A stretch of DNA of 64,000 nucleotides from positions 32,001 through 96,000 of the forward strand of contig JBBQUR010000013.1 in the NCBI GenBank assembly GCA_038212275.1, written 5' to 3'. The DNA comes from Planctomycetota bacterium (lineage in GTDB: Bacteria; Planctomycetota; B15-G4). Shown here piece by piece: positions 1-64,000 of the stretch. Each line of letters begins with the position of its first letter. Position 1 is the stretch's first letter. The position numbers and the translations under genes were made by a program. The notes beneath the pieces were generated by a model, which saw nothing but the letters and a program-made list of their open reading frames with translations, did no database searches and had not been told where the DNA came from.

Positions 1-1061
1 AACCAGTGCACGGCTTGGAACTTCAGGTTTCCGAATTTGTAGTGGATCGACGAAGGCGCGTCGTCGCGTTTGCGGTTCTCGACCCATGCCGTGATCGCCG
101 TCATTGAGTCCGCGCCTGGAGCCAGCGCAGAGCCGGCCTCATCGACCACTGTGATCTCCGAGCGCAAGTCTGTCCGCTCCTTGAGAGCCTTCAGGTCGAC
201 AGTGCGCGCTTCGGATTTTCCGTTGATGTAGAGGACGGGAATACCCGTCATGTTTTCGTAAATTGTTTCCGGGCCACCTACTTCACCCGAACGATTGATC
301 GCTCCTGCGAACCAAGATGGAAAACTTGACGCCATCCTGATGGCATCAAGTCCAGCTTCTCCCCATCCATCGACGAGGAGCCGTGACCGATCGAATCGCA
401 CTTGCTCCACAAGCACGCGCAATGCCGTGAGAAAGGTGTCTTGCCCAGCCTGGGTGAACCAACTGCCCTCGATTTCAGAACTTTCTCCAGTCTTGCCGTT
501 CTTGATGACCGGGCCCAACGGCACGAGAACGATCTGGGACTCCAGCAACGGGCCGTACGCGGCCGCGGCCGACTCCACAACTGCCTTGTCGAGCGCATCG
601 CCCTTCAGTCCCAGATTCGGCTTCAAGGCCACGATGGCGGGAAGCGGCGATTCCACCTTTGAGTAGCTTGATGGAATCGAGATTAGGCAAGCCACGCTGT
701 TCCCATTCAAGGAATCAACGAAATCGTGCCGGACAAACCCCCTTCCATATTGACCTTTAAGAGACTTGTCTTCCGGTTTCGCGGTCTCGAGCACGACATC
801 CCAATCCGCCAGATACTTGAGCGACTGCGTGATTTTCGCCTTCTTCATTGAGGTCGCAAGGTTTTTCTGAATCGACTCGAGTGCCTTCAGTTTCTTGGTG
901 CGAGCGTCCTTGTCCGTAGTCTCTGCATCAATGGCTGCAAAGTAGGCGAGCACATCGGGAGACAGCTTCTCCAGATCGCGGGTCGGAATCGGAGAGCGGA
1001 GCAGCGAATCATCCGGACCGACGAGTGCGGCCACGGTCAGCAAGAGCGTTGCAGCAAACAT
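1..1061 (-). CDS. Secreted alpha/beta-hydrolase-like (peptidase/esterase-like) protein, 3' end outside the window; nucleophile motif appears degenerate
   Basis: Not in the ORF track because it has no stop in the window. Read manually from ATG at 1061: MFAATLLLTVAALVG (signal-peptide-like) ... RFDRSRLLVDGWGEAGLDAIRMASSFPSWFAGAINRSG ... ENMTGIPVLYING; open to base 1. Confidence 0.7.
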   Translation of the reverse strand, partial: MFAATLLLTVAALVGPDDSLLRSPIPTRDLEKLSPDVLAYFAAIDAETTDKDARTKKLKALESIQKNLATSMKKAKITQSLKYLADWDVVLETAKPEDKSLKGQYGRGFVRHDFVDSLNGNSVACLISIPSSYSKVESPLPAIVALKPNLGLKGDALDKAVVESAAAAYGPLLESQIVLVPLGPVIKNGKTGESSEIEGSWFTQAGQDTFLTALRVLVEQVRFDRSRLLVDGWGEAGLDAIRMASSFPSWFAGAINRSGEVGGPETIYENMTGIPVLYINGKSEARTVDLKALKERTDLRSEITVVDEAGSALAPGADSMTAITAWVENRKRDDAPSSIHYKFGNLKFQAVHW

Positions 1062-1146
1062 CTCGATATCTCCGTGACCTGGGAGGGGAACTGATACGCG
1101 TGTGAATCCGGATGTTGGCTAGTCTAGCCGTGTCGATGCGGACGGT

Positions 1147-2565
1147 TCAACGCGAGTTCGACCGATGCGCGACGTGGCGGAGATACAACGCCCAGTCTCG
1201 CACGGCGTCGTCATTCAAGCCCTCGATGAGCGCCAACGCGCGGCTTGGGTCAGCCGGATAGGAGTTCAATAGCATGTCGGCCAGATTCTGGGCGGCGTCC
1301 TGCCCCCCCGGCAACAGCGCCGCGCTCTCGAGCATTGCTCTCGCCTCGCTGTCTCTGCGCCAGCCCTGCAGCTGCAGCGCCGCATTGTTGAGGATGTCGG
1401 CGCGACCGGGCATTCGATCGGCCAGTTCCAACCACGCGTCAAGCGACCGCCCTGACTGCGCCATTGCCAACGCTCGGTTCATGGCGGCTCGTTCATCCCG
1501 CGGCTCGATGCGAAGCGAATCGTCGTACACGGCGAGCGCCTCGTCCCATGCGTGATTCGTGGCATACCAGTCGCCCAGGCTAACCAGGTCCGAAAGTGCC
1601 TGGGCATCCCCTTCCTCGGCAGCAGTTCGCAGGTGCTCTGCCGCTTCGGAACGCCGTCCCAGTCCAACGAGCAGACTCGCGTGGGCTCGCTCGAGTTCCG
1701 GAGTGCGGTAGTCCGTCGCCGCATCGAGGGCAGCAGCACCCTCGGCCGGCCGGCCCAGCTGTTCGAGCGACCACGAGCGATACCACGCCAGGAGTCCGTC
1801 TCGACGGGTCGTGTCATCTACGACGAGAGAGTCCAGCAGAGTCAATCGCTGAGCCGAGTTCTCCGGGCCAGGCAGTATTTCGAGCAGTGCCGCGAGCAGC
1901 GCGGGTAGCGGCAACCCGCCACTCACGGCAGCATTCCAGGCGACTACGGCTTCATCTGTGCGGCCTGCTCGTCCCAGTTCGGTCGCGAGTTCCACTTCGA
2001 AGTCACCCCGCTCCGGATTCGAGGCGACTGCCCTCGCGAGCCAGCTGCGGGCTCCTTCGGCATCACCCTGATTGCGCGCGATCAACCCGCGGAGGAAAGC
2101 AGCATAACCACGCCCGCTTTCGCCGAACCACGCTTCAAGGTCTGCAGGCAGCGACTCGTCGTCTTCCCGCAGATAGCGCGCGTATGCAGCCCAGTTTCTC
2201 GCGTCGCTTGTCGCGTCGGCCGGATTCTCCGTGACGCGCGCCAGCTGCTCCTCCGCGCGCCGAAGCATGGTGCGCCCGAGGTCGCGAGCGAAGGCTCGAC
2301 CTCCAATCAGCGGGAGGCCTCGCTGGATCTCTGCGCGCGCATTCCAATAGAGCGACAACGCGTCGTTCTCGTCGCGCGAGAGTCGCTCGCTGGCCAGGTC
2401 GACCAGATCTTCCCACCGCCCCTCGCTCGCGAGAACCGAGAGCGGATCCTCCTTGCCACTTCCGGCCTGGACGACCGCTGCCGATTCTGCATCCTGGACC
2501 TGCATGGGCTGCGTCTCCGTCAGGATCGCGGCCAACAGCAGTGCGATCGCCACGGCGTGAGTCAC
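1147..2565 (-). CDS. Secreted TPR-repeat protein
   Basis: 472-aa ORF with hydrophobic N-terminus and helical Ala/Leu repeats (e.g. WDEALAVYDDSLRIEP); overlaps the purM stop by 4 nt. Confidence 0.7.
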   Translation of the reverse strand: MTHAVAIALLLAAILTETQPMQVQDAESAAVVQAGSGKEDPLSVLASEGRWEDLVDLASERLSRDENDALSLYWNARAEIQRGLPLIGGRAFARDLGRTMLRRAEEQLARVTENPADATSDARNWAAYARYLREDDESLPADLEAWFGESGRGYAAFLRGLIARNQGDAEGARSWLARAVASNPERGDFEVELATELGRAGRTDEAVVAWNAAVSGGLPLPALLAALLEILPGPENSAQRLTLLDSLVVDDTTRRDGLLAWYRSWSLEQLGRPAEGAAALDAATDYRTPELERAHASLLVGLGRRSEAAEHLRTAAEEGDAQALSDLVSLGDWYATNHAWDEALAVYDDSLRIEPRDERAAMNRALAMAQSGRSLDAWLELADRMPGRADILNNAALQLQGWRRDSEARAMLESAALLPGGQDAAQNLADMLLNSYPADPSRALALIEGLNDDAVRDWALYLRHVAHRSNSR

Positions 2566-3623
2566 GGAGCCCCGGATCCCTCGTATCGCACGAGTCGACT
2601 GCCTCCCTCGATTCGCCCGATGACCACGGGTCGCTCCCCTCGCGCCGACAGTTCCCTGGAAAACCGTTCGGATTCGGCGGCGGCCACGATGAGCACCATG
2701 CCGATCCCCATGTTGAACGTGCGGTCCATCTCGTCGCGCGCCACCGGTCCGCGGCGGGCCAGCTCGGCAAACAGCGCCGGCACATGCCAGCTGCCGCGAT
2801 CGATGACGGCATCAACGCCATCGGGAAGCACTCGCGGAATATTGTCCGTGAAACCGCCACCCGTGATGTGCGCCATGGCGTGCAGCGACGGATCGTTCAG
2901 GCTGGGGCGCAAGGGCTTGAGGTAGCACCGGTGAACGGCCAGCAATGCATCGGCAAGCGTGCCGGTGAGCCCCGGCAACCTGGTGTCCGGCGTAAGCCCC
3001 TCGCGTTCGAAGAAGACCTTCTGAGCCAGCGAGTACCCGTTGGTGTGCAACCCCGAGCTGTGCAGGCCCAGCAGGACGTCCCCTTCGCGCACTCGATCGG
3101 GCGAGAGGATCTTCGGACGATCCACGACACCGACGATGAAGCCCGCAAGATCGAAGTCTTCGCGCCTGTAGAGGCCCGGCATTTCCGCCGTCTCACCGCC
3201 GACGAGCGCGACGCCCTCATCGCGGCACGCATTTGCGAAGCCCGTGAGCAATCCCTCCAGCAACTCCGGCGTGAGATGCCCCGCCGCGATGTAGTCCAGG
3301 AAGAAGAGCGGCGTCGCTCCCATCACCAGGATGTCGTTGATGCAGTGGTTGACGAGATCCGCACCGACCGTGTCGAACCGACCGGCGAGCCGCGCCACCA
3401 TGAGTTTCGTGCCGACACCGTCGGTGCTCGAGACCAGAACCGGGTCGACCATGCCCGAGAAATCGGGCCGGAACAGCGACCCGAAACTGCCGATGCCGGT
3501 GAGGACCGAGGGTCCGTGCGTGCTCTTCGCAAGGCGGGCCACCGTCCGCATCGCACGCGTCTTCGTGTCGATGTCGACACCTGCATCCTTGTAGGTGATA
3601 GGGGTGCCGCCGGTCGCTACCAA
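2562..3623 (-). CDS. purM: Phosphoribosylformylglycinamidine cyclo-ligase (AIR synthetase)
   Basis: TYKDAGVDI, SSTDGVGTK, GGETAEMPG, SSGLHTNGYSL, AHITGGG and TFNMGIG motifs. Confidence 0.97.
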   Translation of the reverse strand: MVATGGTPITYKDAGVDIDTKTRAMRTVARLAKSTHGPSVLTGIGSFGSLFRPDFSGMVDPVLVSSTDGVGTKLMVARLAGRFDTVGADLVNHCINDILVMGATPLFFLDYIAAGHLTPELLEGLLTGFANACRDEGVALVGGETAEMPGLYRREDFDLAGFIVGVVDRPKILSPDRVREGDVLLGLHSSGLHTNGYSLAQKVFFEREGLTPDTRLPGLTGTLADALLAVHRCYLKPLRPSLNDPSLHAMAHITGGGFTDNIPRVLPDGVDAVIDRGSWHVPALFAELARRGPVARDEMDRTFNMGIGMVLIVAAAESERFSRELSARGERPVVIGRIEGGSRLVRYEGSGAP

Positions 3624-4123
3624 GTCCGCTGTCCTCCTTTGCGCAGTCGTTCAAGCACGACGCGATGATTGCTGAAACCCACGTGATCGGGAAGCTCCGA
3701 GAGCGGGTGAAACGCGGCCTCACTGGCATCGCTCCCAGGCTGCAATTCGCCATCCACCTCCACGGCAGAATAGACAATGAGGACAGCCGCCTTCCGGGGA
3801 TCGTCGGTGGACGTCAGCACGTCGAGAAGCCCCGTCAGCCTGACGATCAGCCCCGTCTCCTCCCGCACTTCCCGCACCGCGGTGGACTCGATGTCCTCAT
3901 CCACCTCCTGATAACCCGCTGGCAGCATCCACGTTCCGCGGAACGGATCGATGGCGCGCCGGCACAGCAGGACATGGTCATCACGCCGCACGGCCACCGC
4001 GGCCGCCGGCACCGGATTCTCGTACGCCACGCGGTTGCATGCAGGACAGACCTGGCGATTCCTGCCCTCGATCTCGCGCTGATGGAGTCGCGTGCCGCAC
4101 GAGATGCAGAATCTGGGAGACAT
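3617..4123 (-). CDS. NUDIX hydrolase with N-terminal zinc ribbon
   Basis: C-terminal part of ORF 3617..5317: MSPRFCISCG...CPAC..AYENP; Nudix box GYQEVDEDIESTAVREVREETG. Confidence 0.88.
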   Translation of the reverse strand: MSPRFCISCGTRLHQREIEGRNRQVCPACNRVAYENPVPAAAVAVRRDDHVLLCRRAIDPFRGTWMLPAGYQEVDEDIESTAVREVREETGLIVRLTGLLDVLTSTDDPRKAAVLIVYSAVEVDGELQPGSDASEAAFHPLSELPDHVGFSNHRVVLERLRKGGQRTW

Positions 4124-4168
4124 CGCGGAAATGATACCAGAGCACCCCGACGCTATACTCGGCGCCCC
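4124..4168. promoter_or_regulatory. Divergent -10 elements for NUDIX (TATCAT, minus strand, 4131-4136) and dxr (TATACT, plus strand, 4154-4159)
   Basis: TAnnnT hexamers 7 and 9 nt upstream of the two ATGs in a 45-bp intergenic region; no Shine-Dalgarno (SD) sequence visible. Confidence 0.5.
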
Positions 4169-5329
4169 ATGTCGCTTCGAGTGTTGGTTCTCGGTTCCAC
4201 AGGCTCCGTCGGCACGCAGAGTCTCGACGTGCTGACTCGCCTGCGGAACTCGCATCGCGTCGTGGGCCTGGCCGCGTCGACCTCGGCGGCAGCGCTTTCG
4301 GCGCAGGCGGCCACCTGGCAGCCGGAAGCCGTCTGCCTCAGCGACCCTTCGCGCGTCAGCGAACTCGACCTGCCCGCCGGGTGCCGCAGCTTCTCGGGGC
4401 CGCAAGGACTTGTCGATCTCGTGGACGCGACAGCGCCCGACATCGTGATCTGCGCAATCACCGGCGCGGCCGGCCTGCCCTCGACGCTCGCCGCCGCCGA
4501 TCGTGGCTGCCGACTGGCACTCGCCAACAAGGAGAGCATGGTGATGGCAGGGCCGCTCGTGAAGCGGGCCTGCGCCCGCAGCGGCGCCTCGATCGTTCCC
4601 GTCGACAGCGAACACTCGGCCATTGCGCAGTGCCTCGCCGGTCAGGATCGCGCCGGCGTCCGCCGCCTGATCCTGACGGCCTCGGGTGGTCCGTTCCGCG
4701 GCCGCACCCTCGAGCAGATGCAGAACGTGACCGTGGCGCAGGCCCTGCGCCACCCCTCGTGGGAGATGGGGCCGCGCATCACGATCGACAGCGCGACGCT
4801 CATGAACAAGGCGCTCGAGGTCGTCGAGGCCTGCCAGCTCTTCGACATGCCTCCCGATCAGGTGGACGTGATCGTTCACCCGCAGAGCGTCATTCACTCG
4901 ATGGTCGAGTATGTCGACGGTGCCGTCCTTGCGCAGCTCTCGCCACCGGACATGAGATTGCCTATCCGCTACGCGCTCGGCGGCACCTGCCGGGTCTCGA
5001 GCGGAGCACCTCCCGTGGACCTCCAGGCCCTGACCGGGCTCAGCTTCGAGGCGCCCGATCGCCGGAACTTCCCATGCCTCGTGCTCGGCGAGCGAGTCGC
5101 GCGCAGTGGTGGCCTCTCCGGGACCATCCTGAATGCGGCCAACGAAGTGGCCGTCGCCGCGTTTCTCGACGGACGCCTGCCCTTCACTTCGATTCACGAT
5201 GTCGTGGAGGACGCACTCGACGTCCTTTTTGACCCTTCCGTGAGAGATCCCGACCTCGCCACCATCCTCGAGACCGACGGCCGGGTGCGTCGGCACGCCG
5301 AGGAACGCGTCCCCCAACTGGCTTCCTGA
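4169..5329 (+). CDS. dxr: 1-deoxy-D-xylulose-5-phosphate reductoisomerase
   Basis: LGSTGSVG, LANKES, PVDSEHSA, HPSWEMGPRITIDSATLMNK, HPQSVIHSMV and NAANE motifs; start reassigned to ATG 4169. Confidence 0.97.
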   Translation: MSLRVLVLGSTGSVGTQSLDVLTRLRNSHRVVGLAASTSAAALSAQAATWQPEAVCLSDPSRVSELDLPAGCRSFSGPQGLVDLVDATAPDIVICAITGAAGLPSTLAAADRGCRLALANKESMVMAGPLVKRACARSGASIVPVDSEHSAIAQCLAGQDRAGVRRLILTASGGPFRGRTLEQMQNVTVAQALRHPSWEMGPRITIDSATLMNKALEVVEACQLFDMPPDQVDVIVHPQSVIHSMVEYVDGAVLAQLSPPDMRLPIRYALGGTCRVSSGAPPVDLQALTGLSFEAPDRRNFPCLVLGERVARSGGLSGTILNAANEVAVAAFLDGRLPFTSIHDVVEDALDVLFDPSVRDPDLATILETDGRVRRHAEERVPQLAS

Positions 5330-5365
5330 CCCGCGCGCCTCGCGCCCTGATTCGGCACGCCATCC

Positions 5366-7159
5366 ATGCTAGGCAACTTCGGCAACATCCTGCTCGCCGC
5401 ACTCGGCATCAGCTTCCTGATCTTCATTCACGAGGCCGGGCACTTTCTCGCGGCGCGCCTTTTCAAGGTGCGTGTCGAGACCTTCTCGCTCGGCTTCGGA
5501 CCGCGGCTCCTGGGCTTCCGGCGCGGGCAGACCGACTACCGGCTGTCGCTGGTGCCCCTTGGCGGCTACGTGAAAATGGCTGGCGAATACGGCGATCACG
5601 ACGCGGACGCTCCGCTCGCCGCCGATGACCTCATGGCCAAGCCCGCCTGGCAGCGCGCCATCATCTTCTCGGCCGGCGTGATCGTGAATTTCGCCTTCGC
5701 CTTCGTCGCGTTTCCCCTCGCTTTCGCGCTCGGCGTCCCGTTCACCGCACCGGTCGTCGGAAGCATCACGCCCGGTGGACCAGCGTGGGCCGCGGGCGTG
5801 CAGATCGGCGACGAGATCCTCACGATCAACGGCAACCGCATCTACGAGTTCCCCAACATAGCTCTCGAGGTGGCGCTCGGAGATCCTCATCGAAGCGAGC
5901 TCACGCTGCGTCGTGAGGGCATCGAACAACGCGTGCCCGTGCGCCCGTCGCGCAACGACTCGGAGGGCCGGTGGGAACTCGGCATCGGCCCTGCAGGCGA
6001 CAACAAGGTGATTGTCGCGGAAAACTCGCCCGCTTCGCGCGCGGGACTCGTCACGGGTGACCGTGTGGCGTCCATCAACGGCAAGGACGTCACCGCGCTC
6101 TCGGCGGCGCCGACCCTCAACATGGCCATGCTCGGCCAACCCGTGGATCTCGTCTGGGAGCACGAAGGCGAGCGACGCGAGTCGCGCATCGAGCCGCTGC
6201 ATCGCACCGACCCTGATCATGCCCGCCTCGGCGTGATGGCCGTGGGCACCCGCATTGCCGGCCTGCGCGGCCCTGCCCTGGAGCCACAATTCGGATGGCG
6301 AGCCGACGACGTGGTTCTTTCCGTCGGGGGCCGACGGGTCTTTCAGGCGGATGAGCTGCTGGAGGCGCTCGAGGCTGCCCCCGCCGGCAGCGTCGCCACC
6401 ATCGTGAGGCGAAATCGCCAGAGCCTCGAGGTGTCCCTGCCCGCGGAGCAGCGCAGCACCATCGGCAACGGTGACGTGGCGTTCGGAACCGACCTCGGGA
6501 GCAGCGTCGTCCAGGTCCTTCCCGAAGGTGCGCTCGCTGCAGCGGGCCTCCGTGACGGTGACCAGATCGTCTCGATCAACGGCGAGCCCATCGAAGACTA
6601 CGCGGACCTTCAGCGCGAGGTCCGCGGCAGTCCGAAGACGTGCGAGGTCCGTTACCGCGGCGCCGATGACGGAGCCGTGCATACGCTCACCGTGAGCACC
6701 CAGCCGGCCCCGATCCTGGACTACGGCCTTTCCCCCGCAGTGCTCGAAACGCTGCACGCCGAGGGCCTTTCGGGCGCGATGCGCGCGGGCTTCGACACGT
6801 CGCTCAACATCGTGCGGACCACCTGGCTGACGCTCACGAAGCTGTTCACCGGCGATGTGGCGACGAAGAATCTCGGCGGCATCGTCTCGATCTCCGTGGT
6901 CACCTACCGATTCGCGGAGCTGGGACTGCCCAAGCTGCTCTTCTTCCTCGGCCTCCTCTCGATCAATCTCGGTTTCATCAACGTGTTGCCGATTCCGGTG
7001 CTCGATGGCGGCCAGGTGATGTTCCTGATCCTCGAGAAGATCAAGGGCCGACGACTCTCCGAGCGCTTCATGAACGGCATGCAGCTCGCCGGTCTTGCGG
7101 CCATCGTCCTGCTGGTGCTCTACGTGACCTACAACGACATCTCGCGGCTCGTCGGGTGA
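5366..7159 (+). CDS. rseP: RIP metalloprotease RseP (M50) with several PDZ domains
   Basis: HEAGH zinc motif, PLGGYVKM, NVLPIPVLDGG; several GD.I..ING PDZ motifs; classic position downstream of dxr. Confidence 0.93.
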   Translation: MLGNFGNILLAALGISFLIFIHEAGHFLAARLFKVRVETFSLGFGPRLLGFRRGQTDYRLSLVPLGGYVKMAGEYGDHDADAPLAADDLMAKPAWQRAIIFSAGVIVNFAFAFVAFPLAFALGVPFTAPVVGSITPGGPAWAAGVQIGDEILTINGNRIYEFPNIALEVALGDPHRSELTLRREGIEQRVPVRPSRNDSEGRWELGIGPAGDNKVIVAENSPASRAGLVTGDRVASINGKDVTALSAAPTLNMAMLGQPVDLVWEHEGERRESRIEPLHRTDPDHARLGVMAVGTRIAGLRGPALEPQFGWRADDVVLSVGGRRVFQADELLEALEAAPAGSVATIVRRNRQSLEVSLPAEQRSTIGNGDVAFGTDLGSSVVQVLPEGALAAAGLRDGDQIVSINGEPIEDYADLQREVRGSPKTCEVRYRGADDGAVHTLTVSTQPAPILDYGLSPAVLETLHAEGLSGAMRAGFDTSLNIVRTTWLTLTKLFTGDVATKNLGGIVSISVVTYRFAELGLPKLLFFLGLLSINLGFINVLPIPVLDGGQVMFLILEKIKGRRLSERFMNGMQLAGLAAIVLLVLYVTYNDISRLVG

Positions 7160-8232
7160 GCGACGGTCCAGCGGGCATCGGCACGGCTGAATCGTCCGCA
7201 ATGCGCGGAGGCTGGCGGGCCTGGGCAGAACTCCTCCGCGCACCGCTGCTGTTGTCCCCCATCGCCGACGTGCTCGCCGGTTGGACGGTCGGCATGCTGT
7301 ATGCAGTGCGCCGCACAGCCGGATCGCCCCTCGCATCCGATGCGGACGTCTGGCGCACGGCCCGCGACAGCCTGCCGGCGCTGGCTCTCGCGGCACTGAC
7401 CGGAGTCTTTCTGCTGGCTGCAGGCATGGCGCAGAATGCAGTCGCCGACTCGGTCGATGACGCGCTGCGCAAGCCATCCCGCCCCCTGCCGCGCGGAGCG
7501 ATCGGCATCCGCGCCGCCCGTGCTGCGATGTGGGCACTGACGGCGGCGGCCGTCGCTTGCGCGGTGTTGACCGGCGTCCGCTCCCTCGTGCTGTGCGTGG
7601 CGGTCATCGCATTGACAGCGACCTACCACCTGGCTCTCAAGCGGTTCCGTCTGCCCGGCTGCCTCGCACTCGGGTCACTGCGCGGCTTCGACATGCTTCT
7701 CGGCACGGCAGCCGTGGCGACCGCCTCGGCATCGTGGCTCCCGGCGTTCGACACCCCGCCTCTCGGGCTCGTCAGCCCGGCGCAGCCGCTCGTCATCGCA
7801 GGCCTGTACGCTCTGTTCGTGACGGGGGCGGCACTGCACGCGTCGACGGACGACTCGCCGCCGAATGCCTCCACACGGCGCTGGAGTCGCGCCGGACTCG
7901 CCCTGCACGCGATCGTGCTGCTGGTGCTGCCATGGAAGTTTTCTCCCGTCGACGCCGGCGATGCGACCGCCGTCACGGACCACGCAGCACTCCAGGCGAG
8001 CAGCCTTCTGCTGCCTGTCGTCACGCTCTGGGCGCTTGGCCGTCTCCTTATCGGATTCCGGACACTGCCGCCCGGCCCGCTCACCGGCGTCGCGCTCTCG
8101 GGCCTCTACCTCTTCGGCGCGATCGTGTGCCTTCGCTACGACGCGGCGGGCATCGGCCTCGCTGCCGCCGCGTTGGTCCTGCTGCTCTTCGGCGCCTCGC
8201 GGCGGATGCGCCGCGCATTCCCGCCCAGCTGA
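7156..8232 (+). CDS. UbiA-family prenyltransferase, EboC-like
   Basis: Multi-TM protein with LLRAPLLLSPIADVLAG, NAVADSVDDALRKPSRPLPRG (UbiA motif I-like) and LGSLRGFDMLLG; GTGA overlap with rseP. Confidence 0.75.
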   Translation: MSDGPAGIGTAESSAMRGGWRAWAELLRAPLLLSPIADVLAGWTVGMLYAVRRTAGSPLASDADVWRTARDSLPALALAALTGVFLLAAGMAQNAVADSVDDALRKPSRPLPRGAIGIRAARAAMWALTAAAVACAVLTGVRSLVLCVAVIALTATYHLALKRFRLPGCLALGSLRGFDMLLGTAAVATASASWLPAFDTPPLGLVSPAQPLVIAGLYALFVTGAALHASTDDSPPNASTRRWSRAGLALHAIVLLVLPWKFSPVDAGDATAVTDHAALQASSLLLPVVTLWALGRLLIGFRTLPPGPLTGVALSGLYLFGAIVCLRYDAAGIGLAAAALVLLLFGASRRMRRAFPPS

Positions 8233-8299
8233 CGTTCGGCGGCAGCGGAGCTCAGTTCCGTTCCCGCAACGCGCCCGGGCCTTGCGCCACGACGGCCCG

Positions 8300-8326
8300 C
8301 TTCAGGTGCACTTCAGGTGCACTTCA
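8300..8326. repeat. 11-bp tandem duplication (CTTCAGGTGCA x2 plus partial CTTCA) at the cca stop codon
   Basis: Directly visible at 8300-8310, 8311-8321 and 8322-8326. Confidence 0.85.
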
Positions 8327-9623
8327 CGCGTTCGGAAAGCCAGGCCAGCGCGGACTCCCGGTCCGACAGCGTGCCCTCGAGCTGTTGATCCGCGGCTTCC
8401 GCGAGCAGGTCCCCGATGCGCTTGCCGGGAGGAACGCCCTGCGCCATGACATCCGCTCCGTTGATCAATGGCGGAGGAATGAGCGCCTGGCGCGCGAGCC
8501 TGCGTCGCATCGCACGAATGGCGGGCAGTGCCGTGTAGAGCCCATGACACGCGCCGCAGTCAGCCTTGTAGAGCACGAGCAACTCGGGGAAGTGCGATTC
8601 AGCGAGCAGGCGACGCAGACGCGCGGGCCGCATCTGCGGCACATCCTTGAAGATGAGGTGGTCGCGCACGAGTGCCACGACGCGTTCCGTGGAGGCCCGC
8701 GACATGCGCAGCCGCAGGCAGACGGCCTCGGACATCGTTGCCCCCAGTTCGACATGCCCGTCGAAGCGGATGCGGTCCGCAGCGCGCACGAAGGTCGGCG
8801 GCTTGCCGACATCGTGCAGCAGCATGCCGAGCGCGAGCTCGAAGGACGGCTTGCGCGGCAGCCCGTCCAGCGCGAGGAGCGTGTGGATCCACACGTCGCC
8901 CTCGGGATGGAATTCCGCGGGCTGCTCGCAGCCGCGCATCGGGGGAAGCTCCGGAAGGATCACCGGCAGGAGCGCGGCTTCGTCGAGGAGTTCGATTGCG
9001 CGCCGCCGCGTCGCGGGCACGAGCATCCTGGCCAACTCGTCGCGCACGCGCTCGCCCGAGATGAGCCGCAGCCGCTCCGCTTCGGAGCGCATGGCCTCCA
9101 GCGTCCCGGCCTCGATGCGGAAGCCGAAACGCGCGGCGAATCGCACTCCGCGCAGCAGCCGCAACCCATCCTCCCGAAAGCGCTTCGCCGGATCGCCGAT
9201 GGCTCGCACGATGCCGGCGCGCAGGTCCGCCGTTCCGCCGACGAGGTCTCGCACCTCGCCTGTCCACGGGTCTTCAACCAGCCCGTTGATCGTGAAGTCG
9301 CGCCGCTGGACGTCCTCCTCGAGCGTGGAGGCTTCGATCGCTTCGGGATGGCGACCGTCGGTGCCTCCCAGGTCGCGTCGGAACGTGGCGACGTCGAACT
9401 CGTGCCGCGCCGTGAGGACCTTGGCAACACCGAACGCCGCGCCGATCAGCAGCGTGCGCGGGAAGAGTGCCTGTACCTGCACCGGCGTTGCACTGGTGGC
9501 GATGTCCACGTCGCTTCCACGCACGCCAAGCAACCGATCGCGCACGGCGCCGCCCGCGAACACCGCTGCGTAGCCGGCATCCCGCAGCACGCGCGCCACC
9601 CCCCGAGCCTCACGCCGCGACAT
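8313..9623 (-). CDS. cca: CCA tRNA nucleotidyltransferase with HD domain
   Basis: GGAVRD..DVDIAT, RRDFTING, EDGLRLLR, HPEGDVWIHT, LLHDVGK; start placed at ATG 9623. Confidence 0.9.
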   Translation of the reverse strand: MSRREARGVARVLRDAGYAAVFAGGAVRDRLLGVRGSDVDIATSATPVQVQALFPRTLLIGAAFGVAKVLTARHEFDVATFRRDLGGTDGRHPEAIEASTLEEDVQRRDFTINGLVEDPWTGEVRDLVGGTADLRAGIVRAIGDPAKRFREDGLRLLRGVRFAARFGFRIEAGTLEAMRSEAERLRLISGERVRDELARMLVPATRRRAIELLDEAALLPVILPELPPMRGCEQPAEFHPEGDVWIHTLLALDGLPRKPSFELALGMLLHDVGKPPTFVRAADRIRFDGHVELGATMSEAVCLRLRMSRASTERVVALVRDHLIFKDVPQMRPARLRRLLAESHFPELLVLYKADCGACHGLYTALPAIRAMRRRLARQALIPPPLINGADVMAQGVPPGKRIGDLLAEAADQQLEGTLSDRESALAWLSERVKCT

Positions 9624-9696
9624 GGCATCCCCGGTCCGGCGCCGAACGAGGGAGCCGCATGCCGACACGCCGCCGTCTCTCGCTAGGATGGACCCC

Positions 9697-10236
9697 ATGA
9701 CCCGTCACACCGGTCCGATCCTCGTCCTGCTCGCCTTGCTGGGCATGTTTGCCGTTCGCTGGGATGTCTCGCGCCGCGCCGACGCGATCCTCGTCGGCGA
9801 GGCGCAGGCGCGCGCAACCATCTCGGCCCTCTCCGTGGCCTGCCAGGCAGCGCTCGCTCGCATCGGTCGGCTGCCGGAGCTGCGCGAAGCCGCCTCGTCG
9901 GCGGGCACTCGGGTGAGCGGACTTCCGGACCTCGGCAGCGAGGGCGTCGCCTTCGCCAGCGATGACCTGTACGTCTACGGGCTGGCCTCGCGCCCCCACC
10001 GCGACGAGACCGGCCGCGAGATGGTGGCGGGATTCGTGCTGCGCGCATGGCCGCTCCGCTTCGGCGCCACGGGTGACCTGGAGTACCAGATCGGCGACGA
10101 CGGGCAGCTCTGGGAGGGCCAGAATCGCGCCGGACGCAGCGGGACGACCTACGCCTTCCCGCCGCCGTTTCCCGAGCCAGGTCTCGGCCTTGTGGGCACC
10201 GCGTGGTGGCCGGTCGCCGGAAACGATCACAGGTAG
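9697..10236 (+). CDS. Membrane-anchored hypothetical protein with a DUF2950/pilin-like C-terminal motif
   Basis: N-terminal TM helix; GFVLRAWPLRFGATGDLEYQIGDDGQLWE resembles the AWP.xYG.TG..F....G motif; TAGGAT -10 box 7 nt upstream. Confidence 0.6.
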   Translation: MTRHTGPILVLLALLGMFAVRWDVSRRADAILVGEAQARATISALSVACQAALARIGRLPELREAASSAGTRVSGLPDLGSEGVAFASDDLYVYGLASRPHRDETGREMVAGFVLRAWPLRFGATGDLEYQIGDDGQLWEGQNRAGRSGTTYAFPPPFPEPGLGLVGTAWWPVAGNDHR

Positions 10237-11873
10237 TTCCAGAAGATCAACTGGCCGCGTGCCTTGACGGCCGGATCGTGCCACTCGGCGAGCACGTCGC
10301 GCAGCATGGCCTCGCGTGCCCCGCCGGACAGACGCGCCAGACAGTCGATGGCAAAAAGCCTCTGTCGGTCCGGAAGAGTCTCGTCGAGCGCGATCTCCCG
10401 CAGGCCCGGAAGCGACTCGGGAAGTCCGCTGTCCGCGGCATTGCGCAGGAAGAGCTCGCGCCCCAGTGGCGTTCCCAGATCCTCCTGCAATCTCGACACG
10501 CCGGGCACGCCGAGTCGCGGCAGGAGAACCAGCATCTGTTCGCCCGCGGCGGCATCGCGCCCCATGACATCCAGCGCAAATCGGACGACGGCGTCCGCGC
10601 CCTGCTCGGGAGCCACGTGCGCCAGGAGCCGGCAAAGCAGCAGGCGCTCCTCGTCGCGAAGTGCGGGATCTTCCATCCGCTTCAGTGCGATCTCGGCGAA
10701 GCCCGGCGGACAGCGGTTGGCAACGATGATGCGGTCGACGGTGCTGCCGAGCGGCGAGCCGATGAGAGTCCGCAACTCCTCGCGCGTGATCTCCTCGGCC
10801 CACGGATGCTGCCTCATGTAGAGGGCCCCGATGATGTCGTCGTGCACGGAGTTCGTGCGGTCCGCCGCGAGGTCGAGCAGCAGCTCCATGGCCATGCTCT
10901 TGTCGGGGTGATCGGTGTCCAGCGCGACGATCATCACCTGCGCCATGGCGAGCAATTCGACCCGACTCGCGGTCCCGACAAGTTCGCGCCAGCGTGACTG
11001 GCCGGCCACCTTGTGCGCGATGTCGAGCGCGCGCCAGGCGTTGATCCGCGTGCCGGGATCGCTTCCCGCGAGCATCGCCTCGAACGCGGCGGCTCCCTGC
11101 GGATCACCTTGCTCCAGAAGCGTCGTGAGCGCAACGAGTCGCGCGCTCATGCCTGCCGTCTTCGCGATGGCATGGAGCACCGGCGTCACGGCCTCGGGGT
11201 CCTGGAAATCCCGAAGCGCCGCGAGATAGGCAAGGTCCGGATCGGACGGCTGCGCCGTCACCTCGGCGAGAATCACGGCCTGCGCTTCGGCATCGCCGGA
11301 CCTGGCACGTTCGGCGAGCGCGCCGCGCGCATGGCTGCGAACATCCGGATCGGCGTCGAGCAGCCGCGGCAGGATGCCGTCCAGCCCGGCACGATCGTGC
11401 ACGCGCGCCAGCGCGCGCAGTGCCGCCTTGGCGGGAAGAGGCTGTTGCGACCGTGCGCGGCGAACCAGTTCCGCGACAACCCCGGGCTCGCTCTCGTCCT
11501 CCTCGCCGAGCACGGCCACCAGCTTCTCGGCGAGCACCGGATCAGCATCCGCCACGGACGAGAGACGACGCAGCAGTTCCGGAGCGAGCGTGCCGCGCGC
11601 CGCGCCCAGCGCACGGCGCGTGGCCGTCAGCGAGGCATGACCACCCCATGCCAGCCGATCCAGCTCCCTGAGGATTGCGTCATCTCCATGCTGGCGAGCC
11701 CAGCTGGGCGGCTCGTCGAGTTCCAGCGGCGGCACGTCCAGCGGGTCGAGCACGGCCAGCGAGCTGCCCTCGCGCCTCGGCAGCAGAAACACGAGCCCGA
11801 TCAGCACCGCGGCTGCAAGCAGAGGCAGCAGGGTTCTGGGGAACGAGTTGTGACCTGAGGGCTTGGTTTCCAT
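10227..11873 (-). CDS. Membrane-anchored HEAT-repeat protein
   Basis: N-terminal TM helix; repeats such as LLDADPDVRSHARGAL and SDPGTRINAWRAL. Confidence 0.7.
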   Translation of the reverse strand: METKPSGHNSFPRTLLPLLAAAVLIGLVFLLPRREGSSLAVLDPLDVPPLELDEPPSWARQHGDDAILRELDRLAWGGHASLTATRRALGAARGTLAPELLRRLSSVADADPVLAEKLVAVLGEEDESEPGVVAELVRRARSQQPLPAKAALRALARVHDRAGLDGILPRLLDADPDVRSHARGALAERARSGDAEAQAVILAEVTAQPSDPDLAYLAALRDFQDPEAVTPVLHAIAKTAGMSARLVALTTLLEQGDPQGAAAFEAMLAGSDPGTRINAWRALDIAHKVAGQSRWRELVGTASRVELLAMAQVMIVALDTDHPDKSMAMELLLDLAADRTNSVHDDIIGALYMRQHPWAEEITREELRTLIGSPLGSTVDRIIVANRCPPGFAEIALKRMEDPALRDEERLLLCRLLAHVAPEQGADAVVRFALDVMGRDAAAGEQMLVLLPRLGVPGVSRLQEDLGTPLGRELFLRNAADSGLPESLPGLREIALDETLPDRQRLFAIDCLARLSGGAREAMLRDVLAEWHDPAVKARGQLIFWNYL

Positions 11874-11960
11874 ATCGGGAGGCACCCTAGCGTGCGCGGC
11901 CCATCCGGGTCACGCGTCGGTCGGCGGGAGTTTCCCGCCGGGATCCGGCGTCGCAGACCT

Positions 11961-11990
11961 TTGACAGTGGGCCGCGGCCGTTGCTAGCCT
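11961..11990 (+). promoter_or_regulatory. Sigma70-type promoter for the lipoprotein pair
   Basis: TTGACA (11961-11966), 18-nt spacer, TG-extended TAGCCT (11985-11990). Confidence 0.6.
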
Positions 11991-12018
11991 GACTCTCTCA
12001 TCGCCCCGGATGGAACGC

Positions 12019-12261
12019 ATGACTCGCAAGCTTGCCCGATCCCTGTCCGCGCTGGCTCTTGCGGCGTATTTGTCGACCACTCTCACGGGCTGCGTCTCCC
12101 CGTTCAGCGCGCACGCCGAAGATGTCACGGAGGCGTGGGGCCGGAAGGCCCACTCGATGCATCGGCAGTACGACCGCTACATCCTCGGTTTCGACTGGGA
12201 TGACCCGTACCAGGCCTGGCACGATCCCTCCTACGCGACGGGCCCGGATCCGCAGCACTGA
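12019..12261 (+). CDS. Small predicted lipoprotein
   Basis: MTRKLARSLSALALAAYLSTTLTGC lipobox; aromatic/acidic C-terminal part DRYILGFDWDDPY; downstream of a good promoter; TGATG coupling to the next gene. Confidence 0.7.
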   Translation: MTRKLARSLSALALAAYLSTTLTGCVSPFSAHAEDVTEAWGRKAHSMHRQYDRYILGFDWDDPYQAWHDPSYATGPDPQH

Positions 12262-13334
12262 TGCGGACTGTGTCGGCTGCGCTGGCGCTGCTGGCGTTGC
12301 TGGCGCTGATCCCGGGATGTGGCATGTTCTCCCGCGAGGCGGAGTTGCGCCCCGCGTTGAGCGACGATCCTGATGCCGCGACCCTGCGGACGCTGCGTGG
12401 AGCAGATCCCCTCGTTCCGCTGACCTGGCTCGTCTCTGCAAGCAGCGCCCCCGATCCCGAGGCGGCGCTCGCCATCGTCGACCGTGGACTGGAGTATCTT
12501 CCGGGCCAGCCGGACCTCACCTGGATGCGCATCACGCTGCTGAAGCAGCTCGAGCGTCGGCCCGACGAACTGGCCGCCACGACGCTCGCCCTCGGCAAGG
12601 GGCCGGTCGGTGCACTCGTGCCGGAGCTGCTCACGTTCCGGCTGGATGGGCACCTCGCCACGGATGACCTGGTCAGCGCGGAAGCCGATGCCCTAGCTCT
12701 CGGCGCGGTGTCGCAGAGCGACCCGCGGACGGCCTCTTCGGCGTGGGCAGCACTTGCGCTGGCCGATGAACTCTCGAGCAATCCGGACCAGGCCGACGCG
12801 TGCATGGACCTCAGCCTCGCAAGCGGCCCTCGCGGCCTGCTCGCGCTGCGGCAGCAATCGGGCCTCGACCGCACCCGTGTCCGGGCCGCCACCGGGATCG
12901 TGGTGCGCGCCAGTCAGCGCCACCCGCAGGATGCCGACGTCTTCCTCTGGCTTGCGGTGCAGGCCATGCTCGACGACCAGCTCGATGTCGCGCGCTCCAC
13001 CCTCGACAAGCTGCCTGCGCCGCTGCCTCCGCGCCTGATCCCGGACCGGGAGGCGCTGTACGCACGCCTGGACCTGCTTCAGGGTCACGTCGCGGAAGGA
13101 CTTGCCAGACTGCGGGAGCGGCTCGATGCCTACCCCAGCGAAACCGGCGCCATGGCCGTGCTGATGGAGTGCTGGAACCAGTACGGCAAACCATCCGATG
13201 AGGAGATGCAGGCACGCCTGCGGGCTGCCTTGCGCCGCAATCCGGACCCGGCGCTGGCCGGCGCCATGCAGGCCGCGCTGAAGGCGATCGAGCAGCGCGC
13301 GGCGGCACCGGCCGCCCCCGCCGCCGGCAGCTAA
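12261..13334 (+). CDS. TPR-like lipoprotein
   Basis: Signal peptide ending LIPGC; helical TPR-like repeats. Confidence 0.7.
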   Translation: MRTVSAALALLALLALIPGCGMFSREAELRPALSDDPDAATLRTLRGADPLVPLTWLVSASSAPDPEAALAIVDRGLEYLPGQPDLTWMRITLLKQLERRPDELAATTLALGKGPVGALVPELLTFRLDGHLATDDLVSAEADALALGAVSQSDPRTASSAWAALALADELSSNPDQADACMDLSLASGPRGLLALRQQSGLDRTRVRAATGIVVRASQRHPQDADVFLWLAVQAMLDDQLDVARSTLDKLPAPLPPRLIPDREALYARLDLLQGHVAEGLARLRERLDAYPSETGAMAVLMECWNQYGKPSDEEMQARLRAALRRNPDPALAGAMQAALKAIEQRAAAPAAPAAGS

Positions 13335-14245
13335 GTCCTGAGCTCCAGCGCGCGCTCCACGTCGGCGACGACGGTCGCCAGGTCGGCATCGGGTGCCACG
13401 TGCACCCATGTGATGCCGGGCAGGCTGGACAGGAACATGCGCTGCTTGCGCTGAAGCTGCCGCGTGCGGGTGATGATGGTCGGCAGGATCCGGTCTTCGC
13501 GCAGTGTGCCGGACCGCCAGGCGAGCACCTCCGCGTATCCGATCGCCCGACTGGCTTCGCGACCGAAGGGTGCCTGCGCGAGCAATTCGTCCACTTCGGC
13601 GACGAGACCTCGCTCCAGCATCGCCGCGGCGCGAGCCGACTGCCGCACCATCGCGTCGTCCGCGCTGCGCGCGAGCGCGGCTACGACGATCCGGCCTTCG
13701 ATCACCGGGTGCGTGTGCTCCCGCTGCCACACGGAGAGCGGCCGGCCCGTGAGCACTGCCACTTCGAGCGCGCGCAGCAACCGCTTCGCGTCACCGGGTG
13801 AAAGGCGGGCCGCGCTGTCGGGATCAAGGGCGGCGAGGCGAGCGCGGATGGCAGCCTCTCCGTCGCGGGCCCAGAGCGCTGCGTGCTCGGCCCTCAGGAC
13901 AGGATCCGCGGGCGGAGCCTCGCACAAGCCGAGCAGCAGCGCGCGCAGATAGAGCGGCGTGCCACCGGCAAAAAGCACCTCGCCACCCACACGCTCGACC
14001 TCCGCGCGCGCGGCCCGGCAGTACGCCCCCACGGAGAACCCCCCGTCGTGGCCGATCAGGTCGAGGAGCGCGAAGGGCGCGCGTGCGAGCAGCGCGGCAT
14101 CCGGCTTGTCGGTGCCGATGTTCATGCCGCGATAGACCTTCATGCTGTCCATGGACAGCAGCGGCAACCCGTGTCGCGCGAAGAGTTCGGCCGCGACGGC
14201 CTTCTTGCCGCAGGCGGTGCCGCCCACCAGCACGCGCTGGATCAC
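13331..14245 (-). CDS. miaA: tRNA dimethylallyltransferase
   Basis: GGTACGKK, DSMKVYRGMNIGTDKP, GGTPLYL, RALEV, AIGYAE, TRQLQRKQ. Confidence 0.95.
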   Translation of the reverse strand: MIQRVLVGGTACGKKAVAAELFARHGLPLLSMDSMKVYRGMNIGTDKPDAALLARAPFALLDLIGHDGGFSVGAYCRAARAEVERVGGEVLFAGGTPLYLRALLLGLCEAPPADPVLRAEHAALWARDGEAAIRARLAALDPDSAARLSPGDAKRLLRALEVAVLTGRPLSVWQREHTHPVIEGRIVVAALARSADDAMVRQSARAAAMLERGLVAEVDELLAQAPFGREASRAIGYAEVLAWRSGTLREDRILPTIITRTRQLQRKQRMFLSSLPGITWVHVAPDADLATVVADVERALELRT

Positions 14246-15525
14246 GGCGAAGGCGAAGGCCGCACGACCGCCACGGCCAGTGCGTCCTGGCGCACGTGCT
14301 CGCGCAGGCGAAGCTCGAGATCCTCGATCCGGAGTGCATCCACGAGCGGGAGAGCCACGAAGGGCTGCACGCCGCGAAAGTGATCCGAGAGCAGCGAGTA
14401 CGCGACATTTTCCGGCGAATCGAGCCCCTGCAGCATGCTTCCGTGCAGCTTGCGCCGGACGCGCCCGAAGGCCGTGCGGTCGAGGCCTGTCGTGAGCGCG
14501 CGGTCGAGCACGGCACGCAGCTCTCTCTCGAGTCGCTCGGGATCGTCGGTGTCACCACCGATCGTCGTGAATCCGAAGCTCGACTCGGCGGAGTGACTGG
14601 CCGCGAAACTCTCGTCGATGAGGCCGTCCTCGTACAGCCGCTCGAAAGCGGCCGACGAGCGGCCGAAGAGCATGTCCACGAGGATGCGTGTCGACAATTC
14701 CCGACGCGTGACCTCAAGGCCGCTGCCTCCGAGCACGGCCTCCTTGATCCCGAGCAGCACGCGCGGGCGCGCCACGGGCAGTTCGACATCGAAACGCTCG
14801 GCGCTCACGGCGCCGGGTTCATCGACGGGGCCGCGCACGTGTGCGGGAAGCAGGTCCACGGGTCGCCCCGCCTGGTCGGCCTCCACCAGCGCGGCAACCT
14901 CGGACGGGTCGAGCCGCCCGGCCACGCTCAGGCAGAGGTTGCGCGGGTGATAGAAGAGGTCGTAGCAACGACGAAGCGTTGCGGCGTCGATGGCGGCAAT
15001 GGACTCGACGCTGCCTGCGATGTTGTCGCGCACCGGATGCCGTGCGTAGAGGCACGTCAGCAGCCCGAAGAACAGCCGCCAGTCCGGATCGTCGTCGTAC
15101 ATCCGGATTTCCTGGCCGATGATGCCCTGCTCCTTGGCCACCAGCGCATCCGTGAACCACGGGTCCTGCACGAAGTCGAGCAGCAGGTCGAGGCTTGCGG
15201 CCGGGTCCTCCACCGCGGACGCGATGTAGGTCGTGCCGCAGAAGCCGGTCATCGCATTGGTGGACGCGCCGAGCGTCGAGAAGCGATCCGAGACGTCGCC
15301 GTCCTTGTCCTCGAAGAGCTTGTGTTCGAGGAAGTGGGCCAGCCCTTCGGGCACGGGCTGTCCCGTGGCGCCGCTCACGCGGTCCACGGAGCCGAAGTTG
15401 GTGCCCAGCGCGGCAAAGGTGCGCTCGAACTCGGGTCGTGGCGCCACCAGCACCGTCAGGCCGCTGGCGGCCGTGCCGCGGAGAATGGTCTCGCCGAGCG
15501 GATTGGGCACGGGATCCAGCTTCAC
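14242..15525 (-). CDS. M16 zinc peptidase, YmfH-like catalytic subunit
   Basis: GLAHFLEHKLFE (HxxEH), DFVQDPWFT..VAKEQGIIGQEIRMYDDDPDW, FYHPRNL. Confidence 0.9.
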   Translation of the reverse strand: MKLDPVPNPLGETILRGTAASGLTVLVAPRPEFERTFAALGTNFGSVDRVSGATGQPVPEGLAHFLEHKLFEDKDGDVSDRFSTLGASTNAMTGFCGTTYIASAVEDPAASLDLLLDFVQDPWFTDALVAKEQGIIGQEIRMYDDDPDWRLFFGLLTCLYARHPVRDNIAGSVESIAAIDAATLRRCYDLFYHPRNLCLSVAGRLDPSEVAALVEADQAGRPVDLLPAHVRGPVDEPGAVSAERFDVELPVARPRVLLGIKEAVLGGSGLEVTRRELSTRILVDMLFGRSSAAFERLYEDGLIDESFAASHSAESSFGFTTIGGDTDDPERLERELRAVLDRALTTGLDRTAFGRVRRKLHGSMLQGLDSPENVAYSLLSDHFRGVQPFVALPLVDALRIEDLELRLREHVRQDALAVAVVRPSPSP

Positions 15526-16808
15526 GTGCGCGTGCCCTCCAGAACGAAGACTGTGTCGAGTTCGCAGCCGGCAGCCACGGCGGCCACCTCGTCCGGCGTC
15601 ACGCGCTGCAACTCGTCGAGGGCGCCGTCAAGCGACCACGCGCGCCCGTTCATGAGCCCGGACAAGCGGAAGGCGAGCAGGCCGCGCGACGAGTCCCTGA
15701 GGTTGCGCAACCGGCGCCGCTGCGCCCGTCGCGACAACTCGAGTTCTTCGAGGCCGACGCCGTCGCGCGCCAGTCGGGCCAGTTCCTCGAGCACCAGCTC
15801 CTGGGTTCGCGCCGCGGAGATGGCATCCACGCCGGCCTGCACGACGAGCATTGCGTTGTCGATCGAGACGGCGGCGCTGCAGCCGTAGGCCAGGCTTTCC
15901 TTCTCGCGCACGCGCTTGAACAGCCGGCTGTGACTTTCGCCGCCGAACACGAGGCCGAAGAGCGCCGCCGCCGCGCCGGGGAGCAGGTCGGCAGGGATCC
16001 GGAATCCCATCGCCAGCTTGCTCTGGTTGAGCGACTCGGCTTCCCTGAGCCGCTGCACGGCGCGCACCGGCAGGCGCGGCGGACCGATCGGGCCGGAGAG
16101 AGCAAGGCGTTCGTGTCCCCCGGCCAGCGCGGCTGCGGCCCCGATCGCTTCCTCTTCGGATACGTCACCCACGATGAAGAGTCTTCCGGGAAGATGGGTG
16201 GCAGCCTCGCGCCACGCAGCATGCACCGTGCGCTCGTCGAGCGCCTGCGCCTGCTCCACCGTGCCCCAGCTGTGCAACGCGCGCGGCGTCCCCGCGTGCA
16301 TCGCCTCGACCATGCGCCGATAGGCGTAAAGGCCCTTGTCGTCGGCGATGCCCTTGATGGCGTGCACCAGATTGGTGCGCTCCTGCTCGATCACCTCGGG
16401 CCGGAAGCACCCGTCCACCAGGGGCGGGTCGTGCATGACCTCGGCCAGCAGCGCGACGGCCTCGCGGAAGACCGGCACCCCCTCGGCATGCCGGTCGGCG
16501 ACCGCCTGGAGTCCGAAGCGCAACAGCTGGACCGACCCGTGCGCCGCCACCGACGAATGGAGTTCGGCCGCATACAGGTCCTCGCAGCGCGCCGCCATCT
16601 GAGCCAGGCCGGGCGAGGTGCGCGTGCCGCGCGTCAGCAGGTCCGGAAGGAGGGCGAAGGCGGCCCGGCGCTCGTCCAGCGGACGCTCGACCACCCACTG
16701 GAGGTGGACCGTCTTGTACTTCCGGGAGCGCTGCAGGTGGACCTCGACGCCTCCTGGCGCGGTCAGGATCGAGAATCCGTCGATGGGAGTGGGTGCCATG
16801 GCCGTCAT
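15522..16808 (-). CDS. M16 peptidase non-catalytic subunit, YmfF-like
   Basis: No HxxEH; KYKT, NQSKLAMGF and GGESHSRLFKRVREKESLAY motifs; coupled to the catalytic partner. Confidence 0.85.
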   Translation of the reverse strand: MTAMAPTPIDGFSILTAPGGVEVHLQRSRKYKTVHLQWVVERPLDERRAAFALLPDLLTRGTRTSPGLAQMAARCEDLYAAELHSSVAAHGSVQLLRFGLQAVADRHAEGVPVFREAVALLAEVMHDPPLVDGCFRPEVIEQERTNLVHAIKGIADDKGLYAYRRMVEAMHAGTPRALHSWGTVEQAQALDERTVHAAWREAATHLPGRLFIVGDVSEEEAIGAAAALAGGHERLALSGPIGPPRLPVRAVQRLREAESLNQSKLAMGFRIPADLLPGAAAALFGLVFGGESHSRLFKRVREKESLAYGCSAAVSIDNAMLVVQAGVDAISAARTQELVLEELARLARDGVGLEELELSRRAQRRRLRNLRDSSRGLLAFRLSGLMNGRAWSLDGALDELQRVTPDEVAAVAAGCELDTVFVLEGTRT

Positions 16809-16937
16809 GAGGGGGCGGACCATAGCGCAACGCCGACGGCGCTGCGAGAGCCGCGCATGCCGGCCGGAGTCGGGAATCCGGCCAGAGGGCGGAGCCAGGC
16901 AGTTGGTTCCGGAGCTTCCGTGCCTGATAATCGCGAG

Positions 16938-17756
16938 ATGCACGGAGTGTCTTCCGCCCCGCGGGCCTTACCCTCCCTGCTGAACTGTGTCCGACCCTGG
17001 CTGATCGGCGTGCTGCACCTGCCCGCCCTGCCAGGGGCACCACGGTCCCGACTGGCCGTGGAGGTCGTGGCTGCGCAAGCGGCCGACGACGCGCGGACGC
17101 TCCAGGATTGCGGTTTCACGGCCGTGCTCATCGAGAACTTTCATGACTCTCCCTTTCGCCCGGGTCGCGTGGACCCGGAGACCGTCGCGGCGCTGGCCGT
17201 CGTCGGTGCGGCCGTACGCAGCGCCTGCAGCCTCCCGCTCGGCGTCAACGTGCTCCGCAACGACGCGCTTGCAGCGCTCGGCATCGCCATCGCCGTGGGC
17301 GGAAGCTTCCTTCGCGTGAACGTGCTCGCCGGAGCCGCCGTCACCGACCAGGGCCTGGTTCAAGGCGAGGCTGACGTGCTGCTCCGGCGGCGCACAGCCC
17401 TGCACGCTGACCAGGTCGCGATCCTGGCCGATGTGGACGTGAAACACGCGACGTCGCTGGACACCCGGCCCATCGGCCTGCGCGCGCGCGATCTTGTCGC
17501 GCGCGCCGGCGCCGACGCCGTGCTGGTGACCGGCGACGCCACCGGCCTGGCCGTGGACGGCGACCTGCTCGCTGCCGTGGCCGGTGCCGTCTCTCCCGTG
17601 CCCGTGCTTGCCGCAAGCGGCGTCCGGGTCGACAGCGTGCGCGCCACGCTGTCCCGCTGCGCCGGCGTGGTCGTCGGCACCGCACTCAAGAACCCGGACA
17701 CCGGTCGCGTGGATCGCGCACGCGCCGCTGCCCTGCTGGACTCCGCTCGAGCATGA
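16938..17756 (+). CDS. BtpA/SgcQ family TIM-barrel protein
   Basis: IGVLHLPALPG, IENFHDSPF, GVNVLRND, ADVDVKH, VTGDATG; start ATG 16938, 6 nt after GATAAT. Confidence 0.9.
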   Translation: MHGVSSAPRALPSLLNCVRPWLIGVLHLPALPGAPRSRLAVEVVAAQAADDARTLQDCGFTAVLIENFHDSPFRPGRVDPETVAALAVVGAAVRSACSLPLGVNVLRNDALAALGIAIAVGGSFLRVNVLAGAAVTDQGLVQGEADVLLRRRTALHADQVAILADVDVKHATSLDTRPIGLRARDLVARAGADAVLVTGDATGLAVDGDLLAAVAGAVSPVPVLAASGVRVDSVRATLSRCAGVVVGTALKNPDTGRVDRARAAALLDSARA

Positions 17757-20032
17757 CCGAGGCCAATCATCCTGAACCCACGCGCTACGGCGACACCATC
17801 ATCTTCCCCGCCAGCCTCGACCCGGAGGCGGTACACGTCGTGCGCCGGCTCTGCGAGGCAGGACTCGAGTCCTACCTCGTCGGCGGTTGCGTGCGCGACC
17901 TGCTCATGGGGCTGATCCCCAAGGACTTCGACATCTCCACCGAGGCGCGGCCCAGGCAGATCCGGCGGCTGTTCCGCAACAGCCGCATCATCGGCCGCCG
18001 CTTCAAGCTGGCGCACATCCACTTCGGAGACAAGGTCATCGAGGTGGCCACCTTCCGCCGCTCGCCGGACGGAAGCGGAAACGCCGACCGCGGATCCTCG
18101 CAGGACGAAGACCTGCTCATCACGCGCGACAACGAATTCGGTGACGCGCGCGAGGACACGCTGCGGCGCGACTTCACCATCAACGCGCTGCTCTACGACG
18201 TGCGCAGCGGCGAAGTCATCGACCACGTGGGCGGCGTCCACGACCTGAATGCGCGCACGTTGCGCACGATCGGTGACCCGGCCATCCGTCTCGCGGAAGA
18301 TCCGGTGCGCATGCTGCGCGCCGTGAAGTTCGCCGCGCGCCTCCAACTCGATTTCGATCCGGCACTGCAGGAGGCGATGGCCGCATCGGCAGAACTGATC
18401 CTCAAGAGCGCGCCGCCCCGTGTGCTCGAGGAGATCTTCAAGCTGCTCACGTGCGGCGCCGCGGAACGCGCGCTGCCGCTGCTCCAGAAGTACGAGTTGC
18501 TCGAGCGGCTCCTTCCGGACATCGCGGACTGCTGGCGCGACTGGCCGGCGGAGTTGAAGGCCACGGGCCACGCCCTCGATCTCATCGACCGGGGACAGCG
18601 ACGCGTCTCGAACGCCTTCCTGCTCGCAGCTCTGCTGCTGCGGCCCTGGCATGCTCGCGTCATGGCGGAGCCTGACGAGGACCCGATGCAGCCGGCGCAC
18701 GACCTGCTCGATCCTGTCGCACGTCACATGAACATCCCGCGGCGCGATGCAGCCATCGCCAAACACCTGCTGCTCGGCGTGCTGAGGCTGGAGCGCCCGC
18801 GGCGCGGTCGCCGCTCCCGCGGCATCGATCCGCATCGCGACGGCGGCGAGCCGCTGGCGCTCCTCTACCTGGGCGCGCTCACCGGCGTGCTCGACCCCGA
18901 ACTGCACGCGCGATGGATCCAGCGCATGCTCGACGAACCCGCTCACGGCAGTGCCGAGGACGAACACGACGGCGACGGCGCCTTCGGTGCGAACCTGCCC
19001 GACGGCGATGCCCTGCATGAGCACGAGGATTCCGTGTCGGGCGACCGGCCGCCGCGCCCACGGCGTCGTCGACGCGGTGGACGCCGTCGTGGCGGACGCA
19101 GCCGCGCCGAAGGCCGGGGGCCGGGCGACGCACCCGCAGGCCGGGAGTTTCCTGCAGGCGAGACTCAGGACGCTCGTGCCGACGACGGGCCGCACGACGC
19201 CGGGCCTCGGGGCCCCGGACCGGGCGACGATCGCGGTGATTCCGATGAGGCAGGCGACATGCCGCACGGCCAGGAGCCGGGCGCCGACCAGGGCCAGCCG
19301 GAACCGAGTCGCCGCCGACGGGGACGGCGCGGAGGACGTGGCCGGCGCCGGCGCGCGCAGGATGGCGAGCAGTCCTTCGGCAGCGACGAGCGCCCGATGA
19401 ACGCACAAGGCGCCGAAGAATGGCAGGGGCCGCTGCAGGAGCATCCCGACGGTATTGGCGTCTCCGAGGACACTGACCCGGCTTCGAGGAACGGCGTCGA
19501 TCGCTCCACCGACGAGTGGCAGGCACGCGATGGCCAGCAGCGTGCGTCGGGGACGCGCCCGGCAGACGGCGACCGGCAGGGCCAGGGCCGATCCCGCAGC
19601 CGTGGAGGACGACGTCGTCGTCGTGGTCGCTCGGGAGGAGGCTCCGGCAACCCGGCCGCCGGCGGTGCGCAGCCAGGGCCTGCCGACGCAGGCAACAACG
19701 GCGCGCGCGAGCATCACGAGGACCGTGGCGCGTCGCGCGATCCGGGCTCGCGTGGGGCTCCGCCCGACGAGGGTGGGCCCCGCACGGCTGGCGCCGACCC
19801 GCGCACGGATCAGCGTGGAGGCCAGCGCACCGGACAGCGAGAAGGCCAGCGAGCCGCTCAGCGCAGGGACGCAAGCCCGGCCGCTGCACGCGGACGTCGC
19901 GGCGGGAATCGCCCGCGACGCGACGACGACCGCCCGCGGCCGGGCGGCGATTCGCCGCGCAAAGAAGACACGACCACGCGCGGTCCGGGTCAACGCCATC
20001 CCGAAGACGTCGAGGACTTCTTCGACTGGTGA
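17753..20032 (+). CDS. pcnB: Poly(A) polymerase I with a long disordered Arg/Gly/Asp-rich C-terminal tail
   Basis: VGGCVRDLL..PKDFDIST, PAP signature IIGRRFKLAHI, EVATFR, RRDFTINAL, EDPVRMLRA. Confidence 0.92.
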   Translation: MTEANHPEPTRYGDTIIFPASLDPEAVHVVRRLCEAGLESYLVGGCVRDLLMGLIPKDFDISTEARPRQIRRLFRNSRIIGRRFKLAHIHFGDKVIEVATFRRSPDGSGNADRGSSQDEDLLITRDNEFGDAREDTLRRDFTINALLYDVRSGEVIDHVGGVHDLNARTLRTIGDPAIRLAEDPVRMLRAVKFAARLQLDFDPALQEAMAASAELILKSAPPRVLEEIFKLLTCGAAERALPLLQKYELLERLLPDIADCWRDWPAELKATGHALDLIDRGQRRVSNAFLLAALLLRPWHARVMAEPDEDPMQPAHDLLDPVARHMNIPRRDAAIAKHLLLGVLRLERPRRGRRSRGIDPHRDGGEPLALLYLGALTGVLDPELHARWIQRMLDEPAHGSAEDEHDGDGAFGANLPDGDALHEHEDSVSGDRPPRPRRRRRGGRRRGGRSRAEGRGPGDAPAGREFPAGETQDARADDGPHDAGPRGPGPGDDRGDSDEAGDMPHGQEPGADQGQPEPSRRRRGRRGGRGRRRRAQDGEQSFGSDERPMNAQGAEEWQGPLQEHPDGIGVSEDTDPASRNGVDRSTDEWQARDGQQRASGTRPADGDRQGQGRSRSRGGRRRRRGRSGGGSGNPAAGGAQPGPADAGNNGAREHHEDRGASRDPGSRGAPPDEGGPRTAGADPRTDQRGGQRTGQREGQRAAQRRDASPAAARGRRGGNRPRRDDDRPRPGGDSPRKEDTTTRGPGQRHPEDVEDFFDW

Positions 20033-20093
20033 GCCGTGAATACGTTGCGCACGTCGGCAGGCCCGGCGTGCGCGACGCCTCCCTTGCCGGCGG

Positions 20094-20858
20094 TCAGTGC
20101 GGGTTGAAGCGCGAGCCGTCCAGCTTGCGGCACGACTGGCAGCGCAAGGCATCGAGGCCGCGCACGTGCGCCGATCCGGACACGCTGCGTACCGTGAAGC
20201 GATGGCCTTCCCGCAGCGGGATGGCCCGCACGTCATTGTCGTACACGAGCACCGCCGGGCCACGAAGCACCGACACCTCCACGGGTTCCTCGCCCGACAG
20301 AAGCAGCGGCTCGAAGATCTCCGTGCTGTTGTTGAACGCGACGCCGAGTCCACGCTCAACCACGCTGCGGGTGATGCTGCGGTAGTAGCCGGTGCTTCCG
20401 AACGGCGTCGCGAAGACGACCCCGTCGCCCGTGATCTCGGCCGTGCGAAGTCCGTTGACGTGCAGCGCGAACCTCACCGCGGTGGCCGGGCTCTCGTTCC
20501 GCATCACGATGTCATTCATGGCGAGGAAGCGTGCTCCCGCGATTTGCAGTTCCAGCTTCCCGAGCGCCTCGTCCTTCAATTCCCCCGCCTGCAGTCGTCG
20601 CAGGATGGCCCCAAGCTGGTGGTCGGGACACAGTCGCGCCCGCGCACCGACACGTGCGGGCACCTTGGGAACGGATGGCCAGTCGCGCTCGGCGCGCAGC
20701 AACGTGCCATCCCCGCCGTGGCAGAGCACGACGTCGGGCTCGCCGGCCACCACGGCAAGGCCGGCCTCGGCCGCCAGGGTCGCCGCCCCACGCGGGTCCT
20801 CGCCTGCAACCAGCAACCGGCGGCCCTCGTTGGCTGATTCGGCACCCTTGGGGCTCAT
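20094..20858 (-). CDS. nadK: NAD(+) kinase
   Basis: HGGDGTLL, AMND, GDGVVFATPFGSTGY motifs. Confidence 0.85.
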   Translation of the reverse strand: MSPKGAESANEGRRLLVAGEDPRGAATLAAEAGLAVVAGEPDVVLCHGGDGTLLRAERDWPSVPKVPARVGARARLCPDHQLGAILRRLQAGELKDEALGKLELQIAGARFLAMNDIVMRNESPATAVRFALHVNGLRTAEITGDGVVFATPFGSTGYYRSITRSVVERGLGVAFNNSTEIFEPLLLSGEEPVEVSVLRGPAVLVYDNDVRAIPLREGHRFTVRSVSGSAHVRGLDALRCQSCRKLDGSRFNPH

Positions 20859-22246
20859 GGCGCCGTCCCCGCGCGTCGGCCGAGCAGTGCGCCAAGCACG
20901 AGGTCGTGCACGGCGCGCAGGTCGGCTCCGTCCGGAGGCAGGTCGACGTCGGCGCTGCCGATGACGAGCGGCCAGAGCGCCGGATCCGCCGGCACGTGGC
21001 CGTGGCTGCCGGCAACAGGCGAAGGATCGAGCGGGATCACGTCGAGCAGATTCCGGAAGCCGAGCTTGCGCGCCAGCAGGCGACGAGCGATGCGCAGTTT
21101 CGGTGCGCGGAGCGCGGGATCAAGCAGCAACTCCGCCGGGTCGTATCCGGGCTTGCGGTGAATGTCGACGGTGCGCGCGAAGTCCGGGGCACGCCGATCC
21201 TCCAACCAGTAGGGATAGGCGAACCAGGCATCCGGCTGTGCCTCGAGCACCAACTGGCCTGCGCGGGAATGATCCAGTCCGGCCCGATGGCGATCGACTC
21301 CGGTCAGCACGCGACGCACCTCGGGCATTTCGCCGAGCAGGCGCCCCACCAGGGACACATCCGCCGGATCGGCGACGTACACGTGGGCCACTTGATGGTC
21401 GCAGACCGCGAAGGCCCGACTCGCGCCGGCATCCATCGTTTCGCCCACCGATTCCTGCCAGAGCGCCGTGAGCAGGCCGGCCTGGCGAAGCACCCTATTG
21501 GGATACGCCACCCGTGACACGTTCCCGATCCCGTACTCCGAAACGACGAGCACCGCGTAGCCGGCCGCGACCGCCGCATCCACCAGGCGCCCTGCCTCGG
21601 CATCCACGGCCGCCGCTTCGACACCCACGCGCGGATGTCCCGGGCCATGCGTCTGGAGCACGTAGTCCAGGTGCGGGAGGTAGGCCAGCATCAGGTCCGG
21701 TGCGTCCTCCGCCAGGACGTCAAGACTCGCGTCCACGATCCAGCGGGTGGAGGTCACGTCCGCCATCGGTCCCCAGAAATGGAACAGCGGGAACGGGCCG
21801 AGGCGCTCTTCCAAGCGACCGCGCAGCGATGCAGGCCGGGTGTACACGCCCGGCACCTTGCGGCCGTCCGCAGGGTATTCGGGGCGCGGGGTGACCGACC
21901 ATTGCGCGCTGGAGTACATGTTGAACCACCAGAACATCTGCGCCACGCGCAGATCCGGCCGCCGCTCGCGCGCCGTGTCCCAGACCACGGGAGCCTGCAG
22001 GAGCCGGTGACTCTGCCGCCAGAAGAGCACTTCGGACAAGTCGTGGAAGTACCAGCCGTTGCCGACGATGCCGTGCCGTTCGGGCCACTGCCCCGTCAGC
22101 ATCGTGGCCTGGCTGGTGCAGGTGACGGCCGGCAGCGAGGGCGCCAGCGAACGCTGCCATCCCGACCGAGCCAGCGCGGTCAGGCGCGGCCCGAGCAAGC
22201 CCGGAACCAGTCCCACCACATCGAGCAGCAGCAGGCGTCCGGGCAT
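20855..22246 (-). CDS. Alkaline phosphatase superfamily nucleotide pyrophosphatase/phosphodiesterase, EboF-like
   Basis: PAVTCTSQATMLTG, HGIVGNGWY, FWWFNMY, YLPHLDY, VSEYG, DIHRKPGYDP, GSHG. Confidence 0.88.
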   Translation of the reverse strand: MPGRLLLLDVVGLVPGLLGPRLTALARSGWQRSLAPSLPAVTCTSQATMLTGQWPERHGIVGNGWYFHDLSEVLFWRQSHRLLQAPVVWDTARERRPDLRVAQMFWWFNMYSSAQWSVTPRPEYPADGRKVPGVYTRPASLRGRLEERLGPFPLFHFWGPMADVTSTRWIVDASLDVLAEDAPDLMLAYLPHLDYVLQTHGPGHPRVGVEAAAVDAEAGRLVDAAVAAGYAVLVVSEYGIGNVSRVAYPNRVLRQAGLLTALWQESVGETMDAGASRAFAVCDHQVAHVYVADPADVSLVGRLLGEMPEVRRVLTGVDRHRAGLDHSRAGQLVLEAQPDAWFAYPYWLEDRRAPDFARTVDIHRKPGYDPAELLLDPALRAPKLRIARRLLARKLGFRNLLDVIPLDPSPVAGSHGHVPADPALWPLVIGSADVDLPPDGADLRAVHDLVLGALLGRRAGTAP

Positions 22247-22423
22247 GACGCCGAGCATAACCGCGTCGAAGCGCGCTTTCCGGCCGTCAGGCGATGCTCA
22301 TACGAACCGGCAGTCCGAGCATGGTCACCCACCGGGCGAAGCATCTGGCGCACACGAGTCGCGGCGATCCGCAACGACGGCGCCGATCGGTGAACGGCGC
22401 CGGATCGGCGACGCGCGCAGGGC

Positions 22424-22996
22424 TTACTTCGGGCCGGCTCCCTGAGCGCCGCCCACGCCAACCTTGACGTCCGCATCCGAGGGGGTGCCGCCGGTGCCGG
22501 TCGACCCGGCCTCGACCGCGCTGGCACCGGCATCAACCGGCGCCGCGGCCTTGGCAATGTTGCGCTTCGGCCCCAGCTTCTGACCCGGCACCGTCCTGGC
22601 CTTCTTGATCGGCAGCGTCGGAATCTGCTTCAACTGCGACATGGCGTAGATCTTCTCGCCGAAGCGCCCCCGGCCTTCGATCAGGTCGCCATGGTAGTAG
22701 GTCGGCTCGCCGTTCTCGTCCTCGACCATGAATGTATTGGGCGACACTTCCTTGCCGGTCTGGCGGATGCGGGCCAACTCCCGCTTGCCCTTCTCGATGT
22801 TGTTCTTGATGCGGATGTCGTGCGGGGACAACGCGACGAAACCCACGGAGTCCCCCTGATCGGAGTGCGTGAGAACCGCAGTATCGCCATTGTCGGCGCG
22901 GGATCCGGTGGCCATCCAGGCAAAGCCGCCGATCAGCAGCGCAAGGGCCACAAGCACGGCAGCTGACGTCATCGCGGGATTCTTCAAGGGAGGCAC
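22424..22996 (-). CDS. Hypothetical membrane-anchored protein
   Basis: 190-aa ORF with N-terminal TM helix, Lys-rich globular part and typical codon bias. Confidence 0.65.
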   Translation of the reverse strand: MPPLKNPAMTSAAVLVALALLIGGFAWMATGSRADNGDTAVLTHSDQGDSVGFVALSPHDIRIKNNIEKGKRELARIRQTGKEVSPNTFMVEDENGEPTYYHGDLIEGRGRFGEKIYAMSQLKQIPTLPIKKARTVPGQKLGPKRNIAKAAAPVDAGASAVEAGSTGTGGTPSDADVKVGVGGAQGAGPK

Positions 22997-23196
22997 CTCG
23001 GCAGCGGGGTCGGGATCGAGATCAGGGGGAGCACAGAGCGGCGGGAGACTGGGGACGTCACCCGGATTCGGGGTCCGGATTCTAACGCATCGGCCGGAAC
23101 ATGAAACGGAACCAGCACTCAGCCGTTGGAGCCGTTGTTACGATAGTCCGATATCGAACGGTCGGAAGAACGAACTTGACGGAGGTTCTCACGCTC

Positions 23197-24375
23197 ATGC
23201 CACGCCGCCCACTGCTTGCCATGCTCCAGTCCTGCGCGCCAACAGCCGCGCTCATCTGCCTGCTGTCGTGCGCTCCTGCGGCCGGGCAGGCCGCTGCTCC
23301 GGCGCCAGCCCCGGCCCCGGCACCTTCGGCGCCGGCACCTGTCGCCGAGCCCCAGGCCGTGCTGGTGAGTCTCCTGGCCGAACCCGCAATCGTGGACTTC
23401 GGTGACGTGTTCGACGGCGAACCCGCCCGGTCGACGGTCAAGTTCACCAACACGTCGAAGGCTGACTGGGCCGTCTCCAAGGTCGCCACGACCTGCGGCT
23501 GCACTGTCGCGACAGTGCACGGTCCCGACGGCGCCGAACTCCCGGCGCATCCCGTGGACCCCAACTTTCCCATGGTCACGCTCAAGCCGGGCGAGTCGCT
23601 CGTCGTGGACGTCGAGATGATGACCACGAACCAGCACGGAGCCGTCGAGAAGGGGCTGCAGGTTTACCCTGTCGACCCTGCGCTGACGATGGTCACCGTG
23701 CCTGTGCGTGCCCGCGTCAGCAAGGCGTTCGCGGTCAGTCCCGACTCGCTGAACCTGCTCACCCTCAGCAAGAGCGGTCGCATCGAACGTGAAGTCGTCA
23801 TCGAGGCGCAGACATTGGGTGACTGGACGATCGACGGATTCGAGTCGGCCATCGAAGGGAAGCCCCTGCCCGACTGCATCGCCTTCGAAGTGCTCGACAA
23901 GGAAGGCAGTCGCCGCCGCATCAAGCTCGTGTCGGACGGACCGCGCCCCGTGGGCCCCATGACGGTGAAAGTGCGCGTCAAGCTCGGGCACGAAAAGGTC
24001 AAGGGCGTTGAATTCTTCGTCTACGGCGTCGTTCAGCCGGATGTCACGTTCAGCTCCGGCCATCCGCAGTTTCCGGAGAGCATCAGCTTCGACCAGATGG
24101 AGCCGGGCTCCAAGGTGACGAAGACCCTGACGATCAAGAACGGCGATCCGAGCGTGCCCTATGTGCTCGAGAGCGTGGACATTCAGTCGCCGAAACCGCA
24201 GTTTTTCGTGACCTCGATTCGAACCATCGAGGAAGGCGTCAGCTACGAGGTTGACGTCACGGCCGATGCGACGGTGGGCGACGCCTTCTTCCGCGGCAAC
24301 CTCGTGCTGCACGCCAAGCACCCGGACCTGCCGTCCCGCGTCGTGCCGTTCCACGGCTGGGTGCGAAAGGGATGA
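23197..24375 (+). CDS. Secreted DUF1573/Ig-like domain protein
   Basis: GGAGG SD at 23181; signal peptide, Pro/Ala linker, VDFGDV..FTN and TTCGCT (DUF1573 hallmark), repeated beta-rich domains. Confidence 0.8.
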   Translation: MPRRPLLAMLQSCAPTAALICLLSCAPAAGQAAAPAPAPAPAPSAPAPVAEPQAVLVSLLAEPAIVDFGDVFDGEPARSTVKFTNTSKADWAVSKVATTCGCTVATVHGPDGAELPAHPVDPNFPMVTLKPGESLVVDVEMMTTNQHGAVEKGLQVYPVDPALTMVTVPVRARVSKAFAVSPDSLNLLTLSKSGRIEREVVIEAQTLGDWTIDGFESAIEGKPLPDCIAFEVLDKEGSRRRIKLVSDGPRPVGPMTVKVRVKLGHEKVKGVEFFVYGVVQPDVTFSSGHPQFPESISFDQMEPGSKVTKTLTIKNGDPSVPYVLESVDIQSPKPQFFVTSIRTIEEGVSYEVDVTADATVGDAFFRGNLVLHAKHPDLPSRVVPFHGWVRKG

Positions 24376-24439
24376 TCGGTCTGCCGCGCGCCAAGGCCCT
24401 GCCCTCGGCCTGCGGCGCAGCCCCGGTCAGCGAGACGTC

Positions 24440-26050
24440 ATGATCACGGAACCCGGCGGGCGACGCATGCGGCGGCGCCCGACCGTGAGCAGCATGCCAA
24501 TCGCCGCGCTGGCGCTCGGACTGGTCGCGCTCCTCGGCAGCCAGATCGGTCTGGCAGGCTGCAGCGAACTGGTCGGGGACGAGGCACTCACGCTGATCCT
24601 CGTGTCGGTCGACACCACCCGACCGGATCACCTGTCCGCCTGCGGCTACTCGAAATCCACGACACCCACCCTGGCACGGCTGGCGAGCGAAGGCGCGGTG
24701 TTGACGAACATGCGTTCGTCGACCTCCTGGACCCTGCCCTCGCACATGTCGCTGTTCACGGGCCAGCCGCCCGCGGTGCACGACGTGGTCATCGATTTCA
24801 GGCGCCTCGACGCCAGCCGCCGCACGATGGGCGAGATCTTCCACGATGCCGGCTTCCGCACGATGGGAGTCTTCTCGGCGCCTTACGTGCACGGTCATTT
24901 CGGCTTTGCGCGCGGCATGGACTTCTACGAGCGGGCCACGCAGGACCCGATGATGTTCGACCTGACCTCCGAGCAGATGAAGGCGCAGCTCGGGATGCTC
25001 GAACGACGGTCTCACACGGAAGTGACCAGCAGCCTCGTCGTGGATCGCGCGCTGAACATGATGGAGCACATGGCGCGCGACAGGAATCTCCTGTTCCTGC
25101 ACTTCTTCGACCCCCACTACGATTACAACGCGCCGCCGCGCTTCCTGAAAGCCTTCGCCGACCCGGCGTACCGCGGTCCCGTGACAGGCCACAACGTGAC
25201 CGATCCGAACATCGTGCACGACGGCATGCCGGCAGAGGATCTCGCTCAAGTGGAGGCCCTGTACGACGCCGAGATCGCCTACGTGGACGACAACCTGCGC
25301 CGACTCATCGAGATGATCGAGGCGTCACCCCGCGCGAAGCAGACCGTGCTCATCGTCACGAGCGACCATGGAGAGGAGTTCTTCGAGCACGGCCGCTACG
25401 GGCATCGGGCGACGCTCGACGACGAGGTCATCCGCGTGCCGTGCATCGTGTGGGCGCCAGGTCGCGTGGCGCCCGGCACCGTGGTGGATGCGGAAGTCGC
25501 GAACTACGACATCCTCCCGACGATGATGGACTACGCCGGCATTCCGCCGGAGCCGGGCATCTACGGCCGCAGCCTGCGCCCGCTCATCGAAGGCCACGCC
25601 CTGCCGCCGCGGCCGGTCACGTCGGCACTGTCCTCCTTTCCGCCGGATCCGAAGGGCTTCTTCGTGCAGCTCGACTCCATGGTGTTCCACGGTCTCAAGC
25701 TGATCCGCACCATCCATGTCCCGTGGAACACCACCAATGAGCGCGACCTCGGCGGCACGCCCGACCCCACCACCGAAAAGATCGAGATCTTCGACCTCGG
25801 CCTGGACCCGCAGGAATTGCACGACCTCGCCGGGTCCGATGACCCTCGGCTCCCCGACCTCCTCCGGGCCTTCGATGCGGAGCACGCCAGCCAGGCCGCC
25901 GCGCACGATGCCATCCAACCTCGAGGCGCCGGCGAGGACCCGTTCAAGGATCTGACGCAGAGGGAACTGCTGCAGAGCGTCGGCTACCTCGAGGGGCCAA
26001 GCGGTGCCCATGCCTCCGGAACGGCGCGACCTGACGGCGCCGCGCGCTGA
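24440..26050 (+). CDS. Sulfatase-like hydrolase/transferase, possibly lipoprotein
   Basis: ILVSVDTTRPDH, TTPTL, SWTLPSHMSLFTG, HFFDPH, YDAEIAYVD, TSDHGEEF; exact start uncertain (24440, 24467 or 24494). Confidence 0.88.
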   Translation: MITEPGGRRMRRRPTVSSMPIAALALGLVALLGSQIGLAGCSELVGDEALTLILVSVDTTRPDHLSACGYSKSTTPTLARLASEGAVLTNMRSSTSWTLPSHMSLFTGQPPAVHDVVIDFRRLDASRRTMGEIFHDAGFRTMGVFSAPYVHGHFGFARGMDFYERATQDPMMFDLTSEQMKAQLGMLERRSHTEVTSSLVVDRALNMMEHMARDRNLLFLHFFDPHYDYNAPPRFLKAFADPAYRGPVTGHNVTDPNIVHDGMPAEDLAQVEALYDAEIAYVDDNLRRLIEMIEASPRAKQTVLIVTSDHGEEFFEHGRYGHRATLDDEVIRVPCIVWAPGRVAPGTVVDAEVANYDILPTMMDYAGIPPEPGIYGRSLRPLIEGHALPPRPVTSALSSFPPDPKGFFVQLDSMVFHGLKLIRTIHVPWNTTNERDLGGTPDPTTEKIEIFDLGLDPQELHDLAGSDDPRLPDLLRAFDAEHASQAAAHDAIQPRGAGEDPFKDLTQRELLQSVGYLEGPSGAHASGTARPDGAAR

Positions 26051-27372
26051 TGACCAGGCGCCGCGGGGGCCGACGGGCGTTGGGCGTGGCCCTCCTGCTT
26101 GTCCTGCTGGAACTCTCACTTCAGGCGGCCGGGCCGCTCGTCCAGCGGCTCATGGCGAGGCGCGATCCCGATCCGTCGCCCGATGCGAGGCTGACCATCC
26201 TGTGCGTTGGTGACAGCAACACCTACGGGCTGAGCCTGCCGCAGCTGTATGCCTATCCAGCCCTGCTGCAATCGCGGCTGGAGCAGCGCTTCCACCGGCC
26301 CGTCACGGTGGCCAATCGCGGAGTGCCCGGCCACAACACGGCGCAGGTGCTCGCCGCCCTGCCTCAGGACCTGGCCGACACGCACCCGGATCTCGTGCTG
26401 GTGCTCTGCGGCATCAACGACGCCTGGAACACGTCCGGCGAGGAGCGCGGACTCGTCGGATTCTTCGAGAAGCTCAAGCTCGTGCGCCTCGTGCGCGTCC
26501 TGATGTCGGGCGTCACGACTGCGGCGCCCTTCGCGGTCCGTTCCGACGAGCGAGGCGAATTCACCGTGGACCGTGGCAAGGGCGAGGAGCGCGTCAACGT
26601 GACGTCCACGGGGCTGGCCGTGCGCGCCGGCGAGGCGCTGCAGCAGCACGTGCGCGACGGCCTGACGGCCATCGTCGACCGATGTGCGGATGCAGGCGCC
26701 ACGCCGGTGCTCATGACCTACGCGGAGTCCGAGGGCGAATTTTCAGGCATCAACGCCACGTCGCGTGCACTGGCCGACGACCGAGGCCTGCTGCTCGTGG
26801 ATCACGAGCGGGCCTTCGGGGAGCGCTTCGGCACCGAAGGCCGCGAGGCGCTCATGTTCAACGATCACCACCCCAACGTGCGCGGCTACCAGCTCATGGC
26901 GGAACGGGTCGACGCCGTGCTCACGGCGGCGGGATGGGCTCCGCCGCTGGACGATTCGGTGGCGCCCGACACGACCGCGGAGGGGCAGCCCGCAACGGAC
27001 GCCGACATGGCACCCGCGCTGCTGAAGCTTCTTCCGGACGACCGACTGCGGCTCGACGGCCCCGCGGGGACCGCCTTCCTCGTGCTGCTGTCGCACGCCC
27101 CGGCCCCCGGCGGCGGCTTCGACGTGGACGGGCTGCACGTGCCCCTGGTCGACGACGAGGTCATGGCCATGTCGCGCATGGAGCCGGGCTTCTCGGGCCG
27201 GCTCGATGCGCTGGGACACGCCGAAATCCGCATCCCGCCTCGGCTGGTCGCCGCCGCCGGAAACGCCGGTCTCGTGGCCTGCATGCTGCTGCTCCGCGAC
27301 CCGGCCGCCGCCGCGGCACCCGGCGGCAGGGCGCTCCTGAGCGCCTCGGAGATGGTCGTCGTCGTCCCCTGA
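26050..27372 (+). CDS. SGNH/GDSL hydrolase with extra C-terminal domain
   Basis: Blocks GDSNTYG, NRGVPG, CGIND and NDHHPN; N-terminal TM helix. Confidence 0.85.
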   Translation: MTRRRGGRRALGVALLLVLLELSLQAAGPLVQRLMARRDPDPSPDARLTILCVGDSNTYGLSLPQLYAYPALLQSRLEQRFHRPVTVANRGVPGHNTAQVLAALPQDLADTHPDLVLVLCGINDAWNTSGEERGLVGFFEKLKLVRLVRVLMSGVTTAAPFAVRSDERGEFTVDRGKGEERVNVTSTGLAVRAGEALQQHVRDGLTAIVDRCADAGATPVLMTYAESEGEFSGINATSRALADDRGLLLVDHERAFGERFGTEGREALMFNDHHPNVRGYQLMAERVDAVLTAAGWAPPLDDSVAPDTTAEGQPATDADMAPALLKLLPDDRLRLDGPAGTAFLVLLSHAPAPGGGFDVDGLHVPLVDDEVMAMSRMEPGFSGRLDALGHAEIRIPPRLVAAAGNAGLVACMLLLRDPAAAAAPGGRALLSASEMVVVVP

Positions 27373-27408
27373 CCCCGCCACGGTGTGGCGTGCCGTCACG
27401 CCGACGGA

Positions 27409-27912
27409 TCAGCTCGCCAGTGCGACGCTGTCGCCGCCTCGCGCCACGACGCCGGCGAGGGCACCTTCGGCGCGCTTGAGGACGGCATCGAAGAAGATCG
27501 AGTCGTCGCCGTCCTGAGTGGCAACGCCGACGCTCGCCGAGATGCGGAGATTGCGATCATCGACGCGCACGTCGAGTCCCGCGATGCGATCGTGCAGCCG
27601 TTGCGCCAGGAGCTGCGCGCCCTTGGCATCGGTGTGCGGGAGCACGATGACGAAACGCTCGCCGAGGCGGCCCACGAAGTCGCAGCTGCGCGAATGACGA
27701 TTCAGCAGCTCCGCGACCGTGCTCTCCACCTGGTCGCGCACGGCCGATCCGTGCAGGTCGCCGAGACCGCCCAGGCGATCGATCTCGACCAGCACGCACG
27801 ACAGCTGGTACTGGTACCGGCGAGCCCTGGCGAACTCGATCTTCAAGAGGTGCAGGATCTGCGTGTAGGAAAAGACTCCTGCCTCGCCGCTGTCCCGGTC
27901 CCGTTCGTCCAT
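27409..27912 (-). CDS. Stand-alone degenerate GGDEF-domain protein
   Basis: EFARARRYQYQLSCVLVEID, RSCDFVGRLGERFVIVLP, ISASVGVA; GGAG SD before ATG 27912. Confidence 0.85.
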   Translation of the reverse strand: MDERDRDSGEAGVFSYTQILHLLKIEFARARRYQYQLSCVLVEIDRLGGLGDLHGSAVRDQVESTVAELLNRHSRSCDFVGRLGERFVIVLPHTDAKGAQLLAQRLHDRIAGLDVRVDDRNLRISASVGVATQDGDDSIFFDAVLKRAEGALAGVVARGGDSVALAS

Positions 27913-27982
27913 GTCACTCCCTGGCGCCACCCCGTTCCGGGCATGGCGGAAGCGCGGGAGGATACCGAACGAAGGGGGCCCG

Positions 27983-28022
27983 AAAACAAAGTTGGTCCTG
28001 CCCGTGACCGGGCAGGACCAAC
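27983..28022 (-). terminator. Rho-independent terminator
   Basis: Perfect 14-bp inverted repeat GTTGGTCCTGCCCG / 4-nt loop / CGGGCAGGACCAAC (27991-28022), followed on the minus strand by UUUGUUUU. Confidence 0.85.
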
Positions 28023-28140
28023 ACGTTCCAGTCGGAAGCCCATAGGGCTGGAGATGGCGGTTGGGGAGGGAAAAACTGCTCTAGCCCTACACTCCTCCGA
28101 CTCGGATTCATTCGGAGCCACGCCGACTCGTCCGCGCGGC
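27983..28140 (-). ncRNA. Candidate small RNA or structured leader of about 160 nt
   Basis: Bounded by a minus-strand promoter and terminator; internal long hairpin 28031-28101 with loop UUUUUCCCUCCCCAA; no credible ORF. Confidence 0.6.
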
Positions 28141-28146
28141 AGCCGA

Positions 28147-28175
28147 ATAGTGCCTCCCCCCTCCGCGGCTGTCAA
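28147..28175 (-). promoter_or_regulatory. Sigma70-type promoter driving the candidate small RNA
   Basis: TTGACA (28175-28170), 17-nt spacer, CACTAT (28152-28147). Confidence 0.6.
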
Positions 28176-28381
28176 CTCGCCCACAGGCTGCTGACAGGTT
28201 ATCCACCGTGTCGTCGGCGCCGCATTCCTCAGCTGGGACGGCACAAGCACCTGCTGATCAAGCACTTGCGAATAGTCTGAGAGGGCACCCGTCGTGCGGC
28301 CCCAGCCGCCAGGCCCGACACCGCGGTGAGCCGCTTCGCATCGCGCCGTGCTCGCGGGCCACGGCACCAGCGGACGTCCAG

Positions 28382-29461
28382 TCAGGGGCTGCGGGGTGGT
28401 GCCACCGGCTGGTCGGCAGGTGCGAGCGGCGCCGGCGGGTACGCGCCGCCGGCCGCGGGTGGTGCCGTCGTGGCGGCCGACAGATTGCGCATGTCCTCCA
28501 CGACGGCGAGGAAGTCGGGTCGCTCCCGCAAGCTTGCGAGGTCGCCGTCCTCGAGCATCCAGGCGACGTCCGTGAAGCCGACCGCGTAGGCGGACCGCAA
28601 GTGAGCCAGCGCCTCCTCGGGCCTGTTCGACAACGCGGCGATGCAGGCGAGGTTGTAGTGGGCCCAGCGTGTCTCGCGCATTCCCGGAAGTGCATCGCAG
28701 AGCTTGTGGAACCACTCGCCGGCATGCACGAAATCGTCGAACTGCTGGTAGTGGTAGCCGATGTCGAAGATCACCTGCCGCTTGAAGTTGATCGTGGGCG
28801 AGTAGTCGTTCGGGATGCTCGGATCGAGCAGCATCGCCATGTCGCGGTGGATGTAGTGCTCCATCACGCGGATCTTCTCGAGCACGGCATCCGGTTGGCC
28901 GTCCTTGGCAAGGGCGAAGCGCGCATGCTGGCTGAGGTCGGCGGCACGAACGGCCAGCACGAGCGCTGGATCGTCCGTCGCAAAACGCTCGTTCCAGGCC
29001 TGCAGTTCGATGCCGAACTCCTGCTCCGGCGACAGCAGCAGGGGCGCCAGCGCGGTGGCCAGGGACTCGCCGCTGGCCGCCTCCTGCATCGCCATGACCG
29101 CCATGATGCGCAGGACGTGCTGCATGGACGGCTCGGCGGCGACGGCCGCCAGTTCATCGAAGCGCCCTGCCGTGCTCTTGAACTGCCCGTCGAAGAAACC
29201 CGGCACGCCGCCATCGCGCAATCCGGCTGCCAGCTCGAGAGCCACGGAAGGGATCTCGTCGAGCGGGCCCGGCTGCCGCGCCGTCGTGCCACGCTCCAGA
29301 TACCAGGGCGAGTCCGGCTGACCCGCCCCCGGCGCGCCGGCCGATGGCCCCGGAGCGCCGGAAGCGGGCGCCCCGACCTGCGCAAGGCCAGGCCCCGAGC
29401 CGGCCGCCTGCAGGACCATCGTGAGCATCGACACCACCAGCCGTCGTCGCATCGTGGTCAC
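28382..29461 (-). CDS. Secreted protein with C-terminal TPR domain
   Basis: Signal-like N-terminus; HYNLACIAALSNRPEEALAHL..GF....EDGDLASLR terminal TPR motif. Confidence 0.75.
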   Translation of the reverse strand: MTTMRRRLVVSMLTMVLQAAGSGPGLAQVGAPASGAPGPSAGAPGAGQPDSPWYLERGTTARQPGPLDEIPSVALELAAGLRDGGVPGFFDGQFKSTAGRFDELAAVAAEPSMQHVLRIMAVMAMQEAASGESLATALAPLLLSPEQEFGIELQAWNERFATDDPALVLAVRAADLSQHARFALAKDGQPDAVLEKIRVMEHYIHRDMAMLLDPSIPNDYSPTINFKRQVIFDIGYHYQQFDDFVHAGEWFHKLCDALPGMRETRWAHYNLACIAALSNRPEEALAHLRSAYAVGFTDVAWMLEDGDLASLRERPDFLAVVEDMRNLSAATTAPPAAGGAYPPAPLAPADQPVAPPRSP

Positions 29462-29476
29462 GCCGGACTCCTCACT

Positions 29477-30745
29477 TCAGGGAACGTGCACGCGCAGGTA
29501 GCGCCGCTTGCCCGCCTGCAGCAGATAGCCTGCGCCGCGGGCGAGGCGCTGCTGTTCGTCGACGACGCGCACGCCGTCCACCCGCACGCCGCCATCCTTG
29601 ATGAGCCTGCGCGCTGCGGAGGATGACTCGGCAAGGCCGCCGTGCGTCAGCACGCGCACGATCCACGCGCCCCCTGCCTCCAGCAGCTCCTCGGGCAGCG
29701 TGATCTCCTCGATCACGTCCGGCAGCCCCTTGTCACGGAACATGCGGTCGAACTCGGAGGCGGCGCCGGCGGCCGCATCCTCGCCGTGGAAGCGCTCGAC
29801 GATCGCCGTCGCCAGGGCAGCCTTGGCGTCGCGTGGCGAACCGGCCAGCAGCTCTGCGACACGCCCCGGCGGGAGCTCCGTCGCAAGCGCGAACCACTCG
29901 GGCATCAACGGATCCGGCAGGCTCATCGTCTTGCCGAACATGTCGCGCGGAGCGTCCGTGATCCCGATGCAGTTGCCGAGACTCTTGGACATCTTCGCGC
30001 TGCCGTCGAGACCGGTGAGGATCGGCAGCGTGACGCACACCTGTGCTTCCATGCCCGCCTCGCGCATGAGGTCGCGCCCCACGAGCAGGTTGAAGGTCTG
30101 ATCGGTCCCGCCGATCTCGATGTCTGCGCGCACCTCGACCGAATCCTTCGCCTGCATGAGCGGGTAGAGCAGCTCGTGGATGCCGACGGGGATGCCCGCC
30201 TTCATGCGCTCCGCGAAGGTGTCGCGTTCGAGCATGCGCGCCACCGTCATCCAGGAGCCGAGCTTGATCGCATCCATGAACGTCATGCTGGAGAACCAGG
30301 CGTTGTTGTAGACGACCTCGACTCCGTCCATGTCGAGCAGCAGGCGGGCCTGCTCGAAGTAGGTCCGCGCGTTCTGGGCCACCTGTTCGGCGCTGAGCTG
30401 CGGGCGCGTGAGGTTCTTGCCGGACGGATCGCCGACCCGCGCCGTCGCGTCGCCGATGATGAGCACCGGCACGTGCCCGAGTCGCTGCAGGCGGCGCAGG
30501 TAGCGGAGCTGCACCGCGTGCCCGATGTGAAGATCCGGCGAGGACGGGTCCACGCCCAGCTTCACGCGCAACGGCCGGCCGAGCGCAAGCTTGGCCTGCA
30601 GGTCCTCGCGCGTGTTGCAGGCCACCGTGCCCTGCAGGATCTCCTGGACGGCGGACTCCACGGCCTCCGCGCGCCGCACACCGGCGGCCCCCGCGGCCCC
30701 GGCGGCCCCGGCGGCACCCGCGGCATCCGCGGCATCCGGATTCAG
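29477..30745 (-). CDS. tyrS: Tyrosine--tRNA ligase
   Basis: KLGVDPSSPDLHIGH, GDPSGK, YPLMQ, GGTDQ, KMSKS, C-terminal S4 domain; start uncertain (CTG 30745 or GTG 30679). Confidence 0.95.
   Translation of the reverse strand: MNPDAADAAGAAGAAGAAGAAGVRRAEAVESAVQEILQGTVACNTREDLQAKLALGRPLRVKLGVDPSSPDLHIGHAVQLRYLRRLQRLGHVPVLIIGDATARVGDPSGKNLTRPQLSAEQVAQNARTYFEQARLLLDMDGVEVVYNNAWFSSMTFMDAIKLGSWMTVARMLERDTFAERMKAGIPVGIHELLYPLMQAKDSVEVRADIEIGGTDQTFNLLVGRDLMREAGMEAQVCVTLPILTGLDGSAKMSKSLGNCIGITDAPRDMFGKTMSLPDPLMPEWFALATELPPGRVAELLAGSPRDAKAALATAIVERFHGEDAAAGAASEFDRMFRDKGLPDVIEEITLPEELLEAGGAWIVRVLTHGGLAESSSAARRLIKDGGVRVDGVRVVDEQQRLARGAGYLLQAGKRRYLRVHVP
30681..30736. repeat. Imperfect 9-bp tandem repeat, about 6 units, at the tyrS 5' end
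   Basis: Units ccggcggcc/cccgcggcc/ccggcggcc/ccggcggca/cccgcggca/tccgcggca; encodes DAADAAGAAGAAGAAG in the tyrS frame. Confidence 0.8.
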
Positions 30746-31641
30746 AGGCCGCCCTCCGTCGGAGCGGCCGGCGCCGTGGGATGGCTCGGCGCCGCCTGAC
30801 GCCGGTCGTTCGCTGCTGCGCGTGCCTTCCACCAGGTGCTCCAGCGGTAGATGTCGCGACCGTGCGTTTCGCCGGTCAGGTAGAGGAGAGCCGCGAACAC
30901 TGCGCCCCGCGCCGGCTCCGGCGTCGCGGGCAGCGCCTCGATGAGCGTGGCGAGAGTCCCCTCGCGACGATCCGCCGGCGCGCTGGCGGCGCTCAGGAAG
31001 ATACCCGGCACGGACAGCGATTGCAGGTGCTGCGCCAACGTTCCGGGCGGCACCTCGGCAAGGCTCTCGAGCGTCACCACGGGCAGCGGGAGCAGCGTGC
31101 CGCCGGTGTGGCACGTCTCCTGACGCAGGTCGATGCCGATGATGCGTGCGCGGACGACGACTCGCCGGGCCAGCACTTTCTCGGCGGGCGGCAAGCTCAC
31201 GACGCTTTCCACCACGAGCGGCGCACCCGCCTGCGCGACGCCGGACTTCACGAACGGCACGATGAATCGTTCCGAGTGGCCGAGACTGCGCGGCTCTGCG
31301 CCCTCGAAGTCGGTCCAGGTCACGTCGAGATCCAGCACGCTGGCCTCGTCCGGAGTCGTGGGGTCGCTGCGGATGCCGACCACCTCGACCGGCAGCACTT
31401 CCGTGGTGGACAGGGTCACGCGAGTGGCGAGCCGCACGGCCGGACCACCGTCCAGCGCCGCGAGCTGGATGCGGGCGGACACGGGGACAGCCACAAGAGG
31501 CAGGACCACCGCAGGCGGCGGCGACTCGCAGGCCAGCGCCGTGAGCGCCATCGCGAGACAGGCCGCCGACACGCGCCGTCCGGCGATCGCGGACAGGGCC
31601 GCGATCGCCGGGCGTGCGCCTGGATCAGCCGCTGGCGCCAT
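30742..31641 (-). CDS. Hypothetical lipoprotein
   Basis: Signal segment ending LTALAC; C-terminal ALLYLTGETHG....WSTWW motif; lies between rpsA and tyrS on the same strand. Confidence 0.6.
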   Translation of the reverse strand: MAPAADPGARPAIAALSAIAGRRVSAACLAMALTALACESPPPAVVLPLVAVPVSARIQLAALDGGPAVRLATRVTLSTTEVLPVEVVGIRSDPTTPDEASVLDLDVTWTDFEGAEPRSLGHSERFIVPFVKSGVAQAGAPLVVESVVSLPPAEKVLARRVVVRARIIGIDLRQETCHTGGTLLPLPVVTLESLAEVPPGTLAQHLQSLSVPGIFLSAASAPADRREGTLATLIEALPATPEPARGAVFAALLYLTGETHGRDIYRWSTWWKARAAANDRRQAAPSHPTAPAAPTEGGL

Positions 31642-33403
31642 CGTCGGCAGCGCCCGACGTCTGTCCTTCGGCGGCCTCGCCCTCACCGGCCTCGCCGCCG
31701 CTGACCTCCGCCGTCTCCGGCTCGTCCTTCGGCGGGTTGGGGTCCGTGAGGTAGCTGTGCTGCGGCACGCCGAGCATCGAGAGGCCGATCTTGCGCTCCT
31801 CGGTGTCGACCTTGAGCACGCGCACGTCCACGAGCTGGCCGATCTTCACGACCTCCTCGGGCGACTCGACCTTGCGGTCCGTGAGCTCCGAGATGTGCAG
31901 CAGGCCTTCGAGGCCGTCTTCCAGCGAGACGAACACGCCGAAGTTGGTGACCTTGGTCACGCGGCCGGCCACGATGTCGCCCGGGCCGTAACGGCGCGGG
32001 ATCTCGTCCTGCCACGGGTCCTGCTCGAGCTGCTTCATGCCCAGCGCGACGCGACGCTTCTCGGTGTCGACCGAGAGCACGACCGCGCGCACGAGGTCGC
32101 CCTTCTTGAGCACCTCCGACGGATGCGTGACCTTCTTGGTCCAGCTCATGTCGGAGACGTGCAGCAGGCCGTCGATGCCCTCCTCGATCTCGACGAAGGC
32201 GCCGTAGCTCGTGAGGTTGCGCACCACGCCCTCGATGATCGTGCCGACCGGGTAGCGGTCCTCGACCTCGGTCCAGGGGTTGGTCTCGGTCTGCTTCATG
32301 CCGAGCGAGATCTCCTGCTTCTCCTGGTTGATGTCGAGCACGACGACATCCACGCCGTCGCCGATCTGCACCAGGTCGGACGGATGGCTGATGCGCCGCG
32401 TCCAGCTCATCTCGGAGATGTGCACGAGGCCCTCGATGCCGTCTTCCAGCTTCACGAAGGCGCCGTACGGCATGATGTTGACCACTTCGCCCTTGACCTT
32501 GCTGCCGATCGGATACTTCTTCTCGACCTCGGCCCACGGCGACTGCTCGAGCTGCTTGAGACCGAGCGCGATGCGGTTGCGCTCCTTGTCGTAGCGCAGC
32601 ACCTTGACCTCGAGCTCCTGCTCCAGGTGCACCACTTCGCTGGGGTGATTCACGCGGCCCCAGCTCATGTCGGTGATGTGCAGCAGGCCGTCCACGCCGC
32701 CGATGTCGAGGAAGGCGCCGAAGTCGGCGATGTTCTTGACCGTGCCCTTGCGGATCTGGCCTTCCTGCAGCGTGGCGAGCAGCTCGTCGCGCAGCGCGTT
32801 GCGGCGCTCCTCGAGCAGCTTGCGGCGGCTGACCACGATGTTCATGCGCTCGCGGTCGATCTTGATGATCTTGCACTCGAGATCGCGCTCGATGTAGATG
32901 CCCACGTCGGGCACGCGGCGGATGTCGATCTGGCTGGCAGGCAGGAACACGGACACGCCGCCGACGTCGAGCAGCAGGCCGCCCTTGATCTTGCGCGTGG
33001 CGCGGCCCTTGATGATGTCGCCCTCGCCGTGGCTCTGGACGATCTTCTCCCAGCCGCGCATGCGCTCGGCGCGACGCTTGGAGAGGAGCAGCAGGCCCGT
33101 GGCCTCGTCGATGCCCTCCATGAGGACTTCGATGATCGTGCCCGGGACGGGCGCGGCGCCCTCGTCGAATTCGAAGAGCGGGACGACGCCCTCGCTCTTG
33201 TAGCCGATGTCGACCATCACGTCGTCGTTGACGACGCGCAGGATCGTGCCTGCGATGAGTGCGTTGGGCGCGAAGTCGCGCACCGAACCGTCGTACAGCT
33301 CCGCGACCTGCGCGGTGCCGAGACTGCCCATGGCCTGCGCCACGGCGAGGTCGAGATCGCTCTCGGGAAGCGAGAAGCGCTTGAGGAGTTCCTTGTTGCT
33401 CAT
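31625..33403 (-). CDS. rpsA: 30S ribosomal protein S1
   Basis: Six S1 repeats (DIGYKSEG, FLPASQID, DGLLHITDMSW, EGLVHISEMSW, ...); start ATG 33403; TATGAT -10 box at 33583-33588 gives a long leader. Confidence 0.97.
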   Translation of the reverse strand: MSNKELLKRFSLPESDLDLAVAQAMGSLGTAQVAELYDGSVRDFAPNALIAGTILRVVNDDVMVDIGYKSEGVVPLFEFDEGAAPVPGTIIEVLMEGIDEATGLLLLSKRRAERMRGWEKIVQSHGEGDIIKGRATRKIKGGLLLDVGGVSVFLPASQIDIRRVPDVGIYIERDLECKIIKIDRERMNIVVSRRKLLEERRNALRDELLATLQEGQIRKGTVKNIADFGAFLDIGGVDGLLHITDMSWGRVNHPSEVVHLEQELEVKVLRYDKERNRIALGLKQLEQSPWAEVEKKYPIGSKVKGEVVNIMPYGAFVKLEDGIEGLVHISEMSWTRRISHPSDLVQIGDGVDVVVLDINQEKQEISLGMKQTETNPWTEVEDRYPVGTIIEGVVRNLTSYGAFVEIEEGIDGLLHVSDMSWTKKVTHPSEVLKKGDLVRAVVLSVDTEKRRVALGMKQLEQDPWQDEIPRRYGPGDIVAGRVTKVTNFGVFVSLEDGLEGLLHISELTDRKVESPEEVVKIGQLVDVRVLKVDTEERKIGLSMLGVPQHSYLTDPNPPKDEPETAEVSGGEAGEGEAAEGQTSGAADDGASG

Positions 33404-33670
33404 GCCTGTGAAACGTTCCGTGACCGGCCCCGGCGTGCAACGTCGGCGCGGGAGTGTCCCGCACGTGGCTGACCGGGGTTCAAGTGAGGAGAGCGGGGCT
33501 CCGGCCCGCGGTCGGGCAAGGGCACGCCGGGCGTGCGTCGTCCATGCGGCGCAAGTCCAGAGGCCCGTGCAAAGGGGTCCGATCATAGCGGTCGGCCCCT
33601 GCCCGGCGAAAGCCCCGCCGGGCGCGTGAGGGCAGCCTTCCGTGCCGGGCCGCGTCGCGGCAGGCGACGC

Positions 33671-35122
33671 TCAGCCGCGCACGATCCCGATCAGGCGCTC
33701 CAGCACCTGCTCGAAGGAAAGGTCCGTGGTGTCCAGCAGCAGCGCGCCGTCGGCACGCCGCAACGGAGCGTGTTCACGGGAACTGTCGGCCCGATCGCGC
33801 GCCGCGAGGGCCGCGGCCACGGCCTTGCTGTCGGCGCCTTCGTCTCCGGACTGCGCCACGCGCCGCGCCGCCCGCACGGCAGGGTCGGCATCCAGATAGA
33901 CACGGACCTCCGCCTCGGGAAAGACCACGCTGGCCATGTCGCGCCCCTCGGCGACGACCCCCAGCGCCCCGACCGCGAAGCGGCGTTGCAGCGGCAGCAG
34001 CGCCGCGCGGACCGCCTTGTCCGCCGACATCGGGCTCACGTGCAGGGACACCTCCGTGGAACGCAGCACGCTCTCCGGCACCCTTGAGCCGTCGACAAGC
34101 ACGCCTCCGTCGGGATCGAGGCGGAGGTCGAGGCCGGCGACCAGCGCCGCCACACCCGGATCGTGCGGCCGGAGTCCGGCGGCGAGCGCGCGTGCAGTGA
34201 CGGCCCGATACAGCGCGCCGGAGTCCAGGTGCCGGAAGCCCAGCCGCTGCGCCAGCGCGCGGCTCACCGAAGACTTGCCGCTGCCGGCCGGCCCGTCGAT
34301 CGCGACGACGAGTCCTCGCGCCGGATGCGCGGGATGCGCGAAGCGCGCATCGTGCCGCACGAGCGACAATTGACCGTCGGCAAAGCGCGCGTGGCAGCCG
34401 CTGCGCTCGAAATCCGACATGACGAGGAGTCGCGCGGTGCGCCCCTCCATCGGAAAGGTCGTGTCGCGCGCCGTGTGCACGTGACCACAGAGGATGACGT
34501 CCAGCCCCGTGGCCAGTTCCTCTTGCACGGCGCGATCCACGATGCCCATCTGCACGGAGGTCTTCGCAGCGGTCGCGTGCCGCGAGGCATCGAGCAGCGC
34601 GGCGGCCAGGCCGCGCTGAGCGGTCGCCGGCAGCGCCATGAAAGCGGCGCGTACGGGCGGCGCCCGCAGCACGGCGTGCAATCTGTGGTAGCCCACGTCG
34701 TTGACGCAGTAGCGGTCTCCGTGCACCAGCCGCACGCGCAGCCCTCCCAGCGCGACGTCGATTCCGTCGGTGCAGACCTCGACACCCAGGGCGCGTTCCA
34801 GGTCGGCGCCCATGAGGAAGTCGTGATTGCCGTGCACGAGGGTGACGCGCACGCCGGCGCCCACGGCATCACCGAGGGCCGTGAGGAACGGCGCCAGCCC
34901 CGGATCGTCCACGGAACGCGGGCCCATCCAGGCGCGGAAGATGTCGCCGAGCAGGAAGAGCGCGTCGGCGCCGTCCTCGCGCGCGGCAGCCACCAGCCGG
35001 CAGGCGCGCTCCACGCCCGCCGGGTCGGCGCCCTCCAGGTGCATGTCGGACGCGAACCACGCGCGGCGCACGGGGCGTGCGCGAAGGGTCGAACTGCGGG
35101 CGGCGTTGAGCGGTGCGTGCAT
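33671..35122 (-). CDS. cmk: Fusion of an LpxH-like UDP-2,3-diacylglucosamine diphosphatase (metallophosphoesterase) and cytidylate kinase
   Basis: N-half SDMHL, LGDIF, GNHDF, HGD, GHVH; C-half AIDGPAGSGKS, LDSGALYR, EGRDMASVVFP, RDRADSSR; one continuous frame. Confidence 0.88.
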   Translation of the reverse strand: MHAPLNAARSSTLRARPVRRAWFASDMHLEGADPAGVERACRLVAAAREDGADALFLLGDIFRAWMGPRSVDDPGLAPFLTALGDAVGAGVRVTLVHGNHDFLMGADLERALGVEVCTDGIDVALGGLRVRLVHGDRYCVNDVGYHRLHAVLRAPPVRAAFMALPATAQRGLAAALLDASRHATAAKTSVQMGIVDRAVQEELATGLDVILCGHVHTARDTTFPMEGRTARLLVMSDFERSGCHARFADGQLSLVRHDARFAHPAHPARGLVVAIDGPAGSGKSSVSRALAQRLGFRHLDSGALYRAVTARALAAGLRPHDPGVAALVAGLDLRLDPDGGVLVDGSRVPESVLRSTEVSLHVSPMSADKAVRAALLPLQRRFAVGALGVVAEGRDMASVVFPEAEVRVYLDADPAVRAARRVAQSGDEGADSKAVAAALAARDRADSSREHAPLRRADGALLLDTTDLSFEQVLERLIGIVRG

Positions 35123-35192
35123 CGAGCGTGTCCGGTGACGGGCCTGCACATCTTGATTGGGGCGCGCCGCAGGCATCAAGTAAACTCCCGCC

Positions 35193-35795
35193 GTGACCGA
35201 CTCCCACGCTGGCCATCCCGACCTGACCGCGCTCGTCGCGCAGGCCTTTGCCGGACACCGACAGGTGTTCGAGGCCTCCATGGCCGGACTGCCCGCCGCC
35301 GTCGAGGCCGCAGCGCGCCTGCTCATCGCGTCTTACCGCGCCGGCGGCAAGGCCGTGCTCTTCGGCAATGGCGGCAGCATGACCGACGCCCTGCACGTCG
35401 AGGGCGAACTGGTCGGGCGTTTCGCTTTCGACCGGCCGGGCCTGCCGGCCGTGGCGCTGGCAGGCAGTTCGGCCCTGACCGCCATCGCCAACGACTACAG
35501 CTACCAGGACGTCTTCCTGCGCATGCTCGCCGCGCACGCACGTCCCGGCGACGTCGCCATCGGCTTCTCGACCAGCGGAAACTCGGAGAACGTGGTGCGC
35601 GCCCTGAGCCGCGCACGCGAACTCGGATGCCGGACGATCGCCTTCACCGGCGAGGCCGGCGGTCGCTGTGCGCCACTCGCCGACGTGTGCATCGCGGTGC
35701 CGAGCCGCCACACGCCGCGCGTCCAGGAGATGCACATCCTCGCCGCGCACACCTTGTGCGAGCTGGTCGAGGTCGCCATGTTCCCGCGCCCGTGA
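35193..35795 (+). CDS. gmhA: D-sedoheptulose-7-phosphate isomerase
   Basis: GNGGS, TAIANDY, STSGNSENV, QEMHI; TAAACT -10 box 6 nt upstream. Confidence 0.92.
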   Translation: MTDSHAGHPDLTALVAQAFAGHRQVFEASMAGLPAAVEAAARLLIASYRAGGKAVLFGNGGSMTDALHVEGELVGRFAFDRPGLPAVALAGSSALTAIANDYSYQDVFLRMLAAHARPGDVAIGFSTSGNSENVVRALSRARELGCRTIAFTGEAGGRCAPLADVCIAVPSRHTPRVQEMHILAAHTLCELVEVAMFPRP

Positions 35796-36391
35796 GCGAC
35801 GCGGCCCCCGACGATGCGCCGGCCGCATGCGCGGTGACCCCGCGCCGCGCCGTGTTCCTCGATCGCGACGGCACCCTCATCGAAGAGCGGAACTATCCGG
35901 TCCGGACTTCCGACATCGTGCCCCTCGACGGCGTGGGCGCGGCCCTCGCGCGCCTGTCGCAGGCCGCATACCTGAACATCGTGCTCACCAATCAATCCGC
36001 GGTCGCGCGGGGCCTCCTGACCGAGGAGGACCTTGGCCTGCTGCACGAAGACCTCGCGATCAAGCTCTCCCGCGGCGGCGGCAGCGTCGACGCGATCTAC
36101 TACTGCCCCCACCACCCCGACGGCCAGGCCGTCGGCTACAGCTATCCGTGCGCATGCCGCAAGCCGGCGCGCGGCCTGCTCGACCTCGCGGTGGCCGAGC
36201 ACCGCATCGATCTCTCGCGCAGCGCCTTCATCGGCGACAGAGCGCGCGACCTGTTCCCGGGCATCGGCCCGACCGGCCCGCGCATCCTCGTCGCAAGCGG
36301 TCATGCGCTGGGCGACGTCGGCGCTGCCGACCACGTCGCGGTGAACCTGCAGGCTGCGGTCGAGTGGCTGCTGGCGCACGACCGCGGCTGA
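35792..36391 (+). CDS. gmhB: D-glycero-manno-heptose-1,7-bisphosphate phosphatase
   Basis: FLDRDGT, TNQS, YCPHHP, CACRKP, IGD; C-terminal part of ORF 34163..36391. Confidence 0.92.
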   Translation: MSDAAPDDAPAACAVTPRRAVFLDRDGTLIEERNYPVRTSDIVPLDGVGAALARLSQAAYLNIVLTNQSAVARGLLTEEDLGLLHEDLAIKLSRGGGSVDAIYYCPHHPDGQAVGYSYPCACRKPARGLLDLAVAEHRIDLSRSAFIGDRARDLFPGIGPTGPRILVASGHALGDVGAADHVAVNLQAAVEWLLAHDRG

Positions 36392-36429
36392 CTCGTCCGC
36401 CGGCCCACGCCCGCGACGCCGGCCCGGCC

Positions 36430-37464
36430 TCAGGGCACGTGGCGCATGACGTGCGGCCCGACGACCTGCGCGAGCCACGGCGGAATCGACGACAGCACGC
36501 GCTGTGGCAAGGCCATGCGCGGATTGTTCGGCGAGATCTCCGGTGGCTTGCCACCGCGCGGAAAGAAGAACTGGTAGTCCAGCGGCGTGGCCTCGAAGCC
36601 CATGTGGCGCTTGAAGCCGGCGGGACCGCTGCCGACGCGGCTGCGCCCGAAGTCGAACATCCGGCAGCCACGACGCACCGCATCCTCCATGAGGAGCGCG
36701 TACATCGCATTGTTCGCGCCGAGCCGGTCCGCGCCGTCCTCGGCCCCCGAATAGTACGGATAGAGCGCGTCGGCACTCTGCAGGGAGAGCACCGCGGCGA
36801 GCACCTTGTCGCCGGCGCACAGGCCGTGCAGCGTGGCGCGCGCTCCGTACAGGTCGAGCAGGCGCCGGAAGTAGCTCTGCCGGAACACCGGCGAGCCGAG
36901 ACTGCGCTTGTTGCTCACGTAGAGTCTGTAGAAGTCGCGGAACAGTTCCCGGCCCTCGCGCAGCACGAAGCCGTGCCGCTCGCAGCCCTTGCGCACCTCG
37001 GCGCGCGCCTTGCGCGGAATCATGCCGAGCACGTCCGCGGGATCGGCCGGCAGCTCCCTGCGATAGGTCTCATAGCGGTTGAGCGCGTGGTGCTCCGTGG
37101 GCGCCTTGCCGAGGTAGCGCGTCTCCAGGAAGCGGGCGTTGAGGCGGCGCGTGAGTTCGCACGCGTTGCTGTCCAGCGCCGCGAGGCTGGCCGCGTCCGA
37201 CGCGAGCATGCCGCCATAGACGCCGAAGGGCACGGACACGAGGCGGCGGCCCGTGATGGGCGCGGTGACGAGCGCGAGCGGCAGCACGCCGACCAGTTCC
37301 TTGCCTCGCCACGCCACGAGCGTCTGCGTCTCGAAGCGGAACGTCGAACGCACCAGCTCCAGCCAGCGCGTCTCGTGGAAGGGTGAGCCGGACGGGTGCT
37401 GCATCACGAAGCGGTCGGCGCTGCGTGCATGCTTCAAGTCGAGCAGTTCGACGCGCAGGCTCAT
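36430..37464 (-). CDS. FemAB-related GNAT protein of the XrtA/PEP-CTERM-associated type
   Basis: GVLPL, SVPFGVYGG, IPRKARAEVRK, LGSPVF, FDFGRS, FKRHMGF. Confidence 0.88.
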   Translation of the reverse strand: MSLRVELLDLKHARSADRFVMQHPSGSPFHETRWLELVRSTFRFETQTLVAWRGKELVGVLPLALVTAPITGRRLVSVPFGVYGGMLASDAASLAALDSNACELTRRLNARFLETRYLGKAPTEHHALNRYETYRRELPADPADVLGMIPRKARAEVRKGCERHGFVLREGRELFRDFYRLYVSNKRSLGSPVFRQSYFRRLLDLYGARATLHGLCAGDKVLAAVLSLQSADALYPYYSGAEDGADRLGANNAMYALLMEDAVRRGCRMFDFGRSRVGSGPAGFKRHMGFEATPLDYQFFFPRGGKPPEISPNNPRMALPQRVLSSIPPWLAQVVGPHVMRHVP

Positions 37465-38849
37465 CGCGGCTTCTCCAGCACTCGCTCGCGGCGTTGCAGG
37501 ATCAGAAGCTGGTTGTCGTGGCGCACCAGCGGCGGCGGATCGCTCCCGATCCGGGCGCGCTCGATGAAGTGCTGATCCAGCCACGCCTTGAAATCCTCGC
37601 CGTACGCAACGGGCAGCCGGCTGCGCTTGACCACGACCCAGCAGTCGTGCCGGTGACGCGCCAGCGTCCAGAGTTTCTGGGCGGGAGCCGGGGCCTCGAT
37701 GAGGCTCCTATCGGCCAGCGCGCCCTCCTCTCTGAGGTAAAGATCGAGCAGGAGGTGCTCGTCGGCGACGATGTTGTCCTCCGGCCCGGCGTGCTCGTCG
37801 ATCCACGCGGCGGCGGCCCGGAAGTCGCTGCGATCTCCCTGGCTGCGGTAGTCGATCAACCAGGGCAGGCCCGGCAGCAGCGCCGCCAGCAATGCACCGC
37901 CCCACAGCGCCGGCCGCGGTTGCGCCAGCGGCACGAGCCCGCGACCCGCGAGCAGAAGCATCGCGGGCACCGAGGCCATGGCGTAACGCTGTTGCATCGA
38001 CACCCCCGCGAACGCGCCGAGCAGCAGCACGAACGGCGGAAGGCAGGCCGAGAGCAGCAGTTGGAGGTCGCCCTCGGTTCGCGTCCGCCACGCGGCCAGC
38101 GCTCCGATCGCCGCAAGCAATCCGACACCGGGTCCGACGTTGTAGCCGAGGCCGGCCACCAGATGCAGCGCGTCGTAGTGCGCGGTGGCGCGCCGCGTGA
38201 GCGCCGCCTGCACGACGTCCACCACCGCAGTGCCGGCGAGCAGCAGCACGAGGCCGAGGCCGACGATCGCGCCGACGACGAGCGCCCAGCGCACCCGCGC
38301 CGGACGCGACACCAGGGCCGGCCACAGCAGGCACGGCACGAGCAGCCACGCACTGGGATGACAGAGCATCGCGGCCAGCGCCGCGCATGCGGCCGACACC
38401 GGCCGGCGACCGGGACCCGGGAGCGCCCACAACGTGGCCAGTGTCGCGCACAGAAGCAGCGGTCCGTAGAAGCGCGCCTCCTGAGCGTGGAAGAGCAACC
38501 ATGGCGAGGCGGCTGCCGCCGAGCCGGCGACGAAGGCCACCGCGCGCGGAACGGCGTCGCGGCGGATGAAGAGCAGGGCAGCCACGGCGGCGGCGCCTGT
38601 CAGCGCGGCGAACAGTCGCAGCGCACCCTCTCCCTCGCCGAAGAGCGCGACGGCGCCGGCCATCCCCAGGTAGCCGAGCGGATGACTCTTCACGCCTTCC
38701 GGCCAGCTGCGGCCGGCAAGAATCTCGCGCACGTCGAAGAGCGAGTAGAGCTCGTCGCCATCGATCGGCCAGCGTGCCAGGCCGTCCCAGCGCAGCGCGC
38801 AGGCCAGAGCCAGCACCGCCAGCGCGGCCCAGGGCAGCGCGCGTTTCAC
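37461..38849 (-). CDS. GT-C fold membrane glycosyltransferase (GT39/ArnT-like)
   Basis: DGDELYS after TM1, HPLGY, HAQEARFY; about 10 TM helices; periplasmic C-terminal domain. Confidence 0.8.
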   Translation of the reverse strand: MKRALPWAALAVLALACALRWDGLARWPIDGDELYSLFDVREILAGRSWPEGVKSHPLGYLGMAGAVALFGEGEGALRLFAALTGAAAVAALLFIRRDAVPRAVAFVAGSAAAASPWLLFHAQEARFYGPLLLCATLATLWALPGPGRRPVSAACAALAAMLCHPSAWLLVPCLLWPALVSRPARVRWALVVGAIVGLGLVLLLAGTAVVDVVQAALTRRATAHYDALHLVAGLGYNVGPGVGLLAAIGALAAWRTRTEGDLQLLLSACLPPFVLLLGAFAGVSMQQRYAMASVPAMLLLAGRGLVPLAQPRPALWGGALLAALLPGLPWLIDYRSQGDRSDFRAAAAWIDEHAGPEDNIVADEHLLLDLYLREEGALADRSLIEAPAPAQKLWTLARHRHDCWVVVKRSRLPVAYGEDFKAWLDQHFIERARIGSDPPPLVRHDNQLLILQRRERVLEKPR

Positions 38850-39907
38850 GTCGCGCCGCGCATGCCGTCGGGTGCGTCGGTTGTCGCCGTCACGGCCGCC
38901 ACGTGCACTTCGCCCGGTGCGTCGGGGTCGGGCGGAGCCGGCTCGTGAGGCAGCCCCGGCGGCAGTTCGCGCTCGAGCGTGTAGTCCTTCACGTTGCGCG
39001 CGTTGGTGAAGATGATGATCTCGGCCACGAGACCATTGCTGAAGATGATGATGCCCGTCACGATCAGCGCCACGCCGTAGACCAGCGACGCGCGGTTGCG
39101 CAGGTCACCCAGCTGACTCCAGCCGTAATGGTCGTCCAGATAGAGGTAGCCGCAGATGCAGAGGCCTGCGAGCGCGCACAGGCCGCCGGCCATGCCGAAG
39201 AAACGCAGCGGCTTGCGCGTGAAGCGCGTGAGGAAGAGCAGCGCGACGACATCGAGAAGGCGCCGCACGTAAACGCCCAGCCCGAAGAATCCCTGCCGGC
39301 CGCGTTCGCGCAGGTGCCGCACGCGCACCTCGCCGACGCGGAAGCCCTGGCGATGCGCAAGCACGGGCAGGAAGCGCGAGGCATTGCCCTCGACGAGCAC
39401 CTCATCGATGATGCAGCGACGCATCCCGGTGAGCCCGCAGTTGAGGTCGTGAAGCTGCACGCCCGTGAAGGCGCTCATGCCGCGGTTGTAGAGCCAGCTC
39501 TGGAACCGGTTGGCGACCGGATCCACGCGCGGCACGCGCCAGCCTGCGACGAGATCGAAGCGCTGGTCCAGCGCATCCAGCACGAGGTGGATGTCGCCCG
39601 GGTCCAGCTGCAGATAGCCGGGCAGCGACACGACGAAGCGCCCGCGGGACTCGCGGTAGCCGCAGGCGAGGGCGCGTTCCTCGCCGAAGGGCTGATTGAA
39701 GTGCAGCATGCGCACCGGGGCGCCGGGCGGGATGCGCTGCTTGAGGCGCGCGGTGCGCTGATCCCCGAGGCCGTCCAGCACGAGCACGAATTCGTGCTCG
39801 AAGCCGCGGTCGGCGAACTCCGCACCGTACTGGCGGATGATGTCTTCCAGCTCCGGGCAGTCGTCGCTGAGCGCGAGCACGGCCGATACGTCCACGGGCC
39901 TGCTCAT
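38846..39907 (-). CDS. GT2 polyprenol-phosphate glycosyltransferase paralog with degenerate DxD motif
   Basis: GWR..RVDP and LHDLNCG retained, but SLPGYLQLDP replaces TMDxDxQ.DP; two C-terminal TM helices. Confidence 0.8.
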   Translation of the reverse strand: MSRPVDVSAVLALSDDCPELEDIIRQYGAEFADRGFEHEFVLVLDGLGDQRTARLKQRIPPGAPVRMLHFNQPFGEERALACGYRESRGRFVVSLPGYLQLDPGDIHLVLDALDQRFDLVAGWRVPRVDPVANRFQSWLYNRGMSAFTGVQLHDLNCGLTGMRRCIIDEVLVEGNASRFLPVLAHRQGFRVGEVRVRHLRERGRQGFFGLGVYVRRLLDVVALLFLTRFTRKPLRFFGMAGGLCALAGLCICGYLYLDDHYGWSQLGDLRNRASLVYGVALIVTGIIIFSNGLVAEIIIFTNARNVKDYTLERELPPGLPHEPAPPDPDAPGEVHVAAVTATTDAPDGMRGAT

Positions 39908-40851
39908 GACCACACCTCGAGCCGCGCCATCGGCGCATGGGCCCCTTCGCGGGTGGGGTTGCTCCGCAGGGCCAGCTCGCACACCAGGCCGGTCATGAGG
40001 AAGTAGAAGGACAGGCAGAAGGCCAGCACCGCCACGGAGGGCATGACCACCGTCGTGTAGTTCACGAGGCGCACAGCGGTGGTGTCCACGAAGGCGAGGA
40101 ACGTGACGCCCAGCGCCATGCCGAAGGTGGTGATCGCCAGCAGCCCGAAGTAATGCAGCGGCTGGCCCGCGAATCGGACGAGCATGCGCAGCACGACCAT
40201 GTCGGTGAGCAGCTTGTAGGTGCGCCCCAGGCCGTACTTGCTCTTTCCCTGGCGGCGCGGGTGGTGGTTGACCTCGCGTTCCGCCACCCGGGCGCCCACG
40301 GCTGCCGCCAGGCCGGGGATGAAACGGTGCATGTCGGAGTAGAGGTTCACGCGGCGGATGAACGAAGCCCTGTAGGCCTTCATGGTGCAGCCGAAGTCGT
40401 GCAGGCGCACTCCGGTGATCTCCGAGAGCAGCCGGTTGGCCGCCTGGCTTGGCAGGCGGCGTGCCAGAAAACTGTCGGCGCGCTGCCGACGCCAGCCGGA
40501 GACGACGTCGTAACCACGCGCCAGGTCCGCCAGCAGGCCGGGAATGTCCGTCGGGTCGTTCTGCCCGTCCCCATCCATGGTGATGAAGACGTCGCCGCGG
40601 GCGGCATGGAACCCGGCGGCCATGGCGGCCGTCTGGCCGAAATTCCGGCGCAGCCGGAGGACCCGCAGGCGGCCGCTCCCGAGCCTGTGCTGGTCGAGAA
40701 CCTCCTGCGTGCCGTCGCTGCTGCCGTCGTCCACGACCACGACTTCCGAATCAAGCGGCACCCTGTCCAGCGTGGCCTCAAGCTCGGCGAGCAGTGATCC
40801 GATGGATCCACGTTCGTTGAACACCGGGATGATCACCGACAGGCTGACCAA
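39904..40851 (-). CDS. GT2 polyprenol-phosphate glycosyltransferase (ArnC/GtrB-like)
   Basis: VIIPVFNE, VDDGSSD, RRNFGQTAA, TMDGDGQNDP, LHDFGCTMKAY, HRFIP, SKYG; TTG start after GGAGG. Confidence 0.92.
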   Translation of the reverse strand: MVSLSVIIPVFNERGSIGSLLAELEATLDRVPLDSEVVVVDDGSSDGTQEVLDQHRLGSGRLRVLRLRRNFGQTAAMAAGFHAARGDVFITMDGDGQNDPTDIPGLLADLARGYDVVSGWRRQRADSFLARRLPSQAANRLLSEITGVRLHDFGCTMKAYRASFIRRVNLYSDMHRFIPGLAAAVGARVAEREVNHHPRRQGKSKYGLGRTYKLLTDMVVLRMLVRFAGQPLHYFGLLAITTFGMALGVTFLAFVDTTAVRLVNYTTVVMPSVAVLAFCLSFYFLMTGLVCELALRSNPTREGAHAPMARLEVWS

Positions 40852-40942
40852 CCGATTGCCTCCTGCGTGCGGATGTCGCGGGCTCGAACATCGAGCACAC
40901 GGGCAGCAGCATCGTAACTTCCCGAGCGTTAACATGAACCCG

Positions 40943-41968
40943 ATGACCGCCGTCGTGTTCAGCCCCGTGTCCTGCCCGGCGGCCGCAGCCCTGCTCGCGG
41001 CGCTCACGGCTGGTCTCGGGGTCGTGCGGCCGGTCACCCGGTGCGAGGAGGCGGCCCGCGCCTGCCTGCAGGACAGCCGCTCCATCCTCGTGCTCGACTT
41101 GCGCGGGGCGGACGAGGCGGACGTCGGGGAGGCTCATGCACTGCGCCGGGCGCTCCCCGCCACGCGCATGCTGGCGCTCATGACTCCCGGCCGGGCCGCA
41201 CCGCCCGAGTGCGACGGCGTGCTGGTCGAGCCCTTCTACCTGGTGGAGGTCGTGCGCTGGTGCGCACGCGCGAGCGTCGCCCCGCTGGCGGAAAGCGTGC
41301 TCGCGGACCTTGCCGCGGGCCTCTCGCACGAGATCGGCAACCCGCTGACCGCGCTCCTCATGCAGCTCGAGCTGCTGAAGACCGACAAGCGCATCCCGAA
41401 CATCCGCGAACATCTCGAGCTCATCGAGGAATCCACCCGGCGCATTCAGGACGTCGTGAGCGACGTCACCTTCGCGTCCGAGCGCCGCCCCATCGCGACG
41501 ACGAACGGCAGCCTGCGCTCGCTGCTCGAACGCGCCCGGAGCCTCGTCGGTGAGCGCGGCCCGACGCTCGGAGCGCGCATCGCCCTGGATTGCACCGACC
41601 AGCCGCTGGAGGTCGAGCGCGAACTGCTGGCGGGTGCGTTGGCCGACCTCTGGCAGTACCTGCTCATCGCCGGCGACGGCAGCCGCCCGCTGCACGTGGA
41701 GGCCGGTCCGCTCGACGAGCGCTCGCTGGGCATCCGCGCGCGGGCCCACGTGCCGCGCCTTCCGCCCGACGCGGCAGGCCGCCTCTTCACGCCGCTCTGG
41801 GCGCGCCAGGCGCTGGGGCTGCCGGTGGGCTTGTCGCTGACCTCGGCGCGCGCCGCCTTCCGACGCCACGGCGGCGACCTGCGCGCGCGCGAGCAGCGTG
41901 GCAACCTGTTGACCGTGGAGGCGCTGCTGCCGCGCGAGGGCGCCGAGACGCGCTGGGCCGCCGAATGA
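40943..41968 (+). CDS. Histidine kinase-like protein: degenerate receiver, HisKA and degenerate HATPase
   Basis: H-box SHEIGNPLT; N and G1 boxes not recognisable; LFTP and HGGDL remnants. Confidence 0.75.
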   Translation: MTAVVFSPVSCPAAAALLAALTAGLGVVRPVTRCEEAARACLQDSRSILVLDLRGADEADVGEAHALRRALPATRMLALMTPGRAAPPECDGVLVEPFYLVEVVRWCARASVAPLAESVLADLAAGLSHEIGNPLTALLMQLELLKTDKRIPNIREHLELIEESTRRIQDVVSDVTFASERRPIATTNGSLRSLLERARSLVGERGPTLGARIALDCTDQPLEVERELLAGALADLWQYLLIAGDGSRPLHVEAGPLDERSLGIRARAHVPRLPPDAAGRLFTPLWARQALGLPVGLSLTSARAAFRRHGGDLRAREQRGNLLTVEALLPREGAETRWAAE

Positions 41969-42011
41969 TGCGCGCACGCTCGAGCTGCTCCCGTCCTCCG
42001 GTCTCTCCATC

Positions 42012-45000
42012 ATGCTGAGGCAGCGTCGTCGCACGAGCTGGCAATGGGTGCCGTGGATCGCCGCCGCGTTTCTGGTGATCGCCGTCGGCATCACGCTCGT
42101 CCGCACGATGGATCGCGACGACGACGTCGCCATTGCCTCCGCCCTCCGGCAGGGTGACCCGCTGACGGGACGCGCGAAGGATCCGACGGCGGCCCTGCAG
42201 GTGCTCGAGGCGCTGCTCGAGAAGCAGCCGCAGCACTACGCGGCGCTGGTGGAACGCGCGCGCACCTGGGCGGACCTGCGTGCCTGGAACATCGCAGTCG
42301 ATTCGCTCGAAGCCGCCGCAGCATGCGCCGCCACGCCCCGGGAGCAGGCCGACGCGCTCACCCTGGCCATGGACTACCTGGTCCTCGACAACCGCTTCGA
42401 TGACGCGGTGGCCGTCGGCCAGCGCACGGTGGAACTGCAGCCCGACGAGCCGCTGCGCGCCCTGCGTCTCGGCACGACCTACCTGAAGGGCAGCGTCGCG
42501 GCCCAGCAGGACGCGACGCGGCCCTTCGTGGACCAGGTTCTGAAGAGCCTCTCGGACGTGGAAGCCGAAGACCGCATCGAGGCCTACGTCACGGACCTCT
42601 TCGGCACACCCGATCTCGAGGCGCTGCTCGCGGCCCTCATGCCGGGCGGCGACGCGGTCATGCGCCAGTCCGTTTCCGCGCAGCTCGTTACGGCGCGCGA
42701 TCGATTCCGGCTGGCGTGCGAGACGCTTTCCGGATACGCGGGCTACGCAGGCTTCGATCCGGCCGTCGCCCGCGGGTGGACCACCGCGCTCTTCCGCTCC
42801 GGGCGACTGTACGAGGCGGCCATCGAGTGCGGCATGGCGATGCGCGAGCCCTCGCTGAGCATCGGCTCCCGACGCGACTTCCTCGAGGTGCAGGCGCGCT
42901 GCGCGGCTGCCGTCGGCGAACACGGCCTGGCCGCCGACAAATACCAGGCCATCCTGGATGCCCATGCAGCCGAAGCCGGCGCTCCCACGCCCTACCAGTT
43001 CGCCTACGCCCTCTACGACGAGCGCGTGCAGGCCGAGCAGTGGGACTGGATCCTCGAGCACGTCGCCGCCGACAGCGCGCGCTACGGCAACGACTCGATG
43101 CTGCGCTTTGCGCGCGCTTCCGCGTTGCACGCCGCGGGGCGCGCCGTGGAGGCGCGCGAGGAGATCATCGACGCCTTCACCGCCGTGTCGCTCGGCTCCA
43201 AGCGGGCGTCGCCCGCCAGCCTGCGCGGCTCGCCGCAACGTCGCCGCGCCATCGCGATGCTCGCCTACCGCCTCTTCAACGAGACGGGCGACCGGCGCGC
43301 AAGCAGCGCACTAGACTCCGTCCTCGCGCAGAGTCCCGGCGACCTCGAGGCGCTGCGGCTGCGCAGCGCGCTCGCGCTCTCCGAGGGCCGCGCCGACGCG
43401 GCGCAGTCGGATGCCTTCGCGCTGCTCTCTCGCCACCGTCGCGACCGCGAGGACTTCCAGCGCTGGCTCGAGGCCGCCGACGCCCTGAGCAAGCAACGCT
43501 TCGGAGGCAGCACCCTGCAGGAGCGCGCCGTCGCCAAGGTGGACGACTCGGATCGCTGGCAGCGCGACAGCGATGATGCGAGCTTCGTCGCCTACTCGGC
43601 GCAGGTCGGGCGCCGGAAGCCCAGCCGGATCACGGTGCTGCCCGACCAGCTCCACCTGTCGTCCGACCCGGCGTTCTCCTTCGCGATCATCGAGGAGCTC
43701 GTGCGGCGCAACAACGTCCCGCGCGCGCGCGCCGAGTTGCGCAAGCTGTCGGACGCGTACCCCTACGTCCAGGAGTTCCGCTACAGGCTGGGGCGCCTGC
43801 TCGTGCGCGAAGGCCAGTACGAGTTCGCCTCGGAGGAATTCCTCCGCCTGCTGCAGGACATCCCGGGAGATACCGAGGTCCTCGACCTCGCCGCACGGAC
43901 CAAGCTCGCCCAGGGCAAGGACCAGGAAGCGGCCGCGCTCGTGAACCGGACAATTCTCGATGACCCGCTCGGCGTCGGCGCCGTGCGCTACGGCCAGCGA
44001 CTCGTGGATCGCGGCCGCGCGGACCAGGCCGAGAAGCTCATCGAACGCCTCGTGCGCTGGACGGACTTCGACCAGCGGCTCGACGTGCTGCTGCTCGCGG
44101 CGCGCGTGCAGCTCGCGCTCAACCACCTGCCGGAAGCCGAGGCCATCCTGGCCAACGTCGCGGCACAGGCGCCCGACAACGTGGACGTGGCGCTGCTGGG
44201 CCTCGACATCGGCATCAGGAAGGACGCGCGCAATCTCGTGGACGTCGCGGTCGCGACGCTCAAGCCCCTCGCCGCCGAGCTCTTCCCCGACCAGATGGCG
44301 ATCATCGCGGACCGCCTGCTCCAGGCGAAGCTCTACCCCGAGATCGTCGCGGTCTTCGACGAGACGGTGCGCAAGCTGCCTGCCGCGCGGCCCGCGCTGC
44401 GCGCGGTGGCCGACGCGTGCAAGGCGCTGGGACGATTCGAGGAGGCCGACGAACTCCTGGCCGAGATCATTGACGACGATGCCGACGCGCTCATCGACCA
44501 GTTCATTCTGCTCGGCCTGCGCGGCGAGGCCGACGAGGCCAGCCGTCGCCTGCGCCTGCAGCCCACGGCCTCCAGCCAGCGCTCGCTCGTGGACCTGCTG
44601 CTGCTGCTCGGCAACGCGGTGCGCGATATCCCCGCGCTCAACGACGCCGAGCCGCTCGTCCGACTGCGCCAGCTCCGCATGGATGAGCGCCTGAGCCCCG
44701 CCGGCCTGCAGCTCCTCGATGCGATCGTGCGCATCGCGCCCAACCGCCGCAATCTCGCGGACGTGACTCCGAGCTCCGTCGTGAACGACCCGCGCACGAC
44801 GTATCCCGACGCCGGCCACGACGTGCAGGTGCTCGTGGACCTGGCACGCCAGGATCCCGAGGCCGCGCGCGATCTGTCGCGCGACCTGGTCTACCTGCTG
44901 CTCTTCGGAGACCGCCCCTTCTGGAGTCGCGAATCGCAGCTCCTCGCCGAACATGCGCTGACGCTCGCGCCGACACTGGCGCTGCCGACCCGCACGCTGG

Positions 45001-46406
45001 CGCGCGCGGACCTCGAGCTCGGCCATCCCCGCGACGCCCTGCTGCGCCTGCTGCCGATCCTGCAGACGGAGCAGCCTGATGTCGCCGACATGAAGGTCTT
45101 CCTGCAGGCCGCGCGCGACTTCGGGCACAGCGAATGGGGCGTCACGTACGCGCTGCACTTCGATGCACGGCCCGATCTGCAGCTGCTGCTCGCCGAGACG
45201 CTCCTGAGCTGGGGCCATGCCGATGAAGCGCGCGCGCTGCTCTCGACGCTCGTCGCCGAGCACCCGACGGACACGGCCATGATCATCGGCCTCATCGAAA
45301 GCCTCGAAGCGGGCAAGCGTCACGACGATGCTCTGCCCTTCGTGGACCACGCGCTCACGAACTTCCCGGACGACCCGGCCGTGGTCGCGACGTGCGCCGA
45401 CGCGCTGTCCCTGCTGCCCCACCCCTCCGAGCGCGCCGTAGAACTCATGACCGGGCTGAGCGCGAGCCACGACACCTATCCCGCGCTCGACGAAGCGCTC
45501 GCACGCGCGCAGTTCGGCGACCCGGCCGCCGTGCAGCGGACGCTGCAGCGACTGCTCGATCGGCTGCCGCTCAACCCCGTGCCCGCGGGCGGCACGGAGG
45601 CAGGCCAGCGAGGCATGCTGCTGGTGCGAGCGGCGCACACGGCGCGCATCAGCGACCTGCTGTCACTGGCGCGTGAGCTCGACAGCCTTGCGCTGCAGAT
45701 CGAACCGGGCGCCATCAACCTCTACAAGGAGCTGGCCTTCCTCGAACACAAGGACGGCAACCTGGACCGCGAGCGCCGTTATCTCGAGGTGCTCAGCTTC
45801 GTGGATCTCAACGACCGCGAGGCGGCGATGCAGCTCGCGCAGCTCGACTTCCAGCAGCTCGGCCAACCCACGCGCGCGGCCGACGTCGTGCGCCGCACCT
45901 TTGGCACGAGCATGCCGCCCGATGGCGTTGAAATCGTCGCCGCGGAGGCCTTCCTGCTCGGCCGCCCGCTCGATGCCATCACGGCCTTCTACGCGGTGCA
46001 GGGCAACCCGCTCGTCTCGGAGGACACCTACCTCACGGTGGCGCGCATCGCCTACGCCTCGGGCATCGACGACATCGCGAAGCCGCTGTTCCAGCTGGCC
46101 GTGAAGAACCTCCCGACGGACGATCCTCGCGTGTCCAGGCCGCAATGGCTGCTCGACAAGCGGCTCGTCGACGTGAAGCCGTCGCACATCACCATCACCC
46201 CGCCCGGCGCGGCCACGGCACCGGCGGAGGCCACGCCTGCCGAACTTGACACGCCTGCCGAACTTGACGCGCCTGTGAACACACAGGCTGTGTCGCCGAC
46301 TGATCCTTCGCCTGCTGCTGCACCGCCAGGCGGTGCGTCGCCACCCGCAGCGGTCGAACCGGAAAACGCACCCGCAGAGGACGCGGCGACCGAACCCGGG
46401 CCGTGA
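42012..46406 (+). CDS. Very large membrane-anchored TPR protein (1464 aa)
   Basis: Single N-terminal TM helix followed by many TPR-like helical repeats; Pro/Ala/Glu-rich tail. Confidence 0.82.
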   Translation: MLRQRRRTSWQWVPWIAAAFLVIAVGITLVRTMDRDDDVAIASALRQGDPLTGRAKDPTAALQVLEALLEKQPQHYAALVERARTWADLRAWNIAVDSLEAAAACAATPREQADALTLAMDYLVLDNRFDDAVAVGQRTVELQPDEPLRALRLGTTYLKGSVAAQQDATRPFVDQVLKSLSDVEAEDRIEAYVTDLFGTPDLEALLAALMPGGDAVMRQSVSAQLVTARDRFRLACETLSGYAGYAGFDPAVARGWTTALFRSGRLYEAAIECGMAMREPSLSIGSRRDFLEVQARCAAAVGEHGLAADKYQAILDAHAAEAGAPTPYQFAYALYDERVQAEQWDWILEHVAADSARYGNDSMLRFARASALHAAGRAVEAREEIIDAFTAVSLGSKRASPASLRGSPQRRRAIAMLAYRLFNETGDRRASSALDSVLAQSPGDLEALRLRSALALSEGRADAAQSDAFALLSRHRRDREDFQRWLEAADALSKQRFGGSTLQERAVAKVDDSDRWQRDSDDASFVAYSAQVGRRKPSRITVLPDQLHLSSDPAFSFAIIEELVRRNNVPRARAELRKLSDAYPYVQEFRYRLGRLLVREGQYEFASEEFLRLLQDIPGDTEVLDLAARTKLAQGKDQEAAALVNRTILDDPLGVGAVRYGQRLVDRGRADQAEKLIERLVRWTDFDQRLDVLLLAARVQLALNHLPEAEAILANVAAQAPDNVDVALLGLDIGIRKDARNLVDVAVATLKPLAAELFPDQMAIIADRLLQAKLYPEIVAVFDETVRKLPAARPALRAVADACKALGRFEEADELLAEIIDDDADALIDQFILLGLRGEADEASRRLRLQPTASSQRSLVDLLLLLGNAVRDIPALNDAEPLVRLRQLRMDERLSPAGLQLLDAIVRIAPNRRNLADVTPSSVVNDPRTTYPDAGHDVQVLVDLARQDPEAARDLSRDLVYLLLFGDRPFWSRESQLLAEHALTLAPTLALPTRTLARADLELGHPRDALLRLLPILQTEQPDVADMKVFLQAARDFGHSEWGVTYALHFDARPDLQLLLAETLLSWGHADEARALLSTLVAEHPTDTAMIIGLIESLEAGKRHDDALPFVDHALTNFPDDPAVVATCADALSLLPHPSERAVELMTGLSASHDTYPALDEALARAQFGDPAAVQRTLQRLLDRLPLNPVPAGGTEAGQRGMLLVRAAHTARISDLLSLARELDSLALQIEPGAINLYKELAFLEHKDGNLDRERRYLEVLSFVDLNDREAAMQLAQLDFQQLGQPTRAADVVRRTFGTSMPPDGVEIVAAEAFLLGRPLDAITAFYAVQGNPLVSEDTYLTVARIAYASGIDDIAKPLFQLAVKNLPTDDPRVSRPQWLLDKRLVDVKPSHITITPPGAATAPAEATPAELDTPAELDAPVNTQAVSPTDPSPAAAPPGGASPPAAVEPENAPAEDAATEPGP
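46233..46268 (+). repeat. 18-bp exact tandem duplication encoding TPAELD x2
   Basis: ACGCCTGCCGAACTTGAC at 46233-46250 and 46251-46268. Confidence 0.85.
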
Positions 46407-46448
46407 AGCGGCGCGCTCGCCGCAGCGAGCCGCACGCGGGGCCGTCCG

Positions 46449-47351
46449 TCAATCGGGAAGCGTGCCGGGATCAAGGCAGCGCGACGCGGGCACGGGAATG
46501 TCGCCGATCGGCCCGAAGGCGTGCCGCTTCATCAGGCGCACGAGCCGACCCTGCACGCGCTCGATGCCGTGATAGTGGCGCAGCGTGCGCAGGCCACCGA
46601 GCCGGTGACGCGGCTGCCCCGGGTCCAGTTCCCACGGATGCAGGTAGACGACGCCGGGTTCGCCGTCGCGCTCGGTCCGCGTGAGGGCGCCATCCACGAG
46701 CGAAAGCGGCAGCAGGCGCAGGTAGCCGCCGCCGGCCGCCGGCCAGCGCCGCCCGAGCGCCGGCCGCGTGAGCAGCGGATACTCTCGCAGCGGCCCCGCA
46801 TCGCGCAGCGTGAGGTGCACCGCGTGGTGCGGAAACGCGGTGTCGCCATAGCGGTCGTGCCGGACGGGAAAGACGCTGGAGTCCCAGGTGTGCCCGGCCC
46901 GGGCGAGCAGCGGCAACGCCCAGCGCGTGCCGCGGCCGATCGAAAAGGTCGAGGCACGGAACCCGTCCACCGGCAGACCCGACAGGTCCTGCAGCAGGCC
47001 GCGGGCGCGACGCACATCCTGCTCGAAGCCCGCGGGGCCGAGGTCTCCGACCATGCGATGGCTGTAACCGTGGCTTGCCAGTTCATGGCCCGCCGCGACG
47101 ATGGCGCGCACGACGGCGGGCGTGCGCTCCGCGACGAGGCCGAGCACGAAGAAGGTCGCATGCACGCCGTGCTCGGCGAGCAGTTCCAGGATGGCCCCGA
47201 CGACGGCTTCCGAACGAGGCGCCTGCGCGGCCCAACTCTCCGGCGGCACGGCGCCCCACAGATTGAGCGCGTGAAAGGCCTCCTCGACGTCGAAGGACAG
47301 TCCGTGACGCAGGCCCGGCCCGGGGCGCGCGGAACCGGGCGGCGGCGACAT
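46449..47351 (-). CDS. Polysaccharide deacetylase, XrtA-system type (DUF3473)
   Basis: SFDVEE, ATFFVLG, HELASHG, DSSVFP, AGGGYLR, YLHPWELDP; start uncertain (47351 or 47366). Confidence 0.9.
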   Translation of the reverse strand: MSPPPGSARPGPGLRHGLSFDVEEAFHALNLWGAVPPESWAAQAPRSEAVVGAILELLAEHGVHATFFVLGLVAERTPAVVRAIVAAGHELASHGYSHRMVGDLGPAGFEQDVRRARGLLQDLSGLPVDGFRASTFSIGRGTRWALPLLARAGHTWDSSVFPVRHDRYGDTAFPHHAVHLTLRDAGPLREYPLLTRPALGRRWPAAGGGYLRLLPLSLVDGALTRTERDGEPGVVYLHPWELDPGQPRHRLGGLRTLRHYHGIERVQGRLVRLMKRHAFGPIGDIPVPASRCLDPGTLPD

Positions 47352-47385
47352 GCTCACGCAGGCCATGACTGACTCCGGCGCCGGT

Positions 47386-48576
47386 TCATCGCGGACGCTC
47401 CGCGCGGCCGCGCTCGATGCCGACGCGCCGCGCGACCGCCGAAAGCCGCTCGGCAAGACAGCTCTTCGCCAGCGCCTCGACGCGCTCGGCGTTGCCGGCC
47501 CAGGTGAGCTTCTCGCGCTCGACCGTCTCGCGCGCAGCCTGACCGAGCCGGCCGCGGAGCTCCGCATCCGCGGCAAGCCGGATCACGGCTTCCGTGAGCG
47601 CCTCGGGCCGCGCGGGATCGAAGAGCAGCGCATCACGGCCATGCGTCAGCACCTCGCGCAGATTGGGCTGGTCCGGCGCGACGACGGCGCGCGAGGCCGC
47701 CATGTACTCCGCGAGCTTGAGCGGCGAGGCGTAGGGCGTCGCCGCCGGCTGCACGCAGATGTGCATCGACTGCACGAGCGCGGGCACCTCGGCGTGCTCC
47801 ACGGCGCCGGTGATCGTGACGCGCGCGGCGACATTCCGCTGCGACGCGCGCCGCTCGATGGATTCCCGCGAGGGGCCGTCCCCCACGAGCAGCAGGCGAG
47901 CGGCCGGCGGAAGGCGTCCGTCCGCAAGCGCATCGACGAGGTCCTCGATGCGGTGCCAGGGCCTGAAGAAGCCGGTGAAGCCGATGACGACGGCCGGCCC
48001 GGCCGCCGGCGGCCGCACCGGGTAGCGCGCGAGGTCCACGCCGTTGCGCACGACGGCGATGCGCGGGCGCGGCACGCCCGCCTCGAGCATCACGTCGGCG
48101 AGCACGCGGGTCACGCAGAGCACGCGGTCCGCGCGGCGCAGCACGGCGCGCTCTGACGACGCGGCCCAGCGACGCAGCACGAGCGTCTCGTGCGTGCCGC
48201 GCTCGTGCGCCAGCGGCGAGTTCACCTCCAGCAGCAGCGGAATGCCCAGCTTGCGGGCCACGCGCACGCCGGCGGTGTTGCCGAGGGCGTGGCGTTCGTA
48301 GAGCACTTCGGCAGCGCAGGCCCGCCCCGCCGCGGCGAGCCGGCCGGCGACCATCGGCCCGTAGGCGTGCTCGGCGACTTCGTAGAGCACGCGCGGCGCG
48401 CGCGCCGCGAGACGCGCCAGCGTTCCGCCCTCGCTGCCCATCGCGCTGCTGCCGCCGCGCGAGAGCGCCCATTCCTCCACGTGATTCCCGCGCGCCCGCA
48501 AGGCCGAGATCAGCTCGCCGATGTGCACGGCCTGGCCGTCCTTCGACTTGGTGCGGTGGTGATAGAGGATGTTCAC
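47386..48576 (-). CDS. Glycosyltransferase family 4
   Basis: GQAVHI, YERH, LEVNSPL, NGVD, SPLKLAEYMA. Confidence 0.9.
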   Translation of the reverse strand: MNILYHHRTKSKDGQAVHIGELISALRARGNHVEEWALSRGGSSAMGSEGGTLARLAARAPRVLYEVAEHAYGPMVAGRLAAAGRACAAEVLYERHALGNTAGVRVARKLGIPLLLEVNSPLAHERGTHETLVLRRWAASSERAVLRRADRVLCVTRVLADVMLEAGVPRPRIAVVRNGVDLARYPVRPPAAGPAVVIGFTGFFRPWHRIEDLVDALADGRLPPAARLLLVGDGPSRESIERRASQRNVAARVTITGAVEHAEVPALVQSMHICVQPAATPYASPLKLAEYMAASRAVVAPDQPNLREVLTHGRDALLFDPARPEALTEAVIRLAADAELRGRLGQAARETVEREKLTWAGNAERVEALAKSCLAERLSAVARRVGIERGRAERPR

Positions 48577-49760
48577 GCGTGGCTCACGGAGCGGAAGACC
48601 TCGTGCATGCCGTCCAGCGTAGCGTCCCACGTGTGCCGTTCCGCCCACGGACGCGCGGCGTCGGCGTGCAGTTCGGAGAGTCGGCGCAACCCGTCCGCCA
48701 GGCCGTCGACCGTGGGCTCAACGAGCAGGCCGGCCCGGCAGCCGCGCAGGATTTCGGGCGTGCCCCAGATGGCCGTGGCCAGCACGGGCGTGCCGCAGGC
48801 CAGGGCCTCGAGCACCACGTTGGGCCAGCCTTCGCGCAGCGACGGCAGCACGAGCGCATCGGCCGCGCGATACCACGCCGGCAGTTCCGGCGGCGGTACG
48901 GCGCCGATGAAGCGCACGCGCCGGTCGAGCCCGAGCGCCGCGACGCGCGCGCGCAGCCGGCCTTCCGCCTCGCCGCTGCCGACGAGCACGAGCAGCGGCT
49001 CGTCGCCGCCGGGGAACACCCGGGCAAAGGCCTCCAGCAGCAGGTGCTGACCCTTGCGCTCGATGAGGTGGCCCACGCAGAGCAGCACCCGACCCGCGTC
49101 GGGCAGACCGCAGGCCTGTCGCGCGGCGGCCCGATCGCCGGGAAGGAAACGGCGCACGTCCACGCCGTTGCGCAGCGTGGTCACCTTGTCCGGCGCCACG
49201 CCGAGCGAGAGCGCCACCTCGCGCAGAGCTTCCGCGACGCAGATGACGTGATCGGCGCCGGCCAGCGCCGCCGCCACCTCGCCGCGCAGTCGCGAGTCGC
49301 CGGCGGTGAGATTGAGATCGGTGCCGCGCGCCGTGATCACGAGCGGCAGGCGCCGGTGCAGCGCCGCCTCCAGGCGCGGGCGCAGCGCCACGGCGACGGC
49401 ACCGTCCGGCCAGGCATAGTGCGCGTCGAGCACGGTGGGCTGAAAACGCAGCGCCTCGTCGAGCAGCGCATGCGCGCTGCCCGCGGCCATGAGCCGCACG
49501 CGGCAGCGATCCCCCACCACCGGCACGGCGACGAAGCGCGGATGCACCACGCGCACGCCATCCAGCATTTCCTGGGCGGGAACCTGCGCCGACTGCCGCC
49601 AGCGCGCGGGACCGAAGGGCGGCGCGCGCACCACGGGAGCAACGACGCTGAGCGTGGCGCCGTGCCGCTCGCGGTAGCGCAGCAGGCGCTCCTTCACGAA
49701 GACGCCGTGATGCGGCTGCACGGAGTTCGGGAACAGCATCGAATAGACCAGCAGCCTCAC
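48573..49760 (-). CDS. Glycosyltransferase family 4 (TuaC-like)
   Basis: FPNSVQPHHGVFV, DAHYAWPDG, RGTD, REGWPNVVLEALACG. Confidence 0.9.
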   Translation of the reverse strand: MRLLVYSMLFPNSVQPHHGVFVKERLLRYRERHGATLSVVAPVVRAPPFGPARWRQSAQVPAQEMLDGVRVVHPRFVAVPVVGDRCRVRLMAAGSAHALLDEALRFQPTVLDAHYAWPDGAVAVALRPRLEAALHRRLPLVITARGTDLNLTAGDSRLRGEVAAALAGADHVICVAEALREVALSLGVAPDKVTTLRNGVDVRRFLPGDRAAARQACGLPDAGRVLLCVGHLIERKGQHLLLEAFARVFPGGDEPLLVLVGSGEAEGRLRARVAALGLDRRVRFIGAVPPPELPAWYRAADALVLPSLREGWPNVVLEALACGTPVLATAIWGTPEILRGCRAGLLVEPTVDGLADGLRRLSELHADAARPWAERHTWDATLDGMHEVFRSVSHA

Positions 49761-51643
49761 GCGCCGCTCCCGGCAGGTCCGAAGGGCGCGCGCAGGAAAG
49801 CATCGAGCATGAGCACGAACCAGAGCTCGGTGCTGTTGTCCGCGTGCCCGGCGCGGTGGCCGGCCCAGAGGGCGACGGCCCGCGCGGGGTCCACGAGTTC
49901 GAAGACCTGCGCGTTGCGCTGCGAGAGCAGGTCGTCGAGGCGGCCGGCAAGTCCCGTGCGCAACCAGCGGTCCACCGGCAGGTGGAAGCCCTGCTTGGGA
50001 CGGTTGAGCACCGCGTCCGGCACGCGCCCCGAGAGCGCCTTCCGGAACAGCGCCTTGCCTCGTCCTCCCGATAGCTTGGCATCGGCCGGCAGACCGGCCG
50101 CGTAGTCCACGAAGTCCGTGTCGAGCAGCGGCACGCGCATCTCGAGGCCGTGCGCCATCGACATGCGATCGGCCTTCACCAGAATGTCGTCGGGCAGCCA
50201 CGTGGCGAAGTCCATGGCGAGTACGCGGTTCAGCGGATCGAGTCCGGCAGCAGCCGCGGCGTGCGGCTCGAAGCCCGTGCGCAACGGTGCCTCGTCCGCG
50301 ACCTCGGGGCGAAGCAGCAGGCGCGCACGCTCCTCGCTGACCCGCGCCATCGAGCGCACGTAGCCTGCCAGCCAGTCGTCCGCGAGGTTGCTGAGCAGCG
50401 TGCCCGCGCGCAGGGGCCGCGGAATCCACGGCGCACGCGGCCAGGCGCGACCCAGCGGTCCCAGCAGTCCGCTGCGCAGCGCGGACGGCAGGCGCGCGCG
50501 CCAGCTCTCCTCCAGCACGTCGTAGCGCGTGCGGCGATAGCCGGCGAAGTTCTCGTCGCCGCCGTCGCCGGAGAGCGCGACGGTGACGTGCCGGCGCGCG
50601 GCCTGGCAGACGAGCCACGTCGGCGCGGCGGAGGTGTCGCCGAAGGGCATCTCGAGGTGCCACGCGAGGCGCGGCAGCAGGTCGAGCAGCTCCGGCGCCG
50701 CGACTTCCTCGTGCAGGCGGATGCCGAGCCCGTCCGCGACCGCACGCGCGTGCGGCCGCTCGTCCATGCCGGGCTCGAGGATGCCGACGCAGACCGCATC
50801 CACGTCGCCGCCGCGGAGCTGCGACATGGCCGTGACGATGGCCGAAGAATCCACGCCGCCGGAGAGGAAGGCGCCGAGCGGCACCTCGCTCATGAGGTGG
50901 CTCTCCACGGTGGAGCGCAGGCGCGCCCAGAGCTCGTCGGCGTCCGGCTGCTCGCGCCCGGGCTCGAAGCGCAGCACGTGATGGCGCGCGCGCTGCAGCC
51001 TGTTCTCCGAGATGCTGACCGACGTGCCCGGCGGCATCGACTCCACGCCTTCCCAGATGGTCTGCGGCGAGAGCGTGAAACCGAGCGTCGCGCACTGCAG
51101 CAGGCCGACGCGCGACACGGCGGGCCGGCGCGGCAGCGTCGCGAGCAGGCTCTTGGTTTCCGAGCCGAAACGCAGGCCGGAGGCGTCGTGATGCAGGTAA
51201 AGCGGCTTGATGCCGAGCGGATCGCGCGCGAGGTGCACGCTGCCGTCGCGCAGGTCGTGCAGCGCGAAGGCGTACATGCCGCGCAGGCGCGCGAGCATGC
51301 CGGCGAGGCCCCAGTGCAGGTAGCCGTGCAGGATGACCTCTGCGTCGCTGTGCGAGAGCGGGCGTGCGCCGGCGGCCTCCAGCTGTGCACGCAGCTCCCG
51401 GTAGTTCCAGATCTCGCCGTTGAACATGAGCACGGCGCGACCGCCCGGCTCGCGGATCGGATTCCATCCGCCGCTCACGTCGATGATGGCGAGGCGCCGC
51501 TGGCCGAGAGCAACCTGGCCGTGGAGGTGCGTGCCGTCGCCGTCGGGGCCGCGGTGCGCGATCGTGTCCAGCATCGTCGCCAGCGCTTCGGCCGTCGGAG
51601 CCGGCCGACCGGGCGCCGCGATGTATCCCGTGATGCCGCACAT
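49757..51643 (-). CDS. asnB: Asparagine synthase-like glutamine amidotransferase (polysaccharide-associated)
   Basis: MCGI, HRGPD, RRLAIID, FNGEI, FLSGGVDSS, SGDGGDE, KADRMSMA. Confidence 0.93.
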   Translation of the reverse strand: MCGITGYIAAPGRPAPTAEALATMLDTIAHRGPDGDGTHLHGQVALGQRRLAIIDVSGGWNPIREPGGRAVLMFNGEIWNYRELRAQLEAAGARPLSHSDAEVILHGYLHWGLAGMLARLRGMYAFALHDLRDGSVHLARDPLGIKPLYLHHDASGLRFGSETKSLLATLPRRPAVSRVGLLQCATLGFTLSPQTIWEGVESMPPGTSVSISENRLQRARHHVLRFEPGREQPDADELWARLRSTVESHLMSEVPLGAFLSGGVDSSAIVTAMSQLRGGDVDAVCVGILEPGMDERPHARAVADGLGIRLHEEVAAPELLDLLPRLAWHLEMPFGDTSAAPTWLVCQAARRHVTVALSGDGGDENFAGYRRTRYDVLEESWRARLPSALRSGLLGPLGRAWPRAPWIPRPLRAGTLLSNLADDWLAGYVRSMARVSEERARLLLRPEVADEAPLRTGFEPHAAAAAGLDPLNRVLAMDFATWLPDDILVKADRMSMAHGLEMRVPLLDTDFVDYAAGLPADAKLSGGRGKALFRKALSGRVPDAVLNRPKQGFHLPVDRWLRTGLAGRLDDLLSQRNAQVFELVDPARAVALWAGHRAGHADNSTELWFVLMLDAFLRAPFGPAGSGA

Positions 51644-52809
51644 CAGATGGCCCTCGACTGCATCAGCGCACGGTAGTGACCGACGTAGAGAGCCACCATG
51701 CGCTCGTGCGTGAAGGCGGAGAGGTAGCGATCGCGCGCTGCGCCTTCGAAGAGCGCCCGGCGGCCCGGGTCCGCGAGCAGCGTGGCCAGCGCGTCGCCCA
51801 GCGGGGCCGGATCTCCCGCCGGCACGAGCAGGCCGGTGATCCCGTGCTGCAGCACCTCGCCGTTGCCGCCGACATCGGTCGCGAGGGACGAGCGCCCCAT
51901 CGCGTGCGCCTCGACGAGCGACAGTGACAGGCCTTCGCTGCGGCTGCTGAGCACGAAGACGTCGGCGGCGGCGAGCAGGCGCGCGACGTCGCGGCGCTCG
52001 CCGAGCAGCGTGACCGCGCCCGGCGGCAGCGCGGACGCGCGACGCTGCAACTCCTCGCGCAGCTCGCCGATGCCGGCAATGGCCAGCCGCGCACGCGGCA
52101 GGCGCCGCCGCACGTCGGCGAAGGCCTCGATGAGCCCGGCGTGATTCTTCACCGGCGTGAGGCTGCCCACCGCGAGGGCCACCGGCGAGTCGTCCCAGCC
52201 GAGCTCCGCGCGCGCCGCCTGGCGCGGCCCGGGGAAGGCGCTGCGCGGGTCGTCGATGCCGTTGAGGAGCGTCGTCGTGCGCTGCTCGGGAAAACCCTCC
52301 CAGCGCACGAGGGCCTCGCGCAGCCGTTCCGACACGACGACCGTGTGGTCCACGCGACGCGCCAGCCAGCGGTGCAGCAGGCGATGGCGCAGCGGCGCAG
52401 GCATGTCGCGATCGTGCTCCGTGTAGAGCACAGGCAGGCGCCCCGCACGATGCGCGGCGCGCGCGCCGTGGAAAAGCGCGGTGATGTTGTGGCAGTGCAC
52501 GAGGCGGATGCCGTCCGCGACGAAGCGTGCCGCGAGCGTGCGCGCGTGCCCCGGGTCGGCGCCCTTGCCGCGCGGAAGGTGCACGTGCGCCACTCCGCCG
52601 CACGCGAGGTCATCCTCCAGCGGCCCGCCGCCATCGAAGGTGTAGAGCGTCGGCGTGAAGCTGCGCCGGTCGAGCGCCAGCGCCAGGCGCACGGCCATCG
52701 CCTGCAGGCCGCCCACGCGCAGGTCGGGGACGACGACCGCCAGCTTCACGGGCGAGACGTCGGCCTGGCTGACGGTCGGCGCGGCGGCCGGAGCGGGTGA
52801 TCCGCTCAT
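51643..52809 (-). CDS. Glycosyltransferase family 4
   Basis: GGLQ, VHCHN, YTEH, NGID, KNH, SEGLSLSLVEA, TDVGGN. Confidence 0.9.
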   Translation of the reverse strand: MSGSPAPAAAPTVSQADVSPVKLAVVVPDLRVGGLQAMAVRLALALDRRSFTPTLYTFDGGGPLEDDLACGGVAHVHLPRGKGADPGHARTLAARFVADGIRLVHCHNITALFHGARAAHRAGRLPVLYTEHDRDMPAPLRHRLLHRWLARRVDHTVVVSERLREALVRWEGFPEQRTTTLLNGIDDPRSAFPGPRQAARAELGWDDSPVALAVGSLTPVKNHAGLIEAFADVRRRLPRARLAIAGIGELREELQRRASALPPGAVTLLGERRDVARLLAAADVFVLSSRSEGLSLSLVEAHAMGRSSLATDVGGNGEVLQHGITGLLVPAGDPAPLGDALATLLADPGRRALFEGAARDRYLSAFTHERMVALYVGHYRALMQSRAI

Positions 52810-54161
52810 GAGCCGGGGAGTTTCACGAAGGGATCCTCGTGGCGCACCCAGACCTTGTGCGCCGGGGAGGGTCCGAAGCGACGTCGTCGCGCCGAGGCGC
52901 GCTCGCGTTCGGAGGCCACCACGAGCGGCAGCGCCACCGCGACCGCGACGAGCTGGTACACGAGGTCGAAGTGCGCGCGATTCAGGAAGGTGGCGCCGAC
53001 CATGTAGCCGTAGAGGGTCACCTCGATGGCCTTGCTGTAGTTGCTGGCCCAGGCCTCGGCCGTGTCCTTCACCGAGCGCGTCACCGCGCGCAGCCGCCGG
53101 ATGGTCGTGATGAGGATGAACATGAACACGAGGTAGGCCAGCGTGCCCGACTCTGCCCAGATCTGCAGGTAGCTGTTGTGCGCCACGTGATTCTCGACGA
53201 CCGTCGTGCCCTGCGGGATGTAGACGCCGCCGAGGTAGCGCGGGAACTCGTAGAACATGTTCTGGAAGCCGATGCCGAACACCGGGTGGGCCTTGATCAT
53301 GTTGATCGCCACCTGCCAGCTGATGAAGCGCGCCTGGGCCGAGGCGTCCTCCGTCGCGTTGCCGATCGAGCGCAGGCGCGCGATGAACTCGGGCGGTGCG
53401 AGCAGCAGCGCGATCAGGCCGAGCATCACGATGCCCGCGAGCGCCGGTACCTTGAAGCGCGTCTTCATCGCCATGATGAAAAGCGTCGCCGACATGGCCA
53501 GGAAGCCGCCGCGCGACCCGGTGGAGATGATCGTGAGAATCGTCAGGAAGAAGGCGACGCGCATGAGCAGCTTGAGCGCGCGCCCGTAGCGGACCCCCGA
53601 AACGTCGTACGACACGTACCAGAGGAAGGGCAGGTTCATCGTGTTGGCCAGCGCGAAGTCGTTGTTGTCGAGCAGCATGCCGCCGGGCCCGTTGAGTGTG
53701 CCGCCGCCGGTCAGGAAGAACAGGCCGCTCTTGATGCCGTAGAAGCCGAGCGCCAGCGACACGACGATGCCGAAGCTCCGCAGCCGCTCGCGATTCACGA
53801 GCAGCGCGGCGGTGAGCAGCGCGATGAGCATCACCTTGACCAGCTCGAAGTAGCGGTCCTTCACGGCATCGACGGGCATCGAACTCGTGAGCATGGAGAT
53901 GCCGATCAGCCCGAGCATCACGATCATGGCGCGCAGGCGCGCATCCCTGCCCAGCAAGGGCCGGAACTCCCAGACCATCCAGCCGCCGATCATGGCCAGC
54001 GCCACGAACTGGCTGATGGGCAGCGCGCGTGCGAAGCCCCAGGTGAGGTCCTGTGTCCGGTTGTAGGCCAGCCAGCTGAAGGTCATCAGGCCGAACCATG
54101 GCCTCAGGAAGCACGCGGGCAGCAGCGTCGCGAAGATCAGGAAGACGATGACGTCACGCAT
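52806..54161 (-). CDS. O-antigen ligase/Wzy-like protein of the exosortase A-associated O-glycosylation ligase type
   Basis: Multi-TM protein; GPGGMLLDNNDFAL, TGSRGGF, HPVFGIG, AHNSYLQIWAESG. Confidence 0.88.
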   Translation of the reverse strand: MRDVIVFLIFATLLPACFLRPWFGLMTFSWLAYNRTQDLTWGFARALPISQFVALAMIGGWMVWEFRPLLGRDARLRAMIVMLGLIGISMLTSSMPVDAVKDRYFELVKVMLIALLTAALLVNRERLRSFGIVVSLALGFYGIKSGLFFLTGGGTLNGPGGMLLDNNDFALANTMNLPFLWYVSYDVSGVRYGRALKLLMRVAFFLTILTIISTGSRGGFLAMSATLFIMAMKTRFKVPALAGIVMLGLIALLLAPPEFIARLRSIGNATEDASAQARFISWQVAINMIKAHPVFGIGFQNMFYEFPRYLGGVYIPQGTTVVENHVAHNSYLQIWAESGTLAYLVFMFILITTIRRLRAVTRSVKDTAEAWASNYSKAIEVTLYGYMVGATFLNRAHFDLVYQLVAVAVALPLVVASERERASARRRRFGPSPAHKVWVRHEDPFVKLPGS

Positions 54162-55353
54162 GGGCGGTCTCCCGCGCCAGGCTCTCGAGGCGTGCCAGCA
54201 CGTCGTCCCAGTCGTGCGCCGTGGCGACCCACGACTGGCCGGCGGCGCCGAGCGCATCGGCGGCGCGGGCGTCGGTCAGCAGGCGGATCGCGGCGCCGGC
54301 CATCGCCTCGGCGCCGTCGGCCACGAGGTAGTCGCGACCGGGCGAGCCGGTCAGCGCCCGGGCGCAGAAGCTCGAGACGACGGTGGCGCGTCCGGCGGCC
54401 AGCGCCTCGATGATCTTGTTGGGCAGGCCGCGACCGGTCGCCAGCGGCGAGAGGAACACCGCGCAGCGCGACAGCCCCTCGGCCACCGAATCCAGCGCGC
54501 CGGTGACCTCCACCGCGCCGCCCGAGTCCGTGGCGAGAGCCTTCACTGCGGCCGTCGGCGCGCGGCCCAGCAGCAGCAGTCTCGCCCCGGGCACCGCAGC
54601 GCGCACGAGAGGCAGCACCTTCTGCGCCAGGAACACCGCGGCCTCCACGTTGGGCGGATAGTCCATCTGTCCGAGGAAGCCGAGCGTCGGACCCGAGCGG
54701 GATGGCACGGGCAGGCCGGCCAGTTGCTGCCACGGCACGCCGTTGGTGAGCAGTTCGAGGCGCGCCGGGCGACCGCCGCGCGCCAGCAGATCGTCGCGTT
54801 CGCCGGGCGTGATCACGAGCGTGAGATCCGCGGACTCCGCAAGCTGCCGTTCGACCGGCAGCAGGCGTCGGGCCTCGATGCGGTAGATCCAGCCGCGCGG
54901 TCCGGGTGTGCTCGCGCCGAGCGCCTCCCACTTGAGCGCGTCGAGGTCGCAGAGATCCATGATGCGCCGCCGCGCGCGGCAGCGCCGCCACCACGCGGCG
55001 GTGCCGGAAGAGAACGCCCAGAGCAGGCCGTATTCGTGGCGCGCGCAGAGAGCGTCGATCGTCCTCTCCACGCGCGCGTCGCGGTGCCAGCCGAGCGTGA
55101 GGCTGCCTCCCGAGAGCAACGCGATGCCGGCGGAGACCAGCGCGGCCGGGCGCCTCCGGACGAAGACATGCACCTCGCGGCACACGGAGCGCAGGCCGGG
55201 AAGCGCCGCCGCGGCGTCCGCCTCGCTGTCGGCCTGCGCGACGAGGTCCACGGGCCCGAGCGTGGCAAGGCGCTGCAGATGCCGCCAGGCGCGCAGCCGA
55301 TCCCCCTTGTCGGGAGGATAGGGCGCCCTGTGCGCGAGGAAGAGCACATCCAA
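54154..55353 (-). CDS. GT4 sugar transferase of the PEP-CTERM/XrtA-associated type
   Basis: LAHRAPYPPDKGDRLR, DLCDLDALKW, GQMDYPPN, NKIIEALA; TTG start after GGAGG. Confidence 0.88.
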   Translation of the reverse strand: MDVLFLAHRAPYPPDKGDRLRAWRHLQRLATLGPVDLVAQADSEADAAAALPGLRSVCREVHVFVRRRPAALVSAGIALLSGGSLTLGWHRDARVERTIDALCARHEYGLLWAFSSGTAAWWRRCRARRRIMDLCDLDALKWEALGASTPGPRGWIYRIEARRLLPVERQLAESADLTLVITPGERDDLLARGGRPARLELLTNGVPWQQLAGLPVPSRSGPTLGFLGQMDYPPNVEAAVFLAQKVLPLVRAAVPGARLLLLGRAPTAAVKALATDSGGAVEVTGALDSVAEGLSRCAVFLSPLATGRGLPNKIIEALAAGRATVVSSFCARALTGSPGRDYLVADGAEAMAGAAIRLLTDARAADALGAAGQSWVATAHDWDDVLARLESLARETAHA

Positions 55354-55375
55354 CGCGGCCTCCCCGGCGACACCC

Positions 55376-57055
55376 TCAGGTGAGCGCCATCCGCACTTCA
55401 CGCAGGGTGCGGCGCAGCGCGGTGGGCAGCACGTCCGGAAACTCGGAATAGATGTACAGGCCGGTCGCCAGCGACAGCAGCACGAGCAGCATCGTGGCCC
55501 AGGTGAGTGCCTGCTGCACGCGGCGCGCCCGGACGTCTCGTGCGGTGAGAATGAGGTCCACCGCGCCGAGCACGGGAACGCCCAGTGAACGGCTCACGTC
55601 CTTCACCGTGCCGAAGGAACTGCGCGTGACCTCCGCGAGCACGGGGCCGAGCGCCCCCACGCCGAGTCCCGCGAGGAGCGCCACCGCCATGATGATGGCC
55701 GAGATGGGCAGCACGGGGTGCACCGGTTCCACGCCGAACTCCAGGATCTCGAAGGGCCCGGTCGAGACGAGCTCGAAGGCCGAGCTGTCCGCGCCGAAGT
55801 TGGTCGCGCGATACTGCAGCACCTTTTCGCGCAGCGGCTGGATCGCCACCTGCGTGGCGGAGAGCAGCTCTTCCGCGATATCGATGTCGGTGTCGAGCTT
55901 GGCGAGTTCCTGGGTGACTTCGGGCAGCCGATCGAGATTGGCCTGTGCCTCGTCGTATTCCTTCTGGATGGTGCCGAGCACGCCGCGCTTCTCGCGCTCC
56001 TTGGCCTGCGCCGTTTCGAGCAGCCCCTGGGCCGTGTACCAGTCCGGGTTGGTCTGCATCTGCATGCGCTCTGCGCCGACGACGCCACCGGCCTTCTCCA
56101 CAGCCGCCACCGCGGCGTCGTAGTCCTTCTGCGCGCGGATACGCTTCCAGTGCAGGGCCGTGTAGCCGTTGACCGGGTCCTTGGCCGCCTCGAGCGCCTC
56201 CTCCGCCTCGAGCAGCTTCGCGATCGCCTTGGCCTGCTCCTCGTTGTCGGGCGCGACCGGCGCGGGCGCTTCCTTGGGGATGAGCTTGAGCTGGCCGTTC
56301 AGCACCGCGATCTCGCTCTGCACCGACTCGAGCTCGGCCTCGGCCTTCTGGCGCTCGAGCACCATCGCGCCCTTGATCTCGTTGTTGACGTCGGGCGTGT
56401 TCAGCGCGGGGACGTGGTTCTCGCGCTCGTAGGTGCGCTTGGCGCCGAGGGCCGCCTCATACGCGGCCCGGCGCTCGTTGAGCACGGACTCCATGCGGTC
56501 CGCGGCGTCCTCGAGCGACTTCTTGTAGCCCTCGAGCGTCAGCTGGATCCACGCGTCGCGCAGGCGGTTCACGAAGTCCGCCGCCTTGCGCGGCGAGGTC
56601 CAGCGGAATTTCACCGTGATGTTCTGCGTGCCGACCGGGTCGGGAATCAGCTCGACGTTCAGATTCTTGCCGAGTTTCTCGGCGAGATCGCGGCGGTCCG
56701 CCTCCTTGCCCGCAGTGTCGAGCCACTCCACCCACTGGAGCTCGTTCATCACCTTGTCGATGCGCTTGCGCGAGCGCAGCTCGTTCTCGAGCGCCTTGAC
56801 CTTCTTGGGCAGCGGGATGTCCGCCAGGTTGTCCAGCAGCACGGCATCGGACACGACCTGCCAGTCGCGCAGCGAAAACGTCGTGGACGACTCGTACTTG
56901 TTCGGCCAGAGCATGGTCAGGAACAGGCCGAGCAGCAGGAAGACGGCAGTCGTGAACGCGACGCGCACCGCGTTGCGGCGGATCGCGCGGAGGACCTCCG
57001 CCAGCGCCTCGCGCGGGTCGATCTGCTGCACTTGCTTGTCGGCCGCGTCTGCCAT
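55376..57055 (-). CDS. Polysaccharide chain-length determinant (Wzc/GumC-like) without kinase domain
   Basis: TM, PNKYES, long coiled coil, TM, LGVPVLG, TM; no Walker A motif. Confidence 0.85.
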   Translation of the reverse strand: MADAADKQVQQIDPREALAEVLRAIRRNAVRVAFTTAVFLLLGLFLTMLWPNKYESSTTFSLRDWQVVSDAVLLDNLADIPLPKKVKALENELRSRKRIDKVMNELQWVEWLDTAGKEADRRDLAEKLGKNLNVELIPDPVGTQNITVKFRWTSPRKAADFVNRLRDAWIQLTLEGYKKSLEDAADRMESVLNERRAAYEAALGAKRTYERENHVPALNTPDVNNEIKGAMVLERQKAEAELESVQSEIAVLNGQLKLIPKEAPAPVAPDNEEQAKAIAKLLEAEEALEAAKDPVNGYTALHWKRIRAQKDYDAAVAAVEKAGGVVGAERMQMQTNPDWYTAQGLLETAQAKEREKRGVLGTIQKEYDEAQANLDRLPEVTQELAKLDTDIDIAEELLSATQVAIQPLREKVLQYRATNFGADSSAFELVSTGPFEILEFGVEPVHPVLPISAIIMAVALLAGLGVGALGPVLAEVTRSSFGTVKDVSRSLGVPVLGAVDLILTARDVRARRVQQALTWATMLLVLLSLATGLYIYSEFPDVLPTALRRTLREVRMALT

Positions 57056-57058
57056 GCG

Positions 57059-57859
57059 TCAGTTGAAGTTGGGGTTGTTGTTGTTGTTGTAGCTGTAGTT
57101 GTAGTTGTTGTTGCTCTGCCCGAAGCTGTCCTGATACGAGACGATGGTGTTCGCGCTCTGGAACAGGGAAGCGATCGGCTTCAACGGCGCGGCCAGCGCG
57201 GCCACGAAGGCGGTGATGTATCCGATGACCGACGGCGTGAGGTACACGATGTCGTTCTCGCGGATCTGGATGTTGTCGCGCGTGAGGCCTTCCGAGATCA
57301 CGGCCTCGTAGTCGCAGCGGATGACCAGCGGATACTCCGGGTCTCCCCGGATGACCCGGATGTCGGTGCAGTCCACGAGCACCGGGTCGAGGTTGGCGGT
57401 GATGAGCACGTCCGTCAGCAGCTGGTCACCCTTGAAGGCGTACGACGACGGCTTGCGCGGCGGCAGGCCCGACACGTAGTAGCGCTTGCTGTCGAAGGTC
57501 GTCACGTTGACCACCATGCTGCTCGTGTCGTTCACGTACTCGGCGTAGCGCAGGCGCACCGCCTGCGTGGCCTCGTCGGGCGACAGGCCGTTGAGATAGA
57601 CCTCGCCGACCTCGGGCAGCGTGACCACGCCGTCCATGCGCACCTTCTCGCTGATGTTGTTGTATTCGGGATGTCCGGGGTCGCGCAGCGTGATCGAGTC
57701 CTGGATCCCGATGTAGTACTGCCTGTTGGCGTCTTCGGTCGGGCGGCCGAAGCCGCGCTGATTGAGCACCTGCAGCACGCGCGCGTCATCGGATGTCTGG
57801 CAGCTTGAACACGCCAGCAGCAGCACGGCGAGCAGCAGCCGGGTTGGCCTGCCGGTCAT
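57059..57859 (-). CDS. Polysaccharide export lipoprotein (Wza-like)
   Basis: Lipobox-like LLLACSSC; YIGIQDSI, VRMDGVVTLPEVGEV, DIVY; Asn-rich tail. Confidence 0.85.
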   Translation of the reverse strand: MTGRPTRLLLAVLLLACSSCQTSDDARVLQVLNQRGFGRPTEDANRQYYIGIQDSITLRDPGHPEYNNISEKVRMDGVVTLPEVGEVYLNGLSPDEATQAVRLRYAEYVNDTSSMVVNVTTFDSKRYYVSGLPPRKPSSYAFKGDQLLTDVLITANLDPVLVDCTDIRVIRGDPEYPLVIRCDYEAVISEGLTRDNIQIRENDIVYLTPSVIGYITAFVAALAAPLKPIASLFQSANTIVSYQDSFGQSNNNYNYSYNNNNNPNFN

Positions 57860-57989
57860 GTCTCTCTCCACCGACCCTTGGACTCGCCGAACCGTGCCTC
57901 CGGCGCTCCCGTCCGCGCCAGGCGGCCGGGAAGGAGTCGGAGTCGATCCGCGGCCGATGATATCGACGGCAAGTGCCAAACGGATGGAG

Positions 57990-59009
57990 CTAAACGCCCA
58001 TCCGGGCCCCGTATTGCGTGGCGTAGTAGTCCCGGTAGGCGCCGGAACGCACGCGCTCCCACCAGTCGCGGCGGGTCCGGTACCAGGCAATCGTGTCCGG
58101 GAGCGCCTCCTCGAAGCGCCGGGCGGGCTCCCAGCCGAGGTCCGCGCGGATGGCGCCGGCGTCCATGGCATAGCGGCGATCGTGCCCGGGCCGGTCCTTC
58201 ACGGACCGGATCAGGCTCTCGGGCTTGCCGAGTTCCTTCAGGATGAGCCGCACGACCTCGATGTTCGTGCGTTCGCTGTTGCCGCCGATGTTGTAGACCG
58301 AGCCGGGCGCCGCCTTCTCGAAGCAGGTCCAGATGGCCGAGCAGTGGTCCTCCACGTGCAGCCAGTCGCGCACCTGCAGGCCGTCGCCGTAGACCGGCAG
58401 GGGCTTGTCCTCCAGCGCGTTGGCGATCATCAACGGAATGAGCTTCTCGGGGAACTGGAGCGGCCCATAGTTGTTCGAGCAGCGCGTGATGACCGCCTCC
58501 AGGCCGTGCGTGTGCACCGCGGCCCGCACGAGCAGGTCGGCCGCGGCCTTGCTGGCGGCGTAGGGGCTGTTGGGCGCCAGGGGCGTGTCCTCGCGAAAGG
58601 CGCCGGTGGGCCCGAGCGTGCCGTAGACCTCGTCGGTGGAGACCTGCAGGTAGCGCCGCACGCCGTGGGCACGCGAGAGGTCGAGCAGCACCTGCGTGCC
58701 GAGGATGTTGTTCCGGACGAAGGGCGTCGCGTCGAGGATGCTGCGATCGACGTGGCTCTCGGCGGCGAAATGGATCACGCCGTCCGGCTTGTGCTGCGCG
58801 AAGACCGCCTCCATCGCGTCCCGGTCGGCGACGTCCGCACGCACGAACACGTGGCCCTTGTCGCCCTCGATGGGCCGCAGGTTCTCGAGATTGCCCGCGT
58901 AGGTGAGCAAGTCCACGTTCACCAGCCGCACGTCGGGCCGCGTGCGACGGAGCTGCAGCACGAAATTGCTGCCGATGAAGCCGGCGCCGCCGGTGACCAG
59001 GATGTTCAT
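57990..59009 (-). CDS. rfbB: dTDP-glucose 4,6-dehydratase
   Basis: TGGAGFIG, HFAAESHVDRSI, STDEVYG, YAASK, EKLIP, DRPGHDRRY. Confidence 0.96.
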   Translation of the reverse strand: MNILVTGGAGFIGSNFVLQLRRTRPDVRLVNVDLLTYAGNLENLRPIEGDKGHVFVRADVADRDAMEAVFAQHKPDGVIHFAAESHVDRSILDATPFVRNNILGTQVLLDLSRAHGVRRYLQVSTDEVYGTLGPTGAFREDTPLAPNSPYAASKAAADLLVRAAVHTHGLEAVITRCSNNYGPLQFPEKLIPLMIANALEDKPLPVYGDGLQVRDWLHVEDHCSAIWTCFEKAAPGSVYNIGGNSERTNIEVVRLILKELGKPESLIRSVKDRPGHDRRYAMDAGAIRADLGWEPARRFEEALPDTIAWYRTRRDWWERVRSGAYRDYYATQYGARMGV

Positions 59010-59037
59010 GGAGGACTCCTTGCGGGGGCGCGACGGC

Positions 59038-59913
59038 TCAAGCCGGGGGGCGGGCCTGGGGGCCGGCGACGTGGCGGGCAAGATAGCGGGCCAGGCCCTC
59101 CTGCCACGACGGGAGGCCCGTGCCCAGCGCATCGCGCAGCCGGGTGTTGCTGAGCACGGAGCGGGCCGGCCTCGGCGCCGGCCGTGCGAGCTGGGCCGTG
59201 CTCTGACGCTTCAGTCGGACTGAGGAGCCCGACTGGCGGAAGATCTCCGCGGCAAAGTCGTGCCACGAGCAACTCCCCGCGTTGCTCGCGTGGTAGGTGC
59301 CGTGCTGCGGCGCGAGCCCGAGCATCAGCCAGAGCACCGGCGCCAGGTCATGCGTGCACGTCGGGCTGCCGACCTGGTCGTCCACCACGGCGAGTTCGGA
59401 TTTCTCCGACGCCAGCTTGAGCATCGTGTCCACGAAGTTCCTGCCGTGGCTGCCGTAGAGCCACTGCGTGCGCACGATCCAGTGGCGCGGGCAGCGCTCG
59501 CGCACCAGCTGTTCGCCCACGAGCTTGCTGCGGCCGTACGCGGACAGAGGGCCGGTGGCGTCCTCTTCGGAGTATTCTCCCGGCGCGGGAATCGTTCCGT
59601 CGAAGACGTAGTCCGTGGAGACGTGCAGCAGCGGGATGCCGGCCGTGCTGCAGGCGTCCGCCACCAGGCCCGCGCCGGTGCCGTTCACGGCGGTGGCCGC
59701 GGACTCCTGCGTCTCGCAGAGATCCACGTTGGTGAAGGCCGCGCCGTTGATCACGGCATCGGGCTTCGCTTCGCGGAAGGCGCGCGCGACGGACTCGCCA
59801 TCGCTGATGTCGATGCCGGGAAGGTCCGCGTCGAGCATCGTGACGCCGGACGGACAACTCTCGCGCAGCGCAAAGCCGAGCATTCCCGCGCTTCCCGTCA
59901 CCAGCACGCGCAT
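59038..59913 (-). CDS. rfbD: dTDP-4-dehydrorhamnose reductase
   Basis: TGSAGMLG, STDYVFDG, YGRSKL, DQVGSPT, APRP. Confidence 0.94.
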   Translation of the reverse strand: MRVLVTGSAGMLGFALRESCPSGVTMLDADLPGIDISDGESVARAFREAKPDAVINGAAFTNVDLCETQESAATAVNGTGAGLVADACSTAGIPLLHVSTDYVFDGTIPAPGEYSEEDATGPLSAYGRSKLVGEQLVRERCPRHWIVRTQWLYGSHGRNFVDTMLKLASEKSELAVVDDQVGSPTCTHDLAPVLWLMLGLAPQHGTYHASNAGSCSWHDFAAEIFRQSGSSVRLKRQSTAQLARPAPRPARSVLSNTRLRDALGTGLPSWQEGLARYLARHVAGPQARPPA

Positions 59914-59914
59914 G

Positions 59915-60643
59915 TCAACCGGCCTTGTTCGCGCCGCCCTCGGCCACCAGATGGCTTGCGCGCAGCAGGCTCTCGAAGGTGCCGGCGTCCGTCCACCAGC
60001 CGTCGAGCACGCCGTAGCTCATCGAGCCGGCGGCGATGTAGGCGTTGTTGACGTCGGTGATCTCCAGCTCGCCGCGCCCGCTGGGCTTCAGCGTGTGGAT
60101 GATCCGGAAGACGTCGTTGTCATACATGTAGATGCCGATGACCGCGAGGTTGCTCGGCGGGTCCTTCGGCTTCTCGATGATCTTCGAGATGCGCTGGCCG
60201 TCCAGCACGGCGACACCGAAGCGCTGCGGATCCTCGACTTCCTTGAGCAGGATGCACGCGCCGGAGTTGGTCTTGCCGTAGTTCACCGCCGTCGACCGGA
60301 TGTTGCGCTCGATGATGTTGTCGCCGAGCACGACGCAGATCGAGTCGCCGGCCGCGAACTTCTCGGCCAACCGCAGTGCGTCGGCGATGCCGCCCTCGCC
60401 GCGCTGGTAGGCGTAACTCAGCGAGACGCCGAGCTCGTCGCCGTTCTCGAGCAGGCGCAGGAAGTCGCCCGCGCTGTTGCCGCCGGTCACGATGAGGATG
60501 TCCGTGATCCCCGCGTTCTTCAGCGTCTCGATCGGGTAGTAGATCATCGGCTTGTCGAACACCGGCAGCAGGTGCTTGTTCGTGATCTTGGTGAGCGGCC
60601 GCAGGCGCGTGCCCAGACCGCCGGCGAGGATGACGCCCTTCAT
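59915..60643 (-). CDS. Glucose-1-phosphate thymidylyltransferase, short RmlA/SpsI type
   Basis: ILAGGLGTRLRPLT, KHLLPV, LGDN, EKP, RGELEITD, WTDAGT. Confidence 0.92.
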   Translation of the reverse strand: MKGVILAGGLGTRLRPLTKITNKHLLPVFDKPMIYYPIETLKNAGITDILIVTGGNSAGDFLRLLENGDELGVSLSYAYQRGEGGIADALRLAEKFAAGDSICVVLGDNIIERNIRSTAVNYGKTNSGACILLKEVEDPQRFGVAVLDGQRISKIIEKPKDPPSNLAVIGIYMYDNDVFRIIHTLKPSGRGELEITDVNNAYIAAGSMSYGVLDGWWTDAGTFESLLRASHLVAEGGANKAG

Positions 60644-60694
60644 CGCGGTGATGCCCCGAACGGGAGAGAGGTTGACTGGCGGCGCGAACTTCCG

Positions 60695-61639
60695 TCAGTT
60701 GCGCGCGGAAAGCGCGGCACGATACCACGCCACCGTCGAGGCGAGCCCGTCGGCGAGGCCGACGCGCGCCGTGAATCCGAGAAGGTCCCGGGCGCGGGCC
60801 GTGGCGGCCAGCGAATGCAGGATGTCGCCCGCGCGCTCGGGGCCGTGCCGCGCCGGCAGGTCGGGCTGGCCTGCCGCCCGGGCCACGGCCGCCCAGAGGC
60901 TCAGCAGGTCCGTGGCCTGTCCGCGGCCGACGTTGGCGACGGCGCCGGCCCCCGTCGCGACGTCGAGGGCCGCGAGGTTTGCGCCAGCCACGTCCTTCAC
61001 ATACGTGAAATCGCGGCTCTGCAGGCCCGTGCCGTGGATCAAGGGAGCCTCGCCGGCCAGTGCACGCAGGATGAAGATCGAGATGACGCCGGAGTACGGC
61101 GACGAAGGATCCTGTCGCGGACCGTAGACGTTGAAGTAGCGCAGGCAGACGGTGTCCACGGCATAGAGCGCCGGCGCCATGCGGAACAGGTGCTCGGCCG
61201 CGAGCTTGTTCATGCCGTAGGGCGAGAGCGGCGATTCGCGCGCACCCTCGTCCGCGGGCCCCTCGACCGTGCCTCCGTACACCGCGGAGCTGCTGCTGTA
61301 GACGAGGCGCTTCACCTTCGCGTCGCGGCACGCGAGCAGCAGTCGCGTGCTGGACTCGAGATTGCAGCGATTGCTCGCGACGGGATCCTCCACCGAGCGC
61401 ACCACGGAGGGCTGCGCCGCACAGTGCACGACGGCCTCGCAACCCTCGACGGCGCGTGCGGCGACACCCGGGGCCGCAAGGTCGCCCTCGACGAGGCGCG
61501 CACCCGCCGGAATGTTCTCGCGCTTGCCGCTGCTGAAGTCGTCGACGACGACGACCCTGTCGCCGCGCGACAGCAGCGCATCCGCCACGTGACTGCCGAT
61601 GAAGCCCGCCCCGCCGGTCACGAGCACCTGGCGGCTCAC
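60695..61639 (-). CDS. NAD-dependent nucleotide-sugar epimerase (UDP-glucose/GlcNAc 4-epimerase-like)
   Basis: TGGAGFIG, SSSSAVYG, YGMNK, RYFNVYGPRQ, RDFTYV. Confidence 0.9.
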   Translation of the reverse strand: MSRQVLVTGGAGFIGSHVADALLSRGDRVVVVDDFSSGKRENIPAGARLVEGDLAAPGVAARAVEGCEAVVHCAAQPSVVRSVEDPVASNRCNLESSTRLLLACRDAKVKRLVYSSSSAVYGGTVEGPADEGARESPLSPYGMNKLAAEHLFRMAPALYAVDTVCLRYFNVYGPRQDPSSPYSGVISIFILRALAGEAPLIHGTGLQSRDFTYVKDVAGANLAALDVATGAGAVANVGRGQATDLLSLWAAVARAAGQPDLPARHGPERAGDILHSLAATARARDLLGFTARVGLADGLASTVAWYRAALSARN

Positions 61640-62613
61640 GACGAGCGGCTCCCCGGGCCCGACGGCCCCCGATACCACGCGACGAACTTCGCGAGGCCTG
61701 CCTCGACGTTCGTGCGCGGGTCGTAGCCCAGCTCGGTGCGCGCGCGTCGGATGTCCGCGTACGTCGCCACCACGTCGCCTGGCTGCATCGGCTGCCAGTC
61801 CACGAGCGGTTCACGGCCGGTGGCGCGCCCGATGGCCGACACGAGGTCGCGCAGGCTGATCGTCTGCGACTCGCCGAGGTTGTAGATGCGGAAGCCGAGG
61901 CTCCGGTCGTGCGCCTTGAGCACGCCGTCGAGGATGTCGTCGATGTACGTGTAGTCGCGCTGGCTCGCGCCGTCGCCGAAGAGCGGCAGCGGCTGGCCCG
62001 ACTCGACGTGGCGCACGAATTTGTGGATGGCCATCTCCGGGCGCTGGCGCGGTCCGTACACCGTGAAGAAGCGCAGTGCCGCGATGTCCATGCCGTAGAG
62101 GTGATGGAAGGTCGCGCAGGTCAGCTCGTTGGAGCGCTTCGTCGCCGCATAGGGCGAGACGGGCTGGCTCACGTCGTCGTCCTCGTGGAACGGCACCTTC
62201 GTGTTGCCGCCGTAGACGGACGACGAGCTGCCGAAGACGAAGCGCGACACGCCCGCGTCGCGAGCGGCCGTGAGCATCACCGCGGTGCCGGTGCAGTTCA
62301 CGTCGTGGTAGAGCACCGGATCCGTGAGCGACGGGCGCACGCCGGCCATCGCCGCCAGGTGCACGACGGAGGTCGGCTTGTGCTCGCGGAACAGCCGCGT
62401 CACGAGGTCGCGGTCGCGGATGTCGCCCTCCACGAGCCGGAAGCCATCGGTCTTCAGCGGGATCGCCAGGTTGGCGCGCTTGATGGACGGGTCGTAGAAG
62501 GTGTTGAAGTTGTCGAGACCGACGACCGCGTCGCCGCGCTGGAGCAGTCGCTCGCAGAGCTGGCTCCCGATGAAGCCCGCGGCGCCGGTGACCAGTACGG
62601 TGCTGCTCATCAT
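61636..62613 (-). CDS. NAD-dependent epimerase (UDP-glucuronate 4-epimerase-like)
   Basis: TGAAGFIG, HLAAMAGVR, SSSSVYG, YAATK, RFFTVYGPRQRPEMA. Confidence 0.9.
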   Translation of the reverse strand: MMSSTVLVTGAAGFIGSQLCERLLQRGDAVVGLDNFNTFYDPSIKRANLAIPLKTDGFRLVEGDIRDRDLVTRLFREHKPTSVVHLAAMAGVRPSLTDPVLYHDVNCTGTAVMLTAARDAGVSRFVFGSSSSVYGGNTKVPFHEDDDVSQPVSPYAATKRSNELTCATFHHLYGMDIAALRFFTVYGPRQRPEMAIHKFVRHVESGQPLPLFGDGASQRDYTYIDDILDGVLKAHDRSLGFRIYNLGESQTISLRDLVSAIGRATGREPLVDWQPMQPGDVVATYADIRRARTELGYDPRTNVEAGLAKFVAWYRGPSGPGSRSS

Positions 62614-64000
62614 TCCACCGTCACGCTCTTGGCGAGGTTGCGGGGCTGGTCGATGTCGCAACCGCGCAGGTCCGCGATGTGATAGGCGAGCAGCTGCAGC
62701 GGCAGGACGTTGACGAGCGGCGAGAGGTCCTCGTCCACGGCAGGAACGTGCAGCACCGTTTCCGCCAGGGCGGCGACGCGCTCGTCGCCTTCGACGGCCA
62801 CCGCGATGATGCGCCCGCCGCGCGCCCGCACTTCCTGCATGTTCGAGAGCACCTTCTCGTAGACCCGGCCCGGCGTGGCGATGACCACCACGGGCATCGT
62901 GCTGTCGATGAGCGCGATCGGGCCGTGCTTCATCTCTCCCGCGGGATAGCCCTCGGCGTGGATGTAGCTGATTTCCTTGAGCTTCAGCGCGCCTTCGAGC
63001 GCGATCGGGTAATTGACGCCGCGCCCCAGGAAGAGGAAGTCGCGCGCCTCGAAGTGGGCTTCCGCCGCGGCGCGCACTTCGGCCTCGTGACGCAGCGCCC
63101 CGTCCATCGCGTAGCGCAGCCGGCGCAACGGAACCACGCGCCTCTCGATCTCGGCGGCGCTGAGCGTGCCGCGCCTGGCGGCGAGATCCAGCGCGAACAT
63201 GTAGAGCGCGCACAACTGCGTGGAGAAGGCCTTGGTGGAGGCGACGCCGATCTCGGGTCCGGCCTGCGTGAGGATCGTCGCGTCGGCCTCGCGCGTCGCC
63301 GAGCTTGCCGGCACGTTGCAGACGGCCACCACGGGCGCCCCGTGCCCGCGGCTGTCGCGCAGCGCGCCGAGCGTGTCCATGGTCTCGCCGGACTGGGTGA
63401 TCGGCACGATGAGGTGGTCGGGGCCGGCCTGCGTGCTGCGGTAGCGGAACTCGCTCGCGTAATCCACGTCGACCGGAATGCCGACGAGGTTCTCGACGTA
63501 GAACTTTGCCGCGAGGCCTGCGTGCCAGCTCGTCCCGCAGGCGACGAAGGTGATGCGCTTCACCGCCGCGAGGCGGTCGCCCAGCACGTCGAGCGCCGCG
63601 ATGTCGATGCCGCCCTCCAGCGTGAGGTGGCTGGCCATCGTCGCGGCGACCGCCGCGGGCTGCTCCTCGATCTCCTTCATCATGAAGTGGCGGTAGCCGC
63701 CCTTCTGCACGGCCACCGGGTCCCAGTCGATGATCCGCGTCGGACGCTGCACCACCTTGCCGGAGAGGTCCGTCACGACGATGGACTCGGGCGTGAGCAC
63801 CGCCAGGTCGCCGTCATCGAGCGGCATGATGGTGCGCGTGTGCGGCAGGAGCGCGGGGATGTCGCTGGCCAGCAGCGTGGCGCCTTCCGCGATGCCGAGC
63901 ACCAGCGGCGACTGGTAGCGCATGGCGATCAGCACGCCGGGATGATCCGCCGAGATGATCGCGATCGAATAGGCGCCCTTGAGGCGCCGCACGGTTGCGC
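62610..64000 (-). CDS. glmS: Glutamine--fructose-6-phosphate aminotransferase, 5' end outside the window
   Basis: CGTS, QSGET, GVASTK, EGALKLKEISY, KHGP, C-terminal QPRNLAKSVTVE. Confidence 0.97.
   Translation of the reverse strand, partial: ATVRRLKGAYSIAIISADHPGVLIAMRYQSPLVLGIAEGATLLASDIPALLPHTRTIMPLDDGDLAVLTPESIVVTDLSGKVVQRPTRIIDWDPVAVQKGGYRHFMMKEIEEQPAAVAATMASHLTLEGGIDIAALDVLGDRLAAVKRITFVACGTSWHAGLAAKFYVENLVGIPVDVDYASEFRYRSTQAGPDHLIVPITQSGETMDTLGALRDSRGHGAPVVAVCNVPASSATREADATILTQAGPEIGVASTKAFSTQLCALYMFALDLAARRGTLSAAEIERRVVPLRRLRYAMDGALRHEAEVRAAAEAHFEARDFLFLGRGVNYPIALEGALKLKEISYIHAEGYPAGEMKHGPIALIDSTMPVVVIATPGRVYEKVLSNMQEVRARGGRIIAVAVEGDERVAALAETVLHVPAVDEDLSPLVNVLPLQLLAYHIADLRGCDIDQPRNLAKSVTVE

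Follow-up and report, generated by a model that had tools for sequence, protein, structure and literature searches.

The minus strand of the window (the whole 64,000-nucleotide stretch of planctomycete DNA analysed here) carries, at 28140-27983, what is apparently an undescribed small non-coding RNA gene of Planctomycetota with a C-rich hairpin loop. It lies between genes for a TPR-like protein and a degenerate GGDEF protein, both read in the same direction, and its features are listed below in the order of transcription.

28382..29461, minus strand: gene for a TPR-like protein, the upstream neighbour, just downstream of tyrS; in 23 of the 30 loci L001-L030, some partial at the locus edge
28176..28207, minus strand: GGTGGA / CTGTCA / TGTGGG repeats about 11 nt apart, 5′ of the −35 hexamer; candidate regulator site
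28170..28175, minus strand: −35 hexamer TTGACA; TTGAC(A/G/T) in all 16 same-family loci
28153..28169, minus strand: spacer of 17 nt
28147..28152, minus strand: −10 hexamer CACTAT, 17 nt downstream of the −35 hexamer
27983..28140, minus strand: predicted primary transcript, about 157 nt, 5′ end inferred from the −10 hexamer and 3′ end from the U tract
28118..28139, minus strand: SL1, 5′ stem-loop, variable in sequence; a hairpin is predicted here in all 16 family members
28102..28117, minus strand: single-stranded linker, CUCCGAAUGAAUCCGA in the window and often ACGAGAUCCA in relatives
28031..28101, minus strand: SL2, long hairpin bearing the invariant loop, from the family fold and covariation
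28052..28070, minus strand: invariant core CCCUCCCCAACCGCCAUCU, its first 17 nt inside the apical loop and its last 2 opening the closing stem
27991..28022, minus strand: SL3, intrinsic terminator with a perfect stem of 14 bp (10 G-C) and a 4-nt loop
27983..27990, minus strand: U tract UUUGUUUU, directly after the terminator stem
27409..27912, minus strand: degenerate stand-alone GGDEF gene, 167 amino acids from ATG 27912 (PF00990, E = 3.5e-18)

Transcription unit and neighbouring genes

The RNA is predicted to be encoded by an independent, single-copy gene of about 157 nt on the minus strand (about 28140 down to 27983), under its own promoter and ending at its own terminator. Across 16 loci of the same family the predicted RNA is 149-174 nt long and has three stem-loops, with the terminator at the end. 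All 16 loci keep the promoter pattern TTGACN-17-xAxxxT; at the fixed 17-nt spacing, position 2 of the −10 hexamer is A in 15 of them and position 6 is T in every one. A consensus promoter scan of the window listed no promoter at the RNA locus because CACTAT agrees with TATAAT at just three of six positions, and the prediction of a sigma-70-type promoter belonging to the gene itself therefore leans on conservation in the 16 same-family loci. In other families, extended −10-like TGTGnTAnnnT or TATAAT elements were seen by eye 5′ of the RNA. The repeat region at 28176..28207 may be a binding site for a regulator: one to three copies of YGTGG occur within the 95 nt examined upstream of the RNA in all 16 same-family loci (a plain count), the TGTGG(A/G) repeat motif recurs in distant members in either orientation, and the reverse complement TTTTCCACA lies 5′ of several of these. 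A search for a regulon with TGTGG-N4-7-TTGAC across the window's genome returned 3 sites compared with 21 for the reversed control, and nothing usable.

Two open reading frames overlap the RNA stretch, one of 65 amino acids at 27914-28111 and one of 32 amino acids at 28108-28206. Coding-type conservation was found in neither, and the core of the hairpin loop is fixed even at would-be wobble positions, which bears out the statement of the earlier note that this stretch holds no credible reading frame. A small-ORF reading of the conserved sequence (FPPQPPS and similar peptides) was rejected, as there is no conserved start codon and the nucleotides are invariant at every codon position. The minus-strand features that the same note had described (TTGACA-17-CACTAT, a long hairpin and a 14-bp terminator) are all present at the coordinates given above.

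The protein encoded at 27409..27912 has LGERF in place of the GGDEF motif and retains RxxD in the form RSCD. Among 37 orthologue rows the motif reads LGDRF, MGERM, YQDRI, NELGI and similar, and RxxD, five residues upstream of the GGDEF position, is kept in all orthologue rows shown. The GG(D/E)EF active-site motif of an active diguanylate cyclase is thus absent from this neighbour, in agreement with the earlier description of the gene as a dead GGDEF gene. The TPR-like protein has an N-terminus that resembles a signal peptide on inspection of its sequence, without use of a prediction tool.

Structure, distribution and novelty of the RNA

The 171-nt stretch folds at −88.1 kcal/mol, whereas 200 dinucleotide shuffles have a mean of −65.6 (sd 4.5) and none of them folds as well. 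Within SL2, the pairs G28079-C28053, A28080-U28052 and G28081-C28051 close a C-rich apical loop of 25 nt (28078-28054) that reads CAGUUUUUCCCUCCCCAACCGCCAU. The core, CCCUCCCCAACCGCC(A/C)UCU, is near-invariant across members, with A or C at position 16 and a change of C to U at position 8 in two genomes of one family as the exceptions, and the stems co-vary around it. Nineteen invariant nucleotides are more than a pairing seed usually needs, and recognition by a protein would fit such a core at least as well.

When the family was folded alone, RNAalifold predicted 31 pairs, 11 of which have changes on both sides. The long hairpin accounts for 18 predicted pairs, with at least one compensatory change in 9; the terminator has 13 consensus pairs, compensatory changes at 3, and a perfect stem of 13-14 bp in all 16 members. 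RNAalifold returned no structure for a mixed MAFFT alignment of 65 sequences because the registers of the members differ; for this reason the family was folded alone and the named structure was counted directly. For a 13-bp stem counted over the 65 distinct sequences, 75.7% of cells are paired compared with 62.7% in shuffles, and the covariation score is 0.416 compared with 0.217; none of 500 shuffles attains either value, and slid registers all score lower. An exact-core scan gave 80 distinct sites, and in 64 of them the core folds into the loop of a hairpin whose stem has 10 bp or more, according to a classifier that misfiles about four sites relative to fold inspection (L068 counted in; L072, L083 and L084 counted out). 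The hairpin is followed by a U run in 59 of these 64 structured sites, and in 16 of the 64, the hairpin-only members, the U tract lies directly 3′ of the long hairpin. The unit common to all members is the long hairpin, a stem with compensatory substitutions around a loop whose core is fixed. The earlier note had proposed folding and covariation among relatives as checks on the RNA, and with z = −5.0 for the fold, stems that co-vary beyond shuffles and a conserved loop, both speak for it.

BLAST matched the RNA in all 15 same-family genomes, and a covariance model detected it strongly, once per genome, in 39 of 40 genomes sampled from its order, including all 19 of high quality; a weak second match in one genome (G017) is the sole exception to one match per genome in the order. 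In a sample of 151 genomes across the phylum the model matched 22, from at least 11 families, a number that may be an undercount since this search ran with stricter filters. By these matches, the RNA gene is close to universal among the sampled genomes of the order and patchily distributed elsewhere in Planctomycetota. A MAG labelled Phycisphaera mikurensis (L090) is among the carriers.

A cmscan of 26500-29500 against Rfam 15, on both strands and with permissive filters, found no family that matches the RNA up to E = 10. Eight matches were returned at E up to 10, none of them on the minus strand over 27983-28140; the sole one to overlap the RNA, Pseudomonas P11, lies on the plus strand and scores 13.6 bits, where the gathering score is 70. 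The families that thus do not match include 6C (RF01066), RsaE (RF01820), c-di-GMP-I (RF01051) and c-di-GMP-II (RF01786), and the novelty supposed by the earlier note stands. Literature searches yielded no publication about small RNAs of planctomycetes and, by sequence string, the loop in no relevant paper. In a term search, the main text of a review from 2025 that covers a hundred years of work on planctomycetes lacked sRNA, small RNA, non-coding, riboswitch and c-di-GMP (PMC12673574). In the part of Weinberg et al. 2010 covered here (PMC2864571), the Rhodopirellula-1 motif is the only planctomycete-associated candidate RNA; like the RNA at this locus it is a candidate structured RNA from Planctomycetes, and identity of the two was rejected, as its alignment there (AACAA..GAU..GAAC..) is unlike the RNA with the C-rich loop. 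The string CCCUCCCC occurs 16 times in the supplementary files of PMC2864571, and no occurrence was seen in a planctomycete motif in that part of the source.

Sequence of the RNA can be assembled from soil metatranscriptomes. Contigs of 79-250 nt, from 4 runs in 4 studies, match 27977-28107 only, with 90-99% likeness. These contigs, of depth 2-5 and derived from relatives, with strand and level not given, ends not reliably marked and DNA carry-over uncontrolled, span just the conserved hairpin and the terminator. In one of them the match ends at 27989, inside the U tract, and is followed by 15 A in the sense of the RNA. At the other end the contigs part from the window just upstream of 28101-28107 and do not run on into the TPR gene. 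No contig extends beyond 27938-28107, and since the contigs come from relatives this is uninformative. The proposal of the earlier note that the locus encodes an unrecognised sRNA thus gains support from a conserved promoter and terminator of its own, co-varying stems, an invariant loop, presence in 39 of 40 genomes, absence from Rfam and contigs that are limited to the RNA.

Readings of the function

How would such an RNA act? It probably regulates other genes, and the chances that it is a newly recognised sRNA of the 6C/RsaE type, one that acts in trans and needs no chaperone, appear evenly balanced. The loop would be the working part of the RNA and would most likely act in trans by pairing with G-rich stretches of mRNA, typically Shine-Dalgarno regions of the GGGGAGGG type, and this pairing would block binding of the ribosome or alter the stability of the mRNA. 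The loop contains CCUCC and CCCUCCCC, and the 16S rRNA of the genome has the canonical 3′ end CACCUCCUUUCU. Searches for Hfq, CsrA and ProQ in the window's genome (91% complete) found none, and because of this G-C-rich pairing may stand in for a chaperone. Action in trans is preferred to action in cis because several distant members have a convergent next gene or no GGDEF gene. The conserved place of the RNA beside a dead, I-site-bearing GGDEF gene suggests a link to a c-di-GMP-related circuit.

The earlier note had also taken the loop for a seed resembling the anti-Shine-Dalgarno sequence; the C-rich loop with CCUCC is there and a seed role is plausible, but no conserved target was found. Exact complements of the loop were searched in the window's genome at lengths of 11-14 nt, and at 14 nt or more the only match is the antisense strand of the gene itself; a single further 13-mer, inside a coding start, has the same sense as the loop and hence the wrong sense for pairing. 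The loop forms only bulged, GC-driven duplexes with 16S and partial 23S rRNA and has no convincing complementarity to 51 tRNA and tmRNA genes. In four lower-GC relatives, near-complements of a 15-nt core with up to 3 mismatches were no commoner than in the reversed control (e.g. 239 vs 246 and 336 vs 276), and none had a single mismatch. A target scan at candidate start codons of the genome, which has 70% GC, was dominated by G runs and spurious reading frames and gave no conserved target. Two individual candidates were rejected: for an GGCGGAUUAGGGGAGGGG site on contig C29 the true start codon is about 120 nt further downstream, and the best ribosome-binding-site candidate, in a gene for a VIT1-like transporter (−31.7 kcal/mol), belongs to a gene found in 11 of 42 genomes of the order, where the complementarity is not kept. 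The ribosome-binding site of the GGDEF gene, inspected by eye in about 30 loci, has no conserved G-rich complement to the loop.

An alternative hypothesis, rather unlikely but a serious rival given that no target was found, is that the RNA works via a protein, such that the invariant loop is a sequence-specific binding site that sequesters or scaffolds a conserved protein or is handed over by one; the adjacent GGDEF protein, which resembles a c-di-GMP receptor, could be the partner or could control turnover of the RNA. The rationale is that 19 nt stay unchanged between families in which the GGDEF orthologues have only about 40% identity, a constancy for which mRNA seeds alone would not readily account, and the searches above found no complementary RNA partner. 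In 26 of 30 loci the GGDEF gene follows the RNA and is co-oriented with it, and the two are likewise adjacent in the distant families f23 and f47. Conservation within the family is far higher for the GGDEF protein, which has RxxD without GGDEF, than for the other neighbour (72-84% compared with 46-60% identity), and the RNA is single-copy and near-universal in the order, like housekeeping RNAs. However, the RNA also occurs in at least seven families in which the best GGDEF match is weak and multidomain (E 1e-10 to 1e-19), and family f9 has an orthologue-like GGDEF gene without such an RNA upstream. Known RNA-binding domains are absent from the neighbourhood, and the upstream TPR protein looks exported. 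A further claim, which we regard as unlikely, is that this is a housekeeping-type planctomycete RNA that does not work by ordinary pairing with mRNA; a conserved partner in the cell, protein or ribonucleoprotein and possibly the adjacent dead GGDEF domain, would recognise its invariant loop of 19-25 nt. Compatible with such a role are the single-copy, near-universal gene, its assembly from soil metatranscriptomes, the searches that found no complementary RNA and the recurring TGTGG(A/G) repeats; if true, RNA and partner would make up a new kind of RNA-protein module, in which the sensing of a second messenger is coupled to the function of an RNA.

Could the RNA instead be the cis-acting 5′ leader of the GGDEF gene, stopping at the terminator and reading through when a factor binds the loop? 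The order of the two genes in most loci would fit such a leader, as would the window itself, where the U tract ends about 70 nt short of ATG 27912 and the interval contains nothing recognisable as a promoter for the GGDEF gene, so that read-through into the GGDEF gene may occur here. As a general account it is improbable. Some members have no downstream GGDEF gene (L017, L023, L026, L028, L113, L115, L118-L124 and L128) and in some the next gene is convergent (L017/L117 and L115), which makes a dedicated attenuator unlikely. A promoter-like TTCAG[GC]-N16-18-GATAnn element stands between the terminator and the GGDEF gene in 8 of the 16 same-family loci, the spacing from terminator to start codon differs between loci (about 60 nt at the shortest, over 200 nt at the longest), and the terminator stem is perfect in every family member. 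The attenuator tests also failed on pairing: the family consensus has no conserved, mutually exclusive terminator and antiterminator pairing, and the CGUGGCU and GGUCACG segments that the earlier note had offered as a weak antiterminator both lie in freely variable parts, the 5′ stem-loop and the terminator loop. Its suggestion that gating of the GGDEF gene is the main function is therefore not upheld.

It is hardly credible that the RNA is merely the 3′ end of the upstream mRNA (a 3′-UTR structure or a processed 3′-UTR sRNA of the TPR gene here and of a CarboxypepD_reg-repeat gene in other classes), since co-stranded upstream genes in most loci and the U tract right after the long hairpin in hairpin-only members are set against a −35/−10 pair that all 16 family loci keep 5′ of the RNA, after the end of the upstream gene, the loci L115 and L117, where the RNA and the CarboxypepD_reg gene converge, a 25-nt loop that would make a poor terminator and, as a weak point drawn from relatives, contigs that do not continue into the TPR gene.

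We return to the trans-acting sRNA as the best explanation of the locus. The RNA is a possible entry point to post-transcriptional control in Planctomycetota: it occurs once in nearly every genome of the order, its functional element stands out clearly, its promoter can be recognised and is accompanied by a likely site for a regulator, and it is fixed beside a gene of c-di-GMP-type signalling. It merits a covariance model in Rfam, which would improve the annotation of many planctomycete MAGs.

Comparison with known systems

The 6C RNA of Actinobacteria (RF01066) has its own promoter and terminator, carries fixed C-run loops on variable stems, is found lineage-wide in organisms that include some without Hfq, and is reported to pair with G-rich sites in mRNAs. 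The planctomycete RNA is similar in its predicted promoter and terminator, its conservation across a high-GC lineage, its fixed C-rich loop on a varying stem and a genome in which no Hfq was found. It differs from 6C in that cmscan gave no match up to E = 10, in having one loop of 25 nt where 6C has two short ones, in a core that runs beyond the C runs (AACCGCC), in its phylum and in its fixed degenerate GGDEF neighbour.

RsaE/RoxS of Firmicutes (RF01820) and the UCCC loops of S. aureus RNAIII present unpaired C-rich motifs complementary to Shine-Dalgarno sequences, act independently of a chaperone and have a 3′ terminator hairpin; their motifs are several and short (UCCC or CCCC), and their targets are known. 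The C-rich loop and the 3′ terminator hairpin are shared by the planctomycete RNA, whereas its loop is single, long and invariant, it has no Rfam match and no target was found for it.

A third comparison concerns the neighbouring gene. CsrD of E. coli is a degenerate GGDEF-EAL protein, with membrane, HAMP-like and EAL parts, that controls the turnover of CsrB and CsrC, small RNAs with many GGA loops that bind CsrA. The planctomycete RNA is without GGA repeats, its genome yielded no CsrA gene, and its neighbour, unlike CsrD, is a bare GGDEF domain of 167 amino acids. In both systems, however, a small RNA is tied to a degenerate GGDEF protein, by function in E. coli and by adjacency here.

A structured RNA gene with its own promoter-like and terminator elements

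The candidate small RNA gene (the element) lies on the minus strand at ~28140-27983 and comprises a 5' hairpin (SL1), a long hairpin with a C-rich loop, and a terminator. The features in and around it are as follows.

28175-28170, minus strand: -35 hexamer TTGACA, read from the sequence
28152-28147, minus strand: -10 hexamer CACTAT, read from the sequence, separated from TTGACA by a 17-nt spacer
28101-28031, minus strand: long hairpin
28078-28054, minus strand: 25-nt loop CAGUUUUUCCCUCCCCAACCGCCAU, enclosed by the closing pairs
28022-27991, minus strand: terminator, a perfect 14-bp stem (10 of 14 pairs G-C) with a 4-nt loop, then UUUGUUUU
27912-27409, minus strand: downstream gene, from its ATG, encoding a bare GGDEF domain (PF00990, E 3.5e-18)

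The promoter, long hairpin, ORF-free stretch and 14-bp terminator with U tract that an earlier note had read from the sequence are all present, and a window ORF check gave no credible ORF between promoter and terminator. A simple consensus promoter scan of the window did not list the promoter, because CACTAT agrees with TATAAT at only three of six positions, and the promoter therefore requires further support. Its form is kept in all 16 loci of the window's own family, such that TTGAC(A/G/T) is followed, 17 nt on, by a hexamer whose second base is A (15/16) and whose sixth is T (16/16). The predicted transcript is 149-174 nt long across these loci and 157 nt in the window. For other families, inspection by eye revealed TGTGnTAnnnT or TATAAT-like elements at a comparable distance 5'. 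Repeats of YGTGG(A/G), in one to three copies ~11 nt apart, also precede the -35 hexamer in the window (28176-28207, minus strand) and in family loci L002-L016, and their reverse complement, TTTTCCACA, lies 5' of the distant members L034, L035, L048, L056, L064, L067 and L109; judged by sequence, these may be a putative binding site for a regulator conserved phylum-wide.

The folding energy of a 171-nt stretch is -88.1 kcal/mol versus a shuffle mean of -65.6 (sd 4.5; z = -5.0), and none of 200 shuffles folded as well. RNAalifold on the 16 family sequences returned 31 pairs, 18 in the long hairpin and 13 in the terminator, with both-side changes in 11 of them; SL1 is predicted in all 16 members despite differing sequence, and the single-stranded linker is commonly ACGAGAUCCA. 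A named 13-pair stem was examined across all lineages in a MAFFT alignment of 65 distinct sequences. Over these related and imperfectly aligned sequences, 75.7% of cells were paired versus 62.7% (sd 1.0) in shuffles and the covariation score was 0.416 versus 0.217, values attained by none of 500 shuffles, and the stem outperformed all six slid registers. RNAalifold returned no structure from the same 65-sequence alignment. Hairpin and loop are kept in relatives with covariation above shuffles, and at the matched sites the same core, CCCUCCCCAACCGCC(A/C)UCU, is presented by hairpins of unlike stem sequence with a terminator 3'.

The terminator AAUUUUCCCCCGNAAGGGGGAAAAUU (L018, L019, L023-L026, L028, L032, L036, L037, L043, L065, L086 and L090) is near-identical across families f2 and f5, while the long hairpin varies in its outer stem. 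The UUUCCCC of the loop recurs in the 5' arm of this terminator, which may represent a second C-rich element or a competing pairing.

A hint of expression comes from a public-run index, in which four metatranscriptomes from four studies (three soil, one decaying wood) each contained 6-7% of the words sampled from a 1-kb stretch. Contigs of 79-250 nt and depth 2-5, compared with 27850-28300, matched only within 27938-28107, mostly 27977-28107, at 90-99% likeness, which corresponds to the conserved hairpin plus the terminator. Beyond it the contigs diverge from the window, as those of relatives would. In one contig the match ends after two bases of the U tract, at 27989, and is followed by 15 A in the RNA sense, as expected of an A-tailed RNA 3' end. 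As assemblies, these contigs carry neither strand nor abundance, and DNA carry-over is possible.

Near-universal occurrence in one planctomycete order

When the 211-nt region was compared by BLAST with 61 related genomes, 30 gave a match, including the window's own and all 15 others of its family. Family matches span query positions ~80-205 (28101 to ~27976) at 77-88% identity, covering the long hairpin and terminator; outside the family ~25 nt alone match, at 93-100% identity. A scan for the exact core in one genome per species gave at least 79 loci, and among the matches listed nearly all titles read 'Planctomycetota bacterium', Phycisphaerales, Phycisphaeraceae, Isosphaeraceae, Singulisphaera or Planctomycetia. 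Thirteen loci among the matches listed (L033, L039, L042, L045, L046, L053, L059, L061, L068, L075, L092, L105 and L106) were set aside as chance hits, being from other phyla or, with folds read by eye, without the hairpin. An automatic rule (10 or more enclosing pairs, a formed closing helix, and at least 10 unpaired bases among the first 15 of the core) accepts 64 of 80 distinct sites among the matches listed, with ~4 sites misfiled relative to reading by eye. Among the accepted sites, a separate terminator hairpin and U run are present at 43, the long hairpin leads straight into a U run at 16, and five show neither.

A covariance model (R1) was built on the loop and nine closing pairs of 49 out-of-family sequences from exact-core seeds. 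R1 found one match each in 39 of 40 genomes of the order, with a weak second match in genome G017; all 19 genomes at least 90% complete were matched, and the sole miss, G039, is a genome of 84% completeness split into 900 contigs. Across the phylum, at least 22 of 151 evenly drawn genomes were matched (families f1, f2, f7, f16, f23, f37, f46, f47, f50, f67 and f74), a lower bound because the larger search had stricter filters and the model derives from exact-core seeds. The core variation found was limited to A/C at position 16 and, in two genomes of f47 (L133, L134), a C-to-U change at position 8. The element is a conserved, structured, single-copy RNA gene with its own promoter-like and terminator elements; it is near-universal in this order and occurs in ten or more other families. 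Genome G108 holds, besides a full copy, a weaker second match on contig C19 (L135, identical to L092; 31.6 bits) with an exact core, a poor stem and no terminator, which may reflect either a duplicate in decay or chance.

Neighbouring genes and candidate roles

How might such an RNA act? The loop, noted earlier as anti-Shine-Dalgarno-like, has CCUCC inside CCCUCCCC, and the 16S rRNA 3' end of the window's genome is the canonical CACCUCCUUUCU; a role as a pairing seed is plausible. No long complement to the loop was found in the window's genome, rRNA, tRNAs or tmRNA, near-complements of the core were not enriched in four lower-GC relatives, and by eye the GGDEF ribosome-binding site holds no conserved complement. 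The best target candidate in the window's genome was rejected, not being conserved. Long G runs at contig ends of that genome (G000, C24 near 52 and C6 near 41-51), probably assembly or sequencing artefacts, dominated a naive target scan. We put at about even the chance that the element would act in trans through its C-rich loop.

An alternative hypothesis is a protein-centred role tied to the GGDEF protein. A same-strand GGDEF homologue lies 3' in 26 of loci L001-L030, including all 16 of the family (exceptions L017, L023, L026 and L028), and also in the distant families f23 (L126, L127; 41-45% identity) and f47 (L133, L134). The gene had been called dead, in keeping with a motif that is degenerate in 37 of 37 homologue rows (LGERF, LGDRF, MGERM, YQDRI and others). 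An RxxD five residues upstream of the motif position, which we take to be the c-di-GMP I-site, is retained, and within the family this protein is 72-84% conserved versus 46-60% for the 5' TPR-like protein. Nineteen invariant nucleotides across distant lineages are no less compatible with a protein reading the loop than with pairing to several targets. In three f9 genomes a short GGDEF gene resembling an orthologue (86-114 bits) lacks the hairpin in the 400 nt 5' of it. Overall, we regard a protein-centred role as a serious but less likely alternative, at roughly half the weight given to trans action.

The 5' neighbours of the element are a TPR/HEAT-like protein and tyrS. The tyrS ORF (29477-31114, minus strand; 545 aa) has its synthetase domain from residue 180 only, reflecting either a long N-terminal extension or an over-called start. 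A type II secretion/pilus platform gene (T2SSF) is the other neighbour in several Phycisphaerales loci (L018, L019, L022, L025 and L133), and in f47 (L133:2373-3059, L134:5-1399) a response-regulator and sigma-54-activator gene comes immediately after the degenerate GGDEF gene. Members with the U tract directly after the hairpin have differing neighbours (a CarboxypepD_reg-repeat protein, a Sua5-LMWPc fusion, a HEAT protein).

The earlier note had also proposed a leader whose terminator gates the GGDEF gene, and in the window, where the spacer is only ~70 nt and holds no TTCAG[GC]-N16-18-GATAnn promoter-like motif, some read-through is possible. However, a dedicated attenuator is very improbable: some members have no GGDEF gene, the next gene is convergent at L115 and L117, all family members form a perfect terminator stem, no alternative pairing is conserved, the terminator-to-start-codon distance runs from ~60 to >200 nt, and the promoter-like motif separates terminator and GGDEF gene in eight of 16 family loci (L004, L005-L010 and L015). 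At several of these only 6-7 nt lie between the GATAAT-like hexamer and a GTG start, and the GGDEF mRNA would there be leaderless or nearly so.

Relation to known RNAs

A cmscan of 26500-29500 with all 4227 Rfam 15 models gave eight weak matches at E up to 10, none over the element on its strand. Motifs of a 2017 study of 224 candidate RNAs were reportedly largely deposited in Rfam; covered here through Rfam 15, they gave no match, and a listing in the supplements of that study is possible. Literature searches for planctomycete small RNAs, and for the loop sequence as text, found nothing pertinent. In the parts consulted of Weinberg et al. 2010, Rhodopirellula-1 is the only planctomycete-associated motif, and its sequence differs from the element. 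Term searches found no sRNA, small RNA, non-coding, noncoding, riboswitch or c-di-GMP in the main text of a 2025 phylum review (PMC12673574), and neither planctomycetes nor GGDEF in a 2026 preprint on the non-coding sequence space of prokaryotes. The suggestion of an unrecognised small RNA is supported by promoter-like and terminator elements, covarying stems, near-universal occurrence in the order and absence from Rfam. The element makes a new RNA family, of a kind already familiar, and its value would lie in opening RNA-based regulation in a phylum where none is known to have been described.

For action in trans, known C-rich-loop RNAs offer a comparison. The small RNAs 6C and RsaE/RoxS are described as base-pairing to G-rich ribosome-binding sites, with no chaperone involved. 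With its C-rich loop, in a genome (91% complete) where Hfq, CsrA and ProQ were not found, the element is set much as 6C and RsaE/RoxS are.
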